64,000 bases of DNA from Spirochaetia bacterium (lineage in GTDB: Bacteria > Spirochaetota > Spirochaetia > SZUA-6 > Bin103): NCBI GenBank assembly GCA_965198005.1, contig CBDAOI010000004.1, positions 2,176,001 to 2,240,000 of the forward strand. The letters run 5' to 3'. The position numbers were made by a program, and so were the translations under genes. The notes beneath the pieces are model-generated. The model did no database searches, was not told the DNA's origin, and was given only the letters and a program-made list of their open reading frames with translations. Below, piece after piece: positions 1-64,000 of the stretch. The stretch's first letter is position 1. Every line of letters starts with the position of its first letter.

Positions 1-912
1 GGTGTCGGCGGGACCGAGCCGGGTGCCGACCGCAAGCACCAGATCCGCGTTGCCGATCACGGTGTTCGCCGCCGTCTGCCCGAAGTTGCCGAACACGCCC
101 AGCGCCAGCGGATGGGTCTCGGGAAACACCCCCTTGCCGGAAGCGGTGGTGGCCACCGGCGCGGCGAGCAGCTCCGCCAGGGCGGCGAGCTCGGCATACG
201 CCTGACTGACACGCACGCCGTTGCCGGCGATCACGACCGGCCGCTGGGCGGCCGCCAGCAAGGACGCCGCCGCCTCGACCTGTCCCGGGTCGGCCTGGGT
301 CTTCGCCGGCAGATAGGCGGCGGTCGGATAGAGCGCCGGCCGACTGTCCGGGCCGACCGTGCCGCCCAGGGCCGCGCTGTGATAGATCACCCCGACCGGG
401 CCGCGTTCCCCGCTCAGCGCGTGCTTGATGGCGAGCTGGGTGACGTGCACCGCCTCGACCGGGGTATAGGCGACGGCAGTGTGCTTGGTGACGCCGTCCA
501 GCGCCTTTCTGGTGTCGAACGAGCCGTAATCGCCGGTGCCGCCCTGGTAGGGAGAGTGCTGCGTGAACGGCGCCTGATCGGAGAGATCCGTCAGCAGCAG
601 CATGGGTGAGCTGCCCATGTGCGCCTCCAGGGTGCCCAGCAGAGCGTTGGCCAGAATGAAGGCCCCCTGCCCTATCGCGACGCCCGGCTTGCCGGTCAGG
701 CGGCCGTACACCTCGGCCATGACGCTGGCCAGCTGCTCATGCCGCACCAGCACCGCACGAATCGACGACCGGTGATCGTACAGCGCATCATAGATGCTCC
801 CGGTGTTGCCCCCGATGATCCCGAATACCATATCGATGCCGGCGCCCTGCAGCGCGCGCACGATCCCCTCGACCGAACGAACCTCTTCCTGTAACAGCTT
901 CTGTGTTGCCAC
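1..912 (-). CDS. Thiamine pyrophosphate-binding enzyme (acetolactate synthase-like), runs off window edge
   Basis: Read manually from GTG at 912: MATQKLLQEEVRSVEGIVRALQGAGIDMVFGIIGGNTGSIYDALY...VLVRHEQLASVMAEVYGRLTGKPGV, the TPP-enzyme N-terminal RHE motif. Absent from the ORF track because it has no stop in the window. Confidence 0.85.
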   Translation of the reverse strand, partial: MATQKLLQEEVRSVEGIVRALQGAGIDMVFGIIGGNTGSIYDALYDHRSSIRAVLVRHEQLASVMAEVYGRLTGKPGVAIGQGAFILANALLGTLEAHMGSSPMLLLTDLSDQAPFTQHSPYQGGTGDYGSFDTRKALDGVTKHTAVAYTPVEAVHVTQLAIKHALSGERGPVGVIYHSAALGGTVGPDSRPALYPTAAYLPAKTQADPGQVEAAASLLAAAQRPVVIAGNGVRVSQAYAELAALAELLAAPVATTASGKGVFPETHPLALGVFGNFGQTAANTVIGNADLVLAVGTRLGPADT

Positions 913-1089
913 CCTACCCTTCCTGTTGCGAATTATTGCGTCACGCTATATCAAATTGTCGACTTGGTAAACCGGGTGGCTCCAGTATGGTTTACCTATC
1001 GATCCCGCAGCCGGCGATAGACTTCGAGACGCACTGCAACGCATAATGACAACCATGTCGTTCATGCTGCCCCCGCGTTCGTTGGCAAC

Positions 1090-4557
<3,468 letters not shown>

Positions 4558-4622
4558 GCCGCAAGCGACGTTCCGCCGCCCCCGCGGAAGAAAGGGGGAG
4601 CGGAGCCGTCGGAGAGGTGTAC

Positions 4623-4844
4623 GTGAGCGCAGAGCTGATCGGAATAATTGCCGCGCCGATCGTCCTCGGTACCGCCATGCTCGCGTCGATACGCAGCGTC
4701 CGCCACGACGTGCGCGGCGTCCGCGACGAGCTACGAGGCGAGATTCACGGCCTCCGCAACGAAATGAACTCCTTCCTATCCCATTTGCGTCGTTATTCTC
4801 CGCGCCAGATGGTCGAAGTCTTCATGGCACTTCTGTCGAATTGA
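4623..4844 (+). CDS. Small TM + coiled-coil protein, 3' end apparently overwritten by the adjacent insert
   Basis: GGAGAGG upstream of GTG. VSAELIGIIAAPIVLGTAMLA (TM) is followed by heptads SIRSVRHDVRGVRDELRGEIHGLRNEM; the last ~70 nt overlap the convergent gene. Confidence 0.5.
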   Translation: MSAELIGIIAAPIVLGTAMLASIRSVRHDVRGVRDELRGEIHGLRNEMNSFLSHLRRYSPRQMVEVFMALLSN

Positions 4845-5342
4845 GGCTACTCTCCGAGAGGCCTCCTCTCCCAACGGACCACGTCCACGGCCCGGATCAT
4901 TGGCCACACCCCGTTCTCGAGCAAGCACGGCAAAGTATCGCTCCTTCACGGATACTTCACTGCGGACGTCGGACCACCTCCAGTCGCTAGGGAGATCAAG
5001 ACCGGCGAGGACCCAGGTTTCCAACTCCTCCCACGCATTTTCGGCAAGGAACCGTCGGGGCAGGTTACCGAACTCTTTTTCGATTTGGTCGAGACGCCGG
5101 CGCCGCGAAGCAACACCGTCCCGGTCAACGCACAGGATGAACAGATCGGTCATCCCATCATACTGTTCGACGATTTCCGCCACCCGTTCTGACTTCAACG
5201 CCTCATCAACGCCTCCAAGCAACGGATCCGTGCACACCGTGACGGTCGCCCGCACACTCAGAGATCGGAACAACCGCTGGAAAAGAGGCCTGAGAATATA
5301 CTGATCATTCCGAAAGTCCTCAGGAATAATGAGGACGTTCAT
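4776..5342 (-). CDS. TOPRIM-like (DUF4276-like) partner of ABC ATPase
   Basis: MNVLIIPED (acidic residue after first strand), LCVDRDG (DxD), EELETWVLA; 4-nt overlap with the ATPase stop. Confidence 0.65.
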   Translation of the reverse strand: MNVLIIPEDFRNDQYILRPLFQRLFRSLSVRATVTVCTDPLLGGVDEALKSERVAEIVEQYDGMTDLFILCVDRDGVASRRRRLDQIEKEFGNLPRRFLAENAWEELETWVLAGLDLPSDWRWSDVRSEVSVKERYFAVLARERGVANDPGRGRGPLGEEASRRVASIRQKCHEDFDHLARRITTQMG

Positions 5343-6613
5343 CTAGAGTTTTCTCCATCCTTGCTCAGGTCGAACAGGACCGCGTTCTCCATCCAGCCGG
5401 ACCGGTGGAGCCGTCCCAGTCCCTGCGACCGGCGTAACTTGACGGCGTTGGGTAACTTCGAGACCGGAAGTACCACGGCATCGTCGGTATCCGGACGCCG
5501 GCACACAACGGACGTGTTCTCGAACGTGTCGGTGCCCACCAGTTCGATCAGGTCGGGTGAATGGGTAGTGGTAACCACCTGGTACTCGCCGTTTGAAGTC
5601 TGGCCTTCGATCAGGTCGATCAGTAACTGCTGACGTGACGGATGAATCCCGTTATCGATCTCTTCGAACACGTAGAGGCCGGCCGGATTGGTCCCGAGCA
5701 GGGCCGCCAGCATCGCGAGAAAGCGCAGCGTCCCATCCGATGCGGAATAGGCGGACACCCTGTTGCCGTTCCGTTCGCAAAAGACGAGCTGGACGTGCCC
5801 GGTAGTCGGATCGGTCGGAAACTCGAAGTCGTGCACGTCCATCGGCGTCAGGGCTCGGGTCCATTCCGCCAGTGTGATCTTGCGCCGTTCGTCCGTGCAA
5901 ATCTCTTTCAGTACGGTAGACAGATTCCCACCGCTATCGCCCAGTACGGTCTGGCCTGGAAACGCGGGTTGCCTCATACTGTTTGGCGACAAATCCAAGA
6001 AACGCATGTCGGCAAGGATCTTCATGACCCGCTCCGCCCATATCTTATGGAGCCTTACAACACGTTTGTGTTCTCCAATCTGTGCCAGCGCCGGCTGGTC
6101 CGACCGCACCGCGATTCGGTGGCCGTATTTTTTCTGCTCTCCGGTCTTTGCCATGCGAAGCAGGAGATGGTTTTCGTGATCCTGATCGTGAACCGGATCG
6201 TACTTTCCGGGATGGCTCGTGTAAATCGGAGATCCGGCTAATTTCAGTTGTTCCGCGATTACCTTGAATGATCCGGATTCTGCTCTGTCCATCCGAACCA
6301 CGATCACGTAGGTCACCGTACTGCCATTCAGGGCAAGTCTCAACGACAGAGTGAATTGGGAGTGGCCGAAGCGCACCAGTTCCCTGGCCGTGCCTCGAAT
6401 CTGCTCCCACTCAACGTGACCGCCGGCCCCGTACTTACCGCCAATGATGTCGGCCAGAGTGTACCCTCGCCCAATGCCGTGCAGGAATCTGAACGCGTCA
6501 CGGAGGTTGCTCTTGCCGCTCGCGTTGGCGCCCACGATCACGGTGAACGGGCCCATGCGTACCGTTGCGTCGGGAAAGTTTTTGAAGTTGATCAGACGAA
6601 GCGCAGTGATCAT
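5339..6613 (-). CDS. ABC-type (AAA_21/COG4637-like) ATPase
   Basis: MITALRLINFKNF, Walker A GANASGKS, signature ASDGTLR, Walker B VFEEIDNGIHP, H-loop TTHS; TATAAT at 6663-6668 on the minus strand upstream. Confidence 0.88.
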   Translation of the reverse strand: MITALRLINFKNFPDATVRMGPFTVIVGANASGKSNLRDAFRFLHGIGRGYTLADIIGGKYGAGGHVEWEQIRGTARELVRFGHSQFTLSLRLALNGSTVTYVIVVRMDRAESGSFKVIAEQLKLAGSPIYTSHPGKYDPVHDQDHENHLLLRMAKTGEQKKYGHRIAVRSDQPALAQIGEHKRVVRLHKIWAERVMKILADMRFLDLSPNSMRQPAFPGQTVLGDSGGNLSTVLKEICTDERRKITLAEWTRALTPMDVHDFEFPTDPTTGHVQLVFCERNGNRVSAYSASDGTLRFLAMLAALLGTNPAGLYVFEEIDNGIHPSRQQLLIDLIEGQTSNGEYQVVTTTHSPDLIELVGTDTFENTSVVCRRPDTDDAVVLPVSKLPNAVKLRRSQGLGRLHRSGWMENAVLFDLSKDGENSR

Positions 6614-6719
6614 GGGCGTCGGTGCGGGTGCGTCGGCGGCATACCGGAAGTCATGGCGCAGATTATACCGTAAGGCCAACCAACTAGTCTGGCAACGGCA
6701 CCGTCGAGGTGGACGGGCG

Positions 6720-8375
6720 TCAGCCTTCGGCTTTCCCCAGCAGCTTCGCCTCTTCCTTCTTGATCTCGTCCATCAGCACGACCAGGTCGAGGACGTCATG
6801 GCTCGCTACGGTACCCAGGAACGCACCCGATTTCCGGTCGGTGACCGGGATCACGCCCAGCGAGTTGGCCGCCATCCGTTCCAGCACGTCGACGATATAC
6901 TCGTCCGGCCAGGCCCACGGCAGGTTCAGCCGGAGCGCGTCGCGCAACGGCGTGGCCGCCCATGAATCGTGGGGAATGGCGCGCAGCCGGGCCAGGGATA
7001 CGACTCCCGCCACCTCGCCCTCGCTGACCACCACGTAGTCCTGCTGATCGGGCATCAGCCAGTCGTCCATGAAGCCCTGCACCGACAGGGACGCCTCCGG
7101 ATAGGGCCGCGTCCGGTCCAGCACGCTGCTGACCTTGACGCCGTCGAGGGCGTAGCGGGCGTAGGACGGCGTGACCACCGGCGCCGGCACGGCTCGATCC
7201 GCCGTCCTGGCGCGCTTGACCGTGAAGTCGATCACAGGCGGCATCAACAGGATGTAGCCGAACATGATCAGCACGAACAGAGAGAACACGTCCTGCGCAA
7301 TCACGCCGCTCTCGAGCAGGACCAGCAGCAAGGCGATCTCGGCCACGCCCTTCGACATCAGCCCCGTTGCCAGCGTGAACGGCGCGTCCAGACGGGTCAG
7401 GTAGGTGCTCAGGAATGCGCCGACGAACTTTCCCGCCAGGGGGATCAGCACCAGCGCGACAATCGTCGCGGCCGGAATGGAGGTGAACGACAGATCGAAC
7501 TGCAGGCCCGCCGAGGCGAAGAACAGTGGCACGAACAGGCCCTCGGACGCGCTGCGCATGCCCGGGATGATGTCCCGCCGCACCCGCTGCGGCATGCCCG
7601 ACAGGGCGATACCGAACAGCAGGGCGCCGATCGTGCCGTGCAGGCCGATCTTTTCGGCCCCTACCACCACCAGAAACAGGCCGCCGATCAGCAGCCCGAA
7701 CGAGAGTTCCGGCACGTTCAGCAGGCGCTGCAGGAACAGGATCACCGGCGGCAGCACCCGCGTCGACAGAATCCACATCACGATCACGAAGCCCGCGATC
7801 TGCAGCAACAGCACCGGCACGCCGATCAGGCTGAAGTCGTGATGCTCGCCGATGGTGAACCCCACCACCAGCAGCGCGGTCACCTCCGCAATGATCACGA
7901 CCGTGAAGATCTTGAGCCCGATCGGCTCCTTGAGATGGCCGCCGTCGGCCAGCACCTTGGCCACCAGACCGAGGCTGGACAGCGACAGGATGCCCGCCAG
8001 CGCCAACGCCTCCGTGAAGCCGAGGCCGAGCGCGAACTCAAGGCCCAGGGGATCCGAAGTCACGATCATGGCGGTCAGCAGCGAGATGACCACCGACACG
8101 ACGGCGGCCACGAAGTAGCGGCCGCGGATGGTGGCCATGAAGCCCGGCAGGTCGATCTCGTCAAGACCGATCAGAAAGAACAGCACGAAGATGCCGATGC
8201 CGAGAAACAACTGGATCTCGGTAGTCGGCTCGACGATGCCGAGGACCGGGCCGAGCACGACTCCGGTCACCGTATAGGCCAGGATCGAGCTGAGACCGAA
8301 CCGGCTCAGCACTCCCTCGACCAGCTTGGCGACGACTATCAGCAGGCCGAGCGGAAGCAGGACTTCCAGTAACAT
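6720..8375 (-). CDS. Cation:proton antiporter (CPA2) with C-terminal CBS domains
   Basis: About 12 hydrophobic segments, GLFVPLFFASAGLQFD, MSKGVAEI, CBS-like C-terminus. Confidence 0.88.
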   Translation of the reverse strand: MLLEVLLPLGLLIVVAKLVEGVLSRFGLSSILAYTVTGVVLGPVLGIVEPTTEIQLFLGIGIFVLFFLIGLDEIDLPGFMATIRGRYFVAAVVSVVISLLTAMIVTSDPLGLEFALGLGFTEALALAGILSLSSLGLVAKVLADGGHLKEPIGLKIFTVVIIAEVTALLVVGFTIGEHHDFSLIGVPVLLLQIAGFVIVMWILSTRVLPPVILFLQRLLNVPELSFGLLIGGLFLVVVGAEKIGLHGTIGALLFGIALSGMPQRVRRDIIPGMRSASEGLFVPLFFASAGLQFDLSFTSIPAATIVALVLIPLAGKFVGAFLSTYLTRLDAPFTLATGLMSKGVAEIALLLVLLESGVIAQDVFSLFVLIMFGYILLMPPVIDFTVKRARTADRAVPAPVVTPSYARYALDGVKVSSVLDRTRPYPEASLSVQGFMDDWLMPDQQDYVVVSEGEVAGVVSLARLRAIPHDSWAATPLRDALRLNLPWAWPDEYIVDVLERMAANSLGVIPVTDRKSGAFLGTVASHDVLDLVVLMDEIKKEEAKLLGKAEG

Positions 8376-8409
8376 CGCGCCTTCACCATAGGATAAAGTG
8401 GACGGCGGG

Positions 8410-9321
8410 TCATGCAAAAGGACCCGGCGGCTCGAAGTCGGGCGGGAGCGGTGCCTCGAAGGTGGATGCGGTTGCCGCTGCGGGCAGCGTGACCGTCAGA
8501 CGGCGGGCGTGCAGCAGCAGGCGCGGCGCCGTGCCGCGGGCGCGTCCCGCGTACAGCGGGTCGCCCAGGATCGGGTGGCCGAGCCAGCGCACGTGCACCC
8601 GGAGCTGGTGGGTGCGCCCGGTGACCGGGCGCAACGCGACCAGCGCCGCATCCGCCCGCCGCGCCAGCACGCGGTAGCGGGTAACGGCCGCCTTGCCCCG
8701 CGAGTCGGACACCCGGAAGCGCAGCGGATCACGCGGGTCGCGCTGCAGCCGGGTCGCAATCCGGCCGGTCGCCGGCAGCGGGTGGCCGGCGACCCACGCA
8801 TGGTAGATCTTCCGTACCCGCCGCGCGCTGAACTGGGCTGCCAGGCACGCATGGGCGGCCGCGTGCCGGGCCACGATGATCACGCCGGAGGTGTCCTTGT
8901 CCAGTCGATGCACGATCCCGGGGCGCAGCGAGTCGGGAAACCGGTCGGCCAGCTCCGGATACCGATACAGCAGGGCATTGACCAGAGTACCGCCGCGATT
9001 GCCGTCGCCCGGATGCACGACCATGCCGCTCGGCTTGTCCACGACCACGACGTTGCGGTCTTCGAACAGGATTCGCAGCGGGATCGGCGCCGGCTCGGCG
9101 TGACGCGGGCGCGGCGGCGTCAGCACCGCCTCCACCCGATCTCCGTTGCCCAACCGAGCACTCGGTTTTGCAGCGTGCCCGTTCACCCGCAAACCCGCGA
9201 GCCGCTGCCTCAGTTGACTGCGTGAAGCGATGTTCACCCGGTCACTCAGAAACCGGTCGGCGCGCAGTCCCGCACCGCCTTCATCCACGACCAACGAAAT
9301 CTCGACCGGGGCGGAGTCCAT
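8410..9321 (-). CDS. rluD: RluA/RluD family pseudouridine synthase
   Basis: S4-like N-terminus, [10 protein letters not shown], catalytic [29 protein letters not shown]. Confidence 0.88.
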
Positions 9322-9327
9322 GCCGGC

Positions 9328-9783
9328 TCAGGGGGAGCGGGCCGCAGACCGGTCGTGGGACCTGCGTTCCTCGGCCGCCAGAATCTGGTCCACGATAGCG
9401 ACGCCGAGCGCCACCCCGACGGCCGCCAATGCGATGCCCACCTTTTCCCCGGTGTCGTAGGGATCCACGTCCCAACGGCGCACCAGCGGCACCCGGTCCG
9501 GGTCGAACCCCTCGCCTGCCCAGACCACGTAGTCGTACACCATCGCCGTAAACAGCAGGGCGATCGGGAACACGCCTACGGATACGATCTCGGCCCGCCG
9601 CAGGTCGTGCAGGATGGGCGCGAATTCCGCCGGGTCGTACGGCTCAGGCTCGGGTGGCGACTGCTGGGCCGCCAGGTTCGGAGAAGCGCCGGCCAGCAGC
9701 GCGACCACGGCAATCACGCCCGCGCGCCGCCGGCACGGATCACGCATCCGGTGCACCCGCAGCCAGCGCCGGCGGCTGCTCAC
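9328..9783 (-). CDS. Conserved hypothetical membrane protein (signal peptide + 2 TM); start uncertain
   Basis: [25 protein letters not shown] motif resembles a family recalled from spirochaetes; operonic between yggS and rluD. Confidence 0.65.
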
Positions 9784-10498
9784 GCGGACCGAACAGCGCC
9801 GTGCCGAGCCGGATCAGGGTCGCTCCCTCCTCAATCGCCAACTCGTAGTCCGCGGACATGCCCATCGACAGCGTGTCGAAGCCGTCGCGTCCGGGCGCCA
9901 GCCGCTCGAACAGCCGGCGCAGTCGCTGGAAGCACCGGCGTACGGCGCGTGCGTCGTTGCTCCACACCGCCATGGTCATCAAACCGCGCACGCGAATCCG
10001 ATCCAACTGCGCGATCGCGTCCATCGCCCGCTGCAATTCGGTCTCACTCGCAAACCCATGTTTCGCCGTCTCCCCGGAGGTGTTCAGTTCCAGCAGCAGG
10101 TCCATGCCGCGCCCGCCGGGCTCGTCGGGGTCGCTCGCATCTCGGTGGCGGAGCACCCGGTGCAGCGCCACGGCCGTCTCCACCTTGTCGATCGACTGTA
10201 CCGTATGAAACAGCTCCGCCGCGCGCCGTGCCTTGTTGCGCTGCAGATGGCCGATCAGGTGGAGTTCGGCACCGGGCGGCACGGGGAACAACTTGGCGTC
10301 CGCTTCCTGTACCCGGTTCTCGCCGATCAGGCGCAGGCCGGCCTCAAGCGCGTCCTCCACCCGCGCGCGCGGCTGGGTCTTGGTCACCGCGAGAATGCGT
10401 ATCTCAGCCGGATCCCGCCCGGCGCGCGCGGCCGCCGCGGCCACCCGCTCGCCGGTCAGCGCGAGCCGCTCTCGAAGCTGCTGCGACGCTCGTTCCAT
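9740..10498 (-). CDS. yggS: YggS/PLPBP PLP homeostasis protein
   Basis: [46 protein letters not shown]. Confidence 0.92.
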
Positions 10499-10617
10499 CG
10501 TTTCCGTCGGCACCCAGCTTCCACGGTAGCGCATTCGACCGGTTCTGGCGAGGCCGGTGCGGCTGCCGCCCGCGGGCGCGTTGCCAGCTCCCCAGTCCGC
10601 GCCATATATTGTCCGCG

Positions 10618-11514
10618 ATGGTGAACGGCGACAAGAAAACCGGTACCTGGACGGTGAAGGCCGGACTGGCCCAGATGCTCAAGGGCGGCGTGATCATGGA
10701 CGTGGTGACCGCCGATCATGCGCGGATCGCCGAGGACGCGGGCGCCTGCGCGGTAATGGCGCTCGAGCGCGTACCGGCCGAAATCCGGGCGGCCGGCGGG
10801 GTGGCGCGCATGGCGGACCCCACCAAGATCGCCGAGATCCAGGACGCCGTCACGATCCCGGTCATGGCCAAGTGCCGGATCGGTCACTTCGTCGAGGCCC
10901 AGGTGCTGCAGGCGCTCGGCGTCGACTACATCGATGAATCGGAGGTGTTGACGCCGGCGGACGAGGCCCACCACGTGTGGAAACACGAGTTCTCGGTGCC
11001 GTTCGTGTGCGGTTGCCGAGATCTGGGGGAAGCCCTGCGCCGCATCGCCGAGGGAGCGGCGATGATCCGCACCAAGGGCGAAGCGGGAACCGGCAACGTG
11101 GTCGAAGCGGTCCGCCATGCGCGCGCGGTTCTGAGCGAGATGCGCCGCATCAAGACGTTGGGTGAGGATCAGTTGATGGCGGCCGCCAAGCAGCTCGACG
11201 CCCCGCTGGAGTTGATCCGCGGCGTCCATCGCGACGGCCGGCTGCCGGTCGTGAACTTCGCCGCGGGCGGCATCGCCACGCCGGCCGACGCCGCGCTCTT
11301 GATGCAGCTCGGAGTGGACGGCGTGTTCGTGGGCTCCGGCATCTTCAAGTCCGAGAACCCCGCGCGGATGGCGGATGCGATCGTGCGCGCCACCACCCAT
11401 TACCAGCAGCCGGAGATAGTGGCGGAGGTGTCGCGCGGCCTCGGGGCCGCGATGCCGGGGATCGACCTCAACGAGCTGCCCGCGGCCGAGCACCTGGCCA
11501 TACGCGGCTGGTAG
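10618..11514 (+). CDS. pdxS: PLP synthase lyase subunit
   Basis: [59 protein letters not shown]. Confidence 0.97.
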
Positions 11515-11555
11515 CGCAACCACCGGCGCGCCCAACCGCGGCTGACGTTCGTCCG

Positions 11556-12155
11556 ATGTTGATCGGCGTCCTGGCGCTACAAGGCGACGTGGCCGAGCAC
11601 TGCGCCGCGCTGGCCGAGCTTGAGGTGCAGTCGTGCCCGGTGCGGCTGCCGGAGGAGCTGGAGCCGATCGACGCCCTGATCATCCCGGGCGGCGAGAGCA
11701 CCACCATGGCGCGCTTGCTGGACCTGTACCGGTTACGAGCGCCGCTGCAGGCGCGCATCGCCGGCGGCATGCCTACCTGGGGAACCTGCGCCGGCATGGT
11801 GCTGCTGGCGCGCCGGCTCACCGACGCCCGGCCCGAACCGCTCGGAACAATCGACATGGTGGTCAGTCGCAACGCGTTCGGCCGACAGATCGACAGCTTC
11901 GAGAGTGAACTGGCGGTAGCGGAGATCGGCCCGGGGCCGCTGCACGCCGTGTTCATCCGGGCGCCGGTGGTGCATGCGGTGGGGCCGGAGGTCGCAGTGC
12001 TGGCCCGGCTCGCGGACGGCCGTGCGGTGGCGGTCCGGCAGGGTCCTCACCTGGCCACCGCGTTCCATCCCGAGCTGACCGCCGATCGCCGTCTCCATCA
12101 CTACTTCCTGCGGATGGTGCGACCTGCGCGCGCCGCCGGGAGGCGTCTTTTATAA
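11556..12155 (+). CDS. pdxT: PLP synthase glutaminase subunit
   Basis: GVLALQG, PGGESTT, GTCAG, RNAFGRQIDSFE, FHPE. Confidence 0.96.
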   Translation: MLIGVLALQGDVAEHCAALAELEVQSCPVRLPEELEPIDALIIPGGESTTMARLLDLYRLRAPLQARIAGGMPTWGTCAGMVLLARRLTDARPEPLGTIDMVVSRNAFGRQIDSFESELAVAEIGPGPLHAVFIRAPVVHAVGPEVAVLARLADGRAVAVRQGPHLATAFHPELTADRRLHHYFLRMVRPARAAGRRLL

Positions 12156-13192
12156 TGTCGCTTGAAGTCGCCATCGCGGTGGGCTTCGTAGCGCTGGTGG
12201 CGATCGAAACCGCCATCAGTTGGCGTCACGATCTCGGCTCCTACGAGTTCCGGGACACCACGGCCAACTTCCTCCTGGCGCTCGCCGACCTGCTCATGGC
12301 GGCCGCCATGAAGGGGTTGTTTCTGCTGCTGTTCGCGCTCCTGCACCGGTGGGCCCCGCTGGACTTCGGCCACGCGTGGTACGGGTGGGTGCTGCTGATC
12401 GTGGTGAACGACTTCATCTACTACGCGTTCCACCGCCTGGCGCATCGCAGCCGCTTCATGTGGGCGTTCCACGTCACCCACCATTCGTCGCGGAAATACA
12501 ATTTCTCGGTTGCGATCCGCCTCAACCTGTTCATCTTACCGCTCCACTTCCTGTTCATGCTGCCGCTGGCGCTCGTGGGGTTCCGGCCCGAGGCGATCCT
12601 GGTGGTCAACTCGATTGCCACGCTGTATCAGCTTTGGGTGCACACCGAGCTGGTCGGGAAGCTGGGCGTGCTCGACAAGGTCTTCAACACACCGTCCAAT
12701 CATCGCGTCCACCACGGCTCCAACTCCTGCTACCTGGACCGCAACTACGGGGCCATGTTCATCTTCTGGGACCGCCTGTTCGGCACCTACCAGCCGGAGG
12801 CGGAACGACCGGTCTACGGCCTCACGAATAACGTCGACACCTACAACCCGGTGACCCTCACGCTGCATGAGGTGCGGGCGATGATGCGCGACGTGGCCCG
12901 CCCCGGGCCATTGCGGCAGCGCCTGACGTACCTGTTCGGGCCGCCGGGATGGAAGCCGAAGCAGGCCGCGTCGCAGGCCGCGGCCCGCCGGTTCGGCACG
13001 CGTGCCGCCGGCGGCTCGAGGCGGCGTCCGGGAGCGGCCAGGCCGCCGCTGACCGGCCGCAGGCCGCTGCGACAGCGTCTGATCTACCGTCTCGCGGCTG
13101 CCGGCGGCGCACGCCCGGAGCGGACGCTGCAGTGGCTCCGCCTGCGCACTCGGCGGCTCCCGGACCCGGGCCGCCAGCACCACCGCGATTGA
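12155..13192 (+). CDS. Sterol desaturase/fatty-acid hydroxylase family membrane di-iron enzyme
   Basis: His boxes HRLAH, HVTHH, WVH, HRVHH; NYG...WDRLFGT. Confidence 0.88.
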   Translation: MSLEVAIAVGFVALVAIETAISWRHDLGSYEFRDTTANFLLALADLLMAAAMKGLFLLLFALLHRWAPLDFGHAWYGWVLLIVVNDFIYYAFHRLAHRSRFMWAFHVTHHSSRKYNFSVAIRLNLFILPLHFLFMLPLALVGFRPEAILVVNSIATLYQLWVHTELVGKLGVLDKVFNTPSNHRVHHGSNSCYLDRNYGAMFIFWDRLFGTYQPEAERPVYGLTNNVDTYNPVTLTLHEVRAMMRDVARPGPLRQRLTYLFGPPGWKPKQAASQAAARRFGTRAAGGSRRRPGAARPPLTGRRPLRQRLIYRLAAAGGARPERTLQWLRLRTRRLPDPGRQHHRD

Positions 13193-13220
13193 ACGCCCCC
13201 GGCGCGGCGGGCTGACGCCG

Positions 13221-14198
13221 ATGGCGCGCACCATGCTGGTTACCGGGGCGACCGGCCAGATCGGGCGGGCGCTGGTGCGGGCCCTGCTGGACGGCGGCGC
13301 CCGGGTGCGCTGTCTGGTGCGGGACCCCGAGCGGGCACGCGCCCTGCTGGGCAACGAGGTCGAGCTGGCGCGCGCGGACTTGACGGTGCCCGACTCGCTA
13401 CCAGCCGCGGTGCGTGGCGTCGAGGCGGTCGCGCACCTGGCCGGCAAGGCCTCCTACTGGCCGGCGCTGGGCCCGGCGATGCGCGCGGTGCACGTGGCCG
13501 GCACCTCCCACCTGCTGGACGCCTGCGCCCGGAACGGAGTGCGCAGGCTGCTGTACACCAGCTCGATCGCCACCCTCGGCTGGGTGGCCGGCGACGGCGC
13601 CGGCGACGAGACCACGGCCTACAACTGGCACGGCCTGGGCATCGACTATTTCGACACCAAGTACGAAGCGGAGCGCCGGGTGCTGGCCGAAGCGAGAATG
13701 GAGACGGTGGTGGTGAATCCGGGGCTGGTGTTCGGCGCCGGCGACAGCGCGGTGAACGGCCTGCGGCTGCTGCGCGAGATCGCCGCCGGCGTGCCCGGCT
13801 ATCCTCCCGGCGCCACTACCGCGGCCGTGCTCGACGACGTGGTGGCGGGACACGTCGCGGCTCTGGAGCGCGGGCGCCCCGGCCAGCGTTACGTCCTGGG
13901 AGGGGCCCCGTTGTCGTTCGCGGAGCTGTTCGCGGCCATCGCCGCGGTGGTGGGCGTGGCGGCGCCACGCCGCCGGTTGGCGCCGGCAGCGCTGGCCGGC
14001 ATGGCGCTGGTGTCGACCGGTCTCGGCTACCTGAGGCGCCGCGAACCGCGCGTCACCTTCCCCACCTACCGCATCCTGACCCGCAACCGGCGGTACAGCT
14101 CCGCCAAGGCGGTCGCGGAGCTGGGGTATCCGATCTCGCCGCTGGCGGCGGGGCTGCGTCAGTGCTGGGAGTGGGACCGTTCAAGGTATACCCAGTGA
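13221..14198 (+). CDS. NAD-dependent epimerase/dehydratase (HpnA/3-beta-HSD-like extended SDR)
   Basis: VTGATGQIG, TSS, YFDTK (YxxxK), GRPGQRYVLGG. Confidence 0.88.
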   Translation: MARTMLVTGATGQIGRALVRALLDGGARVRCLVRDPERARALLGNEVELARADLTVPDSLPAAVRGVEAVAHLAGKASYWPALGPAMRAVHVAGTSHLLDACARNGVRRLLYTSSIATLGWVAGDGAGDETTAYNWHGLGIDYFDTKYEAERRVLAEARMETVVVNPGLVFGAGDSAVNGLRLLREIAAGVPGYPPGATTAAVLDDVVAGHVAALERGRPGQRYVLGGAPLSFAELFAAIAAVVGVAAPRRRLAPAALAGMALVSTGLGYLRRREPRVTFPTYRILTRNRRYSSAKAVAELGYPISPLAAGLRQCWEWDRSRYTQ

Positions 14199-14211
14199 GC
14201 GCTCGGTTTTA

Positions 14212-15468
14212 TTAGCCTGAGCCGCCGCCCGCGGCTACCTCGGCCAGCGCGGCATCGGCGATGTCGATCGTGCGTTCGATGTCTTCCTCGGTGTGGGCGG
14301 CACTCAGAAACCAGTTGTGATAGGGATGCAGGTAGGCGCCGCGGCGGGTGGCCGCGGCACAGAATTGCTGAAACCGCATGAAGTCGTTCTCGGTGGCAAA
14401 GCGCACCTTGGGCATGCTCGGCAGTCCGGAAACGTGGAGCTGCTCACCATGGCGGGTCGCGACCTGCTGCAGCCCTTCGACCAGCCGGGTGCCGCGCTCG
14501 TGCATGAGCGTCACTGCGCCGATCTCCTTCAACCGCTGCAGGCAGGCGAGCGCCGCCGCCATCGGCCCCTGGTGCATCCAGAAGGTGCCGGTGGTGAACA
14601 CCGCGCTGGCGGCCGGCAGCAGGCCGCCGATCCCCATGCAGACCGCGATCGGGTAGCCGTTGGCGATCGCCTTCGAGAAGCAGGTCAGGTCCGCCCGGAA
14701 GCCGAACGCGCTGTGCGAGCCGTCGAGCGACGCGCGGAACCCCACCCGCACGTCGTCGCTGATGATCAGCGCACCGTATTCGTGGGCCAACGCGCCGATC
14801 CGCTGCAGAAACCCGTTCTCCGAGAACTCCGAGTCGAAGAACAGCGGATGATGGTAGGGGGTGACGATCACCGCCGCCAGATCGTGCGCATGCGCGGCCA
14901 GCAACTCCTCGGTGCCCGCGAAATCGTTCCAGGTGAAATCGTGGACGTGGGCGGTGTCCTCCGCGGTCAGGCCGGCGTGGCCCGGGGTCGACCACGGGTA
15001 GGAGCCGTGGTAGGCGCCGGCCGCCTTGAGCACCGTGCGCCGGCCGGTATGCCGGCGCGCCACCTGCAGCGCGAAGGTGGTCATGTCGGAGCCGTTCTTG
15101 CCGAACAGTGCCCAGTCCATCCGGTAGATGCGCCCGGTCAGGAACTCCGCCAGCTCCACCATCGCGGCCGTGGGATGATTGAAGCCGCTGCCGGCGCGCT
15201 CCGCGGCGCGCGCGGCCGTGTCCACCGTATCGTCGCCGTAGCCGAGAATGCAGGCACCGAACCCGCACAGGTAGTCGATGTACTCGTTGCCGTCCACGTC
15301 CCAGTAATGGGCGCCGCGGCCGCGGGCGGCGAACAGCGGATAGGAGCCGGGCGTCACCAGCCACGGCCCGCGCGTGCCGTAGATGCCGCGCGGAATCACC
15401 CGCGCCGCGCGCCGAAACAACTGGTCGCTCTGCACGGAACAACCGGTCGCCCCCACGAACCTCCGCAC
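14212..15468 (-). CDS. Class III PLP aminotransferase (GSA aminomutase-like)
   Basis: WDVDGNEYIDY, NGSD, AYHG, DDVRVGFR, FSKAIANGYP. Confidence 0.88.
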   Translation of the reverse strand: MRRFVGATGCSVQSDQLFRRAARVIPRGIYGTRGPWLVTPGSYPLFAARGRGAHYWDVDGNEYIDYLCGFGACILGYGDDTVDTAARAAERAGSGFNHPTAAMVELAEFLTGRIYRMDWALFGKNGSDMTTFALQVARRHTGRRTVLKAAGAYHGSYPWSTPGHAGLTAEDTAHVHDFTWNDFAGTEELLAAHAHDLAAVIVTPYHHPLFFDSEFSENGFLQRIGALAHEYGALIISDDVRVGFRASLDGSHSAFGFRADLTCFSKAIANGYPIAVCMGIGGLLPAASAVFTTGTFWMHQGPMAAALACLQRLKEIGAVTLMHERGTRLVEGLQQVATRHGEQLHVSGLPSMPKVRFATENDFMRFQQFCAAATRRGAYLHPYHNWFLSAAHTEEDIERTIDIADAALAEVAAGGGSG

Positions 15469-15479
15469 TCATCGCACGC

Positions 15480-16269
15480 TCACTTCGACACCGTGAGGAA
15501 CGTGTCGACGTGCTCCATGACGCGCAGAATCGGTTCCAGCAGCAGCGGGTGTCCGCGCAGGCGGATCGCCCCCGTACCGAGCGCGGTCCAGAAGTCGAGC
15601 GCGCCGGTCAGCACGCTCGCAGGCGGTCGCGGCATCCCCGAACCGCACCGTGAGGTTGGGCGGCCGCTGCTCGCCGCGCGCCACTTGCAAGCGTCCGCCG
15701 GCGCTGCTGAGCTGCACCGGCGGATAACCGTCGAGGCCGATCGACACCACCCCGTCGAGCGTGGCGGCGGCCGCGATCCGGCGCGCCGGGCCCCAGGTCT
15801 CGGTCAGCACCTGAATGGCGTAGGCGAGCACGGCCAGGCGGATCGCCATCGCCGGCGCAAACGCGCCGTCCGCTTCCAGTCGCTGCCGCGGCGCGGTGAG
15901 GTAGTATTGCAGCCGGCCGCTGAGGGTGCGCAGGCCCGCGATCAGACGCGGCCGCCAGCCACCGATCCAGGGCAGCGGCGGGAGCGCCTTGCCCCCTTCG
16001 AACATGCGCACCGCGGCGCGCGCGCCCGGCAGCAGCAGGCCGAGCGTGGGCAGCACGCGGCCGTGCCGGTGGGCCACGACCCGGCCGCCGGCGACCTCCA
16101 GCCGCGCTGCCGGGCCGCCGGCTACGCGGAACTGGATGGTGCTGCGCCAGTCCGCCACCAGCGCCCCGGCGGCGGCGTCGACCCGCACCACCTCCTCCAA
16201 CTGCGGCAACACCGCGTGCAGGTAGAGATGCGCCTTGATCGTTTCGGTGGTCACGGCAGCCGGCGGCAC
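15480..16269 (-). CDS. SCP2 sterol/lipid-binding-like protein with +1 frameshift near 15615
   Basis: Removing one base after ...VRFGDAATAC continues as VLTGALDFWTALGTGAIRLRGHPLLL...SK*, an SCP2-type C-terminus. Confidence 0.55.
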
Positions 16270-16414
16270 CGTAGCGCACGCACCGTGCCCGTGGCAAGCT
16301 TGGCCGCACGCTGGTACGATGCGGCGGCGGCTCGGCGGGGACCGTAGGGCGAACGCTCTCCGAGCCGATCACACCCGTGCAGCGCCTGCGTCGCGCTGCG
16401 GTACGGAGGTCAGC

Positions 16415-16909
16415 ATGCGCACCCGATTTGCCTGGTGGACGCCGGTAGCGGTGACGGCGCTGGCGGCGCTCACGGCGACCCTCTCCGGATGCGTCGTCAT
16501 CTACCCGGGCGCGCCGTCGCCGCGTTCGTTGGCGGGCTACCGCATCGAGCTCACCAACAAGGAATCAGGCGGTCCTCTGATGGAGCACGCGCCGGCCGTG
16601 ACGCTCCTGCCGATCGACGATCGGGCTGTCTATCAGTTCAAGAGCGCGACCGAGGCGTTCGATTCCGCACTCAACCAGGCCTTGCACTGGTCGTATGAGA
16701 AAGACTCGTATCGCGGAGCGACCTTTATGATCACCTTCGCGTATGACCGCCTCTCCGACCTCGAGACGACCTGCGGGCTTCGTTTTCACGGTTACCTGAG
16801 CGGGACGCATCGGTGCGAATCCGTACTGAAGGGCACCAGAACAATAACCAAAGCGATCACCCACTCCGGATGGAGCACAGGCACCTTCCGCCTTGAGCGG
16901 CTCGAGTAA
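16415..16909 (+). CDS. Hypothetical lipoprotein
   Basis: GGAGG RBS; signal peptide ending in lipobox LSGC. Confidence 0.7.
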   Translation: MRTRFAWWTPVAVTALAALTATLSGCVVIYPGAPSPRSLAGYRIELTNKESGGPLMEHAPAVTLLPIDDRAVYQFKSATEAFDSALNQALHWSYEKDSYRGATFMITFAYDRLSDLETTCGLRFHGYLSGTHRCESVLKGTRTITKAITHSGWSTGTFRLERLE

Positions 16910-18546
16910 TGAGCGCCCAAGGGGCACCGCCGGCGACTTCGCAACACCTGCTTCCGCCACCAGAGCCTGGAGTACGTGCAGGCGCCGGCACCGTGACCGG
17001 TGGCGCGGTCGGGCCAACGCACGCTCTGTCGAGTCTCGCAGCCTTGGGGCTGCTCGTGACGGGTACGCTGTGCCTGCTCGCGGCGGTCGGCTGCTCGGTC
17101 GGGGGGTTCCCCGACAAACCGTCGCCCACTCCCCTGGCCACGGTGACGCCATCCGATCCGACGCCGCCCGAGCCGGTGGCTCCCGTCGAGCCGTCCGACA
17201 CGCCCGCCACGCCGCCGGACGCGCCGGTTACTCCGGCCCCGGTCACTCCCGACCCGCCGATCGACCATGGCAATACGGCCGATACCGCAACCCTCATCCA
17301 GCCGGAGTCCCCGATCACCGGGCGGCTCGAAAGCGCGGACGACGTCGATTACTTCAAGCTCGAAGTGAGCTCCTCGAGCCTCGTGGTTGCAGCAGCCGAC
17401 TACGGCAAGATTTCGGACTACTTGTACCCCGACTACGGGAACGTCGTCGTCCGGATCGAAACCAGCGACTACCGGTCGGACAACGATGACCACTTTGACG
17501 CGGCGAGAGTGACCCTGTTCTCACCCCCGCCGCCGGCGTCTCCCAAAACACTCTACGTCAAGGTCACCAGCGCGCAGGGGGCAACCCGGTACGATCTTGC
17601 CGTCTGGTTGGCCGACCTCGCTGTTCCGAGCCACGCGGATGGACCCTTCCGGATCGACCTGTGGTTCCTCAGCCCGGAGCCGACCGCGGCGCAAAAGAAG
17701 ATCTTCGAGGAAGCCGTGCAGGTCTGGGAACGCGTCATCTCCGCGGGGGTGCGCGACTACTTCATGTCGAGGTCCTACTGGCGCTGCGACGACGACGATC
17801 CGTCCCCGTTCGGCCGGTACGTCGACGATCTGCTGATCTACGTCCGGATCGAGAGCATCGACGGTCGCGGCGGAACGGTGGCGCAGGCGGGGCCTTGCTG
17901 GGTGCGGGGGGCCGACGGCCTGCCGTTCGTGGGGAGCATGATCTTCGACAGCGCGGACTTGGCGAGACTGCAAGCTGACGGCCGGCTCCGCTCCATCGTC
18001 ACGCACGAAGCGGCCCACGTTCTCGGGTTCGGCGTGCGCTGGGACAACGTGCTCGGCGCCGACCTGCTTCCGCTGCTGCGAGAGCCGTCCATCGTCGATG
18101 ACATGCAAGTGCCGGGACGGGACACCTGGTTCGCCGGGCCGGACGCGATTGACGCGTTCGACGACGTCGGGGGCGCCGCGTACGCCGGGAACAAGGTGCC
18201 GGTCGAGAACGATACGGACAGGTTCGGCGCCGGCGGCCTGGACGTGCATTGGCGCGAGTCGGTATTCCGCGACGAGTTGATGACCTCCCTGGTGGGCGAG
18301 AACTTCCAACCGCTCAGCAAGGTGACCGTCGCGTCGTTCGCCGATCTCGGCTACGAGGTGGATTACTCCCATGGGGAGGACTACGCCCTTCCCGCCGCTC
18401 CATCGACCTTGTTGTCCGCGCGGATGGCAGCGCTCAGCGTCGACCGCGGCACGCATGCGTACCTGGGCGATGACGTGCGCTCGGGGCCGATCGGCGTGGC
18501 CGACGCGCCGGACGACCTGGAAGCAGTCATCGACCTGCTGCCGTGA
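16909..18546 (+). CDS. Leishmanolysin-like (M8) zinc metallopeptidase lipoprotein with PPC-like domain
   Basis: AVGC lipobox, Pro-rich linker, GRLESADDVDYF, HEAAHVLGF, HWRE, Met-turn ELMT. Confidence 0.8.
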   Translation: MSAQGAPPATSQHLLPPPEPGVRAGAGTVTGGAVGPTHALSSLAALGLLVTGTLCLLAAVGCSVGGFPDKPSPTPLATVTPSDPTPPEPVAPVEPSDTPATPPDAPVTPAPVTPDPPIDHGNTADTATLIQPESPITGRLESADDVDYFKLEVSSSSLVVAAADYGKISDYLYPDYGNVVVRIETSDYRSDNDDHFDAARVTLFSPPPPASPKTLYVKVTSAQGATRYDLAVWLADLAVPSHADGPFRIDLWFLSPEPTAAQKKIFEEAVQVWERVISAGVRDYFMSRSYWRCDDDDPSPFGRYVDDLLIYVRIESIDGRGGTVAQAGPCWVRGADGLPFVGSMIFDSADLARLQADGRLRSIVTHEAAHVLGFGVRWDNVLGADLLPLLREPSIVDDMQVPGRDTWFAGPDAIDAFDDVGGAAYAGNKVPVENDTDRFGAGGLDVHWRESVFRDELMTSLVGENFQPLSKVTVASFADLGYEVDYSHGEDYALPAAPSTLLSARMAALSVDRGTHAYLGDDVRSGPIGVADAPDDLEAVIDLLP

Positions 18547-18592
18547 GGAGAAGGTGCGCCCCCCTCGGGCCGGCATGTGCTACCATACCTGC

Positions 18593-19696
18593 GTGCCAAG
18601 ACTCGTAAGTGTCGAAGTTAACGGTTTCCGGTCCATTAAGGAAGCGAAGCTGGATCTCAGCCCGATCAACATTTGTGTTGGATCCAATGGAGCCGGAAAG
18701 AGCAATCTTATCGCCTTCTTCAAGTTGCTGAACGAGCTCATGGGCGGCCGCCTGCAGCACTATGTCGCTACCACTGGACGGGCGGCTGCCAATCTCTATT
18801 TCGGCCCGAAAATGACACCACAGCTTGAAGCGAAACTCAAATTCGAAGCCGATCAGGGCACGAACACTTACCATATGAGATTGTTCCACGCTGCCGGCGA
18901 TTTGCTCGTATTCGCAGAGGAAAGCCTCTCATTCCAGGCTCTCGATCGCGACTTTCCTCAACATGTATCTTTGGGAACAGGACATCAGGAGGCTCTAGTA
19001 AGAGAATTCGTCGAAGGAGAGCCGCTTCTGAATACTCTGAGGAACTTCCTGAATCACTGCCGCGTCTACCACTTCCATGACACTTCGCCGACTGCACGGA
19101 TTCACCAGCATTGTTTTGTCGAAGACAACCGCTGGTTGATGTCGGATGCCGGGAATCTCGCGGCGATCCTCTACCGAATGAAATCCGAGAGTAATGCAAC
19201 ATATCGTCGGATCGTGAGAAACATACGGCAGGTGGCGCCGTTCTTCCTAGACTTCGACCTCGAGCCGGCCGGTCCGCACAAGAAGGAGCTGCTCCTCAAC
19301 TGGCGTCACCGCGATTCGGATCTCCTGTTCGGCCCGCATCAGCTATCTGATGGAACGCTGCGTGCAATGTGCCTGATTACGCTGTTGCAGCAGCCGGGGG
19401 ATGACTTGCCCTACTTGGTCGTAGTCGATGAACCGGAGCTCGGATTGCATCCGCAAGCTCTCAATTTGATTGCATCACTGTTTCAGGCCGTAAGCGAGAA
19501 CTTGCAGATTCTCGTGAGTACGCAATCCAGCACGTTTGTAGATTGCTTCGATCCAGGGGACCTTATCGTCGTCGAACGAGAACAAGGCTCCACGACCTTC
19601 AAACGACCAGAGCCGGCAATGCTCGAAGCGTGGCTAGATGAGTACTCACTCGGTGAACTCTGGGAGAAGAACGTCATCGGCGGGGGACCGCATTAG
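18593..19696 (+). CDS. ABC-type (COG4637-like) ATPase, orphan
   Basis: GSNGAGKS, LSDGTLR, VVDEPELGLHP, STQS, LGELWEKNVIGG; AT-richer than its flanks. Confidence 0.88.
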   Translation: MPRLVSVEVNGFRSIKEAKLDLSPINICVGSNGAGKSNLIAFFKLLNELMGGRLQHYVATTGRAAANLYFGPKMTPQLEAKLKFEADQGTNTYHMRLFHAAGDLLVFAEESLSFQALDRDFPQHVSLGTGHQEALVREFVEGEPLLNTLRNFLNHCRVYHFHDTSPTARIHQHCFVEDNRWLMSDAGNLAAILYRMKSESNATYRRIVRNIRQVAPFFLDFDLEPAGPHKKELLLNWRHRDSDLLFGPHQLSDGTLRAMCLITLLQQPGDDLPYLVVVDEPELGLHPQALNLIASLFQAVSENLQILVSTQSSTFVDCFDPGDLIVVEREQGSTTFKRPEPAMLEAWLDEYSLGELWEKNVIGGGPH

Positions 19697-19727
19697 TGGC
19701 TCCCAATAAACAGACTTCGCAACTGCT

Positions 19728-22281
19728 TCACGTCTTCATCCGCGTGTCGGCGGGATCGAACGTCGTCAGGCCGGACGCGACGGTCACCGGAAAGCGCTCG
19801 TTCATGTACAGCACCTGCAGCTCGGTGGCGGGCACGGCGTGCTCGGGCGGCAGGTAGGCGAACAGCAGGTACCGGCCCACCGACGGCCCCATGCCGGCGG
19901 AAGTGACGCGCGACTCGCGACCGTGGCGGTCGACGATGCGCGCGCCGTCGGCGGTCAGGATCGGCTCGTTGCCGCCGGTGGGGAAGCGGGGGATGCCGGC
20001 CGCGCCGACGTGGTCGTCCATGGTCAGGGCGCACATCTGCGCCGCGGGGGCGGCGGCGCGCGCCTCGAGGTAGGCCGCCTTGCCGATGAAGTCCGCCGCG
20101 CTTCACCCGCGGCCGCGCCAGACCGGCCTCCACCGGCGAGTACTCGGCGCTGAGGTCGGAGCCCATCAGCAGGTAGCCCTTCTCCATGCGGCCGGTGGTG
20201 CCGTACACGCCGATGCCGACCGGCCGGGCGTCGAACCGGCGGCCCGCCTCCCACAGCGCGTCCCACAGGCGCACCCCATGCTGCGTGCGCGCGTAGAGTT
20301 CCCAGCCGCTGTCGCCCACGTAGGAGATGCGCAGCATGGTCACCGGCACGCCGTCGATGATCGCCTCCCGCACCGTGCCGTAGGGAAACTCCGCCTGCGA
20401 CAGGCCGGTGTCGGTGATGCCGGCCAGCAGGGCGCGCGCATCCGGCCCCCACACGCCGACGGTGCACAGCGCCGAGGACAGGTTCTCGAACTGCACCGAG
20501 CCGTCGGCCGGCAGGTGGCGGCGGAACCACACCTCGTCGCGCGCCCCGTCGAAAGCGCCGGTGACCACACGGAAGCGGTCGGCGGCCAGCCGCTGGATGG
20601 TGAGGTCGGCACGGATGCCGCCGTCCGGCGTGAGCAGCGGCGTGTAGATCGAGCTGCCCGCCGGCCGGTCGCACTTGTTGACCGTGAGCCGCTCCAGGTA
20701 GGGCACCACGCCGGGACCCGAGACGTCGAACACCTGGAACGCGCTCAGGTCGACGATCCCCACCTTCTCGCGCAGGTGCAGGTGCTCGCCGTTGATGATC
20801 GGCGACCACCAGCGCCGGTCCCACTCGTGCGGCCGGTCGGGCACGCCGTAGCGCTCCACCAAGTCGGCGTTCGACCCGTACCACTGCGGCCGCTCCCAGC
20901 CGCGCGCGTCGTAGTAGTCGGCGCCCAGGGCCTCCGTGCGGTCGTGGAACGGGGCGCGGTTCATGCCGCGTTCGGAGGCCCACTGCTCGCGCGGATGCAC
21001 GATGCCGTAGGTCTTGTTGAAGTGCTCGTCTGAGCGCGCGCGGACGTGCTGCTCGGTGCGCTCGTGGGGGTAGAAGCGGGTGATGTCGGAGGCGTGCGGA
21101 TCGCACAGCCGCGGGTAGCCGTAGGTGATCCACTCGGCGATCAGGCGCGCGGTGCCGGGCCCCTCCTTGATCCACACCGCCGCCGCCGCCCACAGCTTCT
21201 CCACCTCGGCGGTCTCGCCGAGCACCTGGTGCGTGTCCGGCGTCAGTGACAGCAGCCCGTTGACCGAGTACTGCATCTCCGACCCCGCGAGCAGCTCGCC
21301 CATGATCTCGCGTGCGTGGCCGAGCTGGGGCGCGAAGTCGTCGCCGGTGAACGGCAGCTCGGTGGGCGACCGCTCCGCCTCGGCGAGCGAGGGGATGTCG
21401 TCCGGGCGCACCAGGATCGGGCGATGGGCGTAGGAGCCCACCTCCATCGCCGTGTGGCTCTGCCGCTCGTACATGAACACGTCCACGTCACGCACGATCG
21501 GGTAGCCGATCTCGTTGCCGGTCCTGCTCAGCAGGTCGATCGGTCCCAGGTCGGCCATCTGGTGCACCGCCGCGGTGAGCGGGATGCTGGCCCCGGCCAT
21601 GGCGGCGATGCGCGGGCTCCACACGCCGCACGCGATCACCACCTGCTCGGTCGCGATGGCGCCGCGGTCGGTGACCACGGCGCGGATGCGCGGCCGGCCG
21701 AACGGGCGCGGCTCCACCTCCAGCCCGGTCACTTCGGTGTTGTCCAGCACGGTCAGCACGCCCTTGGCCAGCGCCCGCTCGCGCATGATGGTGCCCGCCT
21801 TCACCGAATCCACCACCGACACGCTCGGCGTGTAGAAGCCGCCCTTGATCACCGCGCCGTTGACGAACGGCACCCTGGCCACCACCTCGGCCGGCGTCAG
21901 CAGCTCGGTCTCGATCCCCCACGAGCGCGCCGAGGTCATGCGCCGGCGCAGCTCCTCCATGCGCTCCTCGGTGCGCGCCACCTCGACCCCGCCGCAGGTG
22001 GTGTTCACCCCCAACGCCTCGTACTGCCGCTGGCTCTCCAGCGTCAACATCGCGATCTCGCGGTTGTGATCGGTCGGAAAGATGAAGTTCGACGCGTGCC
22101 CGGTGGACCCGCCGGGATTGGGCAGCGGCCCCTTGTCGACCAGCACCAGCTCGTCCCACCCCAGCTCCGCCAAGTGCCCCACCAGGCAGTTGCCCACGAT
22201 CCCGGCGCCGATCACCACGATCCTCGCCCGCGCCGGCGCTACATTCGATCCTGATACCGTTTGTTCTTTCACGACGGCCAT
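19728..22281 (-). CDS. FAD-dependent oxidoreductase, dimethylglycine/sarcosine dehydrogenase family with GcvT domains; +1 frameshift at ~20100
   Basis: IGAGIVG, GSTGHAS, GWERP, RISYVGDSGWE, RMEKGY; deleting one base restores PRVK-AADFIGKAAYL...FDPADTRMKT*. Confidence 0.88.
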
Positions 22282-22392
22282 TGGCAAGATCCCGCAGGAT
22301 TTCGTCAAGCTTCGGAGGTCCAGGTTCAGTTCGCCCACGCAGGCCGGGGAGGCCGGCATGGCTATGGTTCCGCTGTCAGGCCGGCGCCAATA

Positions 22393-22432
22393 CTGAGGGC
22401 CGACGGGCCTTGACGGGCTTGGCGGCCCTCAG
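22393..22432. repeat. GC-rich inverted repeat/hairpin
   Basis: CTGAGGGCCG ... CGGCCCTCAG form perfect 10-bp arms. Confidence 0.7.
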
Positions 22433-22715
22433 CATTTGCCGCTCCTGCCGCTCCAGAAGAGCTTGACAGATTCCGCTCACTCTTGGTACCGTGCTGATAG
22501 CAGTACGCGGCAGCAGGTCTATGGTTCAGCGGGTTCGGGTCCATCAGGACGGTAGGGACGGGATTCGGACCCGCGACCCCTGGGTATCGCCAGGAGCACC
22601 GGTGTCTGAGGCCGGCGCAATAAACCACTCTGCCACCCTACCCTGCGGCGACTGGGGGCCGGCCGGCCGTGATTGGCTGGCGGCCCTCAGCGTTTTCCGC
22701 TCCCGTAGCTTGACA
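22420..22715 (+). repeat. Imperfect direct repeats flanking the tRNA (22420-22468 and 22678-22715)
   Basis: TGGCGGCCCTCAGC.TTT.CCGCTCC...AGCTTGACA occurs twice. Confidence 0.7.
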
Positions 22716-23683
22716 CAGGCGGCCAACGGGATGGATGCTGCGCGGCCATCCAGCGTGTTTGCCCGGATGCGTCGCTCGATCAGGTCGACGAACGTGGGGT
22801 TCAACTCTACTCCGACCCATCTTCTTCCCAGGTCCTGGGCGGCGAGCAGCGTCGTGCCGGAACCGGCATATGGGTCGAGTACCACGTCGTCCGGACGGCT
22901 GGTAATGGCTACGCATCTCCGCGCCAACCTCATCGGCATCATCGCGGGATGATCATCCATCGTACCGTTGCGCCGTTGGGGCTCCGTCGGGATCTCCCAC
23001 ATTGTCCGCAAGCGGCGCCCGTTCGGACCGCGGACGACGTCGACGTCATAGTAGTAGTCCTGACTCTTGGAAAGCAGAAAAACCGTCTCATGCGCCTTGG
23101 TGGGACGATCACGAACCGATTCCGGATGCGCGTTCGGTTTGTGCCAGATGACTTCCGACCTGAGCCACCAACCGGCATCCTGAAGCGCGAACGCGAGGCG
23201 CCAGGGAATGCCGATCAGATCCTTGGGCTTGAGTCCGTCCGGCGTCACTGGCCGAACCGACATCGCGCGTGCTCGGTTCTTTCGGTCCGGCGCGCGATAG
23301 CGACGGTTTCCCGAGGTATAGGCGTCTCCGACGTTGAGCCACACGGTGCCGTCGTCGGTGAGAACGCGCCGGATCTTTTCGAAAGTCTCCACGATGTTGT
23401 CGAGATAGTCGGTCAGTGGGTCATCGCGACCGATCTGCCGCTCGACTTCGTAGTCGCGCAGCGACCAGTACGGCGGCGAGGTCAACACCGTCCGGACACT
23501 CCCGGCGGGCAGGGCGTCCACGGCTTCACTCGCGCACCCGCACACGAGTACGGACCGATCCAACGCCACCGTGGAGGTCAGACCATGCGCGTCCAGCCGA
23601 ACGTAATGGTGGTGTCCAGGATGCCTGACGGTGCCCACCGCAGCTTGGCGCCGTGACGTTACCTTCATGGGGTCGCTCCCCAT
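22544..23683 (-). CDS. Site-specific DNA methyltransferase (N4C/N6A, beta class), orphan; start uncertain; C-terminus reads through the tRNA
   Basis: TSPPYW precedes DPYAGSGTT; PKDLIGIPWRLAFALQ; SVRDRPTKAHE; HPA. Confidence 0.88.
   Translation of the reverse strand: MGSDPMKVTSRRQAAVGTVRHPGHHHYVRLDAHGLTSTVALDRSVLVCGCASEAVDALPAGSVRTVLTSPPYWSLRDYEVERQIGRDDPLTDYLDNIVETFEKIRRVLTDDGTVWLNVGDAYTSGNRRYRAPDRKNRARAMSVRPVTPDGLKPKDLIGIPWRLAFALQDAGWWLRSEVIWHKPNAHPESVRDRPTKAHETVFLLSKSQDYYYDVDVVRGPNGRRLRTMWEIPTEPQRRNGTMDDHPAMMPMRLARRCVAITSRPDDVVLDPYAGSGTTLLAAQDLGRRWVGVELNPTFVDLIERRIRANTLDGRAASIPLAACVKLRERKTLRAASQSRPAGPQSPQGRVAEWFIAPASDTGAPGDTQGSRVRIPSLPS
22550..22642 (-). tRNA. tRNA with serine-type body and CAG anticodon (tRNA-Ser(CAG) or pseudo-tRNA)
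   Basis: Folds as GGTAGGG-TG-GCA GAGTGGTTTAT TGC-G-CCGGC CTCAGAC ACCGG-TG CTCCTGG CGATAC CCAGGGG TC-GCGGG TCCGAAT CCCGT-CCCTACC-G. Full cloverleaf, long variable arm, G73, no encoded CCA. Confidence 0.8.
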
Positions 23684-23771
23684 CGTAAACGATCGACGGC
23701 CACTTGTCCGCGCCGCTTCGGGCGCCGCGCGCGTCGTCAAGGTGTACGTCCGAGGCCTCTGAAGCCGGCGG

Positions 23772-24887
23772 TCAGATGCGTCCGGTCCGGTGCAGCAGCT
23801 TCAGGTGGTTGCGCACGTTGTCGTGCTCGAAGTAGGCGTCCTGCAGGTGGCGGCGGCCGGTCGAGCGCAGCGCCTCACGCCCATGCAGCACGCGGTGCGC
23901 GGCGATCAGCAGAATCTGCCCGCCCTCCAGCCGCAAGCAAGCCTGGGCGCCGGAGGCGTTGACGCGGGTCGACAGCTCGTGGTAGGCGGCGTAGAAGTCG
24001 CCCAGCCGCGGCGCGGACAGCGGAACGGCCTGCATCTGTTGGGTGTTGAAGCGCAGCAGCCTGACGTTGCCTGCGCCGTCCAGCTCGACCATGGGATTGA
24101 CCGCGTAGCTCTCGTCCTGTTCACTGAACAGCCGAAACGGCACCGGTACCGCGCACAACGTGTGGAACTTGTCGGGAAGGTCGCTGCGCAACCCGTCGAG
24201 CACGCCGAAGCCGTCCACGATCGAGGACCCGCCGCCCTCGCACTCGTTGGCCAGCATGTGCAGCACCTGCACGCTCGGCGGCCAGTTGTAGCTGGTGAAG
24301 TCGTTGTGCGGGGCGATCGGCAGGTCGGTGTGCGCGATGCTGTATCCCCTGGGGTCGACCACCACGTTGTGGATACGGTCGAACACCACCTCGCGGATCG
24401 GACCCAGGCGCGACGCGAGCTGCTCCGACGAGTCCGGTTCGGTGGGAGCGTTGACCAGCACGCACGCGCCGGTCCGCAGGAACTCCTCGATCAGGTCAGC
24501 CCCGGTCCGGTCGTCGCGCAGAAACTCCTGGTAGTCGAACCGGCGCGGGCGGAACCGGCCGTCCCAATACGTCAGCTCGGAGCGCAACGGCACGCTCGGG
24601 ATGGCGAGCTCCCACGGGCGATAGCGGGTGCGGTGCCCGTCCGGCCAGACGATCGCCAGCGCCTCGTCTTCGCGGCCGGGATGTTCGATGGCGACCCGCA
24701 GCGGCCGGAGTTCCTTCGCCACGCGGAAGATGTGGAACCGCTTCTCCGTGGTCTGCAGCACGCGGCACTCGCCGCAACCGCAGTTGTCGCGCAGCCAGAG
24801 GCAGGGAAGAACGGTCTCCCCGCCACCATACCAGACCGCCGTCAGGGCATCGCCGTGCTCGACGACGCGGCTGATGGAGTGCTCCAT
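23772..24887 (-). CDS. Gamma-butyrobetaine hydroxylase-like Fe(II)/2OG dioxygenase (TauD family)
   Basis: Zn-binding WLRDNCGCGEC...WPDGH, HND (HxD), RVLHGR; GAGG RBS. Confidence 0.88.
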   Translation of the reverse strand: MEHSISRVVEHGDALTAVWYGGGETVLPCLWLRDNCGCGECRVLQTTEKRFHIFRVAKELRPLRVAIEHPGREDEALAIVWPDGHRTRYRPWELAIPSVPLRSELTYWDGRFRPRRFDYQEFLRDDRTGADLIEEFLRTGACVLVNAPTEPDSSEQLASRLGPIREVVFDRIHNVVVDPRGYSIAHTDLPIAPHNDFTSYNWPPSVQVLHMLANECEGGGSSIVDGFGVLDGLRSDLPDKFHTLCAVPVPFRLFSEQDESYAVNPMVELDGAGNVRLLRFNTQQMQAVPLSAPRLGDFYAAYHELSTRVNASGAQACLRLEGGQILLIAAHRVLHGREALRSTGRRHLQDAYFEHDNVRNHLKLLHRTGRI

Positions 24888-24993
24888 ATTCAACCACCTC
24901 GATCCGTCGTGACCGGTCTGCGGCGCGCGCACACCGGAAGCCAGGGCGAAGGCCTGCTCCGCCATCGACGTGAAGCATGCAAACTGTGCAACC

Positions 24994-25033
24994 GATTTAA
25001 TAGGCAGAACCTGAATTGTCAAATGTTTTTTTT
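24994..25033 (-). promoter_or_regulatory. Sigma70-like promoter for the dioxygenase
   Basis: Minus strand: A-tract, then TTGACA-17 nt-TAAATC. Confidence 0.45.
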
Positions 25034-25204
25034 CGCGCCTGTTTCAGGCGCTGGCGGTGCGCCGGAAAAGCGCCGCGGAGTCTGCCGGATGCGGGCCGGT
25101 AGAGCACCGGAGCGAGCGCAGCGCGGAGCGGCGCCGGTGGCCTTGTTTGCCTTGTTGACCAGCGCCGTGATCCCGCATAAACCATGCACCGGAGGGAGCG
25201 GCGG

Positions 25205-25801
25205 ATGCAGAATACCCGGATCCCGAGCACCCCGGTGGTGAGCTTCACCAGCATGGCGAAGGGTACGCGCGCGGACTACGAGCTGCTGGCCCGGTTGGAG
25301 GAGCAGTTCGCCGCGCACGCCGCCGACCGGGTGCTGGAGCAGCTCCGCGGGCTGGCCGGTTCGCTGGCCGGCTATCAGGTCGACCGGCTGGAACACTCGC
25401 TGCAGACCGCCACCCGCGCCTGGCGCGACGGCGCCGGCGAAGAGCTGGTGGTGGCGGCGCTGCTGCACGACCTCGGTGATCGGCTGGCCCCGCACAGTCA
25501 CAGCGAGCTGGCCGCCGCGGTGCTGCGTCCGTTCGTGTCGGAGCGGACGTACTGGATCGTGCGCCACCACGGCCTGTTTCAGCTCTACTACTACGCACAC
25601 CACCTGGGCGGTGACCGCAATGCGCGTGACCGCTACCGAGATCATCCCTGGTATCAGGACGCGGTGGACTTCTGCCATCGCTGGGACCAACCCTCGTTCG
25701 ACCCCGATTATCAGTCTCTGCCGCTGGAGTTCTTCGAACCGATGGTGCGCCGGGTGTTCGCCCGCGAGCCGTTCAGCCTGGCGGAGCAGGAGGAGCCATG
25801 A
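25205..25801 (+). CDS. HD-domain metalloprotein (PhnZ/MIOX-like ligand set)
   Basis: EHSLQTA, LLHDLGD, PHSH, VRHHG, WDQ. Confidence 0.85.
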   Translation: MQNTRIPSTPVVSFTSMAKGTRADYELLARLEEQFAAHAADRVLEQLRGLAGSLAGYQVDRLEHSLQTATRAWRDGAGEELVVAALLHDLGDRLAPHSHSELAAAVLRPFVSERTYWIVRHHGLFQLYYYAHHLGGDRNARDRYRDHPWYQDAVDFCHRWDQPSFDPDYQSLPLEFFEPMVRRVFAREPFSLAEQEEP

Positions 25802-27101
25802 TTCATCAGCCGCAAAGCGTCGACCAGTCCGACCGCATCGTGCCGATCAACCTGCGCCAGAGCGGCCGCACGCCCACCGAGCTGCTCATTTCCACCCGCG
25901 TGCGCAAGTCGCCCTACTGGCACCTGTCGCACGCGGCGGGCTGCTGGCGCGCCACCGTGTACAACCGGGTCTACCACCCGCGCGGCTACGTCCGTCCCGA
26001 GGAGGGCGGCGCCGCCGCCGAGCACGAGACGCTGACCCGTCACGTCACGCTGTGGAACGTCGCGGTCGAACGCCAGATCCGGGTCATGGGACCGGACGCC
26101 GAGCGGTTCGTGGACTACGTCATTACCCGCGACGCGACCCGGATCGAGCCGCTGCACGCCAAGTACGTCATCCTCTGCAACGAACGCGGCGGCATCCTCA
26201 ACGACCCGGTGCTGTTGCGGCTGTCCACGGACGAATTCTGGTTCTCGCTCGCGGACTCCGACATTCTGTTCTGGCTCCAGGGCGTCAACGTCGGGCTGCG
26301 CATGGACGTCCGGATCGACGAGATCGACGTCTGCCCGGTCCAGATCCAGGGGCCCAAGTCACTGGCGCTGATGACGGACCTGGTGGGCGACCAAGTCCGG
26401 GGCATCCCCTACTACGGTCTGTTGGAAGCGGAGATCGCGGGCTGCTCGGTAGTCGTGTCGCAATCCGGCTTCTCCGGCGAGAAGGGCTACGAGATCTACC
26501 TGCGCGACGCCACCCCGCACGCCGAGAAGCTGTGGCACGCGGTGCTGGAGGCGGGCAAGGCGCACCAGCTCGCGGTGATCGCCCCCGGACATCAGCGCCG
26601 CATCCAGGCCGGCATCCTGTCCTGGGGCCAGGACCTGGACCAGGAAACCGTGCCGTTCCAGTGCAACCTGGGGTACCAGGTTCCGCGCAGGAAGCAGGGC
26701 GACTACATCGGCAAGGCAGCGCTCGAGCGCATGCGGGCCGAGATCGCCGCCGGGCGGCCGCCGTTCTCGATGGTGCTGGTGGGGATGACTCTGGGCGGCA
26801 AGCCGATCGACGATTACGCGCCCGACTTCTGGCTGGTATCGGACGCGGCGGGGGTGACCCGCTCGGTTATTTGACGTCGCCGTGGCACGCCCCCGAGCTG
26901 GGCTGCAACATCGCCCTCGGTTACGTGCCGGTGCGGCTGTCCGCCATCGGCACCGAGCTTACGGTGTGGCTGCCCGACGAGTACGCCGGCACGCCGGGGC
27001 AGCCGGACCGGGCGCGGGTGTGCGAAGTGCCGTTTCGGCCGTCGGTCAATCCCAGCGCGCGCGAGCTGGCCCATGCGCGCGGCGACGACGCGACGCTGTA
27101 G
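25798..27101 (+). CDS. GcvT/DmdA-like THF-dependent aminomethyltransferase/demethylase; -1 frameshift at ~26855
   Basis: RVRKSPY, TVYN, LWNVAVERQI, SGFSGEKGYEIY; one extra G in the G run restores GGDPLGYLTSPW...NIALGYV...PFRPS. Confidence 0.85.
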
Positions 27102-27193
27102 CGCCCCCGTGACAGTGTTTGCCAGACCGGTCCGTAACGCAAACGCACGGCAGGCCTTCAGGAGAAGTCGACCAGCTTCCGCCGAGGCTACCG

Positions 27194-27772
27194 CTACGCC
27201 GAGCGCGCCGGCTTGTGGGCCACCGTCAGGTAGATCTCGTCAGTCAGATGGCGCGGGTCTTCGGGAGCCAGACCGGCACTGCGCACGACCGAGGCCAGGT
27301 TCGCGTAGGTGATGCCGGTGGCGCCGTGCTTGGGCTGCCACTGAATGATCAGCGCCCTGCCGCCCGGCTTGAGCAGCCGGTGGACGTCGCGCGCCACCGC
27401 CACCCGGCCGGCCCGGGTCTCGGCGTAGTGCATGATCTGAACGCACAGCACCACGTCGGCCGCGCCGTCCGCCACCGGGGCGCGGCTGCCGTCGCTGAGG
27501 ACCGCCTCGCAGTTGCCGAAGCCGGCGGCGGCGGAGCGCCGGCGCACCAGGTCCACCATGCGCGGCTCCAGGTCCACGGCGTACACCTTCCCGGCGGCGC
27601 CGACCAGTTCCGCCGCGATCAGCGTGAAGTAGCCGGGGCCGCAGCCGTAGTCGACCACCCGGCTGCCCGCGGCCACCCCTGCCCCGGTCAGCATCGCCCG
27701 CACGTCGGCCCCGCCGAACCGGCTCGCTCCGTCCAGCAGGTTGTCGATCCACTGTTGCGCATACCGCTCCAT
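27194..27772 (-). CDS. Class I SAM-dependent methyltransferase
   Basis: VVDYGCGPG, VYAVD, LLKPGG. Confidence 0.88.
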   Translation of the reverse strand: MERYAQQWIDNLLDGASRFGGADVRAMLTGAGVAAGSRVVDYGCGPGYFTLIAAELVGAAGKVYAVDLEPRMVDLVRRRSAAAGFGNCEAVLSDGSRAPVADGAADVVLCVQIMHYAETRAGRVAVARDVHRLLKPGGRALIIQWQPKHGATGITYANLASVVRSAGLAPEDPRHLTDEIYLTVAHKPARSA

Positions 27773-27864
27773 CGTCTGCTCCTTTCAGGCCTGCGTCCCT
27801 TGCCCGGCGTGCACGGCATGCTGTCTGCCCGGCCTGCCGCCTGCGCCCGGTCCGTGGCTCCCGT

Positions 27865-28596
27865 TCAGCTTCCCAGCCGGGCAGCGAGGTCGACGAAATC
27901 CGCCGCCTCCAGGTCCCAGGCACCCTCGGGCGGTGGTGGTGCGCCGGTGCCGCCATGCTCCGCCGGCCGCGGGATGAACGCCGTGCGCAGGCCCACCGCG
28001 GCCGCGGCCCGCAGGTCGTCCGGGTGGGCGGCCACCATCAGCGCCTGTCCGGGTTCGAGACCGAGCAACTCGACCGCGGTGAGGTAACACTCCGGGTCGG
28101 GCTTGTAGTGGCGGGCCAGCTCCGCGCCCAGGATGCAATCCCACGGCAGCCCCGCGTGCTTGGCCAGGTCGGTGATCAGCGCCACGTTGCCGTTCGACAG
28201 CGCCGCGACGATGAACCTGCTCTTGAGTCGATACAGCCCCGGCACGGCGTCGGGCCACGGCGGCAGGAAGTGCCAAAACCGGGTCACTTGGGCTTTCTCG
28301 GCTTCGCTCAGGTCACTGATCCGGAACTCCGCGAGCACCTCCTCCAGCGACTGCCGGTGCAGCCCGTCGAGGTTGGTCCACGGCAGCTTGCCGCTGCGTA
28401 CCTGGTCCATGAACGGCCAGTACCTGCCGCGCCAGGCGTCGGTGAACGCAGCCCAGTCAGCGTCCAGCCCCTTCGCCCGCGCGAACCGTTCGCATTGCGC
28501 GACAATGCCGGAACGCCAATCCACCACCGTGCCGAACACGTCGCACAGGCACGCCTTCAATTCCCCGCGCAGTCCGCTCGGTGCCGCCGTCTTCAT
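27865..28596 (-). CDS. Haloacid dehalogenase type II
   Basis: DVFGTVVDW, LSNGN, YKPDP, MVAAH. Confidence 0.9.
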   Translation of the reverse strand: MKTAAPSGLRGELKACLCDVFGTVVDWRSGIVAQCERFARAKGLDADWAAFTDAWRGRYWPFMDQVRSGKLPWTNLDGLHRQSLEEVLAEFRISDLSEAEKAQVTRFWHFLPPWPDAVPGLYRLKSRFIVAALSNGNVALITDLAKHAGLPWDCILGAELARHYKPDPECYLTAVELLGLEPGQALMVAAHPDDLRAAAAVGLRTAFIPRPAEHGGTGAPPPPEGAWDLEAADFVDLAARLGS

Positions 28597-28722
28597 CCTC
28601 CCACTATACTCGACGCACGGGCGATACGCGCCTACACGGCACGAGTCGCTGGAGGCCCAACGTCTTAGACGATCTGGTAGGCCGGGGTAGTCGCGTAGGT
28701 CGGGGTAGGTCGGGCGGTCCGA

Positions 28723-28752
28723 TTGACAGTCACATTGGTGTGAACCTATACT
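28723..28752 (+). promoter_or_regulatory. Sigma70 promoter with operator-like palindrome, likely leaderless transcript (copy at 30232-30261)
   Basis: TTGACA-18 nt-TATACT; spacer contains TCACA-TTGG-TGTGA; ATG lies 7 nt after the -10. Confidence 0.7.
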
Positions 28753-28759
28753 GAAGTGC

Positions 28760-29050
28760 ATGGAGTGGCTGGCGAGCACAGCGGACGTGGCTCTGATTCT
28801 CGGGGGATTGGTCGGGGCAGGCACGTTCCTATGGACAAGGAAGCGTGCGGGCCGCGGCGACTTGGTGACCGCGGTCAACGACCTCAGGACCGATATGAAC
28901 GGCCGGATGGACAGGCTGGACGGCCGGATGGACAAGCTGGACGGCCGGATGGACAGGCTGGACGGCGATCTCCAGGGTCTGGGCCAGCGGGTGGCGCGCA
29001 TCGAAGGGATGCTGTCCGGCAAGCCAGACGTACAGGTGCCAACCAGCTAA
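28760..29050 (+). CDS. Small TM + coiled-coil protein with 21-bp tandem repeats
   Basis: One TM, (DGRMDRL)x3, RVARIEG. Confidence 0.75.
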   Translation: MEWLASTADVALILGGLVGAGTFLWTRKRAGRGDLVTAVNDLRTDMNGRMDRLDGRMDKLDGRMDRLDGDLQGLGQRVARIEGMLSGKPDVQVPTS

Positions 29051-29112
29051 CCAGTTAATAGTGGGATCATGCGACGGAGGGTTGACGTAAATGAAGAGAG
29101 CACCGCCATCCG

Positions 29113-29535
29113 ATGGGGGAACATAACGACAGGGAACCGCTATGGAGCGTCTCGGCCAAGCGACTGCCATATTACTTCCTCGTCTGCGCTCCACTGGTCT
29201 TAATAGCGAGTATCGACGCAGCGTTAACGGCATCGGGTAAGTTTTGGACTGCCGTTTTTACCGTATCCGAACGAATAGCCGTGCTTTGTGCGGCGGCTCT
29301 TGGTTTGGTGGTAATGATAGAGGGTCTGGTAATGGGAACGACCAAAATCATCTTTGAACGTGCTATTGCACGCGCTACTGAACGCGCAAGCAAACAAGCG
29401 AAAGCAGAAGGCATCCAGCAGGGGATTCAGCAGGGGATTCAGCAAGAGCGGGAAAGGCTGCAGCAAGCAGGTGTGCCAATTCCCCCGGACAATTCGTCAC
29501 CTGAACAGCGCGACAAACCGGGCGCCCCTGGGTAA
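29113..29535 (+). CDS. Two-TM protein with Rpn-like (GIQQ)n tail
   Basis: Two hydrophobic helices, then AKAEGIQQGIQQGIQQERER; AT-richer. Confidence 0.75.
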   Translation: MGEHNDREPLWSVSAKRLPYYFLVCAPLVLIASIDAALTASGKFWTAVFTVSERIAVLCAAALGLVVMIEGLVMGTTKIIFERAIARATERASKQAKAEGIQQGIQQGIQQERERLQQAGVPIPPDNSSPEQRDKPGAPG

Positions 29536-29584
29536 GACGGTATGTAATTCCCAAGAGTTTGACCGGTTAAGCCCGCGCGACGCA

Positions 29585-29711
29585 TGAAGTCGACCACGCG
29601 GCTGCCGGCGGCCACGCCCACTTCGGCCGGCATCTCGCTCACGTCGGCCGCGCCGAACCGGTTCGCGCCGTCCAGCAGGTTGTCGATCCATTGTTGCTCG
29701 TAGCGCACCAT
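29585..29711 (-). pseudogene. 5' fragment of a SAM methyltransferase paralogue
   Basis: MVRYEQQWIDNLLDGANRFG...SRVVDF versus intact MERYAQQWIDNLLDGASRFG. Confidence 0.85.
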
Positions 29712-29794
29712 CGTCCTCGCCTGTCCTTTCTGCTTGATCTGCCCTTGTCTGCCCTACCTGCCTCCGCCGCCCCGACGCACGCCCCCTCCCCCGG

Positions 29795-30195
29795 TCAGGT
29801 TCCCAGTTGCGCGGCGAGATCGACGAAATCGGCCGCCGCCAAGTCCCAGGAACCCGCGGCGGCCGGCGGATCGCGGGCGCCGCCATGCTCCGCCGGCCGC
29901 GGCATGTACGCCGTCCGCAGGCCCACCCCGGCCCGCGGCCCGCAGGTCGTCCGGGTGGGCGGCCACCGTCAGCGCTTGTCCGCGGTGAGGTAACACTCCG
30001 GGTCGGGCTTGTAGTGACGCGCCAGCTCCGCGCCCAGAATGCAGTCCCACGGCAGCCCCGCGTGCCTGGCCACGTCGGTCATCAGCGCGACGTTGCCGTT
30101 CGACAGCGCCGCCACGACGAAGCTGCTCTTGAGTCGATACAGCCCCGGTACGGCGTCGGGCCACGGCGGCAGGAAATGCCAGAAACGGGGCACCT
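29795..30195 (-). pseudogene. 3' fragment of a haloacid dehalogenase paralogue, frameshifted
   Basis: RFWHFLPPWPDAVPGLYRLKS...YKPDPECYLTA matches 27865-28596. Confidence 0.85.
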
Positions 30196-30268
30196 CGGCT
30201 GCGCTAAGGCCGCTGAGGTCGGGCGGTCCGATTGACAGTCACTTTGGTGTGAACCTATACTGAAGCGC

Positions 30269-30536
30269 ATGGAGTGGCTGGCGGGCACGGCGGACGCAGC
30301 TCTGATTCTCGGGATTGGTCGGGGCAGGCACGTTCCTATGGACAAGGAAGCGTGCGGGCCGCGGCGACTTGGTGACCGCGGTCAACGACCTCAGGACCGA
30401 TATGGACGGCCGGATGGACAAGCTGGACGGCCGGATGGACAGGCTGGACGGCGATCTCCAGGGTCTGGGCCAGCGGGTGGCGCGCATCGAAGGGATGCTG
30501 TCCGGCAAGCCAGACGTACAGGTGCCAACCAGCTAA
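30269..30536 (+). pseudogene. Second copy of the TM-coiled-coil gene, frameshifted (G5 to G3 at 30311) with two repeat units
   Basis: Direct comparison with 28760-29050. Confidence 0.75.
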
Positions 30537-30598
30537 CCAGTTAATAGTGGGATCATGCGACGGAGGGTTGACGTAAATGAAGAGAGCACCGCCATCCG

Positions 30599-31033
30599 AT
30601 GGGGGAACATAACGACAGGGAACCGCTATGGAGCGTCTCGGCCAAGCGACTGCCATATTACTTCCTCGTCTGCGCTCCACTGGTCTTAATAGCGAGTATC
30701 GACGCAGCGTTAACGGCATCGGGTAAGTTTTGGACTGCCGTTTTTACCGTATCCGAACGAATAGCCGTGCTTTGTGCGGCGGCTCTTGGTTTGGTGGTAA
30801 TGATAGAGGGTCTGGTAATGGGAACGACCAAAATCATCTTTGAACGTGCTATTGCACGCGCTACTGAACGCGCAAGCAAACAAGCGAAAGCAGAAGGCAT
30901 CCAGCAGGGGATTCAGCAGGGCATCCAGCAGGGCATCCAGCAAGAGCGGGAAAGGCTGCAGCAAGCAGGTGTGCCAATTCCCCCGGACAATTCGTCACCT
31001 GAACAGCGCGACAAACCGGGCGCCCCTGGGTAA
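30599..31033 (+). CDS. Second copy of the two-TM (GIQQ)n protein, four repeats
   Basis: Same protein as 29113-29535 with one extra GIQQ unit. Confidence 0.75.
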   Translation: MGEHNDREPLWSVSAKRLPYYFLVCAPLVLIASIDAALTASGKFWTAVFTVSERIAVLCAAALGLVVMIEGLVMGTTKIIFERAIARATERASKQAKAEGIQQGIQQGIQQGIQQERERLQQAGVPIPPDNSSPEQRDKPGAPG

Positions 31034-31084
31034 GACGGTATGTAATTCCCAAGAGTTTGACCGGTTAAGCCCGCGCGGCGCATG

Positions 31085-31353
31085 AAGCCGACCACGCGGC
31101 TGCCGGCGGCCACGCCCACTTCGGCCAGCATCTCGCTCACGGCGGCCGCGCCGAACCGGTTCGCGCCGTCCAGCAGGTTGTCGATCCATTTTTGCTCGTA
31201 GCGCACCAGCCAGTCAGCGTCCAACCCCGTGGCCCGCGCAAACCGTTCGCATTGCGCGACAATGCCGGAACGCCAATCCACCACCGTGCCGAACACGTTG
31301 CACAGGCACGCCTTCAATTCCCCGCGCAGTCCGCTCGGTGCCGCCGTCTTCAT
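31085..31353 (-). pseudogene. Deletion chimera: HAD N-terminus fused to methyltransferase N-terminus
   Basis: MKTAAPSG...GLDADW|LVRYEQKWIDNLLDG; the HAD nucleophile Asp is changed to Asn. Confidence 0.85.
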
Positions 31354-31674
31354 CCTCCCGCGGTGACCCCCATACCCTCACCCTCGGCGGCAGGCCGGCG
31401 GGGCGGCCGTTCCTACGCCACGGCCGGGGAAACAACCCGGCAGGGGCGACTCATCGGCCGGTCCGGGCTGGCCGGAACACCGGCATCGAGGCAGCCGGGC
31501 GCGGACCGCCGGACTCGGCACGGCGCCAGTAGCGCCATGTTCACCGATGGCGATCCGCCCAGAAAATGTACTTGTGCCGTATAATTCACAATTCGCCTTT
31601 ACAGGCGGTGCAAGCCCGTCGTACGGTGGCGGCTTCGAGCGGTCGATAAAGCAGGTAAAGCAGGCGGCGCCGTG

Positions 31675-32532
31675 ATGAAGATAGTATGTTGGAACGTAGA
31701 CAGACGCGTGGAGCCCTGGCGGTGGCTTGTCAAGATGGCAAAGGAGGGCGACGCCGACGTTGCGCTCCTGCAGGAGGCCGGGCAGCCGCCGGGGGACCTG
31801 ACAGGATCACTCGAACTTGACGATAGGATGTTCTGGCATCCGCTGGGGTTTGATCGTTTGCCAGTGGTCGTGAAGCTCTCCGATGCCGTCACGGTCGAGC
31901 CATACCGGCTGATGCCGCTGCTCCATGGTTTGCCAAAGGACGCGATGGGCGTCAGTGACATAGGCACCATCGCGGCCGCAAAGGTGACGCCGGTTGGCGA
32001 GCCGGACGGAGCGTTCATTGCAGTCTCGATGTACGCCCGCTGGCTGAAGTCGCATCCGAGCGCCCCGGGAGACTGGATCATATCCACCAACTCGTCCCAT
32101 AGGATTATTTCCGACCTGGCAGTGTTCATCGGCCATACCGACCCGGCGACCCATCGCATCCTGGCGGCCGGCGATCTGAATATGTTCTACGGGGCCGTTG
32201 GCGAGAAGCTGTCGGTTCCAGTGTGGGAGCGTACCGTATGGGAGCGGATGCAGGCACTCGGCATGGAGTTCATGGGGCCGCAACAGCCAAATGGCAGACC
32301 GCCGGAGCCGGGAATCATCCCCAAGGACGTGCCGGCCGAGACCAGGAACGTGCCAACGATCTACTACAAAATGGCAAAGGGTGCCGGACCCAAGACAGCA
32401 GCCAACCAGTTGGACTATGCGTTTGCGTCCCGTGGTTTTGATCGTCAGGTGTCGGTACGGGCGATGAACGGAATTGAAGAATGGGGACCGAGCGACCACT
32501 GCCGGTTGATGATTACCGTTTCCGGCGGATGA
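31675..32532 (+). CDS. Endonuclease/exonuclease/phosphatase (EEP) family protein
   Basis: CWNV, LLQE, AGDLN, LDYAF, PSDH; TATAAT at 31580. Confidence 0.85.
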   Translation: MKIVCWNVDRRVEPWRWLVKMAKEGDADVALLQEAGQPPGDLTGSLELDDRMFWHPLGFDRLPVVVKLSDAVTVEPYRLMPLLHGLPKDAMGVSDIGTIAAAKVTPVGEPDGAFIAVSMYARWLKSHPSAPGDWIISTNSSHRIISDLAVFIGHTDPATHRILAAGDLNMFYGAVGEKLSVPVWERTVWERMQALGMEFMGPQQPNGRPPEPGIIPKDVPAETRNVPTIYYKMAKGAGPKTAANQLDYAFASRGFDRQVSVRAMNGIEEWGPSDHCRLMITVSGG

Positions 32533-32765
32533 CGGCTGCCAAGCGAGCCGCGGCAAGCCGGCCCCCCTTGGCGCGGGGCCGTTTCAAACTGACCCACTAC
32601 CGGCGCGGCTAAACGCGGTGACCGTCGGGTTATCGCCGGCCGGGTGGCCGGGGTATACTGGCTGCCGCACCCAATCGCGATCGCGGCGCTCTCGGCCGCG
32701 ACGGTGCGGGAGATTTCCATGTACGACTACGACTTCCCCGTACGTGACGCCGGCGGGTGACCGGT

Positions 32766-35069
32766 ATGACGGCGCGCCGCTGGGCGCTGGTGGCGGTCCC
32801 TGCCGGCGCTGCCGTGCTGGTGCTGGCGGCGATTCTCTGGCGGCCGGCGGCCGGCGCGGGGCCGGCGGACGCGCCGGCGGACCTGGCGCGCCTGCCGGCG
32901 CAGGGCGACAACGTGGTCGCCGTCGCCGTCGATCTCTCCGCCCGCGCCGGCGACGGGCTGGACGAGGCGAATCTGCGCGTCATTGCCCGCGTAGACGCAT
33001 TCTTCCGCTCGATGGAGGGGCTGCGCGGCTACTCCTCCCCGCTGCGGGCCACCGTGGTCCGGGCGTCGGAGCACGACATCGTCGTACGCCCGTTCATCCC
33101 GCCGGCGTTGCTGGAGGACTACGACGCCGCGACCGCCCAGGAGCTGCGCCGCGCCTACCCGCACTTTCCGGAGATCCATCCCTACTGGAGTGCCGACTTC
33201 CGAGCCGCGGCCTTCTACCTGGAGCTGGGATCGAGAATCGCTCCCACGACGCTGGTGGAACGGCTGGTTCGGCTGCAGCGCACCCTGGCGGAAGAGAGCG
33301 GCGCTGCCGTCCACTTCACCGGCGTGCGCCCGATCGCCGCCGTCACCGGCAGCCTGATGGTGCGCGACCTGCGCGCCCTGCTGCCGCTGGTCGTCGCCGG
33401 CGTCGTCGCCGTCTTTCTGCTCACCTTCGGCACCGCGCGCGGCGCGCTGGTGGCGCTCGCCGCCACCGCCTGCGCGGCCGCGGCCGGGGTCGCCCTGTTC
33501 GTGCTGCTGGCGGGACCGGACACGCCGCTGCTGATCCTGGCGCCGGTGCTCGCCGGCGGGCTGCTCAGCGACTACGCGCTGCACGCCGGCTATCACCTGG
33601 GATGGCGTGGCGACGGTTCTGCGCGCGCCGCCCGCGCCTACCTGGCGGTGCCGCTGGCGCTGACCGCGGCCACCACCGGCATCGGGTTTCTCAGCCTGCT
33701 GGGGCTGGGCAGCACCGCGCATCTGTTCGTGGCCGTGACCGGCGGCGCCGGCGCGCTGGCGGCGCTGGTGCTGGCGCTCTGGTGGCTGCCCCTGGCCGGC
33801 CGCCTGCGGACGCGCAGGGGACGCGCCGGTGCGCGCCACGTGACCCGCCGCCTGCGCCGCCTGCTGGTCGCCGTCCTGCTGGCGCTGGCGCGCCACCGCA
33901 CGGCAGCCGCGATCCTCCTCCTGCTACTGGCGGCGGTTGCCGCGCTGCACCTGGGCCGGCTGCAACCGGAGCCCTATCCCCTGTATCAGCTTCCCGCCGA
34001 GTCGACGATCGTGCAGGCGGAACGGATTTTCAACCGCGAGTTCGCGGGCACGGTGCCGTTCGCACTGGAGCTCGACGCCGGCGAGCCGAACGCCTTCGTG
34101 CGGCGCGGGCCGCTGGAGCAGCTCGGCGCCGTCCATCGGCTGCTCGCCACGGTGCCCGCGGTGGGCCATCAGCAGTCGTTGCTGTCCGTGGTGGAGCGTA
34201 TTCACCGGTACTTCAATACCGGCGGCACTACCGGGGACGCGACGGTGCGGGGCCTGCCGGAGACGCGGGATCCGGACCTGTTCGAACGCATCATCGCCCA
34301 GTACCTGCTGTTCTTCTCCGCCTCGGCCAGTCCCGCGGCCTACGCGGCGCTGGTCGACGATCGGCTCGGCGTGGTGCGCCTGCACGGCATCCTCCGCTAC
34401 GATGATCATGCGACACTGCTCAGCCTGCAGCGCGTCGTGGACACTCTGCGGGACGAGGTGCCGGCCGGCTGGCGGATTCGGCTCACCGGACCGGCGCAGG
34501 AGCTGTTGGAGCACGCTGAACGGCTGCGGCGCAACTGGCTGCGGGCGGTGGTCGCCGGCGGGCTGCTGATCTTCGGCACCGTGCTCGCGGCGTTCCGAAG
34601 CCTCCGGCTGGCCGTGCTCAGCCTGGTTCCGGCGGGCGTGGTCCTGCTGGCCGTTACCGCACTCGCGCCGCGGTTCGGCGTGCGCATCGACGACTACACC
34701 GTGATCGCCCTCGCCATCACCGTGGGACTGACCGTGGATTATACGATCCACGTGATCAACGCCCTGCGGCACGCACCCGCCGCGTCCCTGATCCGGCGGG
34801 CGCACGCCGTGGTGCGCGGCTGCGGGGTGCCGACGTGCATGAGCTTCCTGACCTCGGTGGCGGCGTTCCTCAGCTTGGCGGTCTCGTCGTTCGCCGGCGC
34901 CGTCCACTTCGGCGTGATGATCGCCACCGCGATCGCGGGCGCCCTGGTGCTGAGCCTGTTCATCGCCGCCTGGGAGCTGGCGCGCGATCAGCCCGACCGG
35001 CCCGACCGGCGCCGGCAGTTGCCGAATGCTCGCCGGGGCTGCTACACTGCGGAGGAGGATCGTACGTGA
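32766..35069 (+). CDS. MMPL/RND family transporter
   Basis: Two-fold TM/periplasmic architecture, SDYALH and GLTVDYTIH motifs. Confidence 0.85.
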   Translation: MTARRWALVAVPAGAAVLVLAAILWRPAAGAGPADAPADLARLPAQGDNVVAVAVDLSARAGDGLDEANLRVIARVDAFFRSMEGLRGYSSPLRATVVRASEHDIVVRPFIPPALLEDYDAATAQELRRAYPHFPEIHPYWSADFRAAAFYLELGSRIAPTTLVERLVRLQRTLAEESGAAVHFTGVRPIAAVTGSLMVRDLRALLPLVVAGVVAVFLLTFGTARGALVALAATACAAAAGVALFVLLAGPDTPLLILAPVLAGGLLSDYALHAGYHLGWRGDGSARAARAYLAVPLALTAATTGIGFLSLLGLGSTAHLFVAVTGGAGALAALVLALWWLPLAGRLRTRRGRAGARHVTRRLRRLLVAVLLALARHRTAAAILLLLLAAVAALHLGRLQPEPYPLYQLPAESTIVQAERIFNREFAGTVPFALELDAGEPNAFVRRGPLEQLGAVHRLLATVPAVGHQQSLLSVVERIHRYFNTGGTTGDATVRGLPETRDPDLFERIIAQYLLFFSASASPAAYAALVDDRLGVVRLHGILRYDDHATLLSLQRVVDTLRDEVPAGWRIRLTGPAQELLEHAERLRRNWLRAVVAGGLLIFGTVLAAFRSLRLAVLSLVPAGVVLLAVTALAPRFGVRIDDYTVIALAITVGLTVDYTIHVINALRHAPAASLIRRAHAVVRGCGVPTCMSFLTSVAAFLSLAVSSFAGAVHFGVMIATAIAGALVLSLFIAAWELARDQPDRPDRRRQLPNARRGCYTAEEDRT

Positions 35070-36001
35070 TGGCCGACCACAATGGACAACGGGAACCGGC
35101 AACGCCACAGGTCCATCAGGCTACGTTGGCATGCTGGATCGGCGGCGCCATCTCGGGCGTCCGGCGCCGAGCCTGTTCATCGGCGCCGTCGGAGCGCGTG
35201 ACTCGAGGCAGCATGCTCGTCGTGGCGCTGTTCACGATGGCCGTTTGGGTGCTGGCGCCACCGGCCTCGGCCCAGACCCGGGACCCGGACGTGGAGCGGA
35301 TCGTCGCCCGCGCCGATGCCCTCATCCAGCCCGCCAATCTGAGCGGCGCCTTGACCATGACCCTCACCGCTCCCGGCGGCGACCGGCGCGTGATCGAGGC
35401 CGTCGCCTACCAGAAAGAGCGCGCGGCCGGGCGCGAAGATCGGCTGTTCGTGTTCACCCATCCCCCCAACGTACGCGACACGGCGCTGCTGGTGCACTCC
35501 AACCTGGAGCAGGGGGCGGACGCGATGTGGATCTACCTGCCGGCGCTGGACCGCGTCAAACGGGTCGATCTGGGCGCGGCCGGCGGCGGCCACTTCATGG
35601 GCAGCGACTTCACGTTCCGCGATCTGGTGAGCCGCGACGAGGCGGAGTACGTCCACGCGCTGCTTCCCGAGACCCGGGACAGCGCCGACTTGTACGTAGT
35701 TGAAGTGCGCGGGCGCACCTCCGAGCTGCAGCGCGAGTTCGGCTACTCGCGCGAGGAGCACTTCATCCGCAAGGACAACTTCATGCGGGAACGGGTGGTG
35801 TTCTACGACCTGGCGGGCGACAAGCTGAAGGAGATGACGGTGCACGCGGTGCACGAGGCCGACGGCTTTGCGTTCCCGTCGCAGGTGCGCATGCGCAACG
35901 TCCAGACCGGGCACGTGTCGGAGATCGTGTTCGACGGGCTGTCGTTCTCGGACGAGATCCCCGACCGCACCTTCACCCAGCGCTACCTGCGGCAGAGGTA
36001 G
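35069..36001 (+). CDS. LolA-like outer membrane lipoprotein-sorting protein
   Basis: GGAGGAGG RBS; WIYLPALDRVKR, FMGSDFTFRD, FYD...KLKEM, FTQRYL. Confidence 0.85.
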   Translation: MADHNGQREPATPQVHQATLACWIGGAISGVRRRACSSAPSERVTRGSMLVVALFTMAVWVLAPPASAQTRDPDVERIVARADALIQPANLSGALTMTLTAPGGDRRVIEAVAYQKERAAGREDRLFVFTHPPNVRDTALLVHSNLEQGADAMWIYLPALDRVKRVDLGAAGGGHFMGSDFTFRDLVSRDEAEYVHALLPETRDSADLYVVEVRGRTSELQREFGYSREEHFIRKDNFMRERVVFYDLAGDKLKEMTVHAVHEADGFAFPSQVRMRNVQTGHVSEIVFDGLSFSDEIPDRTFTQRYLRQR

Positions 36002-36008
36002 GTCGAAG

Positions 36009-37425
36009 GTGCTCCGAGCAAAACGGATCGCCGCGACGGTGGCGTTGGCGGTGGCGGTGCTGGCCGCCGCCGGGGCCGACGACGGCGTCGACTTCGACGC
36101 GACCGGATTCGTGCAGCTCGACCACTACGGGCTGGTGGCGCCGGACTGGTTCTACACCAACCAGCGGGTACGGCTCACTGCGGTGACGCAGCTCGAAGCC
36201 GCCGGCGCTACCGGCGACCAGGCGGCGTTCGTGGAGCTGGTGGGATTCGTCCAGCATGGCGTCGACGGGTTCGAGTGGGCGCCCGGCGGGGTGACGCTGA
36301 CGGATCTCGACAACTTCGTCCGGCAGGCGTACGCCGCGTTCCGGTTCGACGCCTTCGATCTCGACCTCGGCAAGAAGTTCGTACGGTGGGGCAAGGTGGA
36401 CCTGCTGAGCCCGCTCGACGTGGTCAACCACGGCAACACCGACCTGCTCGCCCTGGACGACGTGCTCGACGGTGCGCGCGCCGATCCGCTGGTGCACGTG
36501 ACCGCTTATCCGAACGACACGTTGAGCCTCGAGCTGGTGTACGTGCCGTTCCTGGCGCCCGACCTGGTGGCGATCGAAGAACTGGAAATCGACGTGCAGT
36601 TCTCGATCCTTGGCAAGACGTTCGACGTAGATGTCCGGTTCCTCAATCCGGCGGTGACGCCGTTCTCGGAGTGGGCGCACTCGGTGCACGCGGCGCTCTC
36701 CTACACCACGTTCGCCGCCGACCTCCAACTGAGCTACTCGTACTTCCGCGACCAGCTTCTCGACTTCGACCTGAGCGGCCTGGAGGAACGGCGCTCCGAG
36801 GGCGGGAAGCGCCACGACATCAGCGGCGTCGTGACCCCGGCCTACCGGCCGCGCGCACAACTTCGGACTCGGCGCCAGCCTCGCCTGGGGCGGCTGGGTG
36901 GTGTCCGCCGACGCCGGCTTCAAGTTCAGCGCCGACAACCTGTCCGGCTCCCGCATCGACATCAAGAATCCCGAACTGCTCACGGTCGTCCAGGCGGACC
37001 GCGCGTTCGCCATCGGCTCGCAGACGATCAACCTGCTGGCGGGTGTGTTCCACCGGCAGGTGCTGCACGACACGTCGGCGTGGCAGTCGGACTACAGCCC
37101 CTTTCTCGAAGCCTACGTCGGCACGCTGGCCGACCGGCACCTGCTACAGGACCGGCCGCACACCTGGTATCTCGTGGGCCGGCTGCACACCACCTTCCTG
37201 CGCGAGCGCCTCGGGGTCGAAGCGCTCGGCGTCTGGGGGATCACCGAACAGGCGGTCCACCTCGCCCCGCGCATCAGCTACGCCGTCAGCGACACGCTGT
37301 CGGTGGCCGCCGGCGCCAACCTCTGGTGGCTGCTCGACGACCCCCCCGACAGCAACGAGACCGGCCTGCTCCGGCGGGACGACGCCAAGGACAACGTGTT
37401 CGTACGCACCACGCTGCACTTCTGA
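36009..37425 (+). CDS. Outer-membrane beta-barrel-like (DUF1302-like) protein; +1 frameshift at ~36846
   Basis: Signal peptide, LGKKFVRWGKVD..SPLD, C-terminal NVFVRTTLHF; removing one C joins the two ORFs. Confidence 0.7.
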
Positions 37426-37452
37426 CGCCGCCCGCGCCGGAAGCTCGACTCG

Positions 37453-37992
37453 CTAGCTGGAGGCCGGCGTCGCGTCCACCGTCAACGTGAACTCGAGTGC
37501 CATTATCACCAGCGTCAAGGTACGGGCCGTCATGGTCTCAGTAGCCTCTACCGGGGCCGTCCACATTCCGTTCAACGGCGCGGTCGGGTCCATCTCAGCT
37601 GATCTGGCTGCCGTCACCATTCCTTCGGGCACCATCAGCGTCTCCAGCAAAACGCCCGCCACCGTGATCATGGTCATATCCGTCGAAAGTGTGTAAGTGA
37701 AGTCGTGCGTATCACCACCAAGTAGCGCCAGTGCTCCGGCCCGCGCCTCTGCTCCCAATTCCTCACCGTCGTGCGTGATGCCGGCAATGGTCACGGCAAT
37801 AGTCCCCATCAACGGGTTCATAGGATCGGGGTCAGGCATCAAGCTACCCGTGAACACCTGAACGATCGGCGCCGCAGGCATTTCGTCCGGCTCCATCTCG
37901 TCCTTGTCCATCCCGCCCGGGCCATTCCCACAGCCAACCAGCATCATCACCGCCGCGACCGTCGCGGCTCCCACTAACGAAACGATCCTCAT
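37453..37992 (-). CDS. Hypothetical Met-rich lipoprotein
   Basis: GGAG RBS, lipobox LVGC; AT-richer; TATAAT upstream near 38045. Confidence 0.7.
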   Translation of the reverse strand: MRIVSLVGAATVAAVMMLVGCGNGPGGMDKDEMEPDEMPAAPIVQVFTGSLMPDPDPMNPLMGTIAVTIAGITHDGEELGAEARAGALALLGGDTHDFTYTLSTDMTMITVAGVLLETLMVPEGMVTAARSAEMDPTAPLNGMWTAPVEATETMTARTLTLVIMALEFTLTVDATPASS

Positions 37993-38140
37993 CGATCTCC
38001 TCCCATCGCGGATTGTTTCCGCGCTTCATCAACGTACCATACCATTATATCGCGCGACCGTCAACCGTACGCCAAGAGGTCCAGGAGGTCCGGAAGGATG
38101 AAACTGCCGCCGGCCGATCCGGCGCGTGCCGCTGGCGCGC

Positions 38141-39416
38141 CTACAGCGCCGTGAGGGCGGCCCCGGCGGCGGCGCCGATCAGCACTACCAGCCAGGGCGG
38201 GAACTTCCACGAGGCCAGCAGGCCGAACGCGGCGAGGCCCAGGGCGGCGTCGGCCGGCGTGCGAATGGCGGTGGTCCACACGGGGTCGTACAGCGCGGCC
38301 AGCAGCAGGCCGACCACCGCGGCGTTGATGCCGGCCACGGCCGCCCGGAAGCGGACCAGCGCGCGCAGCCGGTTCCAGAACGGGAGGATCCCGATCACCA
38401 GCAGGAACGAGGGCAGGTAGATCGCGCCCAGCGCCAGCAGGCCGCCGCGCCAGCCGCCCGCCGGCCCCTCCATCACCGTCCCCAGGTAGGCCGAGAACGT
38501 GAACAGCGGTCCCGGGAGCGCCTGCGCCAGACCGTAGCCGGCGATGAACCGGTCGCGGGTGACCCAGCCGGCCGGCACCACCTCCGCCTGCAGCAGGGGC
38601 AGCACCACGTGGCCGCCGCCGAACACCAGCGCCCCCGACCGGTAGAACGCGTCCACCACGGCCACCCAGTCGCCGGCCGCGAGCCGGCGGACCACCGGCA
38701 GGCCGGCCAGCAGGAGCAGGAACAGCGCCAGGCAACCGAGCGCGAGCCCGGCGCCGCGTACGTCCGGCCGCCTGCCGGCAGACGCGGGAGTCGGAGGCTT
38801 GAGCGGCGGAGGCCGCCGCCGGCTCCCCCTTCAGCAGCACCCAGCCGATCCCGCCGGCGAGGACGATCGCCGCCATCTGCGCCAGCGGCGTGCGCCACAG
38901 CAGCAGCCCCACCGCGGCCAGCAGGGCGAGTGTGGCGCGCGGCCGGTCCGGGGTCAGGTTGCGGGCCATGCCCAGCACCGCGTACGCCACCACCGCCGCC
39001 GCCACCACCTTGAGCCCCCGCAGCCAGCCCTCGGCCAGCAGCGGGTCGAACGCGGTCACCCCGTAGCCGAACAGGATCATCGCCGCCGCCGACGGCAGCG
39101 TGAACCCGAGCCAGGCCGCCAGCCCGCCGCCGACGCCGGCGCGGGTCATGCCCACCGCGATCCCTACCTGGCTGCTGGCGGGGCCGGGCAGGAGCTGGCA
39201 CAGCGCCACCAAGTCGGCGTAGGCACCGTCGTCGAGCCAGCGGCGGCGGGTCACGTACTCGTCCCGGAAGTAGCCGAGGTGCGCCACCGGCCCGCCGAAC
39301 GACGTCAGCCCCAGCTTGAAGCCCCGCGCCTCGGTCATCAGCGTGTGCCACAGGCCGGTGACCCGGAGCGGGCTGATGCCGCGCCGCCCGGATGCGCCCG
39401 GCGGCCGGCATTCCAC
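38141..39416 (-). pseudogene. Chromate transporter duplicate, frameshifted at ~38795, 5' end replaced by an epoxide hydrolase fragment
   Basis: Closely similar to 41211-42398; 39321-39390 matches 43145-43213 (RRGISPLRVTGLWHTLMT). Confidence 0.88.
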
Positions 39417-39437
39417 TACAGCGCCAGCAGTAGCGCG

Positions 39438-40716
39438 CTAGACCAACTTCAGCGCAGCGTGCACGTCGACCAGTCCGCCAGTCGCATCCTCCCCTCGCAG
39501 AGGAGCCTTTCCAGGGTTGCTGCCAGGATGGGCGTGTCCAAAGATCACTTTTCTCGCGCTATTGGTGAGAACTTCACGGATTTCATCGGGTTTGAGTCCC
39601 GGATTCCTCTGTAGTAGTAACGCACACGCGCCAGCAAGTTGAGGCGCGGCCGCCGAGGTTCCGCTGAACACCCCCCATCCGTCGTTGGGTTGCGTACCGT
39701 CAACTATCGCCCGCGCGGAGTCGATCTCGCATCTCGCGGGAATTGGAAGGAGAACGTATGAAGCGCTATTGCTGGCTCGTCCAACAAGACCACTACAGTC
39801 GGGAATCTGACGACCAGCGTAGATTTGACTAAGAAATGCGCTCGCGTAGTCAGATGCTTCCATTCGGCCCGCAGGGTCCACAAACACACCGCCCGCAGAT
39901 ATGACCTCTGGCATCATTCCTGGAAATGCGATGTGCCCGTTCCCGGCCGCACACACGACGGTAATGCCGCTAGCTTCTGCTCCTTGTATTTCGGCCTCCA
40001 GAGCTACAGCCCAATTCGGCAACTGCGTCTTCGGCAAGCCGCTTGTGCGGTCCCTTAGGTCACCTCCAAGACTGATGGAGACAACCCGTGGGTTGTGTTG
40101 CAACGCTTCCTGAAACCCCTCCAAGAGGGTTGCACCTCGTGCTGGATCATTTTCGTTGCTGAGTTTGATGCCGACAAACTCAACGTCCGGCGCAAGTGCA
40201 AGAAGATTCGCAGATTCCCCCGTGCCGTGGCCGTTTCCATCCATGTGTATGTCGGTAGCAGTCGCAGCTATGACCGTACGCGTGTCGTAACCTCTTTCCT
40301 GGAAATACGCGTGGTCGTGTGCGAAGCCGCTGTCGATCATTGCCACGCGTACTCCTTTCCCGGTCAGTCATTCTCTGTGCGCACGATCAGCGTTCAGTAG
40401 CAAGGACACCTCAGAGATGCCGATATGGAAGTAGGAAGAGGTGAGTTGCGGTGTTAGTGGCGACGGCACCGCAGGTGAAAAACGGTGGTTCATGTAGATA
40501 TGTGGCCATTGAATATATGCGCCATCAATGACCTCGTTTAACGTCGGGTTATTCTCCCACGGGGCCAGTGGGACGCTTTCCGCGAAGGGTATGTTTCCGG
40601 CCAAGGCGCCTTGCAGTTACGAGGCCAGGGCCACCCCGAGATGTCGGAAACGTAATTGCAACACTTACATCCTCTGAAGGTGTGATCGATGCTTGTCCAT
40701 CGCGAAGTATGATCAT
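39438..40716 (-). pseudogene. S8 subtilase, disrupted (frame break near 40600, in-frame TGA at 40368-40370)
   Basis: Triad IDSG / GHGT / GTSAAAP; AHRE*LTGKGVRVAMIDSG; ATG at 40716 overlaps the upstream stop; AT-richer. Confidence 0.8.
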
Positions 40717-41123
40717 GGCAACAGGTTGTCCTCCGTGTCTATTAGTTCTCTGCCGTATGTTTCGTTTAGACGAAGGTAAGGTGGCTCGACGCTGATCTGT
40801 TTCACATAGGGAGCGAATCTGTCGGGAAGCTTAAATTCGCAATCGCATGTGAAGCCGCCAGAAATCCCCATGTCTTCAGCACTCGGCGGCCGAGACGGAG
40901 TAGTTTCCGGAACGATTCTGAACAATTGTTCAAACTGGCGTAGTGCAACGCGTGCCGAGATAGTCGATCTACCGACGCCAGAAACCGTAATTCCAACGCG
41001 TTGAAGTTCAGCTCGCAATCGAGCGATTCCTTTCCCATCTGTGACTTGATCAGTCAGCAGAATGGACAAAGGTACAAGCGTGGACTCATCCGTTTTCGTC
41101 CGCTTCACGTTTAACCTCCGCAC
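40713..41123 (-). CDS. Small protein resembling a stand-alone subtilase propeptide/activation domain
   Basis: ELQRVGITVSGVGRSTISAR...FEQLF...LPDRFAPYVKQISVEPP; translationally coupled to the S8 gene. Confidence 0.55.
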   Translation of the reverse strand: MRRLNVKRTKTDESTLVPLSILLTDQVTDGKGIARLRAELQRVGITVSGVGRSTISARVALRQFEQLFRIVPETTPSRPPSAEDMGISGGFTCDCEFKLPDRFAPYVKQISVEPPYLRLNETYGRELIDTEDNLLP

Positions 41124-41210
41124 GCTGCATACGACTCTTTGATCTCATACGTCGAGACTACTCCACTAGGGAACCTTCAACAAGGAGGTTCCTCGTGTAG
41201 TGATGGTACC

Positions 41211-42434
41211 CTACCGCGCTGTGAGCGCGGCCCCTGCCGCCGCGCCGATCAGCACCACCAGCCAGGGTGGGAACTTCCACCAGGCCAGCAGGCCGAACGC
41301 GGCTAGGCCCAGGGCGGCGTCATCCGGCGTGTGGATCGCGGAGGTCCACACCGGGTCGTACAGCGCGGCCAGCAGCAGGCCCACTACCGCGGCGTTGATG
41401 CCGGCGACGGCGGCTCGGAATCGGACCAGCGCGCGCAGCCGGTTCCAGAATGGCAGCACTCCGGTCACCAGCAGGAACGAGGGCAGATAGATGGCGCCCA
41501 GCGCCAGCAGGCCGCCGCGCCAGCCGTCCGGCGGTCCCTCCATCACCGTTCCCAGGTAGGCCGAGAAGGTGAACAGCGGTCCGGGAAGCGCCTGCGCCAG
41601 GCCGTAGCCGGCGATGAACCGGTCGCGGGTGACCCAGCCGGCCGGCACCACCTCCGCCTGCAGCAGGGGCAGCACCACGTGGCCGCCGCCGAACACCAGC
41701 GCCCCCGACCGGTAGAACGCGTCCACCACGGCCACCCAGTCGCCGGCCGCGAGCCGGCGCACCACCGGCAGGCCGGCCAGCAGGACCAGGAACAGCGCCA
41801 GGCACCCGAGCGCGAGCCCGGCGCCGCGTACGTCCGGCCGCTTACCGACAGACGCGGGAGGCACGGTGGGAGCGGCTTGAGCGGCGGCGGCCGCCGCCGG
41901 CTCCCCCTTCAGCAGCACCCAGCCGATCCCGCCGGCGAGGACGATCGCCGCCATCTGCGCCAGCGGCGTGCGCCACACCAGCAGCCCCACCGCGGCCAGC
42001 AGGGCGAGTGTGGCGCGCGGCCGGTCCGGGGTCAGGTTGCGGGCCATGCCCAGCACCGCGTACGCCACCACCGCCGCCGCCACCACCTTGAGCCCGCGCA
42101 GCCAGCCCGCGGCCAGCAGCGGGTCGAACGCGGTCACCCCGTAGCCGAGCAGGATCATCGCCGCCGCCGACGGCAGCGTGAACCCGAGCCAGGCCGCCAG
42201 CCCGCCGCCGACGCCGGCGCGGGTCATGCCCACCGCGATCCCCACCTGGCTGCTGGCGGGGCCGGGCAGGAGCTGGCACAGCGCCACCAAGTCGGCGTAG
42301 GCACCGTCGTCGAGCCAGCGGCGGCGGGTCACGTACTCGTCCCGGAAGTAGCCGAGGTGCGCCACCGGCCCGCCGAACGACGTCAGGCCCAGCTTGAACG
42401 CGACCAGCAGGACTTCAATCAGGCGGCGCGGCAT
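41211..42434 (-). CDS. chrA: Chromate efflux transporter (long-chain CHR)
   Basis: LGLTSFGGP, CQLLPGPASSQ, VFGGGHVVLP, AQALPGP. Confidence 0.92.
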   Translation of the reverse strand: MPRRLIEVLLVAFKLGLTSFGGPVAHLGYFRDEYVTRRRWLDDGAYADLVALCQLLPGPASSQVGIAVGMTRAGVGGGLAAWLGFTLPSAAAMILLGYGVTAFDPLLAAGWLRGLKVVAAAVVAYAVLGMARNLTPDRPRATLALLAAVGLLVWRTPLAQMAAIVLAGGIGWVLLKGEPAAAAAAQAAPTVPPASVGKRPDVRGAGLALGCLALFLVLLAGLPVVRRLAAGDWVAVVDAFYRSGALVFGGGHVVLPLLQAEVVPAGWVTRDRFIAGYGLAQALPGPLFTFSAYLGTVMEGPPDGWRGGLLALGAIYLPSFLLVTGVLPFWNRLRALVRFRAAVAGINAAVVGLLLAALYDPVWTSAIHTPDDAALGLAAFGLLAWWKFPPWLVVLIGAAAGAALTAR

Positions 42435-42502
42435 GGGCGCGACGTGGGCGCGGCGCGGCAGTCTCGCGGCGCGGGGCGGCGCGATGCGGAACCTGGATTC
42501 CG

Positions 42503-43648
42503 CTACTGCAGCCCGCGGAACGCCTCCCGCACGTCGTGGGCGAGCAGCTCCGGCTCCTCGGTGGCGGCGAAGTGGCCGCCGCGCGGCATCCGGGTGTACC
42601 GGATCAGGTTGAAGGTGCGTTCCAGCCACTCCCGCGGCGGATAGCTGATCTCCACCGGGAACGACGCGAACGCGGTCGGCACGGTAACCCCGGCCTCCGG
42701 CGTCAGCCGCAGCGGCTCCCGCCCGCTCTCGTAGTAGAGCCGGATCGAGGAGCCGATCGTCCGGGTCGCCCAGTAGATCGTGAGGTGGGTCAGCAGCTCG
42801 TCCTTGCTGAACCGCGACTCGAGGTCGCCGCCGCAGTCGCTCCAGGTGCGCCACTTCTCGATGATCCAGGCCGCCAGTCCGGCCGGGGAATCGTTCAGCC
42901 CGTAGGCCAGGGTCTGGGGCTTGGTGCCGTGCTGGTGGCCGTAGGCGCCCTCGGCGCGCTGCCACCAGTCGCGGTGGCGCAGAAACTCCCGCTCGGCGGC
43001 GGACAGCTCCGACCGCGGCGGCACCGGCGCGGTCCCGGCCGCCATGGTCAGGTGGATGGCGCGCACCCGGTCGGGGTACCCCAACCCGAGCGCCGCGGTG
43101 ATCTGCGCGCCCCAATCGCCGCCCTGGGCAAAGAAGCGATCGTAGCCCAGCGCCCCGGTCATCAGCGCGTGCCACAGGCCGGCGACCCGGACCGGGCTCA
43201 TGCCGCGCCGCGCCGGGCGGTCGGAGAAGCCGTACCCCGGCATCGACGGCACCACCACGTCGAACGCGTCCGCCGGATCGCCGCCGTGGCTGCCGGGGTC
43301 GGCCAGCAGCGGGACGATCGGGAGCAGCTCCACGAACGTGCTCGGCCAGCCGTGGGTGATCAGCAGCGGCCGCGGCGCCGGCCCCGTGCCCCGCACGTGC
43401 ACGAAGTGGATGCCGAGTCCTTCCATCTCCGTGCGGAACTGCGGAAAGCGGTTGATGCGCTCCTCCTGAGCGCGCCAGTCGAACCGTTCGGCCCAGTACG
43501 CGCACAGCTCGCGGACGTAGCCCAGGTTGGAGCCGTAGTCCCAGCCCGCGTCCTCGATTTCGTCCGGCCAGCGGGTCCGGCGCAACCGCTCCCGCAGATC
43601 GTCCAGATCCCTGTCCCGGAGGTTGACGACGAATGGTTGAACGTCCAT
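42503..43648 (-). CDS. Epoxide hydrolase (EHN-type alpha/beta hydrolase)
   Basis: HGWP, PSMPGYGFS, QGGDWG, GGHFAA. Confidence 0.93.
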   Translation of the reverse strand: MDVQPFVVNLRDRDLDDLRERLRRTRWPDEIEDAGWDYGSNLGYVRELCAYWAERFDWRAQEERINRFPQFRTEMEGLGIHFVHVRGTGPAPRPLLITHGWPSTFVELLPIVPLLADPGSHGGDPADAFDVVVPSMPGYGFSDRPARRGMSPVRVAGLWHALMTGALGYDRFFAQGGDWGAQITAALGLGYPDRVRAIHLTMAAGTAPVPPRSELSAAEREFLRHRDWWQRAEGAYGHQHGTKPQTLAYGLNDSPAGLAAWIIEKWRTWSDCGGDLESRFSKDELLTHLTIYWATRTIGSSIRLYYESGREPLRLTPEAGVTVPTAFASFPVEISYPPREWLERTFNLIRYTRMPRGGHFAATEEPELLAHDVREAFRGLQ

Positions 43649-44123
43649 GTGACCTGCGGATGATAGCAGGCTCTACGGAGTTCCGGGCAGGGGGGCGGTA
43701 ACGGCCGGTGTACAACCACCATTAGGGCCATGTGCTCGAATTGGTGCAACCAGGGACGGCTTCGCTACGGCGAGAGCCGCTTTCCTCCGGCTGCGCCGTT
43801 GTCGCTGCGAACACGTGTGATCCTCGGATTCGCCGTGCCAATCATGCTGGTCTTCGGCATGCTCGCGATCACGATATATGTGGTGCTGCGACGCCGTTAA
43901 GCATCCCGGTTACCGATCCGAATCTGTTCTTCGGTCGTGCTGCGCAATTGAATTTGGTGCGGCTCTCTTGCGACGAGCACAGAAGCTCGTGCCATCTGGA
44001 ACGGAGCGATAGTTTCTATTATTTCGTGCCTCCCCGCGAACACCGTAACAGGGCGACCAGGGCGGCGGGTGGGTTGACAAACAACGGGATACACCTAGCC
44101 TACTAGTTTCAAGGGACTTGGCT

Positions 44124-44453
44124 CTAAGGTCCATCTACGTATTGCGAAAAAATACGAGCTACATTATATAGCTCTGAGTGGCCGCACAATGTACAGGTAA
44201 CTACTACAAATAGTGAGAACCTCGAAGCATCAAACGTCGGCTTGTCTCCTTCTATCCCACTGACGGACGGCATGCATACCAAGTGCGTGTTTGTGGCACT
44301 CGCCGCATTTGCGTGGCCCCATGGACATCTTGATCCATACAAGTTCGCGTAACTCTCAAGCCACAAATCAATATGAGCTCTTGCTTCTTTCGTAAGGCCC
44401 CCAGTATCTTTATCGATTACCCGGACCATGATATTCTCTAAGGTTCCACCCAT
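44124..44453 (-). CDS. Small zinc-ribbon-like hypothetical protein
   Basis: CPWGH ... VVTCTLCGHSELYN; AT-rich island. Confidence 0.6.
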   Translation of the reverse strand: MGGTLENIMVRVIDKDTGGLTKEARAHIDLWLESYANLYGSRCPWGHANAASATNTHLVCMPSVSGIEGDKPTFDASRFSLFVVVTCTLCGHSELYNVARIFSQYVDGP

Positions 44454-44629
44454 GTGTTCTTACCTCTTGGAGACTTTTCCCATGGACGAGATTCTAGCAG
44501 TCCTTCTATTTTGGCCACTTTAACAGCCAAATCCTTGATATCTCGCAATATGCTCTTCATTTCCTTCCATAGAAACAAACTGACAGCTATCACGATTCCT
44601 GGAGTCAGAAATTCTTGAACAATTTCCAT
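44438..44629 (-). CDS. Small TM + coiled-coil protein
   Basis: PGIVIAVSLFLW, then DIKDLAVKVAKIEGLL; same pattern as 28760-29050. Confidence 0.7.
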   Translation of the reverse strand: MEIVQEFLTPGIVIAVSLFLWKEMKSILRDIKDLAVKVAKIEGLLESRPWEKSPRGKNTWVEP

Positions 44630-44630
44630 T

Positions 44631-44645
44631 CCCCCCCCCCCCCCC
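44631..44645 (-). repeat. G15 homopolymer between SD-like GAGGT and ATG
   Basis: Minus strand reads GTGAGGTA-G15-A-ATG. Confidence 0.85.
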
Positions 44646-44661
44646 TACCTCACCGCGCCGC

Positions 44662-44681
44662 ATGAGTGCTAACTCATTATG
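44662..44681 (-). promoter_or_regulatory. -10 box overlapping a palindromic operator
   Basis: ATGAGT-GCTA-ACTCAT palindrome; CATAAT on the minus strand at 44676-44681. Confidence 0.55.
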
Positions 44682-44789
44682 CGTCACTCAGGCCCCCCGA
44701 AAGTTCAGACGGAACTAGAACCACGTGTGGCCGCCAATTGACCGACATCAATGTAGACCCCGCCTGCGGTGGAGGTCAACACGCTGGCC

Positions 44790-45205
44790 GTGCGGGTCGC
44801 CGGACGCAGGTCCTCCCGGTGCATCACCACACCCTTCGCGTCGCTGGTGATCACCAGCAGGCCAGCCGCAGGCTCTGCACCCGTGGCCGCAGGCGGCTCC
44901 GAAGCTGCCTGGGCCGCAGCTGCCTGGTGATGCCGCTGCGCGTAGAAGGCGTCAAAGTCCTGCGCCGCGCGCCCCACCAGTTCTTCCACCTGCCGCTTGC
45001 CGATCTCAGCCCCGGTGTACCGACTCAGCGTCTCCACCGTCAGCGTCGGCTCGACGGCGAACCGCGCCTGCCAATCGGCCGCCAGCCGGCTGGCAAAGTT
45101 CTGCACTCGCACCCACGGCAGCACCGGAACCGACTGTTGTTGACTACCCGTTGCAGATTGCGCTCCCGCGTCGGTTCGTCCCAGCCAATCCAGCGGTCGC
45201 GTTCA
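44790..45205 (-). mobile_element. IS remnant: DUF4338-like fragment fused to ISKra4-like transposase fragment
   Basis: RDRWIGW...RNLQRVVNNSRF..LPWVRVQNFAS..LAADWQARF, then IGKRQVEELVGRAAQDFDAFY...LLVITSDAKGVVM..EDLR. Confidence 0.7.
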
Positions 45206-46957
45206 GGGAGCGACAAGAGCCTCGTGCAGAGCCGCGATTTCTTGCTTGAGCGTAGCGGCGAGCTGCTCCAGCGGCACGATGCGGCGTTCGGGGTCGGTGC
45301 GCCCGCACAGCTCCACACCGCCGGCGGCCAGGGCGCGCTCGCCGACCACCACCCGCAGCGGCAGGCCGCGCAGGTCGGCGTCGGTCAGCTTGACGCCGGC
45401 GCTCAGCTCGCGGCGGTCGTCGTACAGCACCTCGAAGCCGGCGTCGACCAGCTCCGCGAACAGCCGTTCCGCGGTCTGCCAGGTCTCCTCGGCCCGGCCG
45501 AGGCCGACCAGCGCCACCTGGTAGGGCGCCACCGACACCGGCAGGGCGAGGCCGTTGCGGTCGCGGTGCTGTTCGGCCACGCACTCCAGCAGCCGGTCCA
45601 GCCCGATGCCGTACGACCCCATCACCAGCGGGTGAGCCGCGCCCGCCGCGTCGGTGTAGGCGGCACCCAACGCCTCCGCGAAGCGCGTGCCGAGCTGGAA
45701 GATGGTGCCTACCTCGACGCCGCGCGCCAGCTCCAGGCCGCTGCCGCACGCGCCGCACGGCGCGCCGTCGAAGGCGGCGGCCACCGGGCCCACCACGGCC
45801 GGCTGGTAGTCGCGCCCGCAGCACACGTTGCGCAGGTGGTAGTCGGGCCGGTTCGCTCCCATCACCAGGTTGGGGCTGGCCGCCACCCAGCGGTCGACCA
45901 CGAACAGCGCCGCCCGCGGGTCGATGCCCACCGGCGAGGCGAAGCCCGGCACCATGCCGGTGGCGGCGATTTCATCCTCGTGGGCCGGGCGCAACTCCCC
46001 TACCCCGGCCAGGTTCCGCACCTGGACCGGGTTCACCTCCAGGTCGCCGCGCACCACCGCCGCCACCACCGTGGGGCGCTCGCCCGCGGCGTAGAACACC
46101 ATCTTGGCGGTCTGTTGCGGGGCGATGCCCAGGCAGCCCGCCAGCACGTCGATGGTGACCGCGCCCGGCGTGCGCACCGGCTCCACCGCCGCCGGCTCCC
46201 CGACCGCGGGCTCCAGGCGGAAGTCCGCCACCTCGCAGTTGGCCGCGTAGCCGCACGCCGGGCACAGCGCGAGGCGGTCCTCGCCGCCCGCGGTCAGGTA
46301 GATGAACCCGTGCGCCTCGGTGCCGCCCATCATGCCGGTATCGCTGCGCGCGGCGGTCAGCGGCAGCCCGATGCGGCGTCCGATCCGCAGGTAGGCATCG
46401 TGGTGAGCGCGGTACTGGCGTTCGAGCCCGGCATGATCGCGGTCCAGCGACCAGGAGTCCTGCCGGCGGAACTCGCGCAGCCGGATCAGCCCGCCGCGCG
46501 CCCGCGGCTCGTCCCGAAACCTGGTCTGCACCTGATACACCAGCGCCGGGAGTTGGCGGTAGGAGTTGATCTCGGCGGCGGCGTGGAAGGCGACCGCCTC
46601 CTCGCAGGCCATGGCCAGCACCAGACCGCGCTCGCGCCGGTCGCGCAACCGCACCAGCGTCGCGTCGAGCTCCTGCCAGCGTCCGCTGGCCTGCCACAGC
46701 TCGGCCGGCTGGACCAGCGGCAGCGACAGCTCCTGCCCGCCGATCCGCTCCATCTCCTCGCGCAGAATGCGCTCGAGCTTGCGCAGCGCGCGCCAGCCGA
46801 GCGGCAGCAGCGAGTAGATTCCCGCCGCCACCTGCCGCACGTACCCGGCGCGCAGCAGCAACGCGTGCGACTCCAACTCCGCTTCCGCGGGCGCGTGGCG
46901 CAGCGTGTTGCCGAACAGGTTCGAGACCCGCTGGCCGGCGCGTTCGGAGCTCTTCAC
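45203..46957 (-). CDS. proS: Proline--tRNA ligase paralogue (bacterial type with INS editing domain), divergent active site
   Basis: SHALLLRAGY, FRDEPRARGGLIRLREF, EVGTIFQLG, MGSYGIG, DDR...GVKL.DADL.G; INS domain GFASP. Confidence 0.85.
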   Translation of the reverse strand: MKSSERAGQRVSNLFGNTLRHAPAEAELESHALLLRAGYVRQVAAGIYSLLPLGWRALRKLERILREEMERIGGQELSLPLVQPAELWQASGRWQELDATLVRLRDRRERGLVLAMACEEAVAFHAAAEINSYRQLPALVYQVQTRFRDEPRARGGLIRLREFRRQDSWSLDRDHAGLERQYRAHHDAYLRIGRRIGLPLTAARSDTGMMGGTEAHGFIYLTAGGEDRLALCPACGYAANCEVADFRLEPAVGEPAAVEPVRTPGAVTIDVLAGCLGIAPQQTAKMVFYAAGERPTVVAAVVRGDLEVNPVQVRNLAGVGELRPAHEDEIAATGMVPGFASPVGIDPRAALFVVDRWVAASPNLVMGANRPDYHLRNVCCGRDYQPAVVGPVAAAFDGAPCGACGSGLELARGVEVGTIFQLGTRFAEALGAAYTDAAGAAHPLVMGSYGIGLDRLLECVAEQHRDRNGLALPVSVAPYQVALVGLGRAEETWQTAERLFAELVDAGFEVLYDDRRELSAGVKLTDADLRGLPLRVVVGERALAAGGVELCGRTDPERRIVPLEQLAATLKQEIAALHEALVAP

Positions 46958-46996
46958 CGGTGTGGTTCTCCGCCCCGCGGGGCAGAGGCTACCCCG

Positions 46997-48196
46997 CTAC
47001 TCCAACCCGTACAGCCGGGCCGCGTTGGCGAAGCGGATCTTGTGCTTGAGCCCCTCGGGCAGGACGTGCGGCAGCGTCACGGCGGGGTCGTCGGCGTCCC
47101 AGTGCGGATAGTCGCTGGACAGCATGAGGTTGTTGGTCATCGGCCCGAACTGCTCCATCAGCGCGATATAGTCGCTCATGCGCGGCGGCTCCTCGACCGG
47201 CTGGGTGGCCACGTACACGTGGCCGGCGATCACCTCGGACGGCGGCCGCTTGAGGTGCGGGACCTCGCTGCCGAGCAGCTTCCAGGCGGCGTCCAGCCGC
47301 CACGTCAGCGACGGCACCCATCCGAACGCGTTCTCGACCGACACGAACTTGATGCCGAACCGATCGAACACGCCCTCCAGCACCAGGCTGGTGATGTTCG
47401 CCTGCACCGCCTGCGACGGGCTGGTGTGGTCTTCGATGTAGTAGGAGGCATGCCCGGCGCCCGTTATCGGCCACCCGTAGTGGTTGAACGCGTGCGACGC
47501 GACGTGGATGCCATGCTCGGCGCAGGCCTCGTAGATCGGCCAGTACCTGCGGCGCCCCATCGGCTCCTGGCCGCGCCCCTTGAACAGCACCTGCACGAAC
47601 CGCTTGTCGGCGGCGCGGCGGCGGATCTCCGCGGCCGCCCCGACCGGATCCTCCGCCGCAACCGTGATCGAAGCCCGCAGCCGCGGCTCCGGATCGAGCC
47701 ACTCGGCCACCTGCCAGTCGTTGGTCGCCGTGGCCAGCGCGGCGCCCAGCTCGTGATTGAGCTGCGACGCCGCCGGCCCCAGCAGATTGAGGATGCCGTA
47801 GGCGACGTTGTACGGATCGAGGAAGTCGGTGCGCATGAACTCCAGCTCCGACCCGGCGATGCGGCCGGACGGCGGCCGGCTCTCCTCCCGATGGTCGAGA
47901 AACCGGGGATACCAGCCGGCGTTGGGACCCGACTCGCCGTAGGTGTCGAGGTGGTCGCGCCAGCGCTTGGACAGATAGGGATAGAGGTCCCTGGTCGAGT
48001 CCAGCTCATTGTGCAGATCGCAGTCGATGAACGCCGGCGGCCTGGACGGCGCCGGTTGCCGCTCCTGCTCCTGCTGCCGCTCCCGTTGCCGCTCCCGCAA
48101 CTCCAGTTCATGCTCGGTGCCGGTGATGGTGGCCAGCGCCCTGGTTACACTGGGCGGCAGCCCCAGCTCCGGGTCAGCGGTCAACGTGTCAGCCAT
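46997..48196 (-). CDS. Amidohydrolase_2-fold protein
   Basis: IDCDLHN, NDWQVAEWL, GHASYYIEDH, TQPVEEP, SSDYPHWD. Confidence 0.88.
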   Translation of the reverse strand: MADTLTADPELGLPPSVTRALATITGTEHELELRERQRERQQEQERQPAPSRPPAFIDCDLHNELDSTRDLYPYLSKRWRDHLDTYGESGPNAGWYPRFLDHREESRPPSGRIAGSELEFMRTDFLDPYNVAYGILNLLGPAASQLNHELGAALATATNDWQVAEWLDPEPRLRASITVAAEDPVGAAAEIRRRAADKRFVQVLFKGRGQEPMGRRRYWPIYEACAEHGIHVASHAFNHYGWPITGAGHASYYIEDHTSPSQAVQANITSLVLEGVFDRFGIKFVSVENAFGWVPSLTWRLDAAWKLLGSEVPHLKRPPSEVIAGHVYVATQPVEEPPRMSDYIALMEQFGPMTNNLMLSSDYPHWDADDPAVTLPHVLPEGLKHKIRFANAARLYGLE

Positions 48197-49322
48197 TTCC
48201 TTGCGCTCCTGTGCCGGGCGAACCGTCCAAACCATAGAGACGGCGGGCGGTCTCGCTTCTGATCTTATTCTGCATGGACTGCGGCACAAGGTCGAGCAGT
48301 TTTTCGCCGGCGTCGAACAGGTGCCGGTGCGGAAAGTCGCTGGTGTACATCAGCAGGTCGTCCGAGCCGAGCTGGTCGACTATCTGCAGCATCTGGGCCG
48401 CGGTGGGCGGCGCGTCGAGCGGCTGAATCCCGATCCGGAGGTGCTCGCGCACGTAGTCGGACGGCGGCCGCCGCACCCACGGCACTAGCCGGCGGAGGTT
48501 CTTCCACTCCTTGTCCATGCGCCACATGTGCGCCGGCAGCCAGGTGAAGCCGGACTCCAGAAACGCGACGCGCACACCGGGGTAGGCGTCGAACACCCCT
48601 TCGACGATGATGCTGACGAGCTGCGTGGCGAACACCTGCGCCATTGCGGCGTAGGTCTCGATGTAGTACGAAGGCCAGCCGGTCGGAGTCGGCGGCGTGT
48701 TGGGCTGGCCGCCGAAGTGGACCGCCGCCACCAGACCGTGGCGTTCGATCGCCTCCCACACCGGGTGGTAGAGGCGGTTCCCAAGTGGGCGCTCGGTTCG
48801 TACCGGCAGCAGCACCTGCACGAAGCCGGGGTGGCCGGCGACCCGCTCGATCTCCGCTACCGCGAGCGCGGGGAGCTGGATCGGAACCACGATGGTGCCG
48901 AGCAGGCGCGGTTCCCGCTCCAGCCAGTGCTCGATCTGCCAGTCATTGACCGCCTTTGCCAGGGCGACGGCGACGTCGGGGTTGCCGAGGCGATCGACCG
49001 GGTAGAGACAGCTCGTCACGGCCGCTTCCACGCCGTCCGCGGCGAGCACCTCCCGCCGCAACCGCTCCAGGCCGCCGCCGCCGTTGACCGCACCGGCGGC
49101 ACGGTTGGCGACCGGCGACTTCGGCGGGTAGTACTGAGGCGCGTGCCAAGTCTTGCGCGTCAGCTTGCGCGCGCCGGGCGCCGGCGGTGTGGGCGGGCTC
49201 GCGCCCCGATCGAGAGACTGCGTGAAGTGCTCGATCCAGTGGTCGGACAGATACGGAAAGAGCGCCTCGAGATACGGGACGTCGACGTGCACGTCCGCGT
49301 CGATGATGGCCGGACCGTTCAT
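48189..49322 (-). CDS. Amidohydrolase_2-fold protein
   Basis: IDADVH, NDWQIEHWL, GWPSYYIE, TSDFPH. Confidence 0.88.
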   Translation of the reverse strand: MNGPAIIDADVHVDVPYLEALFPYLSDHWIEHFTQSLDRGASPPTPPAPGARKLTRKTWHAPQYYPPKSPVANRAAGAVNGGGGLERLRREVLAADGVEAAVTSCLYPVDRLGNPDVAVALAKAVNDWQIEHWLEREPRLLGTIVVPIQLPALAVAEIERVAGHPGFVQVLLPVRTERPLGNRLYHPVWEAIERHGLVAAVHFGGQPNTPPTPTGWPSYYIETYAAMAQVFATQLVSIIVEGVFDAYPGVRVAFLESGFTWLPAHMWRMDKEWKNLRRLVPWVRRPPSDYVREHLRIGIQPLDAPPTAAQMLQIVDQLGSDDLLMYTSDFPHRHLFDAGEKLLDLVPQSMQNKIRSETARRLYGLDGSPGTGAQGNG

Positions 49323-49344
49323 TCCGGGAGTACCCCTCCGCCCT

Positions 49345-50048
49345 CTAATCTCGACGTTTCAGCCGGCGCAATCAAGCAGCGCGTCGGCGTGTCGGCAGAG
49401 TTCCGCTGCTGGCGCGGATCCGACGGCAGATCGTACAGCTCGGAGGTCCAGGACCGTAGGCGCCAAGTCGATCGCGGAGGTCATGCCGCCATAGGTGCCC
49501 GGGGGGCAATGTTCGGCACCGAGACCAGCAGCGGCGCGGCGGTCACTTCCTCGTACAGCGGCGACGATCCCCAGGAGGTGTTGCGCTCCACGCCGTCGAC
49601 CATCGAGAACAGCAGCGTCAGCTTGCCGAACAGGCCGCCGTGCTCCCCTCGCCGCAGTAGTTGGCGTGCGCCTTCCGCACCTTCTCGGCGGTCAGTCCCG
49701 CCTTCTTCTGCCAGTAGAACTGTCCGGTTATCTCGAGGAACGACGAGAACCCGCGGTCGTAGTTCATGCCGTTGCGCACGTAGAACGGAGTATCCACCAC
49801 CGCCGCGGTGCTGAATCCCGCCTGCTGCAGAACCTGCGCCACGGTCACCTGGTCCGCCGGCAGCGGCCCCCAGTTCATGAAGCTGCCGGCCCACCGTCCG
49901 GTAAAGTAGTCGGCGCGCGCCGGGACCGTGGGGAAGCTGCCGATGTAGTGGCGGTCGAAGCGGACCGACTTGCGGGCCAGCGCATCCAGCGTGGGCGTAC
50001 GGATCGTGCGGTTGCCGTAGCACCCGAGATGATCCGGATGACGTTCAT
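49345..50048 (-). pseudogene. Sulfatase-family gene collapsed by multiple deletions
   Basis: Ordered remnants MNVI / PDHLGCYGN..RTPTLD..FPTVPARADYFTG / GEHG / LYEEV...PL / DLAPTVLDL / ELYDL.SDP. Confidence 0.75.
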
Positions 50049-50055
50049 GACTGGG

Positions 50056-50457
50056 TTACTCCTCGGCGTATTGCACGACCACCTCGTCTCCGTCCACGGT
50101 TACGGGGTAGGTCTTGACCCGTAGCCGGGCGTCGCCCAGGCAGCTTCCGTCGGTGATGTCGAACGCCCAGTTGTGCCACGGGCAGCGCAGGATCTCGCCG
50201 TCGCGGTCCATGGTCGGGGGGGCGCCGGCGCCGGACGGCGGTCCGTTGGCCACGAACCGGCCGCTCACGTGGCCGGCGCACAGCGGGCCGAGGTTGTGCG
50301 GGCAGATGTTGCGCAGCGCGTAGTACCTGCCCTTGACGTTGAACACGCCGATCCCGGCGCGGCCGCGGAACGGCACCACCAGCTTGCGCGCGCCCTCCGG
50401 GAGCTCCTCCACCGTGCCCACGACCACCCGCCGTGCGGCGGCATTGGCGGCGGCCAC
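50056..50457 (-). CDS. Rieske [2Fe-2S] ferredoxin
   Basis: CPH...CPWH. Confidence 0.92.
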   Translation of the reverse strand: MAAANAAARRVVVGTVEELPEGARKLVVPFRGRAGIGVFNVKGRYYALRNICPHNLGPLCAGHVSGRFVANGPPSGAGAPPTMDRDGEILRCPWHNWAFDITDGSCLGDARLRVKTYPVTVDGDEVVVQYAEE

Positions 50458-50459
50458 CC

Positions 50460-51593
50460 CTACCCCTGCGGCAGGCGCAGCATCTCCAGCGCGTTGTCGC
50501 CGAAGATGCGCCGGCGCAGGCGGTCGGAAATGCCCGGCAGCGCGGTCACCGGATCGTTCTGGTCGAAGTGCGGGAAGTCGCTGCAGAAGATCAGCGTCTC
50601 GTCGGCGTGCAGCATCTCCAGCATCTGCTGCAACTGCTCGGGACGCTCCGGCTCGTGCATCGGCTGGGTGCCGACCCGGATGTGCTCGCGGAAGTACTCA
50701 CTCGGCAGCCGCTTGAGCCACGGCGTCTGGTCGCGGATCGCCTTCCAGTCGAAGTCCATGTGCCACATCACCGACACCGCCCAGAGCTGCTGCACCTCGA
50801 TGAACGCGAACTTGAGCGTCGGGAACTTCTCGAACACCCCTTCGCAGATCAGCGACGCCGCCTGCGCGCTGGCCGCCGCCGGGCGCGCCATGCGCGTCTC
50901 CATGTAGTAGGTGGGATAGCCGACCGGGGTCATGGTGTTGCCGCTCGCGCCGCCGCCGCCGATGTGCGACACCACCGGCAGGCCGTGCTCGGCGCACGCC
51001 TCCCAGATGGGATGATAGAACCGGTTGCCCAACGGCCGCTCGGTGCTCATCGGGACGTGCACCGCGACCGTGTCCTTGCGCCCGGCGAGGCGGTTGATCT
51101 CGGCCACCGCCTGGACGGGATCGGTGGGCGCCACCAGGATGGCGTGCACCACCCGCTCGTCGCGCTCCAGCCAGTGCTCGATCGTGTAGTCGTTGAACGC
51201 CCGGCACAGCGCGGCGCCCCAGTCCGGGTCGGGCACGCCGGTGGCGCCGTAGATGTCGGACGGCGACCCGGTCAACAGCGCGAGGTCGATGTTCCAGGGA
51301 TCGAGCAGCTCCTGCTGCATGAACTCCAGCGTGAAGTTGAAGTCGCGCCGCTTGAGGTCCGGATCCTTGATGTCGTTGCGCGTCTTGCGGTACGGCGTGT
51401 TGGGGTAGCCGCCACCGCCGAAGGTCAGGCCCTGGTCGTACAGGTGCTCCTGGTAGAACTTCGACAGGTACGGCAGCAGTTGCTCGGCTCGTTCGAAGCT
51501 GTGGTGGACGTCGCAGTCCACGATCCGGACGCCGGTGTCCTTCTGTGCCGTCCAGCCGGGAGCCGCTATCGGAGCGGCGCCTATCATCGGCAT
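50460..51593 (-). CDS. Amidohydrolase_2-fold protein
   Basis: GGAGG RBS; VDCDVHH, GYPTYYME, TQPMHEP, CSDFPHFD. Confidence 0.88.
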   Translation of the reverse strand: MPMIGAAPIAAPGWTAQKDTGVRIVDCDVHHSFERAEQLLPYLSKFYQEHLYDQGLTFGGGGYPNTPYRKTRNDIKDPDLKRRDFNFTLEFMQQELLDPWNIDLALLTGSPSDIYGATGVPDPDWGAALCRAFNDYTIEHWLERDERVVHAILVAPTDPVQAVAEINRLAGRKDTVAVHVPMSTERPLGNRFYHPIWEACAEHGLPVVSHIGGGGASGNTMTPVGYPTYYMETRMARPAAASAQAASLICEGVFEKFPTLKFAFIEVQQLWAVSVMWHMDFDWKAIRDQTPWLKRLPSEYFREHIRVGTQPMHEPERPEQLQQMLEMLHADETLIFCSDFPHFDQNDPVTALPGISDRLRRRIFGDNALEMLRLPQG

Positions 51594-51752
51594 GCAGTTG
51601 CCTCCATGGGTGGTTGGATGGACCCAGAATAACCAATCTGGAGGCGCTTGACCATGACTACTCGTTGGCCGCCGGTGTAGGCAGGACCTGTTATGTGGTG
51701 CTATTGTCGGACCATCTTGATAGTGAACCACAAGGAGTGACGGTCATGGGCA

Positions 51753-51910
51753 TTAGGTTCTCGGGTAGCCGCTGGGGCCGCCGGCCCAGTTCAGGCGCCC
51801 GTGGCGCTCGGGCTGGAACTTCTCCCCCGCGTAGCGGCCGACGTAGTACTGCGTGCCGCGTGTGTGGCTGATGAACATCAGCACGTGGCGGTCTCCCAGC
51901 GGGCTATATT
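51753..51910 (-). pseudogene. Glycoside hydrolase family 32-like fragment
   Basis: PLGDRHVLMFISHTRGTQYYVGRY...FQPERHGRLNW.GG. Confidence 0.45.
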
Positions 51911-52164
51911 GGTAGCTGCTGTATAGCAAGCCGCCCCTGCGCGAACCCGGACCGGATCCCACCACGGGCGCCGGCACGGTCGACGTAGAGCCCGAATGCG
52001 TGCACGTTGATCCGTAGCAGGATCAGGACGAACTGCCGGATGCCGGTGCCGGCGATCTGCTGCCGTGCGCTACCGCTTGGCGGCGTCAGCGAGGCGGGGA
52101 ACGCGCTACCGGTGTGCGGCTCAAGGTGCTGCAAGCCTACCTGCCGCAGGCGGTCAGCCGCGAA

Positions 52165-53120
52165 TATCCAAGCCCCACGATCACCTGTTCCGTTCCGTGT
52201 TCGGACAGGAACAGGAAACCGAGGCCGCCAGCCTGCTGTGGTCGAGCCTCAAGTGGCAGTCGGTGAGCTTCATCGACGACCGCCTGCGCGACAGCGAATC
52301 GGACCTGCTGTACGCGATCCGGCGCACGGCCGACGGCGCCGCGGCCTGGCTGTACGTGCTGCTGGAGCACCAGTCGACCCCGGACCCGTGGTTGCGGCTG
52401 CGGCTGCTGAAGTACAGCATCCGGATCTGGGAACGCGATCGGCGGCGGCATCCGCAGGAGCAACAGTTGCGCCCGATCGTGCCGCTGGTTCTGTATCAGG
52501 GCGGGCGCGTCTGGCGCGTAGCGCGCGAGTTTGCGGAGCTGTTCTCCGAGGCGGTGCGGGGTTGGCCGGGAGTGCCGCGCTACGCGCACCTGTTGATCGA
52601 CCAGACGCAGGTGCGACCGGAGGAGCTGCGCGGGGAGTTGCTCGGTCGCATCACGCAACTGGCGCTGATGGCGGCGCACCGGGCGAGTTGGCCGGTGTTG
52701 CAGCGGCTGGTGCCGCTGCTGGCGGAGTTGGCGGAGGTGGGCGGCAGCGAAGACCTGCGGCGGATCGTGGTGTACATTGCGACCACGACGCGGGAACCGG
52801 AGCGCTGGCACAGATTCGCGGAGGCAGTACGGCGACAGGTGCCGGGAGGTGGAGAACTGGTGAACAAGACCGAAGAGATGATCGAGATCTACGGCGATAT
52901 GAGGGAGCGTGAAGGACGACAGGAAGGACAACAGAAAGGCCGTCAGGAAGGACGTCAGGAAGGTGAGTTGCGCGGCAAGGTGCAAACCATCGAGGGATTC
53001 GTGAGACGAGATGTTCCTTGGTCCATCATCGAAGCGGCCACCGGGATCGACGAGGCCACCTTCGACGGGCTCAAGCACCAACTCGACGCCGCTAACGGCG
53101 ACGCCACCCAATCCAACTGA
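52165..53120 (+). pseudogene. Rpn/YhgA-like PD-(D/E)xK nuclease, 5' end damaged
   Basis: PHDHLFRSVF, SFID..LRDSESDLLY, LLEHQS, PLVLYQG, (EGRQ)n tail; no clear start and a short N-terminal segment. Confidence 0.8.
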
Positions 53121-53147
53121 ACCACGCCGAGGCCCGGCAGGTTGAAG

Positions 53148-53895
53148 ATGCCGGTCGGTATCTACTCGGCGATCCGCCCGGACACGGCCGCCGACTACGT
53201 GGGCCGGTCGCTGGCCATCCTCGGCTTGGCCACGCCCAACTTCTGGCTGGCCACCATGGTCATCGTGTTTCCCGCAATCTGGTGGCGCTGGTCGCCGCCG
53301 CTGGTGCTGGTCTCGTTCGCGGAAGACCCGCTCAGGAGCCTGGCCGGGTTCGCCGTTCCCAGCCTGATCCTGGGGACCTATCTGTCCGCGGCGACCATGC
53401 GGATGACGCGGACGATGATGCTGGAGGTGCTCAGACAGGACTACATCAGGACCGCGTGGTCCAAGGGGCTGCTGGAACGCGCGGTGATCCTGCGCCACGC
53501 CGTCAAGAACGCGCTGATCCCGGTGGTCAGCCTGGTCGCCCTGCAGGTGCCGATCCTGGTGGGCGGCTCGGTCATCATGGAGAACATCTTCAACCTGCCG
53601 GGGCTGGGACGGCTGCTGGTGGATGCGCTCACCATCAGAGACTACCCGATCGTGTCCGGCGTCAACCTGGTGTTCGCCACCGTGGTGGTGGCGGTCAATC
53701 TGGTGACCGACCTCTCGTACGCGCTGATCGATCCGCGCGTGCGCTACCGGGGCGCGGTGATCGCCGCCAAGGAGCACGTCTACTTCGAGGCGGCGCGGGC
53801 GGTCGGCAGCTCGCGCTGGCGGACGCTGCTGCACCACCTGCTGCCCAACATCGCGCCGGTGCTGATCGTCATCTACAGCATCAACATCGGCGCGC
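53148..53895 (+). pseudogene. Chimeric duplicate of the ABC permeases at 59749-61580
   Basis: Matches 59953-60553, then jumps to 61136-61283 (DPRVRY|RGAVIAAKE). Confidence 0.88.
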
Positions 53896-54068
53896 GGTTG
53901 ACGGCTGTCGCAGGGTCGGCTATGGTGACCGTCTTGGGGTCCCGACGGATGCGGGGAAGAGCTTCGCGCCAATGGCATCCTGGAGCTTCGCGGGCTCCTT
54001 ACAGGGACCGAGTTCAGTGAAGCCGAGCCGGGCGCCCCTGCCGTAGGGCGCCGGCTCCGCCAACGCTG

Positions 54069-54450
54069 GTGGACAGTTCCGTTCGTGCGTGCCGGCAGAT
54101 CGACGCGGCGCGGGTGCGCATCACCGGCGGCGCGTGGCGCGACACGCTGGCCCAGGTCGTCGCACAGGCGGCAGCGGGACTCGGATGCCCTCCCGAGCAT
54201 ACTTCCGCGCAACTGTACAAGCTGTTGGTGTACGAGCCGGGCGGGTTCTTCGCCTCGCACCGGGATACCGAGAAGGTGGACGGCATGGTCGCCACGCTGG
54301 TGGTGTCGCTGCCGGTGGCGGGCGCCGGCGGCGAACTGGTCATCCGTCATGGCGAGCGCGAGGCCGTCGTCGACCTGTGCGCCACCGAGCCCTCCGAGCT
54401 TGCCTTCGCCGCCTTCTACGCGGATTGCGTCCACGAAATCCGGCCAGTAC
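54069..54450 (+). pseudogene. 2OG-Fe(II) oxygenase fragment
   Basis: LYKLLVYEPGGFFASHRDTEK..GMVATLVV...AFYADCVHEIRPV, cut at both ends. Confidence 0.75.
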
Positions 54451-56177
54451 TACCTGGTGACGGTCAGCAGCGTGCCGGCCGCCAGGCCGTGCGCAGCGCC
54501 GACCACGTCCTCGGACCCGTCCGGCCAGCGGATGCTGAGCCGCTGCGGGCGCTCGCCGGCGGGGAAGCCGAAGTGGACGCGGGGCGGATTGCTCGACAGG
54601 TAGCCGCTGGTCGCCTCCACGTCGCGCCGGTAGCCGGCGGCATCGGTGTCCAGCCGCAACGAGGCGCCGATCGCGAACCGGTTGGCCGTGCCGGACCAGA
54701 TCAGGTCCACCTGCAGGCTCGCCCCGCCGCACAGGCGGTTCTCGAACAGCAGCGACGGCGCCCGGTAGTTGTTGACCACGACGTCCAGGTCGCCGTCGCG
54801 GTCGAGATCGCCCAGCGCCATGCCGCGCCCGCTCTCGGTGGCGCCCAGCCCCCATTCCGGAGCGGCCACGAAGCGCCCCCCACCCACGTTGCGTAGCGCC
54901 TGGTTCTCTTCGACCAGCTCGGCGTCCTCCAGTTTGCCGAACGGGTGGCCGATCATGCCGTTCACGGCGTACAGGTCCAGGTCGCCATCGTTGTCCAGGT
55001 CCCCGAACTGCGCCGACCAGCTCCAGCCGGTGGCGGCGACCCCTGATTGGCCGGCCGTGTCCACGTACGATCCGTCCTCCCGCCGGGTCTGGAGCACGTT
55101 GGCCGCGGCCTGGACGCCGTCGCCCACCGGGGTCGCCGCTCCGCCCGGTTGCAGCAGCGGCCCCCAGGCTTCGTCGATGTCCGCACCCGCGCGGTAGGGG
55201 CTCATGTCCGCCGCGAACAGTTCGATCTGACCGTCGTTGTCCACGTCGCCGGTGGCGAATCCCATGGTGTTGCGGGTGGTCACCGGGAACGGGCTGCCCG
55301 GGCGCCACCACGACCGGTGCGGGCGCGTCGGATCGGGCGTGCGGAGGAACACGTTATCCGGGACGTCATAGTCGTTGCCCACGACGATGTCGCTCAGCGC
55401 GTCACCATCGACGTCGATCAGCACGATGGCCAGTGCCATCGCGCCTTCGGCGAGGTGCTGTGCCCGGAACTGAAACTCGCCCTGCTCGAACGGGCTGCGC
55501 CGGTCGCGCGGCCCCAGGTTCTCGTAGTACCAGACACCCCGCTGCCGGGTTCGGGCCTCGGAAACGTTCCTCGTCACGAAGTTCCGGTATGCCTCCATCG
55601 CCTCGCGCCGCTCCAGCTCGGCGTCGTAGGTGGCGCCGACGAGGTCGAGATCCCGGTCGCCATCGAGATCGCCCCACGCCATCGAGTAAATGGGATGGCG
55701 AGCGATGAACTGTTCGTCGTCCACGATCCGGAAGGCGCGGCCGCCGCTCCCCCGCAGCCACCGCGGACGCTCGTCGGTGCGCGTGGCGACGATGTCCTGA
55801 TGGCCGTCGCCGTCCACGTCCACGATGCTCACCGCGCGCGCCCCGACGAGCTCGAGCGCGACGGCTTCGAACGCCAGATCGCCGAGCCCGCCCCGGTTCC
55901 AGAGCACCTTCGCCGGGCCGTGCAGGCCGCCGAGCACCACGTCGAGCCAGCCATCGCCATCGAGGTCGGCGATCGCGACGCCCGCGCCGTTGCTGTCGAA
56001 CGGCATCGGCAGGTTCGGCACCGGCTGCACCGAGTGCGGCAACGGCCGCGCCACGAACACTCCCGCGCAACTCGACTCACTGCTGATCGGGGTGACTGCG
56101 ACGTGGGGAGCCGCGCCGAGCTGGCCCGCGCCCAGCAAAGCTGCCGCCCACACCGCACCCCTCCAACGTCCTGACAT
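54450..56177 (-). CDS. CRTAC1-family secreted protein (FG-GAP repeats + ASPIC/UnbV)
   Basis: Signal peptide; repeated GDLDxDGDLD; SGYLS..PPRVHFG, IRWPDG. Confidence 0.88.
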   Translation of the reverse strand: MSGRWRGAVWAAALLGAGQLGAAPHVAVTPISSESSCAGVFVARPLPHSVQPVPNLPMPFDSNGAGVAIADLDGDGWLDVVLGGLHGPAKVLWNRGGLGDLAFEAVALELVGARAVSIVDVDGDGHQDIVATRTDERPRWLRGSGGRAFRIVDDEQFIARHPIYSMAWGDLDGDRDLDLVGATYDAELERREAMEAYRNFVTRNVSEARTRQRGVWYYENLGPRDRRSPFEQGEFQFRAQHLAEGAMALAIVLIDVDGDALSDIVVGNDYDVPDNVFLRTPDPTRPHRSWWRPGSPFPVTTRNTMGFATGDVDNDGQIELFAADMSPYRAGADIDEAWGPLLQPGGAATPVGDGVQAAANVLQTRREDGSYVDTAGQSGVAATGWSWSAQFGDLDNDGDLDLYAVNGMIGHPFGKLEDAELVEENQALRNVGGGRFVAAPEWGLGATESGRGMALGDLDRDGDLDVVVNNYRAPSLLFENRLCGGASLQVDLIWSGTANRFAIGASLRLDTDAAGYRRDVEATSGYLSSNPPRVHFGFPAGERPQRLSIRWPDGSEDVVGAAHGLAAGTLLTVTR

Positions 56178-56237
56178 CGGCGCACATGAAACCACACCCG
56201 CCGGCACGTCCACAAGGCTGCGCGCAGGTCACGCAGG

Positions 56238-57038
56238 TCATGTCAGCAACCGCAGCACGTCGTCTCGGTTGACCAGATCAATCTCTTCCTGGCGTTCGAG
56301 AAACGGACGCAGGTCGGTCACGGCGCGACCCCAATCCATGGCATCCAAGCGCTCGGCGAGCGACCGCCGCCACGTGTGCGGCGCCATCTCCGGACCGCGC
56401 CAACCGGTCTGCCCGAGTGCCGCGTTGAGCAGAGGGAAATTGGGCGGCGGCCATCCCGGGTCGCTCAGATACCAGCTCAGGTCGTACAGGTCGCGTCCCT
56501 TGGTGTAGGGGCGCTGCAGCACGGCATGCAGCTTGCCGGCGAGCAGGGACGCGCGGTCATGGTGAAACAACCGGAGCGTCTCGTGACGGCGTACCAGGCT
56601 GGTGTCCATCGTCGCTCCGGCGGGGGGCCGGGTGTCCACTTCGATCTTGATGGCGAGCACTTCGGCCGGGTGCGGCGACAGACCGATTTCGTACAGCAGG
56701 CCCGGGAACCGCACCAGGGCACTGTGCACCGTGCGGGAGTCCCGAACGCGCAGGTCGATGCGGTAGTGCTCCGCCGCCAGTTCGCCGCGGATCGTTTGCA
56801 GCCAGCCGCGCAGTCGGTACCCACCGTATTCGCCTTCCAAGGCGAAATCGAGGTCTTCGGAATAGCGCGGCAGGCTGAACAGGAAACGCAGGCACGTGCC
56901 CCCGTGAAACGCCAGTGAGGTCATCGCGCCGGCGCGCTGCAGCGCTCCGAGAATGCGCGCCTGCAGGTACTCGCGCGCGACGTTGCGGCCCCGCAGCGGC
57001 CCGCGTCCCTGCACGAGCTGTCGCAGGTGATCCTTCAC
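56238..57038 (-). CDS. abiEii: AbiEii/AbiGii nucleotidyltransferase toxin
   Basis: FHGGTCLR, RYSEDLDF, KLHA, KGRDLYDL. Confidence 0.9.
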   Translation of the reverse strand: MKDHLRQLVQGRGPLRGRNVAREYLQARILGALQRAGAMTSLAFHGGTCLRFLFSLPRYSEDLDFALEGEYGGYRLRGWLQTIRGELAAEHYRIDLRVRDSRTVHSALVRFPGLLYEIGLSPHPAEVLAIKIEVDTRPPAGATMDTSLVRRHETLRLFHHDRASLLAGKLHAVLQRPYTKGRDLYDLSWYLSDPGWPPPNFPLLNAALGQTGWRGPEMAPHTWRRSLAERLDAMDWGRAVTDLRPFLERQEEIDLVNRDDVLRLLT

Positions 57039-57670
57039 AGGGTGTCGTAGCCCGGCGCCTCGCCGGCAATACGGCGAATGCGGCCGGCGGCGCGCGCCAG
57101 CTTCGGCGTCGCACAGGTCTCGGCAAACGACTCCAACCGTTCGAGGCGCAACCGGTCGAAATCAAGCCGCAACTCGCGGAGATACGCCGCGTCGTCGCCG
57201 CCGGGCTGCAGATGGATCAGGTCGAGCAGCGCCTTCTCCGGCTCCGCCACGAAAGCGCGCTGCCCGTCGCCCAGGTCCACCTGGCGATAGCCGAACAGCA
57301 AGCCGGGCTTCAGGTGGCGGAAGGAACACCTGCCGAACGCCGTATGGCGCAGCTGCGGCCGCCCCGGCGTGACGCTGGTCACTTCGGCCACGTACTCCGG
57401 AATCGCCTGGACCAAGGCCAACGCCGACAGACCGCTGACGTAGGACCCCGGCACCAGCCGGTTCGCCACGAGGAACGGATGCGGGAGCCGTTTCTCCCAG
57501 GGCGGCGCCAGGGTATACAGTCCGCGCCGCAGTTGCCGAATCCTCCCGCTGCGCGTCCAGCGCGAGAGCTGGCGCCGCAGATCGGCAGGGTCAACGGCCC
57601 CCGCCAGCAGCAACCCGGTCTCGAACAGCGGCTCATCCGCCACGATCTCCGCCAACTCCTGAAATCGCAT
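57035..57670 (-). CDS. abiEi: AbiEi-type antitoxin/transcriptional regulator
   Basis: LRRGLY, SYVSGLSAL, IPE, AEPEKALLD; 4-nt overlap with the toxin gene. Confidence 0.85.
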   Translation of the reverse strand: MRFQELAEIVADEPLFETGLLLAGAVDPADLRRQLSRWTRSGRIRQLRRGLYTLAPPWEKRLPHPFLVANRLVPGSYVSGLSALALVQAIPEYVAEVTSVTPGRPQLRHTAFGRCSFRHLKPGLLFGYRQVDLGDGQRAFVAEPEKALLDLIHLQPGGDDAAYLRELRLDFDRLRLERLESFAETCATPKLARAAGRIRRIAGEAPGYDTL

Positions 57671-57694
57671 TGCGACAAGTTACCATTTACGGCA

Positions 57695-57710
57695 GACTGT
57701 TGCCACAGTC
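57695..57710. promoter_or_regulatory. Palindromic operator upstream of abiEi
   Basis: GACTGT-TGCC-ACAGTC. Confidence 0.55.
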
Positions 57711-57835
57711 AGACCCCCACAAGCCCCACAAAGCGCGGACGGCACGGAGCGCACTGCCTCGCAACGGCGCGCGGATGCGCTGGGGGTGGTGGCGGAGAGC
57801 GCGCTGGCGGGCAAGCTGGATCCGGGCGCGGCCGG

Positions 57836-58250
57836 TGACCGCTTGTGCAGCGCTCATCCTGGACGACGTCCGCGCCGGACTGCGTCTGTCCCTGGATGCG
57901 AGTTGGTCGTTGCTGGGAATCCAGCCTGACCTCTCGGCCTGGGGGAAGGCGATCGCCAGCGGCGAGCCCCTGTCAGCCATCCTCGGCAGCGAGCCCTACC
58001 GCGAAGCGGCCACGTCCATCTTCGTGACCGGATCGCTCTGGTACCAGGGGGCGCCGCTGGCGGCGGCCATCGAGACGCTCGAGCTGCTCGCCGAGGTGGA
58101 CGCTCCGGCCCTGCTGCAGCGCATGGGTCAACTGTTCCGCGACGGCCTCGCGGAGCAGTCCACCCGTTACGGCCACGCGCTCCGCCAGACCGGCCCCCGC
58201 AGATGCCCACCGTCATGTACGACGAGTGCGTTCCGCGATCAACGTCCAGG
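57836..58250 (+). pseudogene. Class III aminotransferase internal fragment (paralogue of 14212-15468)
   Basis: ALILDDVRAGLR...PDLSAWGKAIASG...IFVTGSLW. Confidence 0.75.
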
Positions 58251-58273
58251 CATGAGGGAATTGAAGAATCCGC

Positions 58274-59653
58274 AACATCCGCCTGGGCGTTCGCTGGCAT
58301 GACAAGGCGCCGATGAACGGTCGCGCGCTGACCGCCGCGGACATCGAATTCAACTACCACCGGATGATGGGCCTCGGCAGCGGCTTCACCGAGCGGTTGT
58401 ACGGATCCGATCTTTTGGTCGGCGTCGAGGTCGAGTCGGTAACGGCCACCGACAGCTCGACGGTGGAGTTCAAGCTGGCGAGGCCAAGCGTCTCTGTTCT
58501 TGCCAAGATCATCCAGGGGCCGATTAACTTGATCTATCCGCCCGAGGTCATTCGGGCAGAGGGGGACGGCGAGGACTGGCGGGATCTGGTCGGCACCGGT
58601 CCCTATTCCCTCACCGACTGGACCAAGGGCAGCTCAATCACCTATGACAAGAATCCCGACTACTGGGGCTTCGACGAGAAGTTTCCGGACAACCGCCTCC
58701 CCTATTTCGACCAGTTACACGGGCTGATCATGCCCGAAGCGGCGACGTACCTGTCGGCGCTGCGCACCGGCCAGCTCGACTACGTGGGGGCGCTCACGCT
58801 CACCCAATTGCGGACTATTGATCAGCTGGAGAGCCTGCAGCGGACCAACCCGGAGCTCGTGCCCTCTCCGTATGGCCTACGGTCGGACAATGCGGTCGCC
58901 CCGAACACCCAGGTGGAGCCCTTTGGCGATATCCGAGTACGCAAGGCGCTGCAGATGGCGATCAACCTCGAGGAGATCAACCAGGGATTCTATAAAGGCT
59001 TTGCAGATACCATCCCCCAGGGACAGATCAGCCGCTTCAATGGGGCCGTCGCGGTCCAGTTCGATGAGTGGCCGGCAGATGTCAGGAAGGTATTCGAGTA
59101 TGACCCAGCCGGTGCCGAGGCGCTGCTCGACGAGGCGGGCTATCCGCGCGGCGCCGACGGCGTCAGATTCAAGACCGAGATCTTGCACCTCGAGCGTTAC
59201 GATCTGAACCACACCGAGCTCCTGATCAGTTACTGGGACGCCATCGGCGTCAAGGTAGAGGCCGAGGTGCGAGGGGGAGCTGAGTACGGGGCCAGAAGAA
59301 ACGCTCGAGAATATGAGCTCATCACGGCGGAAGGGGCTTGCAAGTGCCCCGCAATCCAAATTCTGGGGAAATTCCTTCCGACGGCAGGATGGAACACCTC
59401 CAATGTCGACGACCAGTGGTACCAGGCCAAGTTCGACGAGGCCGCTGGCGCGACCACGCTTGACGAGCAAAACGCGGCGCTCCGCGAGCTGGATATGTAC
59501 TCGATCGAGCAGTTCTGGCAGCTCTTCGGGCCAATTGGGCCGCAGTTCAACCTGGTCCAGCCGTGGGTCGCGGGATTCAACGGCGAGTCCACGATGGGAT
59601 GGGCCAGAGCAGTCTTCTGGCGCATCTGGTTCGATAGCAGCCTGAAGCCGTAG
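58274..59653 (+). pseudogene. ABC family 5 substrate-binding protein, N-terminally truncated
   Basis: Begins mid-domain at NIRLGVRWHDKAPMNGR; VGTGPY, KNPDYW, DIRVRKALQMAIN; no signal peptide. Confidence 0.75.
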
Positions 59654-59748
59654 AGCACGGCGCGTTTGCTGCTGGGGTGGGGTCGCGCACGGCCGGCGGC
59701 CGGCCCTGCTCCCCAGCTCAGTCCCCCACAAACGATGGAGCGTAATAG

Positions 59749-60558
59749 ATGAGGGCGTATGCCGTCCGGCGGCTGTTGATGGTCATCCCGACCCTGTTCC
59801 TCGTGACCGTCCTGGTGTTTCTGTCGGTCCGCTTCCTCCCGGGCGATCAGGCACTGATGGGCGGCGATACGGTGGAGCAGAGCATCGCCCAGAGACTACC
59901 GGTGACCATTCAGCTTGGCCTGATGGCGATCGTCATCGGGCTGGTGATAGCCGTGCCGGTCGGTATCTACTCGGCGATCCGCCAGGATACCGCCGCCGAC
60001 TACGTGGGGCGCTCGCTGGCCATTCTCGGGCTGGCGACGCCCAACTTCTGGCTGGCCACCATGGTGATCCTGTTTCCCGCCGTCTGGTGGCGCTGGTCCC
60101 CGCCGTTGGTGCTGGTCTCGTTCGCGGAAGACCCGCTCGGGAGCCTGGCTGGATTCGCCATTCCCAGCCTGATCCTCGGGACCTACCTGTCCGCGGCGAC
60201 CATGCGGATGACGCGGACGATGATGCTGGAGGTGCTCAGACAGGACTACATCAGGACCGCGTGGTCCAAGGGGTTGCTGGAGCGATCGGTGATTCTGCGC
60301 CACGCGGTCAAGAACACCCTCATCCCGGTGGTCAGCCTGGTCGCCCTGCAGGTGCCGATCCTGGTGGGCGGCTCGGTCATCATCGAGAACATCTTCAACC
60401 TGCCGGGGCTGGGGCGGCTGCTGGTGGATGCGCTTTCGATCAGGGACTACCCGATCGTGTCCGGCGTCAACTTGGTGTTCGCCACCGTGGTGGTGGCGGT
60501 CAATCTGGTGACCGACCTCTCGTACGCGATGATCGACCCGCGCGTGCGCTACCAGTAG
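59749..60558 (+). CDS. DppB-like ABC permease with apparent in-frame N-terminal deletion
   Basis: PGD..LMGG joins directly to EQSIAQRLPVT; LRQDYIRTAWSKGL; IDPRVRY. Confidence 0.8.
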   Translation: MRAYAVRRLLMVIPTLFLVTVLVFLSVRFLPGDQALMGGDTVEQSIAQRLPVTIQLGLMAIVIGLVIAVPVGIYSAIRQDTAADYVGRSLAILGLATPNFWLATMVILFPAVWWRWSPPLVLVSFAEDPLGSLAGFAIPSLILGTYLSAATMRMTRTMMLEVLRQDYIRTAWSKGLLERSVILRHAVKNTLIPVVSLVALQVPILVGGSVIIENIFNLPGLGRLLVDALSIRDYPIVSGVNLVFATVVVAVNLVTDLSYAMIDPRVRYQ

Positions 60559-60611
60559 GGCACCGGATGCGCACGTTCGCGGCGTTCCTGACCAACAGGC
60601 GCGGTCGCTCC

Positions 60612-61580
60612 ATGACGCCGAAGCCCGTGCAGACCGGTGCACGGGGTGCGCAGGGTTCGCCCGCTGGAGGAGGTTTCCTGACTCGGCTGCGGCGGGAGAA
60701 GCCGCTGGCGGTGGTGCTCGGGAGCGTGCTGCTGCTGTTGATCGGGGTGGCGCTGTTGGCCGACGTGCTGGCGCCGTTCGCGCCCAACGAGGTGTTCCTG
60801 ATGGACCGGCTGCAGGGCTCCTCGGCGCGCTATCCGCTGGGCACCGACCAGTTGGGACGCGACTTCATGAGTCGTCTGATCTACGGCGCTCGCCTCACCC
60901 TGGGCGTCGGCCTGGCCGCGACCGCCGTCAACGTGCTGGTGGCGCTGGTCGTGGGCGGCGTTGCCGGCTTCATCGGTGGCCGGCTCGACCTGACCGTGCA
61001 GCGCTTCGTCGATGCCTGGATGTCGATTCCCGGCCTGCTGATCCTGCTGACGGTGATGTCGGTGGTCGGCCGGGGGGTGCTGCAGATCATCGTGGTGCTG
61101 GGGGTGCTGGGCGGCATCGGCGCCTCGCGGGTGGTCCGGGGCGCGGTGATCGCCGCCAAGGAGAACGTCTACTTCGAGGCGGCGCGGGCGGTCGGCAGCT
61201 CGCGCTGGCGCACCCTGCTGCGCCACCTGCTGCCCAACATCGCGCCGGTGCTGATCGTCATCTACAGCATCAACATCGGCGCGGTGGTGATCAGCGAGGC
61301 TTCCTTGAGCTTCCTCGGGTTCGGGCTGCCCACTACCGTGCCGAGTTGGGGCGGCATGCTCAGCCGCGAGGGGCGCCAGTACATGGAGATCGCGCCGCGG
61401 CTGGCGGTGTGGCCGGGCCTGTGTCTGACGGTGGTGGTGTACTGCCTGAACATGGTCGGCGACGCGGTGCGCGACCTGCTCGACCCGCGCCTGCGCGGCG
61501 GCAGCGGCCGGCTCGGCGCCTACGGCGCGCAGGCGGTCAGAAAAGCTACGCTGCCCGCACAGCCCGCGCGGAAGCTGTAG
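60612..61580 (+). CDS. DppC-like ABC permease
   Basis: LGTDQLGRD, EAARAVG, HLLPN, EASLSFLG, GDAVRDLLDP. Confidence 0.9.
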   Translation: MTPKPVQTGARGAQGSPAGGGFLTRLRREKPLAVVLGSVLLLLIGVALLADVLAPFAPNEVFLMDRLQGSSARYPLGTDQLGRDFMSRLIYGARLTLGVGLAATAVNVLVALVVGGVAGFIGGRLDLTVQRFVDAWMSIPGLLILLTVMSVVGRGVLQIIVVLGVLGGIGASRVVRGAVIAAKENVYFEAARAVGSSRWRTLLRHLLPNIAPVLIVIYSINIGAVVISEASLSFLGFGLPTTVPSWGGMLSREGRQYMEIAPRLAVWPGLCLTVVVYCLNMVGDAVRDLLDPRLRGGSGRLGAYGAQAVRKATLPAQPARKL

Positions 61581-61581
61581 G

Positions 61582-61615
61582 TCGACAAATGATGGACCAT
61601 GGTCATAATCCATGG
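61582..61615 (+). promoter_or_regulatory. TA operon promoter with operator palindromes
   Basis: TCGACA-16 nt-CATAAT overlapped by GACCATGGTC and a second CCATGG. Confidence 0.55.
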
Positions 61616-61631
61616 TACTATCGGCGGAGAC

Positions 61632-61877
61632 ATGGAGGAGATTCAGATCTCAACGTTCAAGGCCACCTGTCTCGCCGTTCTGGATCGCGTGGGGAAGACG
61701 CGCGTTCCGGTGCTTGTGACGCGATTTGGCAAGCCAGTCGCGCAGATCGTCCCGCCTCCCCCCGCTGCGCCGGACGACGGGTGGCTGGGCTGCATGCGGG
61801 ACCGCACGACAATCGTCGGTGACATCGTTTCCGCCGCGTCGGATCCGTCGGACTGGGACGTGCTGCGCCAGACATGA
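61632..61877 (+). CDS. Phd/YefM family antitoxin
   Basis: ISTFKATCLAVLDRV...VLVTRFGKPVAQIVP. Confidence 0.9.
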   Translation: MEEIQISTFKATCLAVLDRVGKTRVPVLVTRFGKPVAQIVPPPPAAPDDGWLGCMRDRTTIVGDIVSAASDPSDWDVLRQT

Positions 61878-62272
61878 AGCTGCTGCTCGATACCCACATC
61901 TGGGTGTGGAGCGTGGCGGACGAGTCACGCCTGACCGACATGGTGCGGCGCACCTTGGATGACCCAGCGCACGAGCGGTGGATTTCCGCCATCAGCGTCT
62001 GGGAAGTCCTGATCCTGGCTGAGCGAGGACGCTTGATTCTGGAACCCGATGCGCGGAGCTGGGTACGTCAGGCGTTGGCCGATGCACCCCTGCGCGAGGC
62101 TCCTGTCACGATCGAGGTGGCGTTAGCCAGCCGCGGCGTACGGCTACGGAATCAGGATCCAGCGGACCGCTTCATCGCCGCGAGCGCCATGGTGTTCGGC
62201 ATGACGCTGGTCACGGCCGACGGCGATCTGTGCGACTGCCCGGATATCGACGTGCTTCCCAATACCGGCTGA
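61874..62272 (+). CDS. vapC: VapC PIN-domain toxin
   Basis: LLLDTH, SAISVWE, DPADRFI, LVTAD; ATGA overlap with the antitoxin. Confidence 0.9.
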   Translation: MKLLLDTHIWVWSVADESRLTDMVRRTLDDPAHERWISAISVWEVLILAERGRLILEPDARSWVRQALADAPLREAPVTIEVALASRGVRLRNQDPADRFIAASAMVFGMTLVTADGDLCDCPDIDVLPNTG

Positions 62273-62389
62273 CCATCCCGCGCGGAAGTGACCCCGCCCG
62301 CGGTCGCCGTAGTTGCGATGCGCAGCTGGTTATCCCAGGGACAGGGTTTCCGGTACGAACAGGTCCGCCGGGGCAACCGCTTGCGGTAT

Positions 62390-62892
62390 CTATCCCTGGT
62401 CCACGTTGAACCGGATGAAGGTCTCCAGAGTCTTGCGCGAACTCTCGAAGCTGTAGGGCAAGGGGTCGTCGCCGACGGTCTCCGCCAGCTTCAGCAGCGG
62501 CCGATCCCCGGCGTCGGCGGCGGCGCCGGAGCGCAGGCGGCGCAGGAACTGGGACCTGGCCTCGTTGAACAGGCGAAACAGCTCGGTCGCGAGACCGGCG
62601 TGCGACTGTGGCTGACGGGATAGACCCCGGTCTTGCGGTGCCAGGCGTCGTCGGCCTGGCGCGATGGCGGCGTCGATCTCGCCCGCCAGCAGCATCCGGC
62701 CGAGGTCGTTGTTGGGCGACGCCACCACGTTGGACGGCGCGACGTACTCCTCGACGTGTTTGTCGGTTGCCAGCACCCAGGTGACCGCGCCCAGGTCAAC
62801 GCCGTATTCGGTCGCCAGGATGCCGCGCGTCCAGACGCCCGTCGTGAACCTGTAGCTGCGGACGCCCACCCTCCGGCCTTCGAGGTCACCAC
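62390..62892 (-). pseudogene. Fragment of 4,5-dihydroxyphthalate decarboxylase-like / substrate-binding-fold gene
   Basis: DLEGRRVGVRSY..TTGVWTRGIL..EYGVD; MLLAGEIDAAI; TGVYP; DPLPY; frameshifted. Confidence 0.65.
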
Positions 62893-63134
62893 CTACGACG
62901 CCGACTCACGACGGACCTCCAACCGGTTGCAGGCGGACTCCTCCCAGGCTTGGCGGGTGAAGGTGCGGCAGGTGACGGGGGTACGGCGGGCGCGGCAGAC
63001 GGCGCGGCGGCGGCGCATGTTGGCGCGCTCGGTCCACCCGCACCGGAAGTAGGAGACGAGGTAGTGGCAACGGTTGCCCGTGCAGCCGATGGCCCGCGCT
63101 GCCGCCTTCCACTGGCGATCGTGGCCGTGCCCCC

Positions 63135-63320
63135 GGCCGCAGACGCAAATTCGCGATGTCGTCACTGCCGCCCTGCGCCACCGGCACGATGTGATCGATC
63201 TGCCGCTGCACGGTCCATAACCGCAGGTCACGCCGGTGAGCGGGTCCTGGTAGCAGCAAGCCCCACCGTCCCTCCGCCACACCGCACATCGCCCCGCCGC
63301 CGGAATGTGCGGCCGCCCGC
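63135..63320 (-). pseudogene. HNH endonuclease fragment
   Basis: RPHIPAA..AVWRRDGGACCY...C / QIDHIVPVAQGGSDDIANLRL. Confidence 0.7.
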
Positions 63321-63629
63321 TGCGTGCGCGCGTGGATTCGGGTGCTGGTGGCCGCGCCGCCTTGGGTGCAACGGTGCCCACGGTAATCCCTTCGATGGCA
63401 TCGAAGTGCTCCCGGTAAGGGAATTCCTCACTGCCCTGCGGGATGGTGCGATTCTCGACGAGTAGTAGACGAGTAGCATACGTGCGCTTGCTGAGTCGCC
63501 GCACACTTCGATCTTGATGGCGCTTGAGCGAGATCGCGTGTGGTGTACCGGCGGTGCGTGGCGCGGGTGCGTGCGGGTGCGGTGCGTGCGTGGCTTGACG
63601 CCGCCGGCGAGGACACTTACCGTTGCGCC

Positions 63630-64000
63630 GTGCCGCTCCACTCGCTCGACCCACTCGATCCGAAGGTGACGCAATTCATCCAGGACAACCCCCAAGGGGT
63701 GCTGACCACCTACCGTCGGAACGGCAAGGCGCAGATGAGCATCGTCACCGTCCGTCCGCACCGTGGGGTGATCGGTGTGTCGATTACCGAGAGCCGGGCG
63801 AAGTTCAACAACCTGGTGCACAACCCGGCTTGCTCGATCCTCGTGTCAACCGCCGACTGGTGGTCGGGCTTCATCGTGTTCGATGGCACCGCCGAGCTGG
63901 TCTGGTCGGGCAACGCCGACGCAGAGACCGTGCGGCTCGCCAGACGCGAGGTCTACAGCGCAACTACGCGGCGCCGGTCGGCCGATTGGGATGACTACGA
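63630..64000 (+). CDS. Pyridoxamine 5'-phosphate oxidase-like (PPOX) protein, runs off window; start uncertain
   Basis: Manual translation: PLDPKVTQFIQDNPQGVLTTYRRNGKAQMSIV...SRAKFNNLVHNPACSILV. Confidence 0.7.
   Translation, partial: MPLHSLDPLDPKVTQFIQDNPQGVLTTYRRNGKAQMSIVTVRPHRGVIGVSITESRAKFNNLVHNPACSILVSTADWWSGFIVFDGTAELVWSGNADAETVRLARREVYSATTRRRSADWDDY

What the first reader, a model, noticed from the sequence alone, without database searches (positions are those of the whole stretch)
22550..22642. Serine-identity tRNA with a leucine (CAG) anticodon hidden in a DNA methylase gene
Seen: a full cloverleaf with G1:C72, G2:C71, U3:A70, C11:G24, discriminator G73 and a 7-bp variable stem, with anticodon loop CU-CAG-AC. 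Known: these are bacterial SerRS identity elements; SerRS ignores the anticodon; LeuRS prefers A73; Ser-tRNA(CAG) underlies CUG reassignment in Candida; deliberately mistranslating tRNAs occur in Streptomyces. Inference: if expressed it would insert Ser at CUG, a very common Leu codon here, acting as a mistranslation device, toxin or decoy carried on a methylase islet. Caveats: a C31-A39 mismatch, T-loop UCCGAAU instead of UUCGAAU, and no encoded CCA may attenuate it or mark a pseudogene. The stems are nevertheless almost fully paired while the deviations cluster in the loops and at the 31-39 pair.
Basis: partly seen in the sequence, partly recalled or inferred. Interest (0 to 1): 0.85.

Follow-up and report, generated by a model that had tools for sequence, protein, structure and literature searches.

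The report
Serine-type tRNA carrying a leucine anticodon
A real, complete tRNA gene with the body of a serine tRNA but the leucine anticodon CAG sits just behind a truncated DNA methylase gene; it belongs to a scattered, mobile family of such "mismatched" tRNAs, and whether it actually puts serine at leucine codons in this bacterium is not shown.

Summary
Window 22550-22642 (minus strand) is a 93-nt class II tRNA with anticodon CAG (ARAGORN; Rfam tRNA, 48 bits). A serine covariance model scores it 63.3 bits and a leucine model 34.6. Its 14 nearest relatives are all serine or serine-like tRNAs. Contigs from three studies show CAG unchanged.

Two caveats fall away. Host tRNA genes never encode CCA, and the UCCGAAU T-loop is shared with 25 serine-anticodon tRNAs.

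It is not a one-off. The same genome holds a second serine-body tRNA with anticodon GAG. Two relatives carry GAU and GAC versions, and public contigs hold more. Twenty-six such tRNAs plus one ordinary tRNASer keep the cloverleaf by compensatory changes.

Function is unproven. One RNA-library contig covers it. One natural allele has three disruptive changes. CUG codons in two genes tested lie opposite Leu, never Ser, in relatives.

The closest known kind is the allo-tRNAs (Mukai 2017), but this one has the ordinary 7/5 fold. Verdict: a new variant of a known kind, of moderate interest.

The parts
22550..22642 (-). 93-nt class II tRNA with a serine-type body, anticodon CAG, discriminator G73, ordinary 7/5 cloverleaf
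   Evidence: ARAGORN. Rfam tRNA 48 bits. Ser model 63.3 bits against Leu model 34.6. Pair list.
22606..22608 (-). Anticodon CAG (CTG on the + strand)
   Evidence: Sequence. No differing letter at these places in contigs of runs X1, X3, X7 and X12 (table 3).
22645..22712 (.). Hairpin repeat copy B (CTGGGGGCCG ... CGGCCCTCAG, then GTTTTCC on +), starting 3 nt upstream of the tRNA 5' end
   Evidence: the repeat finder family D1 and inverted pair I3. Pairwise alignment with copy A.
22380..22455 (.). Hairpin repeat copy A (CTGAGGGCCG ... CGGCCCTCAG, then CATTTGCC on +), between the tRNA and the dehydrogenase start codon
   Evidence: the repeat finder D1 and I1. Alignment A5. No further copy in the genome.
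22544..22753 (-). Non-conserved read-through tail of the methylase ORF (about 70 codons), which covers repeat B and the whole tRNA
   Evidence: Translation. Six relatives' proteins end 16-20 residues after 'IERRI', or carry unrelated tails; the window diverges after ...IERRIRANT. DNA homology to relatives stops at 22755-22774.
22754..23740 (-). Conserved body of an orphan N6/N4 DNA methyltransferase (SPPY and DPYAGSGTT motifs); start codon uncertain
   Evidence: Pfam PF01555, E 3.2e-48. 72-78% protein identity to six relatives. GC3 0.75 against 0.88-0.89 in the neighbouring genes.
19693..22359 (-). Downstream neighbour: FAD oxidoreductase fused to an aminomethyltransferase domain (dimethylglycine/sarcosine dehydrogenase-like)
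   Evidence: Pfam DAO, FAO_M and GCV_T. 84-92% DNA identity in 19 of 23 family genomes.
23772..25022 (-). Upstream neighbour: TauD / gamma-butyrobetaine hydroxylase-like dioxygenase
   Evidence: Pfam TauD and GBBH-like_N. In genome G001 the slot between this gene and the dehydrogenase holds other DNA.
22509..22662 (-). Stretch covered by the one contig from an RNA library (tRNA plus 20 nt upstream and 41 nt downstream)
   Evidence: read laying, run X12, record 9: 185 nt, depth 13.3, one differing letter, then a 31-nt end unlike the window.

Best explanation
This is an accessory, horizontally acquired tRNA derived from a tRNASer. It has an ordinary 7/5 cloverleaf, a long variable arm with the serine-type junction, G73, G1:C72, G2:C71 and C11:G24. 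Its anticodon loop has been changed to CU-CAG-AC.

It belongs to a scattered family of serine-body tRNAs with non-serine anticodons, mostly for Ile, Leu and Val codons. The family is often found beside transposases, integrases and other mobile DNA.

In this genome it sits at a rearrangement junction. The junction removed the native end of an orphan DNA methylase gene, inside a variable slot between two betaine-catabolism genes.

Likely working (inferred, not shown): it is transcribed, possibly on the methylase transcript since no promoter was found. It is then trimmed and given CCA like all host tRNAs, and serylated by the single host SerRS, which does not read anticodons. It would compete weakly with the canonical tRNALeu(CAG), putting some Ser at CUG.

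That would be costly, because CUG is 5.7% of all codons. So in this host it is a dispensable, probably attenuated passenger (C31.A39) that is already being lost in some strains. It is not a recoding device.
For: Gene and identity:
- tRNA calls.
- Ser model 63.3 bits against Leu model 34.6. Untrained true tRNASer(UGA) controls score 78-88 on the Ser model; the three that appear in the Leu-model list score 36-44 there.
- G73 as in all 4 host tRNASer; A73 in all 5 host tRNALeu.
- Serine-type variable-arm junction, with one free base on each side in the model alignment.
- All 14 best pairwise matches are Ser or Ser-like tRNAs, at 74-77% identity.
- The best plasmid hit is a tRNASer(UGA) in a 23-tRNA array, sharing the D arm and the C55 T arm.

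- None of the host tRNA genes listed by ARAGORN is followed by CCA.
- UCCGAAU occurs in 16 of 38 genome loci and 9 of 11 viral loci on tRNAs with Ser anticodons.

Family:
- 16 of those 49 loci hold Ser-body tRNAs with UAU, GAU, GAC, UAC, GUA or UUA anticodons.
- 5 of 13 metagenome loci (4 distinct sequences) hold Ser-body CAG tRNAs. Three of them have the same CUCAGAC loop.
- The host has a second one, anticodon GAG: 68.9 bits on the Ser model and 38.7 on the Leu model.
- Relatives G020 and G018 have GAU and GAC versions.
- In 27 aligned sequences, 97.5% of cells are paired, 22 of 25 pairs show compensatory change, and 0 of 500 shuffles reach this.

Mobile setting: transposase or integrase genes lie within the stretches examined at 12 of 26 loci with such tRNAs.

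Junction.

Sequence validated in three studies, and one RNA-library contig at depth 13.3. One SerRS in the host.
Against: - No charging or decoding data exist.
- No sigma-70-like promoter or intrinsic terminator was found in 22200-23000.
- The RNA contig runs into sequence unlike the window. It therefore comes from another context or strain, and DNA carry-over cannot be excluded.
- In run X3, a 704-nt contig carries 3 of its 6 substitutions inside the 93-nt tRNA: G1>A, U8>C and G10>A. All three are at positions invariant or nearly so in the family alignment. Binomial P = 0.034. This argues against purifying selection.
- The C31.A39 mismatch weakens the anticodon stem.
- Opposite CTG codons of the two neighbouring genes, relatives have Leu at 473 of 521 aligned positions and Ser at none.
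- No homologue of this tRNA was found by DNA search in 23 other family genomes.
- Mukai 2017 found that six allo-tRNA(UAU) variants were inactive in E. coli (PMC5389517, section 16). Family membership therefore does not guarantee activity.
Confidence: 0.55

Rival explanations
1. It is an inert relic: a tRNA gene left behind by a mobile element. It is neither matured nor charged nor used in translation, and is drifting towards loss.
For: - The X3 allele has three changes at invariant positions: G1, U8 and G10.
- C31.A39 mismatch.
- No promoter or terminator match.
- It lies in a patchwork junction with duplicated hairpins.
- It is absent from 23 family genomes.
- Relative G021 holds a clearly degenerate Ser-derived pseudo-tRNA.
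- Allo-tRNA(UAU) species were inactive in E. coli (PMC5389517, section 16).
Against: - In the reference allele, 28 of 29 stem pairs are intact.
- That allele is identical across the tRNA in the X1, X7 and X12 contigs, from three further studies.
- An RNA-library contig at depth 13.3 covers it.
- The family as a whole shows strong compensatory change.
Confidence: 0.28
2. It is a functional RNA with a role outside translation. Candidates are a decoy or spare for a tRNA-targeting toxin or anticodon nuclease, a partner in a toxin-antitoxin or defence module, or an RNA used by the neighbouring mobile element.
For: - Such tRNAs recur beside IS1595-type transposases (L016, L022, L036, L047, L049, L064).
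- They also recur beside IS1-like DDE proteins (L031, L040, L087).
- Other neighbours are HTH_3 proteins paired with small ORFs, a CopG antitoxin, a SocA/Panacea domain, DUF3800 and HARE-HTH.
- A methylase lies directly upstream and co-oriented both here and in L049.
- Mukai 2017 reached the same suspicion for allo-tRNA(UAU) (PMC5389517, section 16).
Against: - No transposase, toxin or antitoxin gene lies next to this copy.
- No terminal inverted repeats enclose tRNA and transposase in the four loci tested.
- The two methylases share only family-level similarity.
- Full conservation of the acceptor stem, G73 and the variable arm fits a need to be charged.
Confidence: 0.13
3. It is a genuine, if unusual, leucine tRNA charged by LeuRS: an extra CUG isoacceptor.
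For: Anticodon CAG and the ARAGORN label. It is a class II tRNA, as tRNALeu is.
Against: - The Leu model scores 28.7 bits below the Ser model.
- G73, where all 5 host and all 4 other tRNALeu aligned have A73.
- The D loop is Ser/Tyr-like, not GAAUUGGUAGAC-like.
- It has G15/C48 and the serine-type variable-arm junction.
- A37, where the host tRNALeu(CAG) has G37.
Confidence: 0.03

Closest known systems
Allo-tRNAs (Mukai et al. 2017, Nucleic Acids Res 45:2776, PMC5389517; sections 12 and 16 read)
   Same: - Natural bacterial tRNAs with a long variable arm and G73/U73, that is serine identity, but non-serine anticodons.
- These include CUG-, CUC- and UUA-reading ones.
- Two of them inserted Ser at Leu codons in E. 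coli and were toxic.
- They are sporadic and lie near transposon-related genes and toxin-antitoxin systems.
- UAU is the commonest anticodon, as in my scan.
   Different: - Allo-tRNAs are defined by an 8/4 or 9/3 acceptor/T branch and a tRNASec-like D arm (long stem, tetraloop).
- This tRNA and the family found here have the ordinary 7/5 branch and an ordinary tRNASer D arm.
- They were reported from Clostridia, Proteobacteria and Acidobacteria; the host phylum here was not determined.
Yeast tRNASer(CAG) of the CUG-Ser clades (as reviewed in PMC11415595; passages read)
   Same: A tRNASer body with a CAG anticodon, made possible because SerRS ignores the anticodon. In the CUG-Ser2 clade it coexists with a tRNALeu(CAG).
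   Different: - That case is eukaryotic, vertically inherited, and tied to genome-wide CUG reassignment.
- The review gives G33 for such a tRNASer and m1G37 for the CUG-Ser1 clade; here the loop has U33 and A37.
- In the two genes tested here, CUG codons sit at conserved Leu positions, so there is no reassignment.
tRNAProX family of Streptomyces and Kitasatospora (as reviewed in PMC11415595; passages read)
   Same: Bacterial accessory tRNAs whose body identity and anticodon disagree, proposed as deliberate mistranslators.
   Different: - Proline identity with Ala, Asn or Thr anticodons.
- From recall, not from a call: these come with a dedicated ProRS paralogue. Here there is a single SerRS and no extra synthetase next to the gene.
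tRNA gene arrays on plasmids and phages (for example the 23-tRNA array of Variovorax sp. RA8 plasmid 3, NZ_LR594664.1)
   Same: The nearest plasmid match is that array's tRNASer(UGA). It shares the D arm, the A37-C38 loop end and the C55 T arm. This points to a mobile origin.
   Different: The array's tRNAs have anticodons that match their bodies. This gene is solitary and mismatched.

Membership tests
Bacterial tRNASer (substrate class of SerRS) | Long variable arm with the serine-type junction (one unpaired base on each side) | tested here: met
   24-nt variable region with a 7-8 bp stem. In the Ser-model alignment, U precedes and C follows the stem.
Bacterial tRNASer (substrate class of SerRS) | Discriminator G73 with G1:C72, G2:C71 and C11:G24. 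This list of identity elements is recalled from the E. coli literature, not taken from a call. | tested here: met
   Sequence. In the family alignment: G1:C72 in 27 of 27, G2:C71 in 26 of 27, C11:G24 in 26 of 27.
Bacterial tRNASer (substrate class of SerRS) | Scores best with a serine isotype model | tested here: met
   Ser model R1 (11 sequences not chosen by similarity to the candidate) 63.3 bits; Leu model R2 (9 sequences) 34.6 bits. Caveat: R1 also gives the host tRNATyr 70.4 bits, so it separates Ser from Leu but not Ser from Tyr. Tyr is excluded by G73 and the anticodon.
Bacterial tRNASer (substrate class of SerRS) | Serine anticodon (NGA or GCU) | tested here: not met
   The anticodon is CAG.
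Bacterial tRNASer (substrate class of SerRS) | Aminoacylation with serine | not testable with these tools
   Only the presence of one canonical SerRS gene was shown.
Bacterial tRNALeu | Discriminator A73 | tested here: not met
   G73 here. A73 in all 9 tRNALeu aligned, 5 of them from the host.
Bacterial tRNALeu | Leu-type D loop (GAA-UUGG-UAGAC) and a best score with a Leu model | tested here: not met
   The D loop is AGAGUGGUUUA. The Leu model scores 28.7 bits below the Ser model.
Allo-tRNA (Mukai 2017) | 8/4 or 9/3 acceptor/T branch | tested here: not met
   7 acceptor pairs and 5 T-stem pairs. An 8th pair would be U8.U and a 9th G9.G (sequence).
Allo-tRNA (Mukai 2017) | tRNASec-like D arm (long stem, tetraloop) | tested here: not met
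   4-bp D stem with a 9-nt loop of the ordinary tRNASer type.
Allo-tRNA (Mukai 2017) | Serine identity elements combined with a non-serine anticodon | tested here: met
   See the tRNASer rows above; the anticodon is CAG.
tRNA pseudogene | Broken stems or loss of invariant bases | tested here: inconclusive
   The reference allele has one mismatch (C31.A39) and C55; the latter is shared with tRNAs that bear Ser anticodons. A second natural allele has G1>A, U8>C and G10>A.

The most novel reading that the evidence does not exclude
Ordinary-fold (7/5) serine-body tRNAs aimed at aliphatic codons may form a widespread, so far undescribed class of mobile 'mistranslator' genes.

- In the two searches that were blind to the anticodon, 17 of 20 such tRNAs read Ile, Leu or Val codons.
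- This host carries two of them, CAG and GAG. Together they could read about 89% of its Leu codons.
- They might act as a conditional proteome-scrambling module: a tRNA toxin used in addiction, abortive infection or stress diversification.
Probability: 0.15. Interest if true: 0.85.

Novelty: new variant of a known kind. Interest (0 to 1): 0.6.

Why it matters
Natural tRNAs whose amino-acid identity and anticodon disagree are the raw material of genetic-code change and of deliberate mistranslation. In bacteria, the cases I found described are the structurally odd allo-tRNAs and the tRNAProX family.

This locus, its GAG partner in the same genome and the relatives found here show the same trick on a perfectly ordinary tRNASer scaffold. 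The fold is under clear selection across many phyla, and the genes sit next to mobile DNA. That gives a simple, testable set of candidates for Ser-at-Leu/Ile/Val mistranslation.

It also carries a warning for annotation: such genes are labelled tRNA-Leu, tRNA-Ile or tRNA-Val from the anticodon alone.

Tried and rejected
- BLAST of the tRNA plus flanks against phages found no match.
- The Ser-body/CAG pattern in viral contigs gave 0 loci.
- The promoter/terminator scan of 22200-23000 found nothing on either strand.
- I considered the hairpin repeats as a dispersed repeat family. Rejected: the 22360-22760 stretch has no other copy in the genome.
- I considered that an 18-nt repeat (22356-22373 and 22513-22530) marks a duplicated dehydrogenase leader split by the tRNA. 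Rejected: the sequences between the repeats are unrelated, and the match is short.
- I looked for terminal inverted repeats enclosing transposase and tRNA in L049, L036, L064 and L022. None was convincing.
- A specific methylase-tRNA partnership was rejected as unsupported. The window and L049 methylases share only family-level similarity, and adjacency is seen at 2 of 26 loci.
- 8/4 or 9/3 folding does not fit the sequence.
- A CUG reassignment is rejected and by codon frequencies. Leu codons total 9.8% of codons only if CUG is counted.
- Host taxonomy was not settled. A tblastn of the dehydrogenase against plasmids gave at best 51% identity, and the Atlas gave only methylase clusters.
- In the RNA run, parts of the 801-nt stretch other than 22509-22662 had no cover. 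Because that contig comes from another context, this says nothing about the flanking genes.
- No structure or complex prediction was run, because none bears on the question.
Full report
**1. Is it there?**

Yes. ARAGORN finds one tRNA in the 64-kb window, at 22550-22642 on the minus strand, and labels it tRNA-Leu(cag). Rfam's general tRNA model matches the same 93 bases end to end at 48.0 bits (gathering score 29, E 3.5e-07).

Read from the sequence, the features are:
- Acceptor stem GGUAGGG/CCCUACC, giving G1:C72, G2:C71 and U3:A70.
- D stem G10:C25, C11:G24, A12:U23, G13:U22.
- Anticodon stem of four pairs plus C31.A39, with loop CU-CAG-AC.
- A 24-nt variable region with a 7-8 bp stem.
- T stem GCGGG/CCCGU with loop UCCGAAU.
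- Discriminator G73, followed by UCC rather than CCA.

The free-energy minimum is not a cloverleaf (-42.7 kcal/mol, z -2.0). The cloverleaf lies 4.3 kcal/mol above it.

**2. Is the body serine or leucine?**

The genome (4.89 Mb, 4 contigs, 66% G+C) has a canonical tRNALeu(CAG) at C4:64839-64922. It also has four other tRNALeu, four tRNASer in one cluster, and one class II tRNATyr. All five tRNALeu have A73 and a GAAAUUGGUAGAC-type D loop. All four tRNASer have G73 and a GAG(Y)GGUCGAA-type D loop. The candidate has G73 and AGAGUGGUUUA.

I built two covariance models:
- R1 from 11 tRNASer: 4 from the host, 3 from a Variovorax plasmid array, 4 incidental ones.
- R2 from 9 tRNALeu.
- None was chosen by likeness to the candidate.

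Scores:

| Sequence | Ser model | Leu model |
|---|---|---|
| Candidate | 63.3 bits | 34.6 bits |
| Four untrained tRNASer(UGA) controls | 78-88 | 36-44 (three of the four appear in the Leu list) |
| Host tRNATyr | 70.4 | 38.3 |

The serine model therefore does not separate Ser from Tyr. Tyr is excluded here by G73 and by the anticodon.

In the model alignment the variable stem has one free base on each side, and G15/C48 are present, as in tRNASer.

**3. Are the supposed defects real defects?**

None of the host tRNA genes listed by ARAGORN is followed by CCA. Its absence is the norm for this genome.

The UCCGAAU T loop (C at position 55) came up in the nearest plasmid match. That match is a tRNASer(UGA) inside a 23-tRNA array on Variovorax sp. 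RA8 plasmid 3. It also shares the D arm and the A37-C38 end of the anticodon loop.

I scanned for a pattern joining the D-arm motif and this T arm. It hit 38 genome loci and 11 viral loci. ARAGORN on these gave:
- 16 genome and 9 viral tRNAs with Ser anticodons (UGA or GCU).
- 15 genome and 1 viral class II tRNAs with G73 and non-serine anticodons.
- 2 class I tRNAMet hit by chance.
- 6 loci with no tRNA call.

So C55 is a regular variant of tRNASer, not a sign of decay. Only C31.A39 remains as a weakness. A metagenome relative (L066) has the same arm with U31:A39, one transition away.

**4. It is one of a family.**

The 16 non-serine tRNAs from the scan carry these anticodons:

| Anticodon | Count |
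|---|---|
| UAU | 9 |
| GAU | 2 |
| GUA | 2 |
| GAC | 1 |
| UAC | 1 |
| UUA | 1 |

A second pattern, demanding a serine-type D arm and a CUCAG loop, hit 13 metagenome loci. Five hold serine-body CAG tRNAs (4 distinct sequences: L061, L062, L063=L070, L066). Three of these have the candidate's exact CUCAGAC loop, and L062 has a C31.C39 mismatch. Two more hold serine-body tRNAs with AGC, and six are chance matches. The same pattern found nothing in viral contigs.

Searching the host genome with R1 revealed a second such gene at C2:608640-608737. It is 98 nt, scores 68.9 bits on the Ser model and 38.7 on the Leu model, has all stems paired, G73, and anticodon GAG. ARAGORN had mis-called part of it as tRNA-Val.

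The same search over the 24 genomes of the family found:
- a GAU version in G020;
- a GAC version in G018;
- a degenerate serine-derived pseudo-tRNA in G021;
- an extra ordinary tRNASer(CGA) in G003.

By plain DNA search, no copy of the candidate itself exists in the 23 other family genomes.

I aligned 27 sequences to the model: 26 with non-serine anticodons plus one ordinary tRNASer. Results:
- 97.5% of pair cells form standard pairs.
- 22 of 25 pairs show changes on both sides.
- No one of 500 shuffles, and no slid register, comes near this.
- The alignment was fitted to the model, which favours the structure, but the margin is large.

Mismatches concentrate at the two ends of the anticodon stem: 4 of 27 at each of 27:43 and 31:39.

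In the two searches that were blind to the anticodon, 17 of 20 such tRNAs read Ile, Leu or Val codons. Many of the UAU ones are related to each other, so this is a pattern to test, not a statistic.

**5. Where it sits.**

On the minus strand the order is: TauD/GBBH-like dioxygenase (25022-23772), N6/N4 DNA methylase (from 23740), the tRNA, then a dimethylglycine-dehydrogenase-like gene (22359-19693).

Seven relatives hold a methylase about 80% identical in DNA, but only over 22755-23606 and in other neighbourhoods, with no tRNA nearby. Six of their proteins were aligned. Four end 16-20 residues after the motif IERRI, and two have unrelated tails. The window's protein diverges after IERRIRANT (about 22754) and reads on for some 70 codons, through the tRNA, to a stop at 22544. 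So the native end of the gene was lost at a rearrangement, and the tRNA is 'inside' the ORF only through this tail.

Two roughly 70-nt copies of a hairpin element (22380-22455 and 22645-22712, mean column identity 80% in alignment A5) flank the tRNA. Copy B starts 3 nt from its 5' end. Neither copy recurs elsewhere in the genome.

In the same-genus genome G001, the slot between the dioxygenase and the dehydrogenase holds about 880 nt of unrelated DNA. The methylase has a lower GC3 (0.75) than its neighbours (0.88-0.89). Together these describe a small foreign islet in a variable slot.

**6. Company kept by the family.**

Within the stretches examined, transposase or integrase genes lie near 12 of 26 loci with such tRNAs:
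- IS1595-type transposases at L016, L022, L036, L047, L049 and L064, usually 120-370 nt from the tRNA.
- IS1-like DDE proteins at L031, L040 and L087.
- A DDE_Tnp_1 transposase at L062.
- Tyrosine integrases at L066 and L086.

HTH_3 proteins with small unknown ORFs, a CopG antitoxin, a SocA/Panacea domain, DUF3800 and HARE-HTH proteins also recur.

In L049 a DNA methylase lies 58 nt upstream of a tRNA(UAU) and is co-oriented with it, as in the window. The two methylases share only family-level similarity. No terminal inverted repeats tying tRNA to transposase were found.

Other loci look like housekeeping settings. L063 lies between threonine dehydratase and rpsI/glmM, and L061 lies next to an IleRS-like gene.

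**7. Is it used?**

Contigs of public runs from three studies carry the locus. X1 spans 22327-22829 with one differing letter. X7 spans 22518-22742 with one. X3 spans 22247-22959. No run differs at 22606-22608, so CAG is not an assembly error.

The X3 contig has six substitutions and a 9-nt deletion. Three of the six fall in the tRNA: G1>A, U8>C and G10>A. Each breaks a pair or a base that is invariant or nearly so in the family. Three of six in 93 of 704 nt gives P = 0.034. The reference letters are also present in X3. So intact and damaged alleles coexist in nature, which argues against strong purifying selection. It is what one would expect of a dispensable or harmful gene.

One metatranscriptome library (X12) has a 185-nt contig at depth 13.3 that covers 22509-22662, then runs into 31 nt unlike the window. 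This suggests the tRNA is transcribed and that the module occurs in another context. DNA carry-over cannot be excluded, and contigs show neither ends nor strand.

No sigma-70-like promoter or intrinsic terminator was found. The host has one ordinary SerRS.

**8. What decoding would mean.**

In 1163 long ORFs:
- CUG is 58.2% of Leu codons and 5.7% of all codons.
- CUC is 26.6% of Leu codons, and CUU 4.7%.
- The CAG and GAG tRNAs together could therefore address about 89% of Leu codons.

Opposite the CTG codons of the two neighbouring genes, relatives have Leu at 473 of 521 aligned positions and Ser at none. Leu codons total 9.8% of codons only if CUG is counted. The genome therefore reads CUG as Leu. 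Any serine insertion would be mistranslation, not reassignment.

**9. Comparison with what is known.**

The closest described kind is the allo-tRNAs (Mukai et al. 2017, PMC5389517; sections 12 and 16 read). According to that paper:
- They have serine identity and 35 different anticodons, with UAU predominant.
- The 9/3 forms read UUA, UUG, CUA and CUG.
- Two of them inserted Ser at CUC and UUA in E. coli and arrested growth.
- Six UAU forms were inactive.
- They are linked to transposon-related and toxin-antitoxin genes.

Allo-tRNAs are defined by an 8/4 or 9/3 branch and a tRNASec-like D arm. The candidate and the family found here have neither. It works like an allo-tRNA but is not a member by definition.

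The review PMC7609411 (passages read) adds nothing beyond this. The mistranslation review PMC11415595 (passages read) covers yeast tRNASer(CAG) and bacterial tRNAProX, but no bacterial ordinary-fold tRNASer with Leu anticodons. The tRNAscan-SE 2.0 paper PMC8450103 (passages read) discusses isotype/anticodon disagreement in general terms only.

Five full-text searches found no report of this 7/5 class. [quoted passage not shown]

**10. Verdict.**

Function in this host is open. My estimates:
- about 0.55: a chargeable but weak, dispensable passenger;
- 0.28: an inert relic;
- 0.13: a role outside translation;
- 0.03: a real tRNALeu.

It is a new variant of a known kind. Interest is moderate to high, mainly because of the second Leu-anticodon copy in the same genome and the breadth and clear structural conservation of the family.

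Noticed in passing
G000:C2:608640-608737 (+) = L083:6001-6098 (outside the window): A second serine-body class II tRNA in the same genome: 98 nt, G73, all stems paired, a 10-bp variable stem, a normal UUCGAAU T loop, and anticodon GAG (Leu CUC/CUU). It scores 68.9 bits on the Ser model and 38.7 on the Leu model. ARAGORN mis-calls part of it as tRNA-Val(cac). Its neighbours have no Pfam or NCBIfam family except a Uma2-like ORF and a weak IS6-like hit.
   Followed up: partly
L086:3001-3092 (G020) and L087:3001-3092 (G018): Two relatives in the same family carry serine-body tRNAs with GAU (Ile) and GAC (Val) anticodons. Their acceptor stems resemble the family's own tRNASer. The first lies next to a P4-type integrase and an IS3 transposase, the second next to an IS1-like DDE protein.
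   Followed up: partly
L034:3186-3482: A Gemmatimonadota contig holds three odd tRNAs in a row: a serine-body tRNA with the ochre anticodon UUA; a leucine-like body (64.4 bits on the Leu model) called tRNA-Ala(UGC) by ARAGORN; and a weaker third match between them.
   Followed up: no
L063:4049-4139 (identical in L070): A serine-body tRNA(CAG) with a fully paired anticodon stem in what looks like a housekeeping setting (threonine dehydratase, ribosomal protein S9, GlmM), on a 65% G+C metagenome contig. It would be worth checking how that organism reads CUG.
   Followed up: no
L060:1046-1140 and L064:1635-1724: Serine-type class II tRNAs with discriminator U73 and a UCAGCAA loop (anticodon AGC, with C at position 33). 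L064 lies 180 nt downstream of an IS1595 transposase and near a CopG antitoxin and a DUF3800 protein.
   Followed up: no
L049:5991-7002: An Acidobacteriota contig repeats the window's layout: an N6_N4 DNA methylase, 58 nt, then a co-oriented serine-body tRNA(UAU), with an IS1595 transposase converging on the other side.
   Followed up: partly
window 18371-19696 (+): An AAA_21/AAA_15 ATPase in a low-G+C stretch (0.60). It has a sub-threshold NCBIfam match to the methylation-associated defence ATPase MAD3 (89.9 bits against a cut-off of 420), 3 kb from the orphan methylase.
   Followed up: no
L085:3001-3089 (G021): A degenerate copy of the family's tRNASer(GCU). Its anticodon arm is replaced by a palindrome (CCGUUUUAAAACGG) and it has a T-stem mismatch. 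This shows what a decayed tRNASer relic looks like in this clade.
   Followed up: no
window 22538: All four laid runs, including the RNA library, read C where the window has G, 12 nt downstream of the tRNA. This is probably a strain difference or an assembly error in the window.
   Followed up: no
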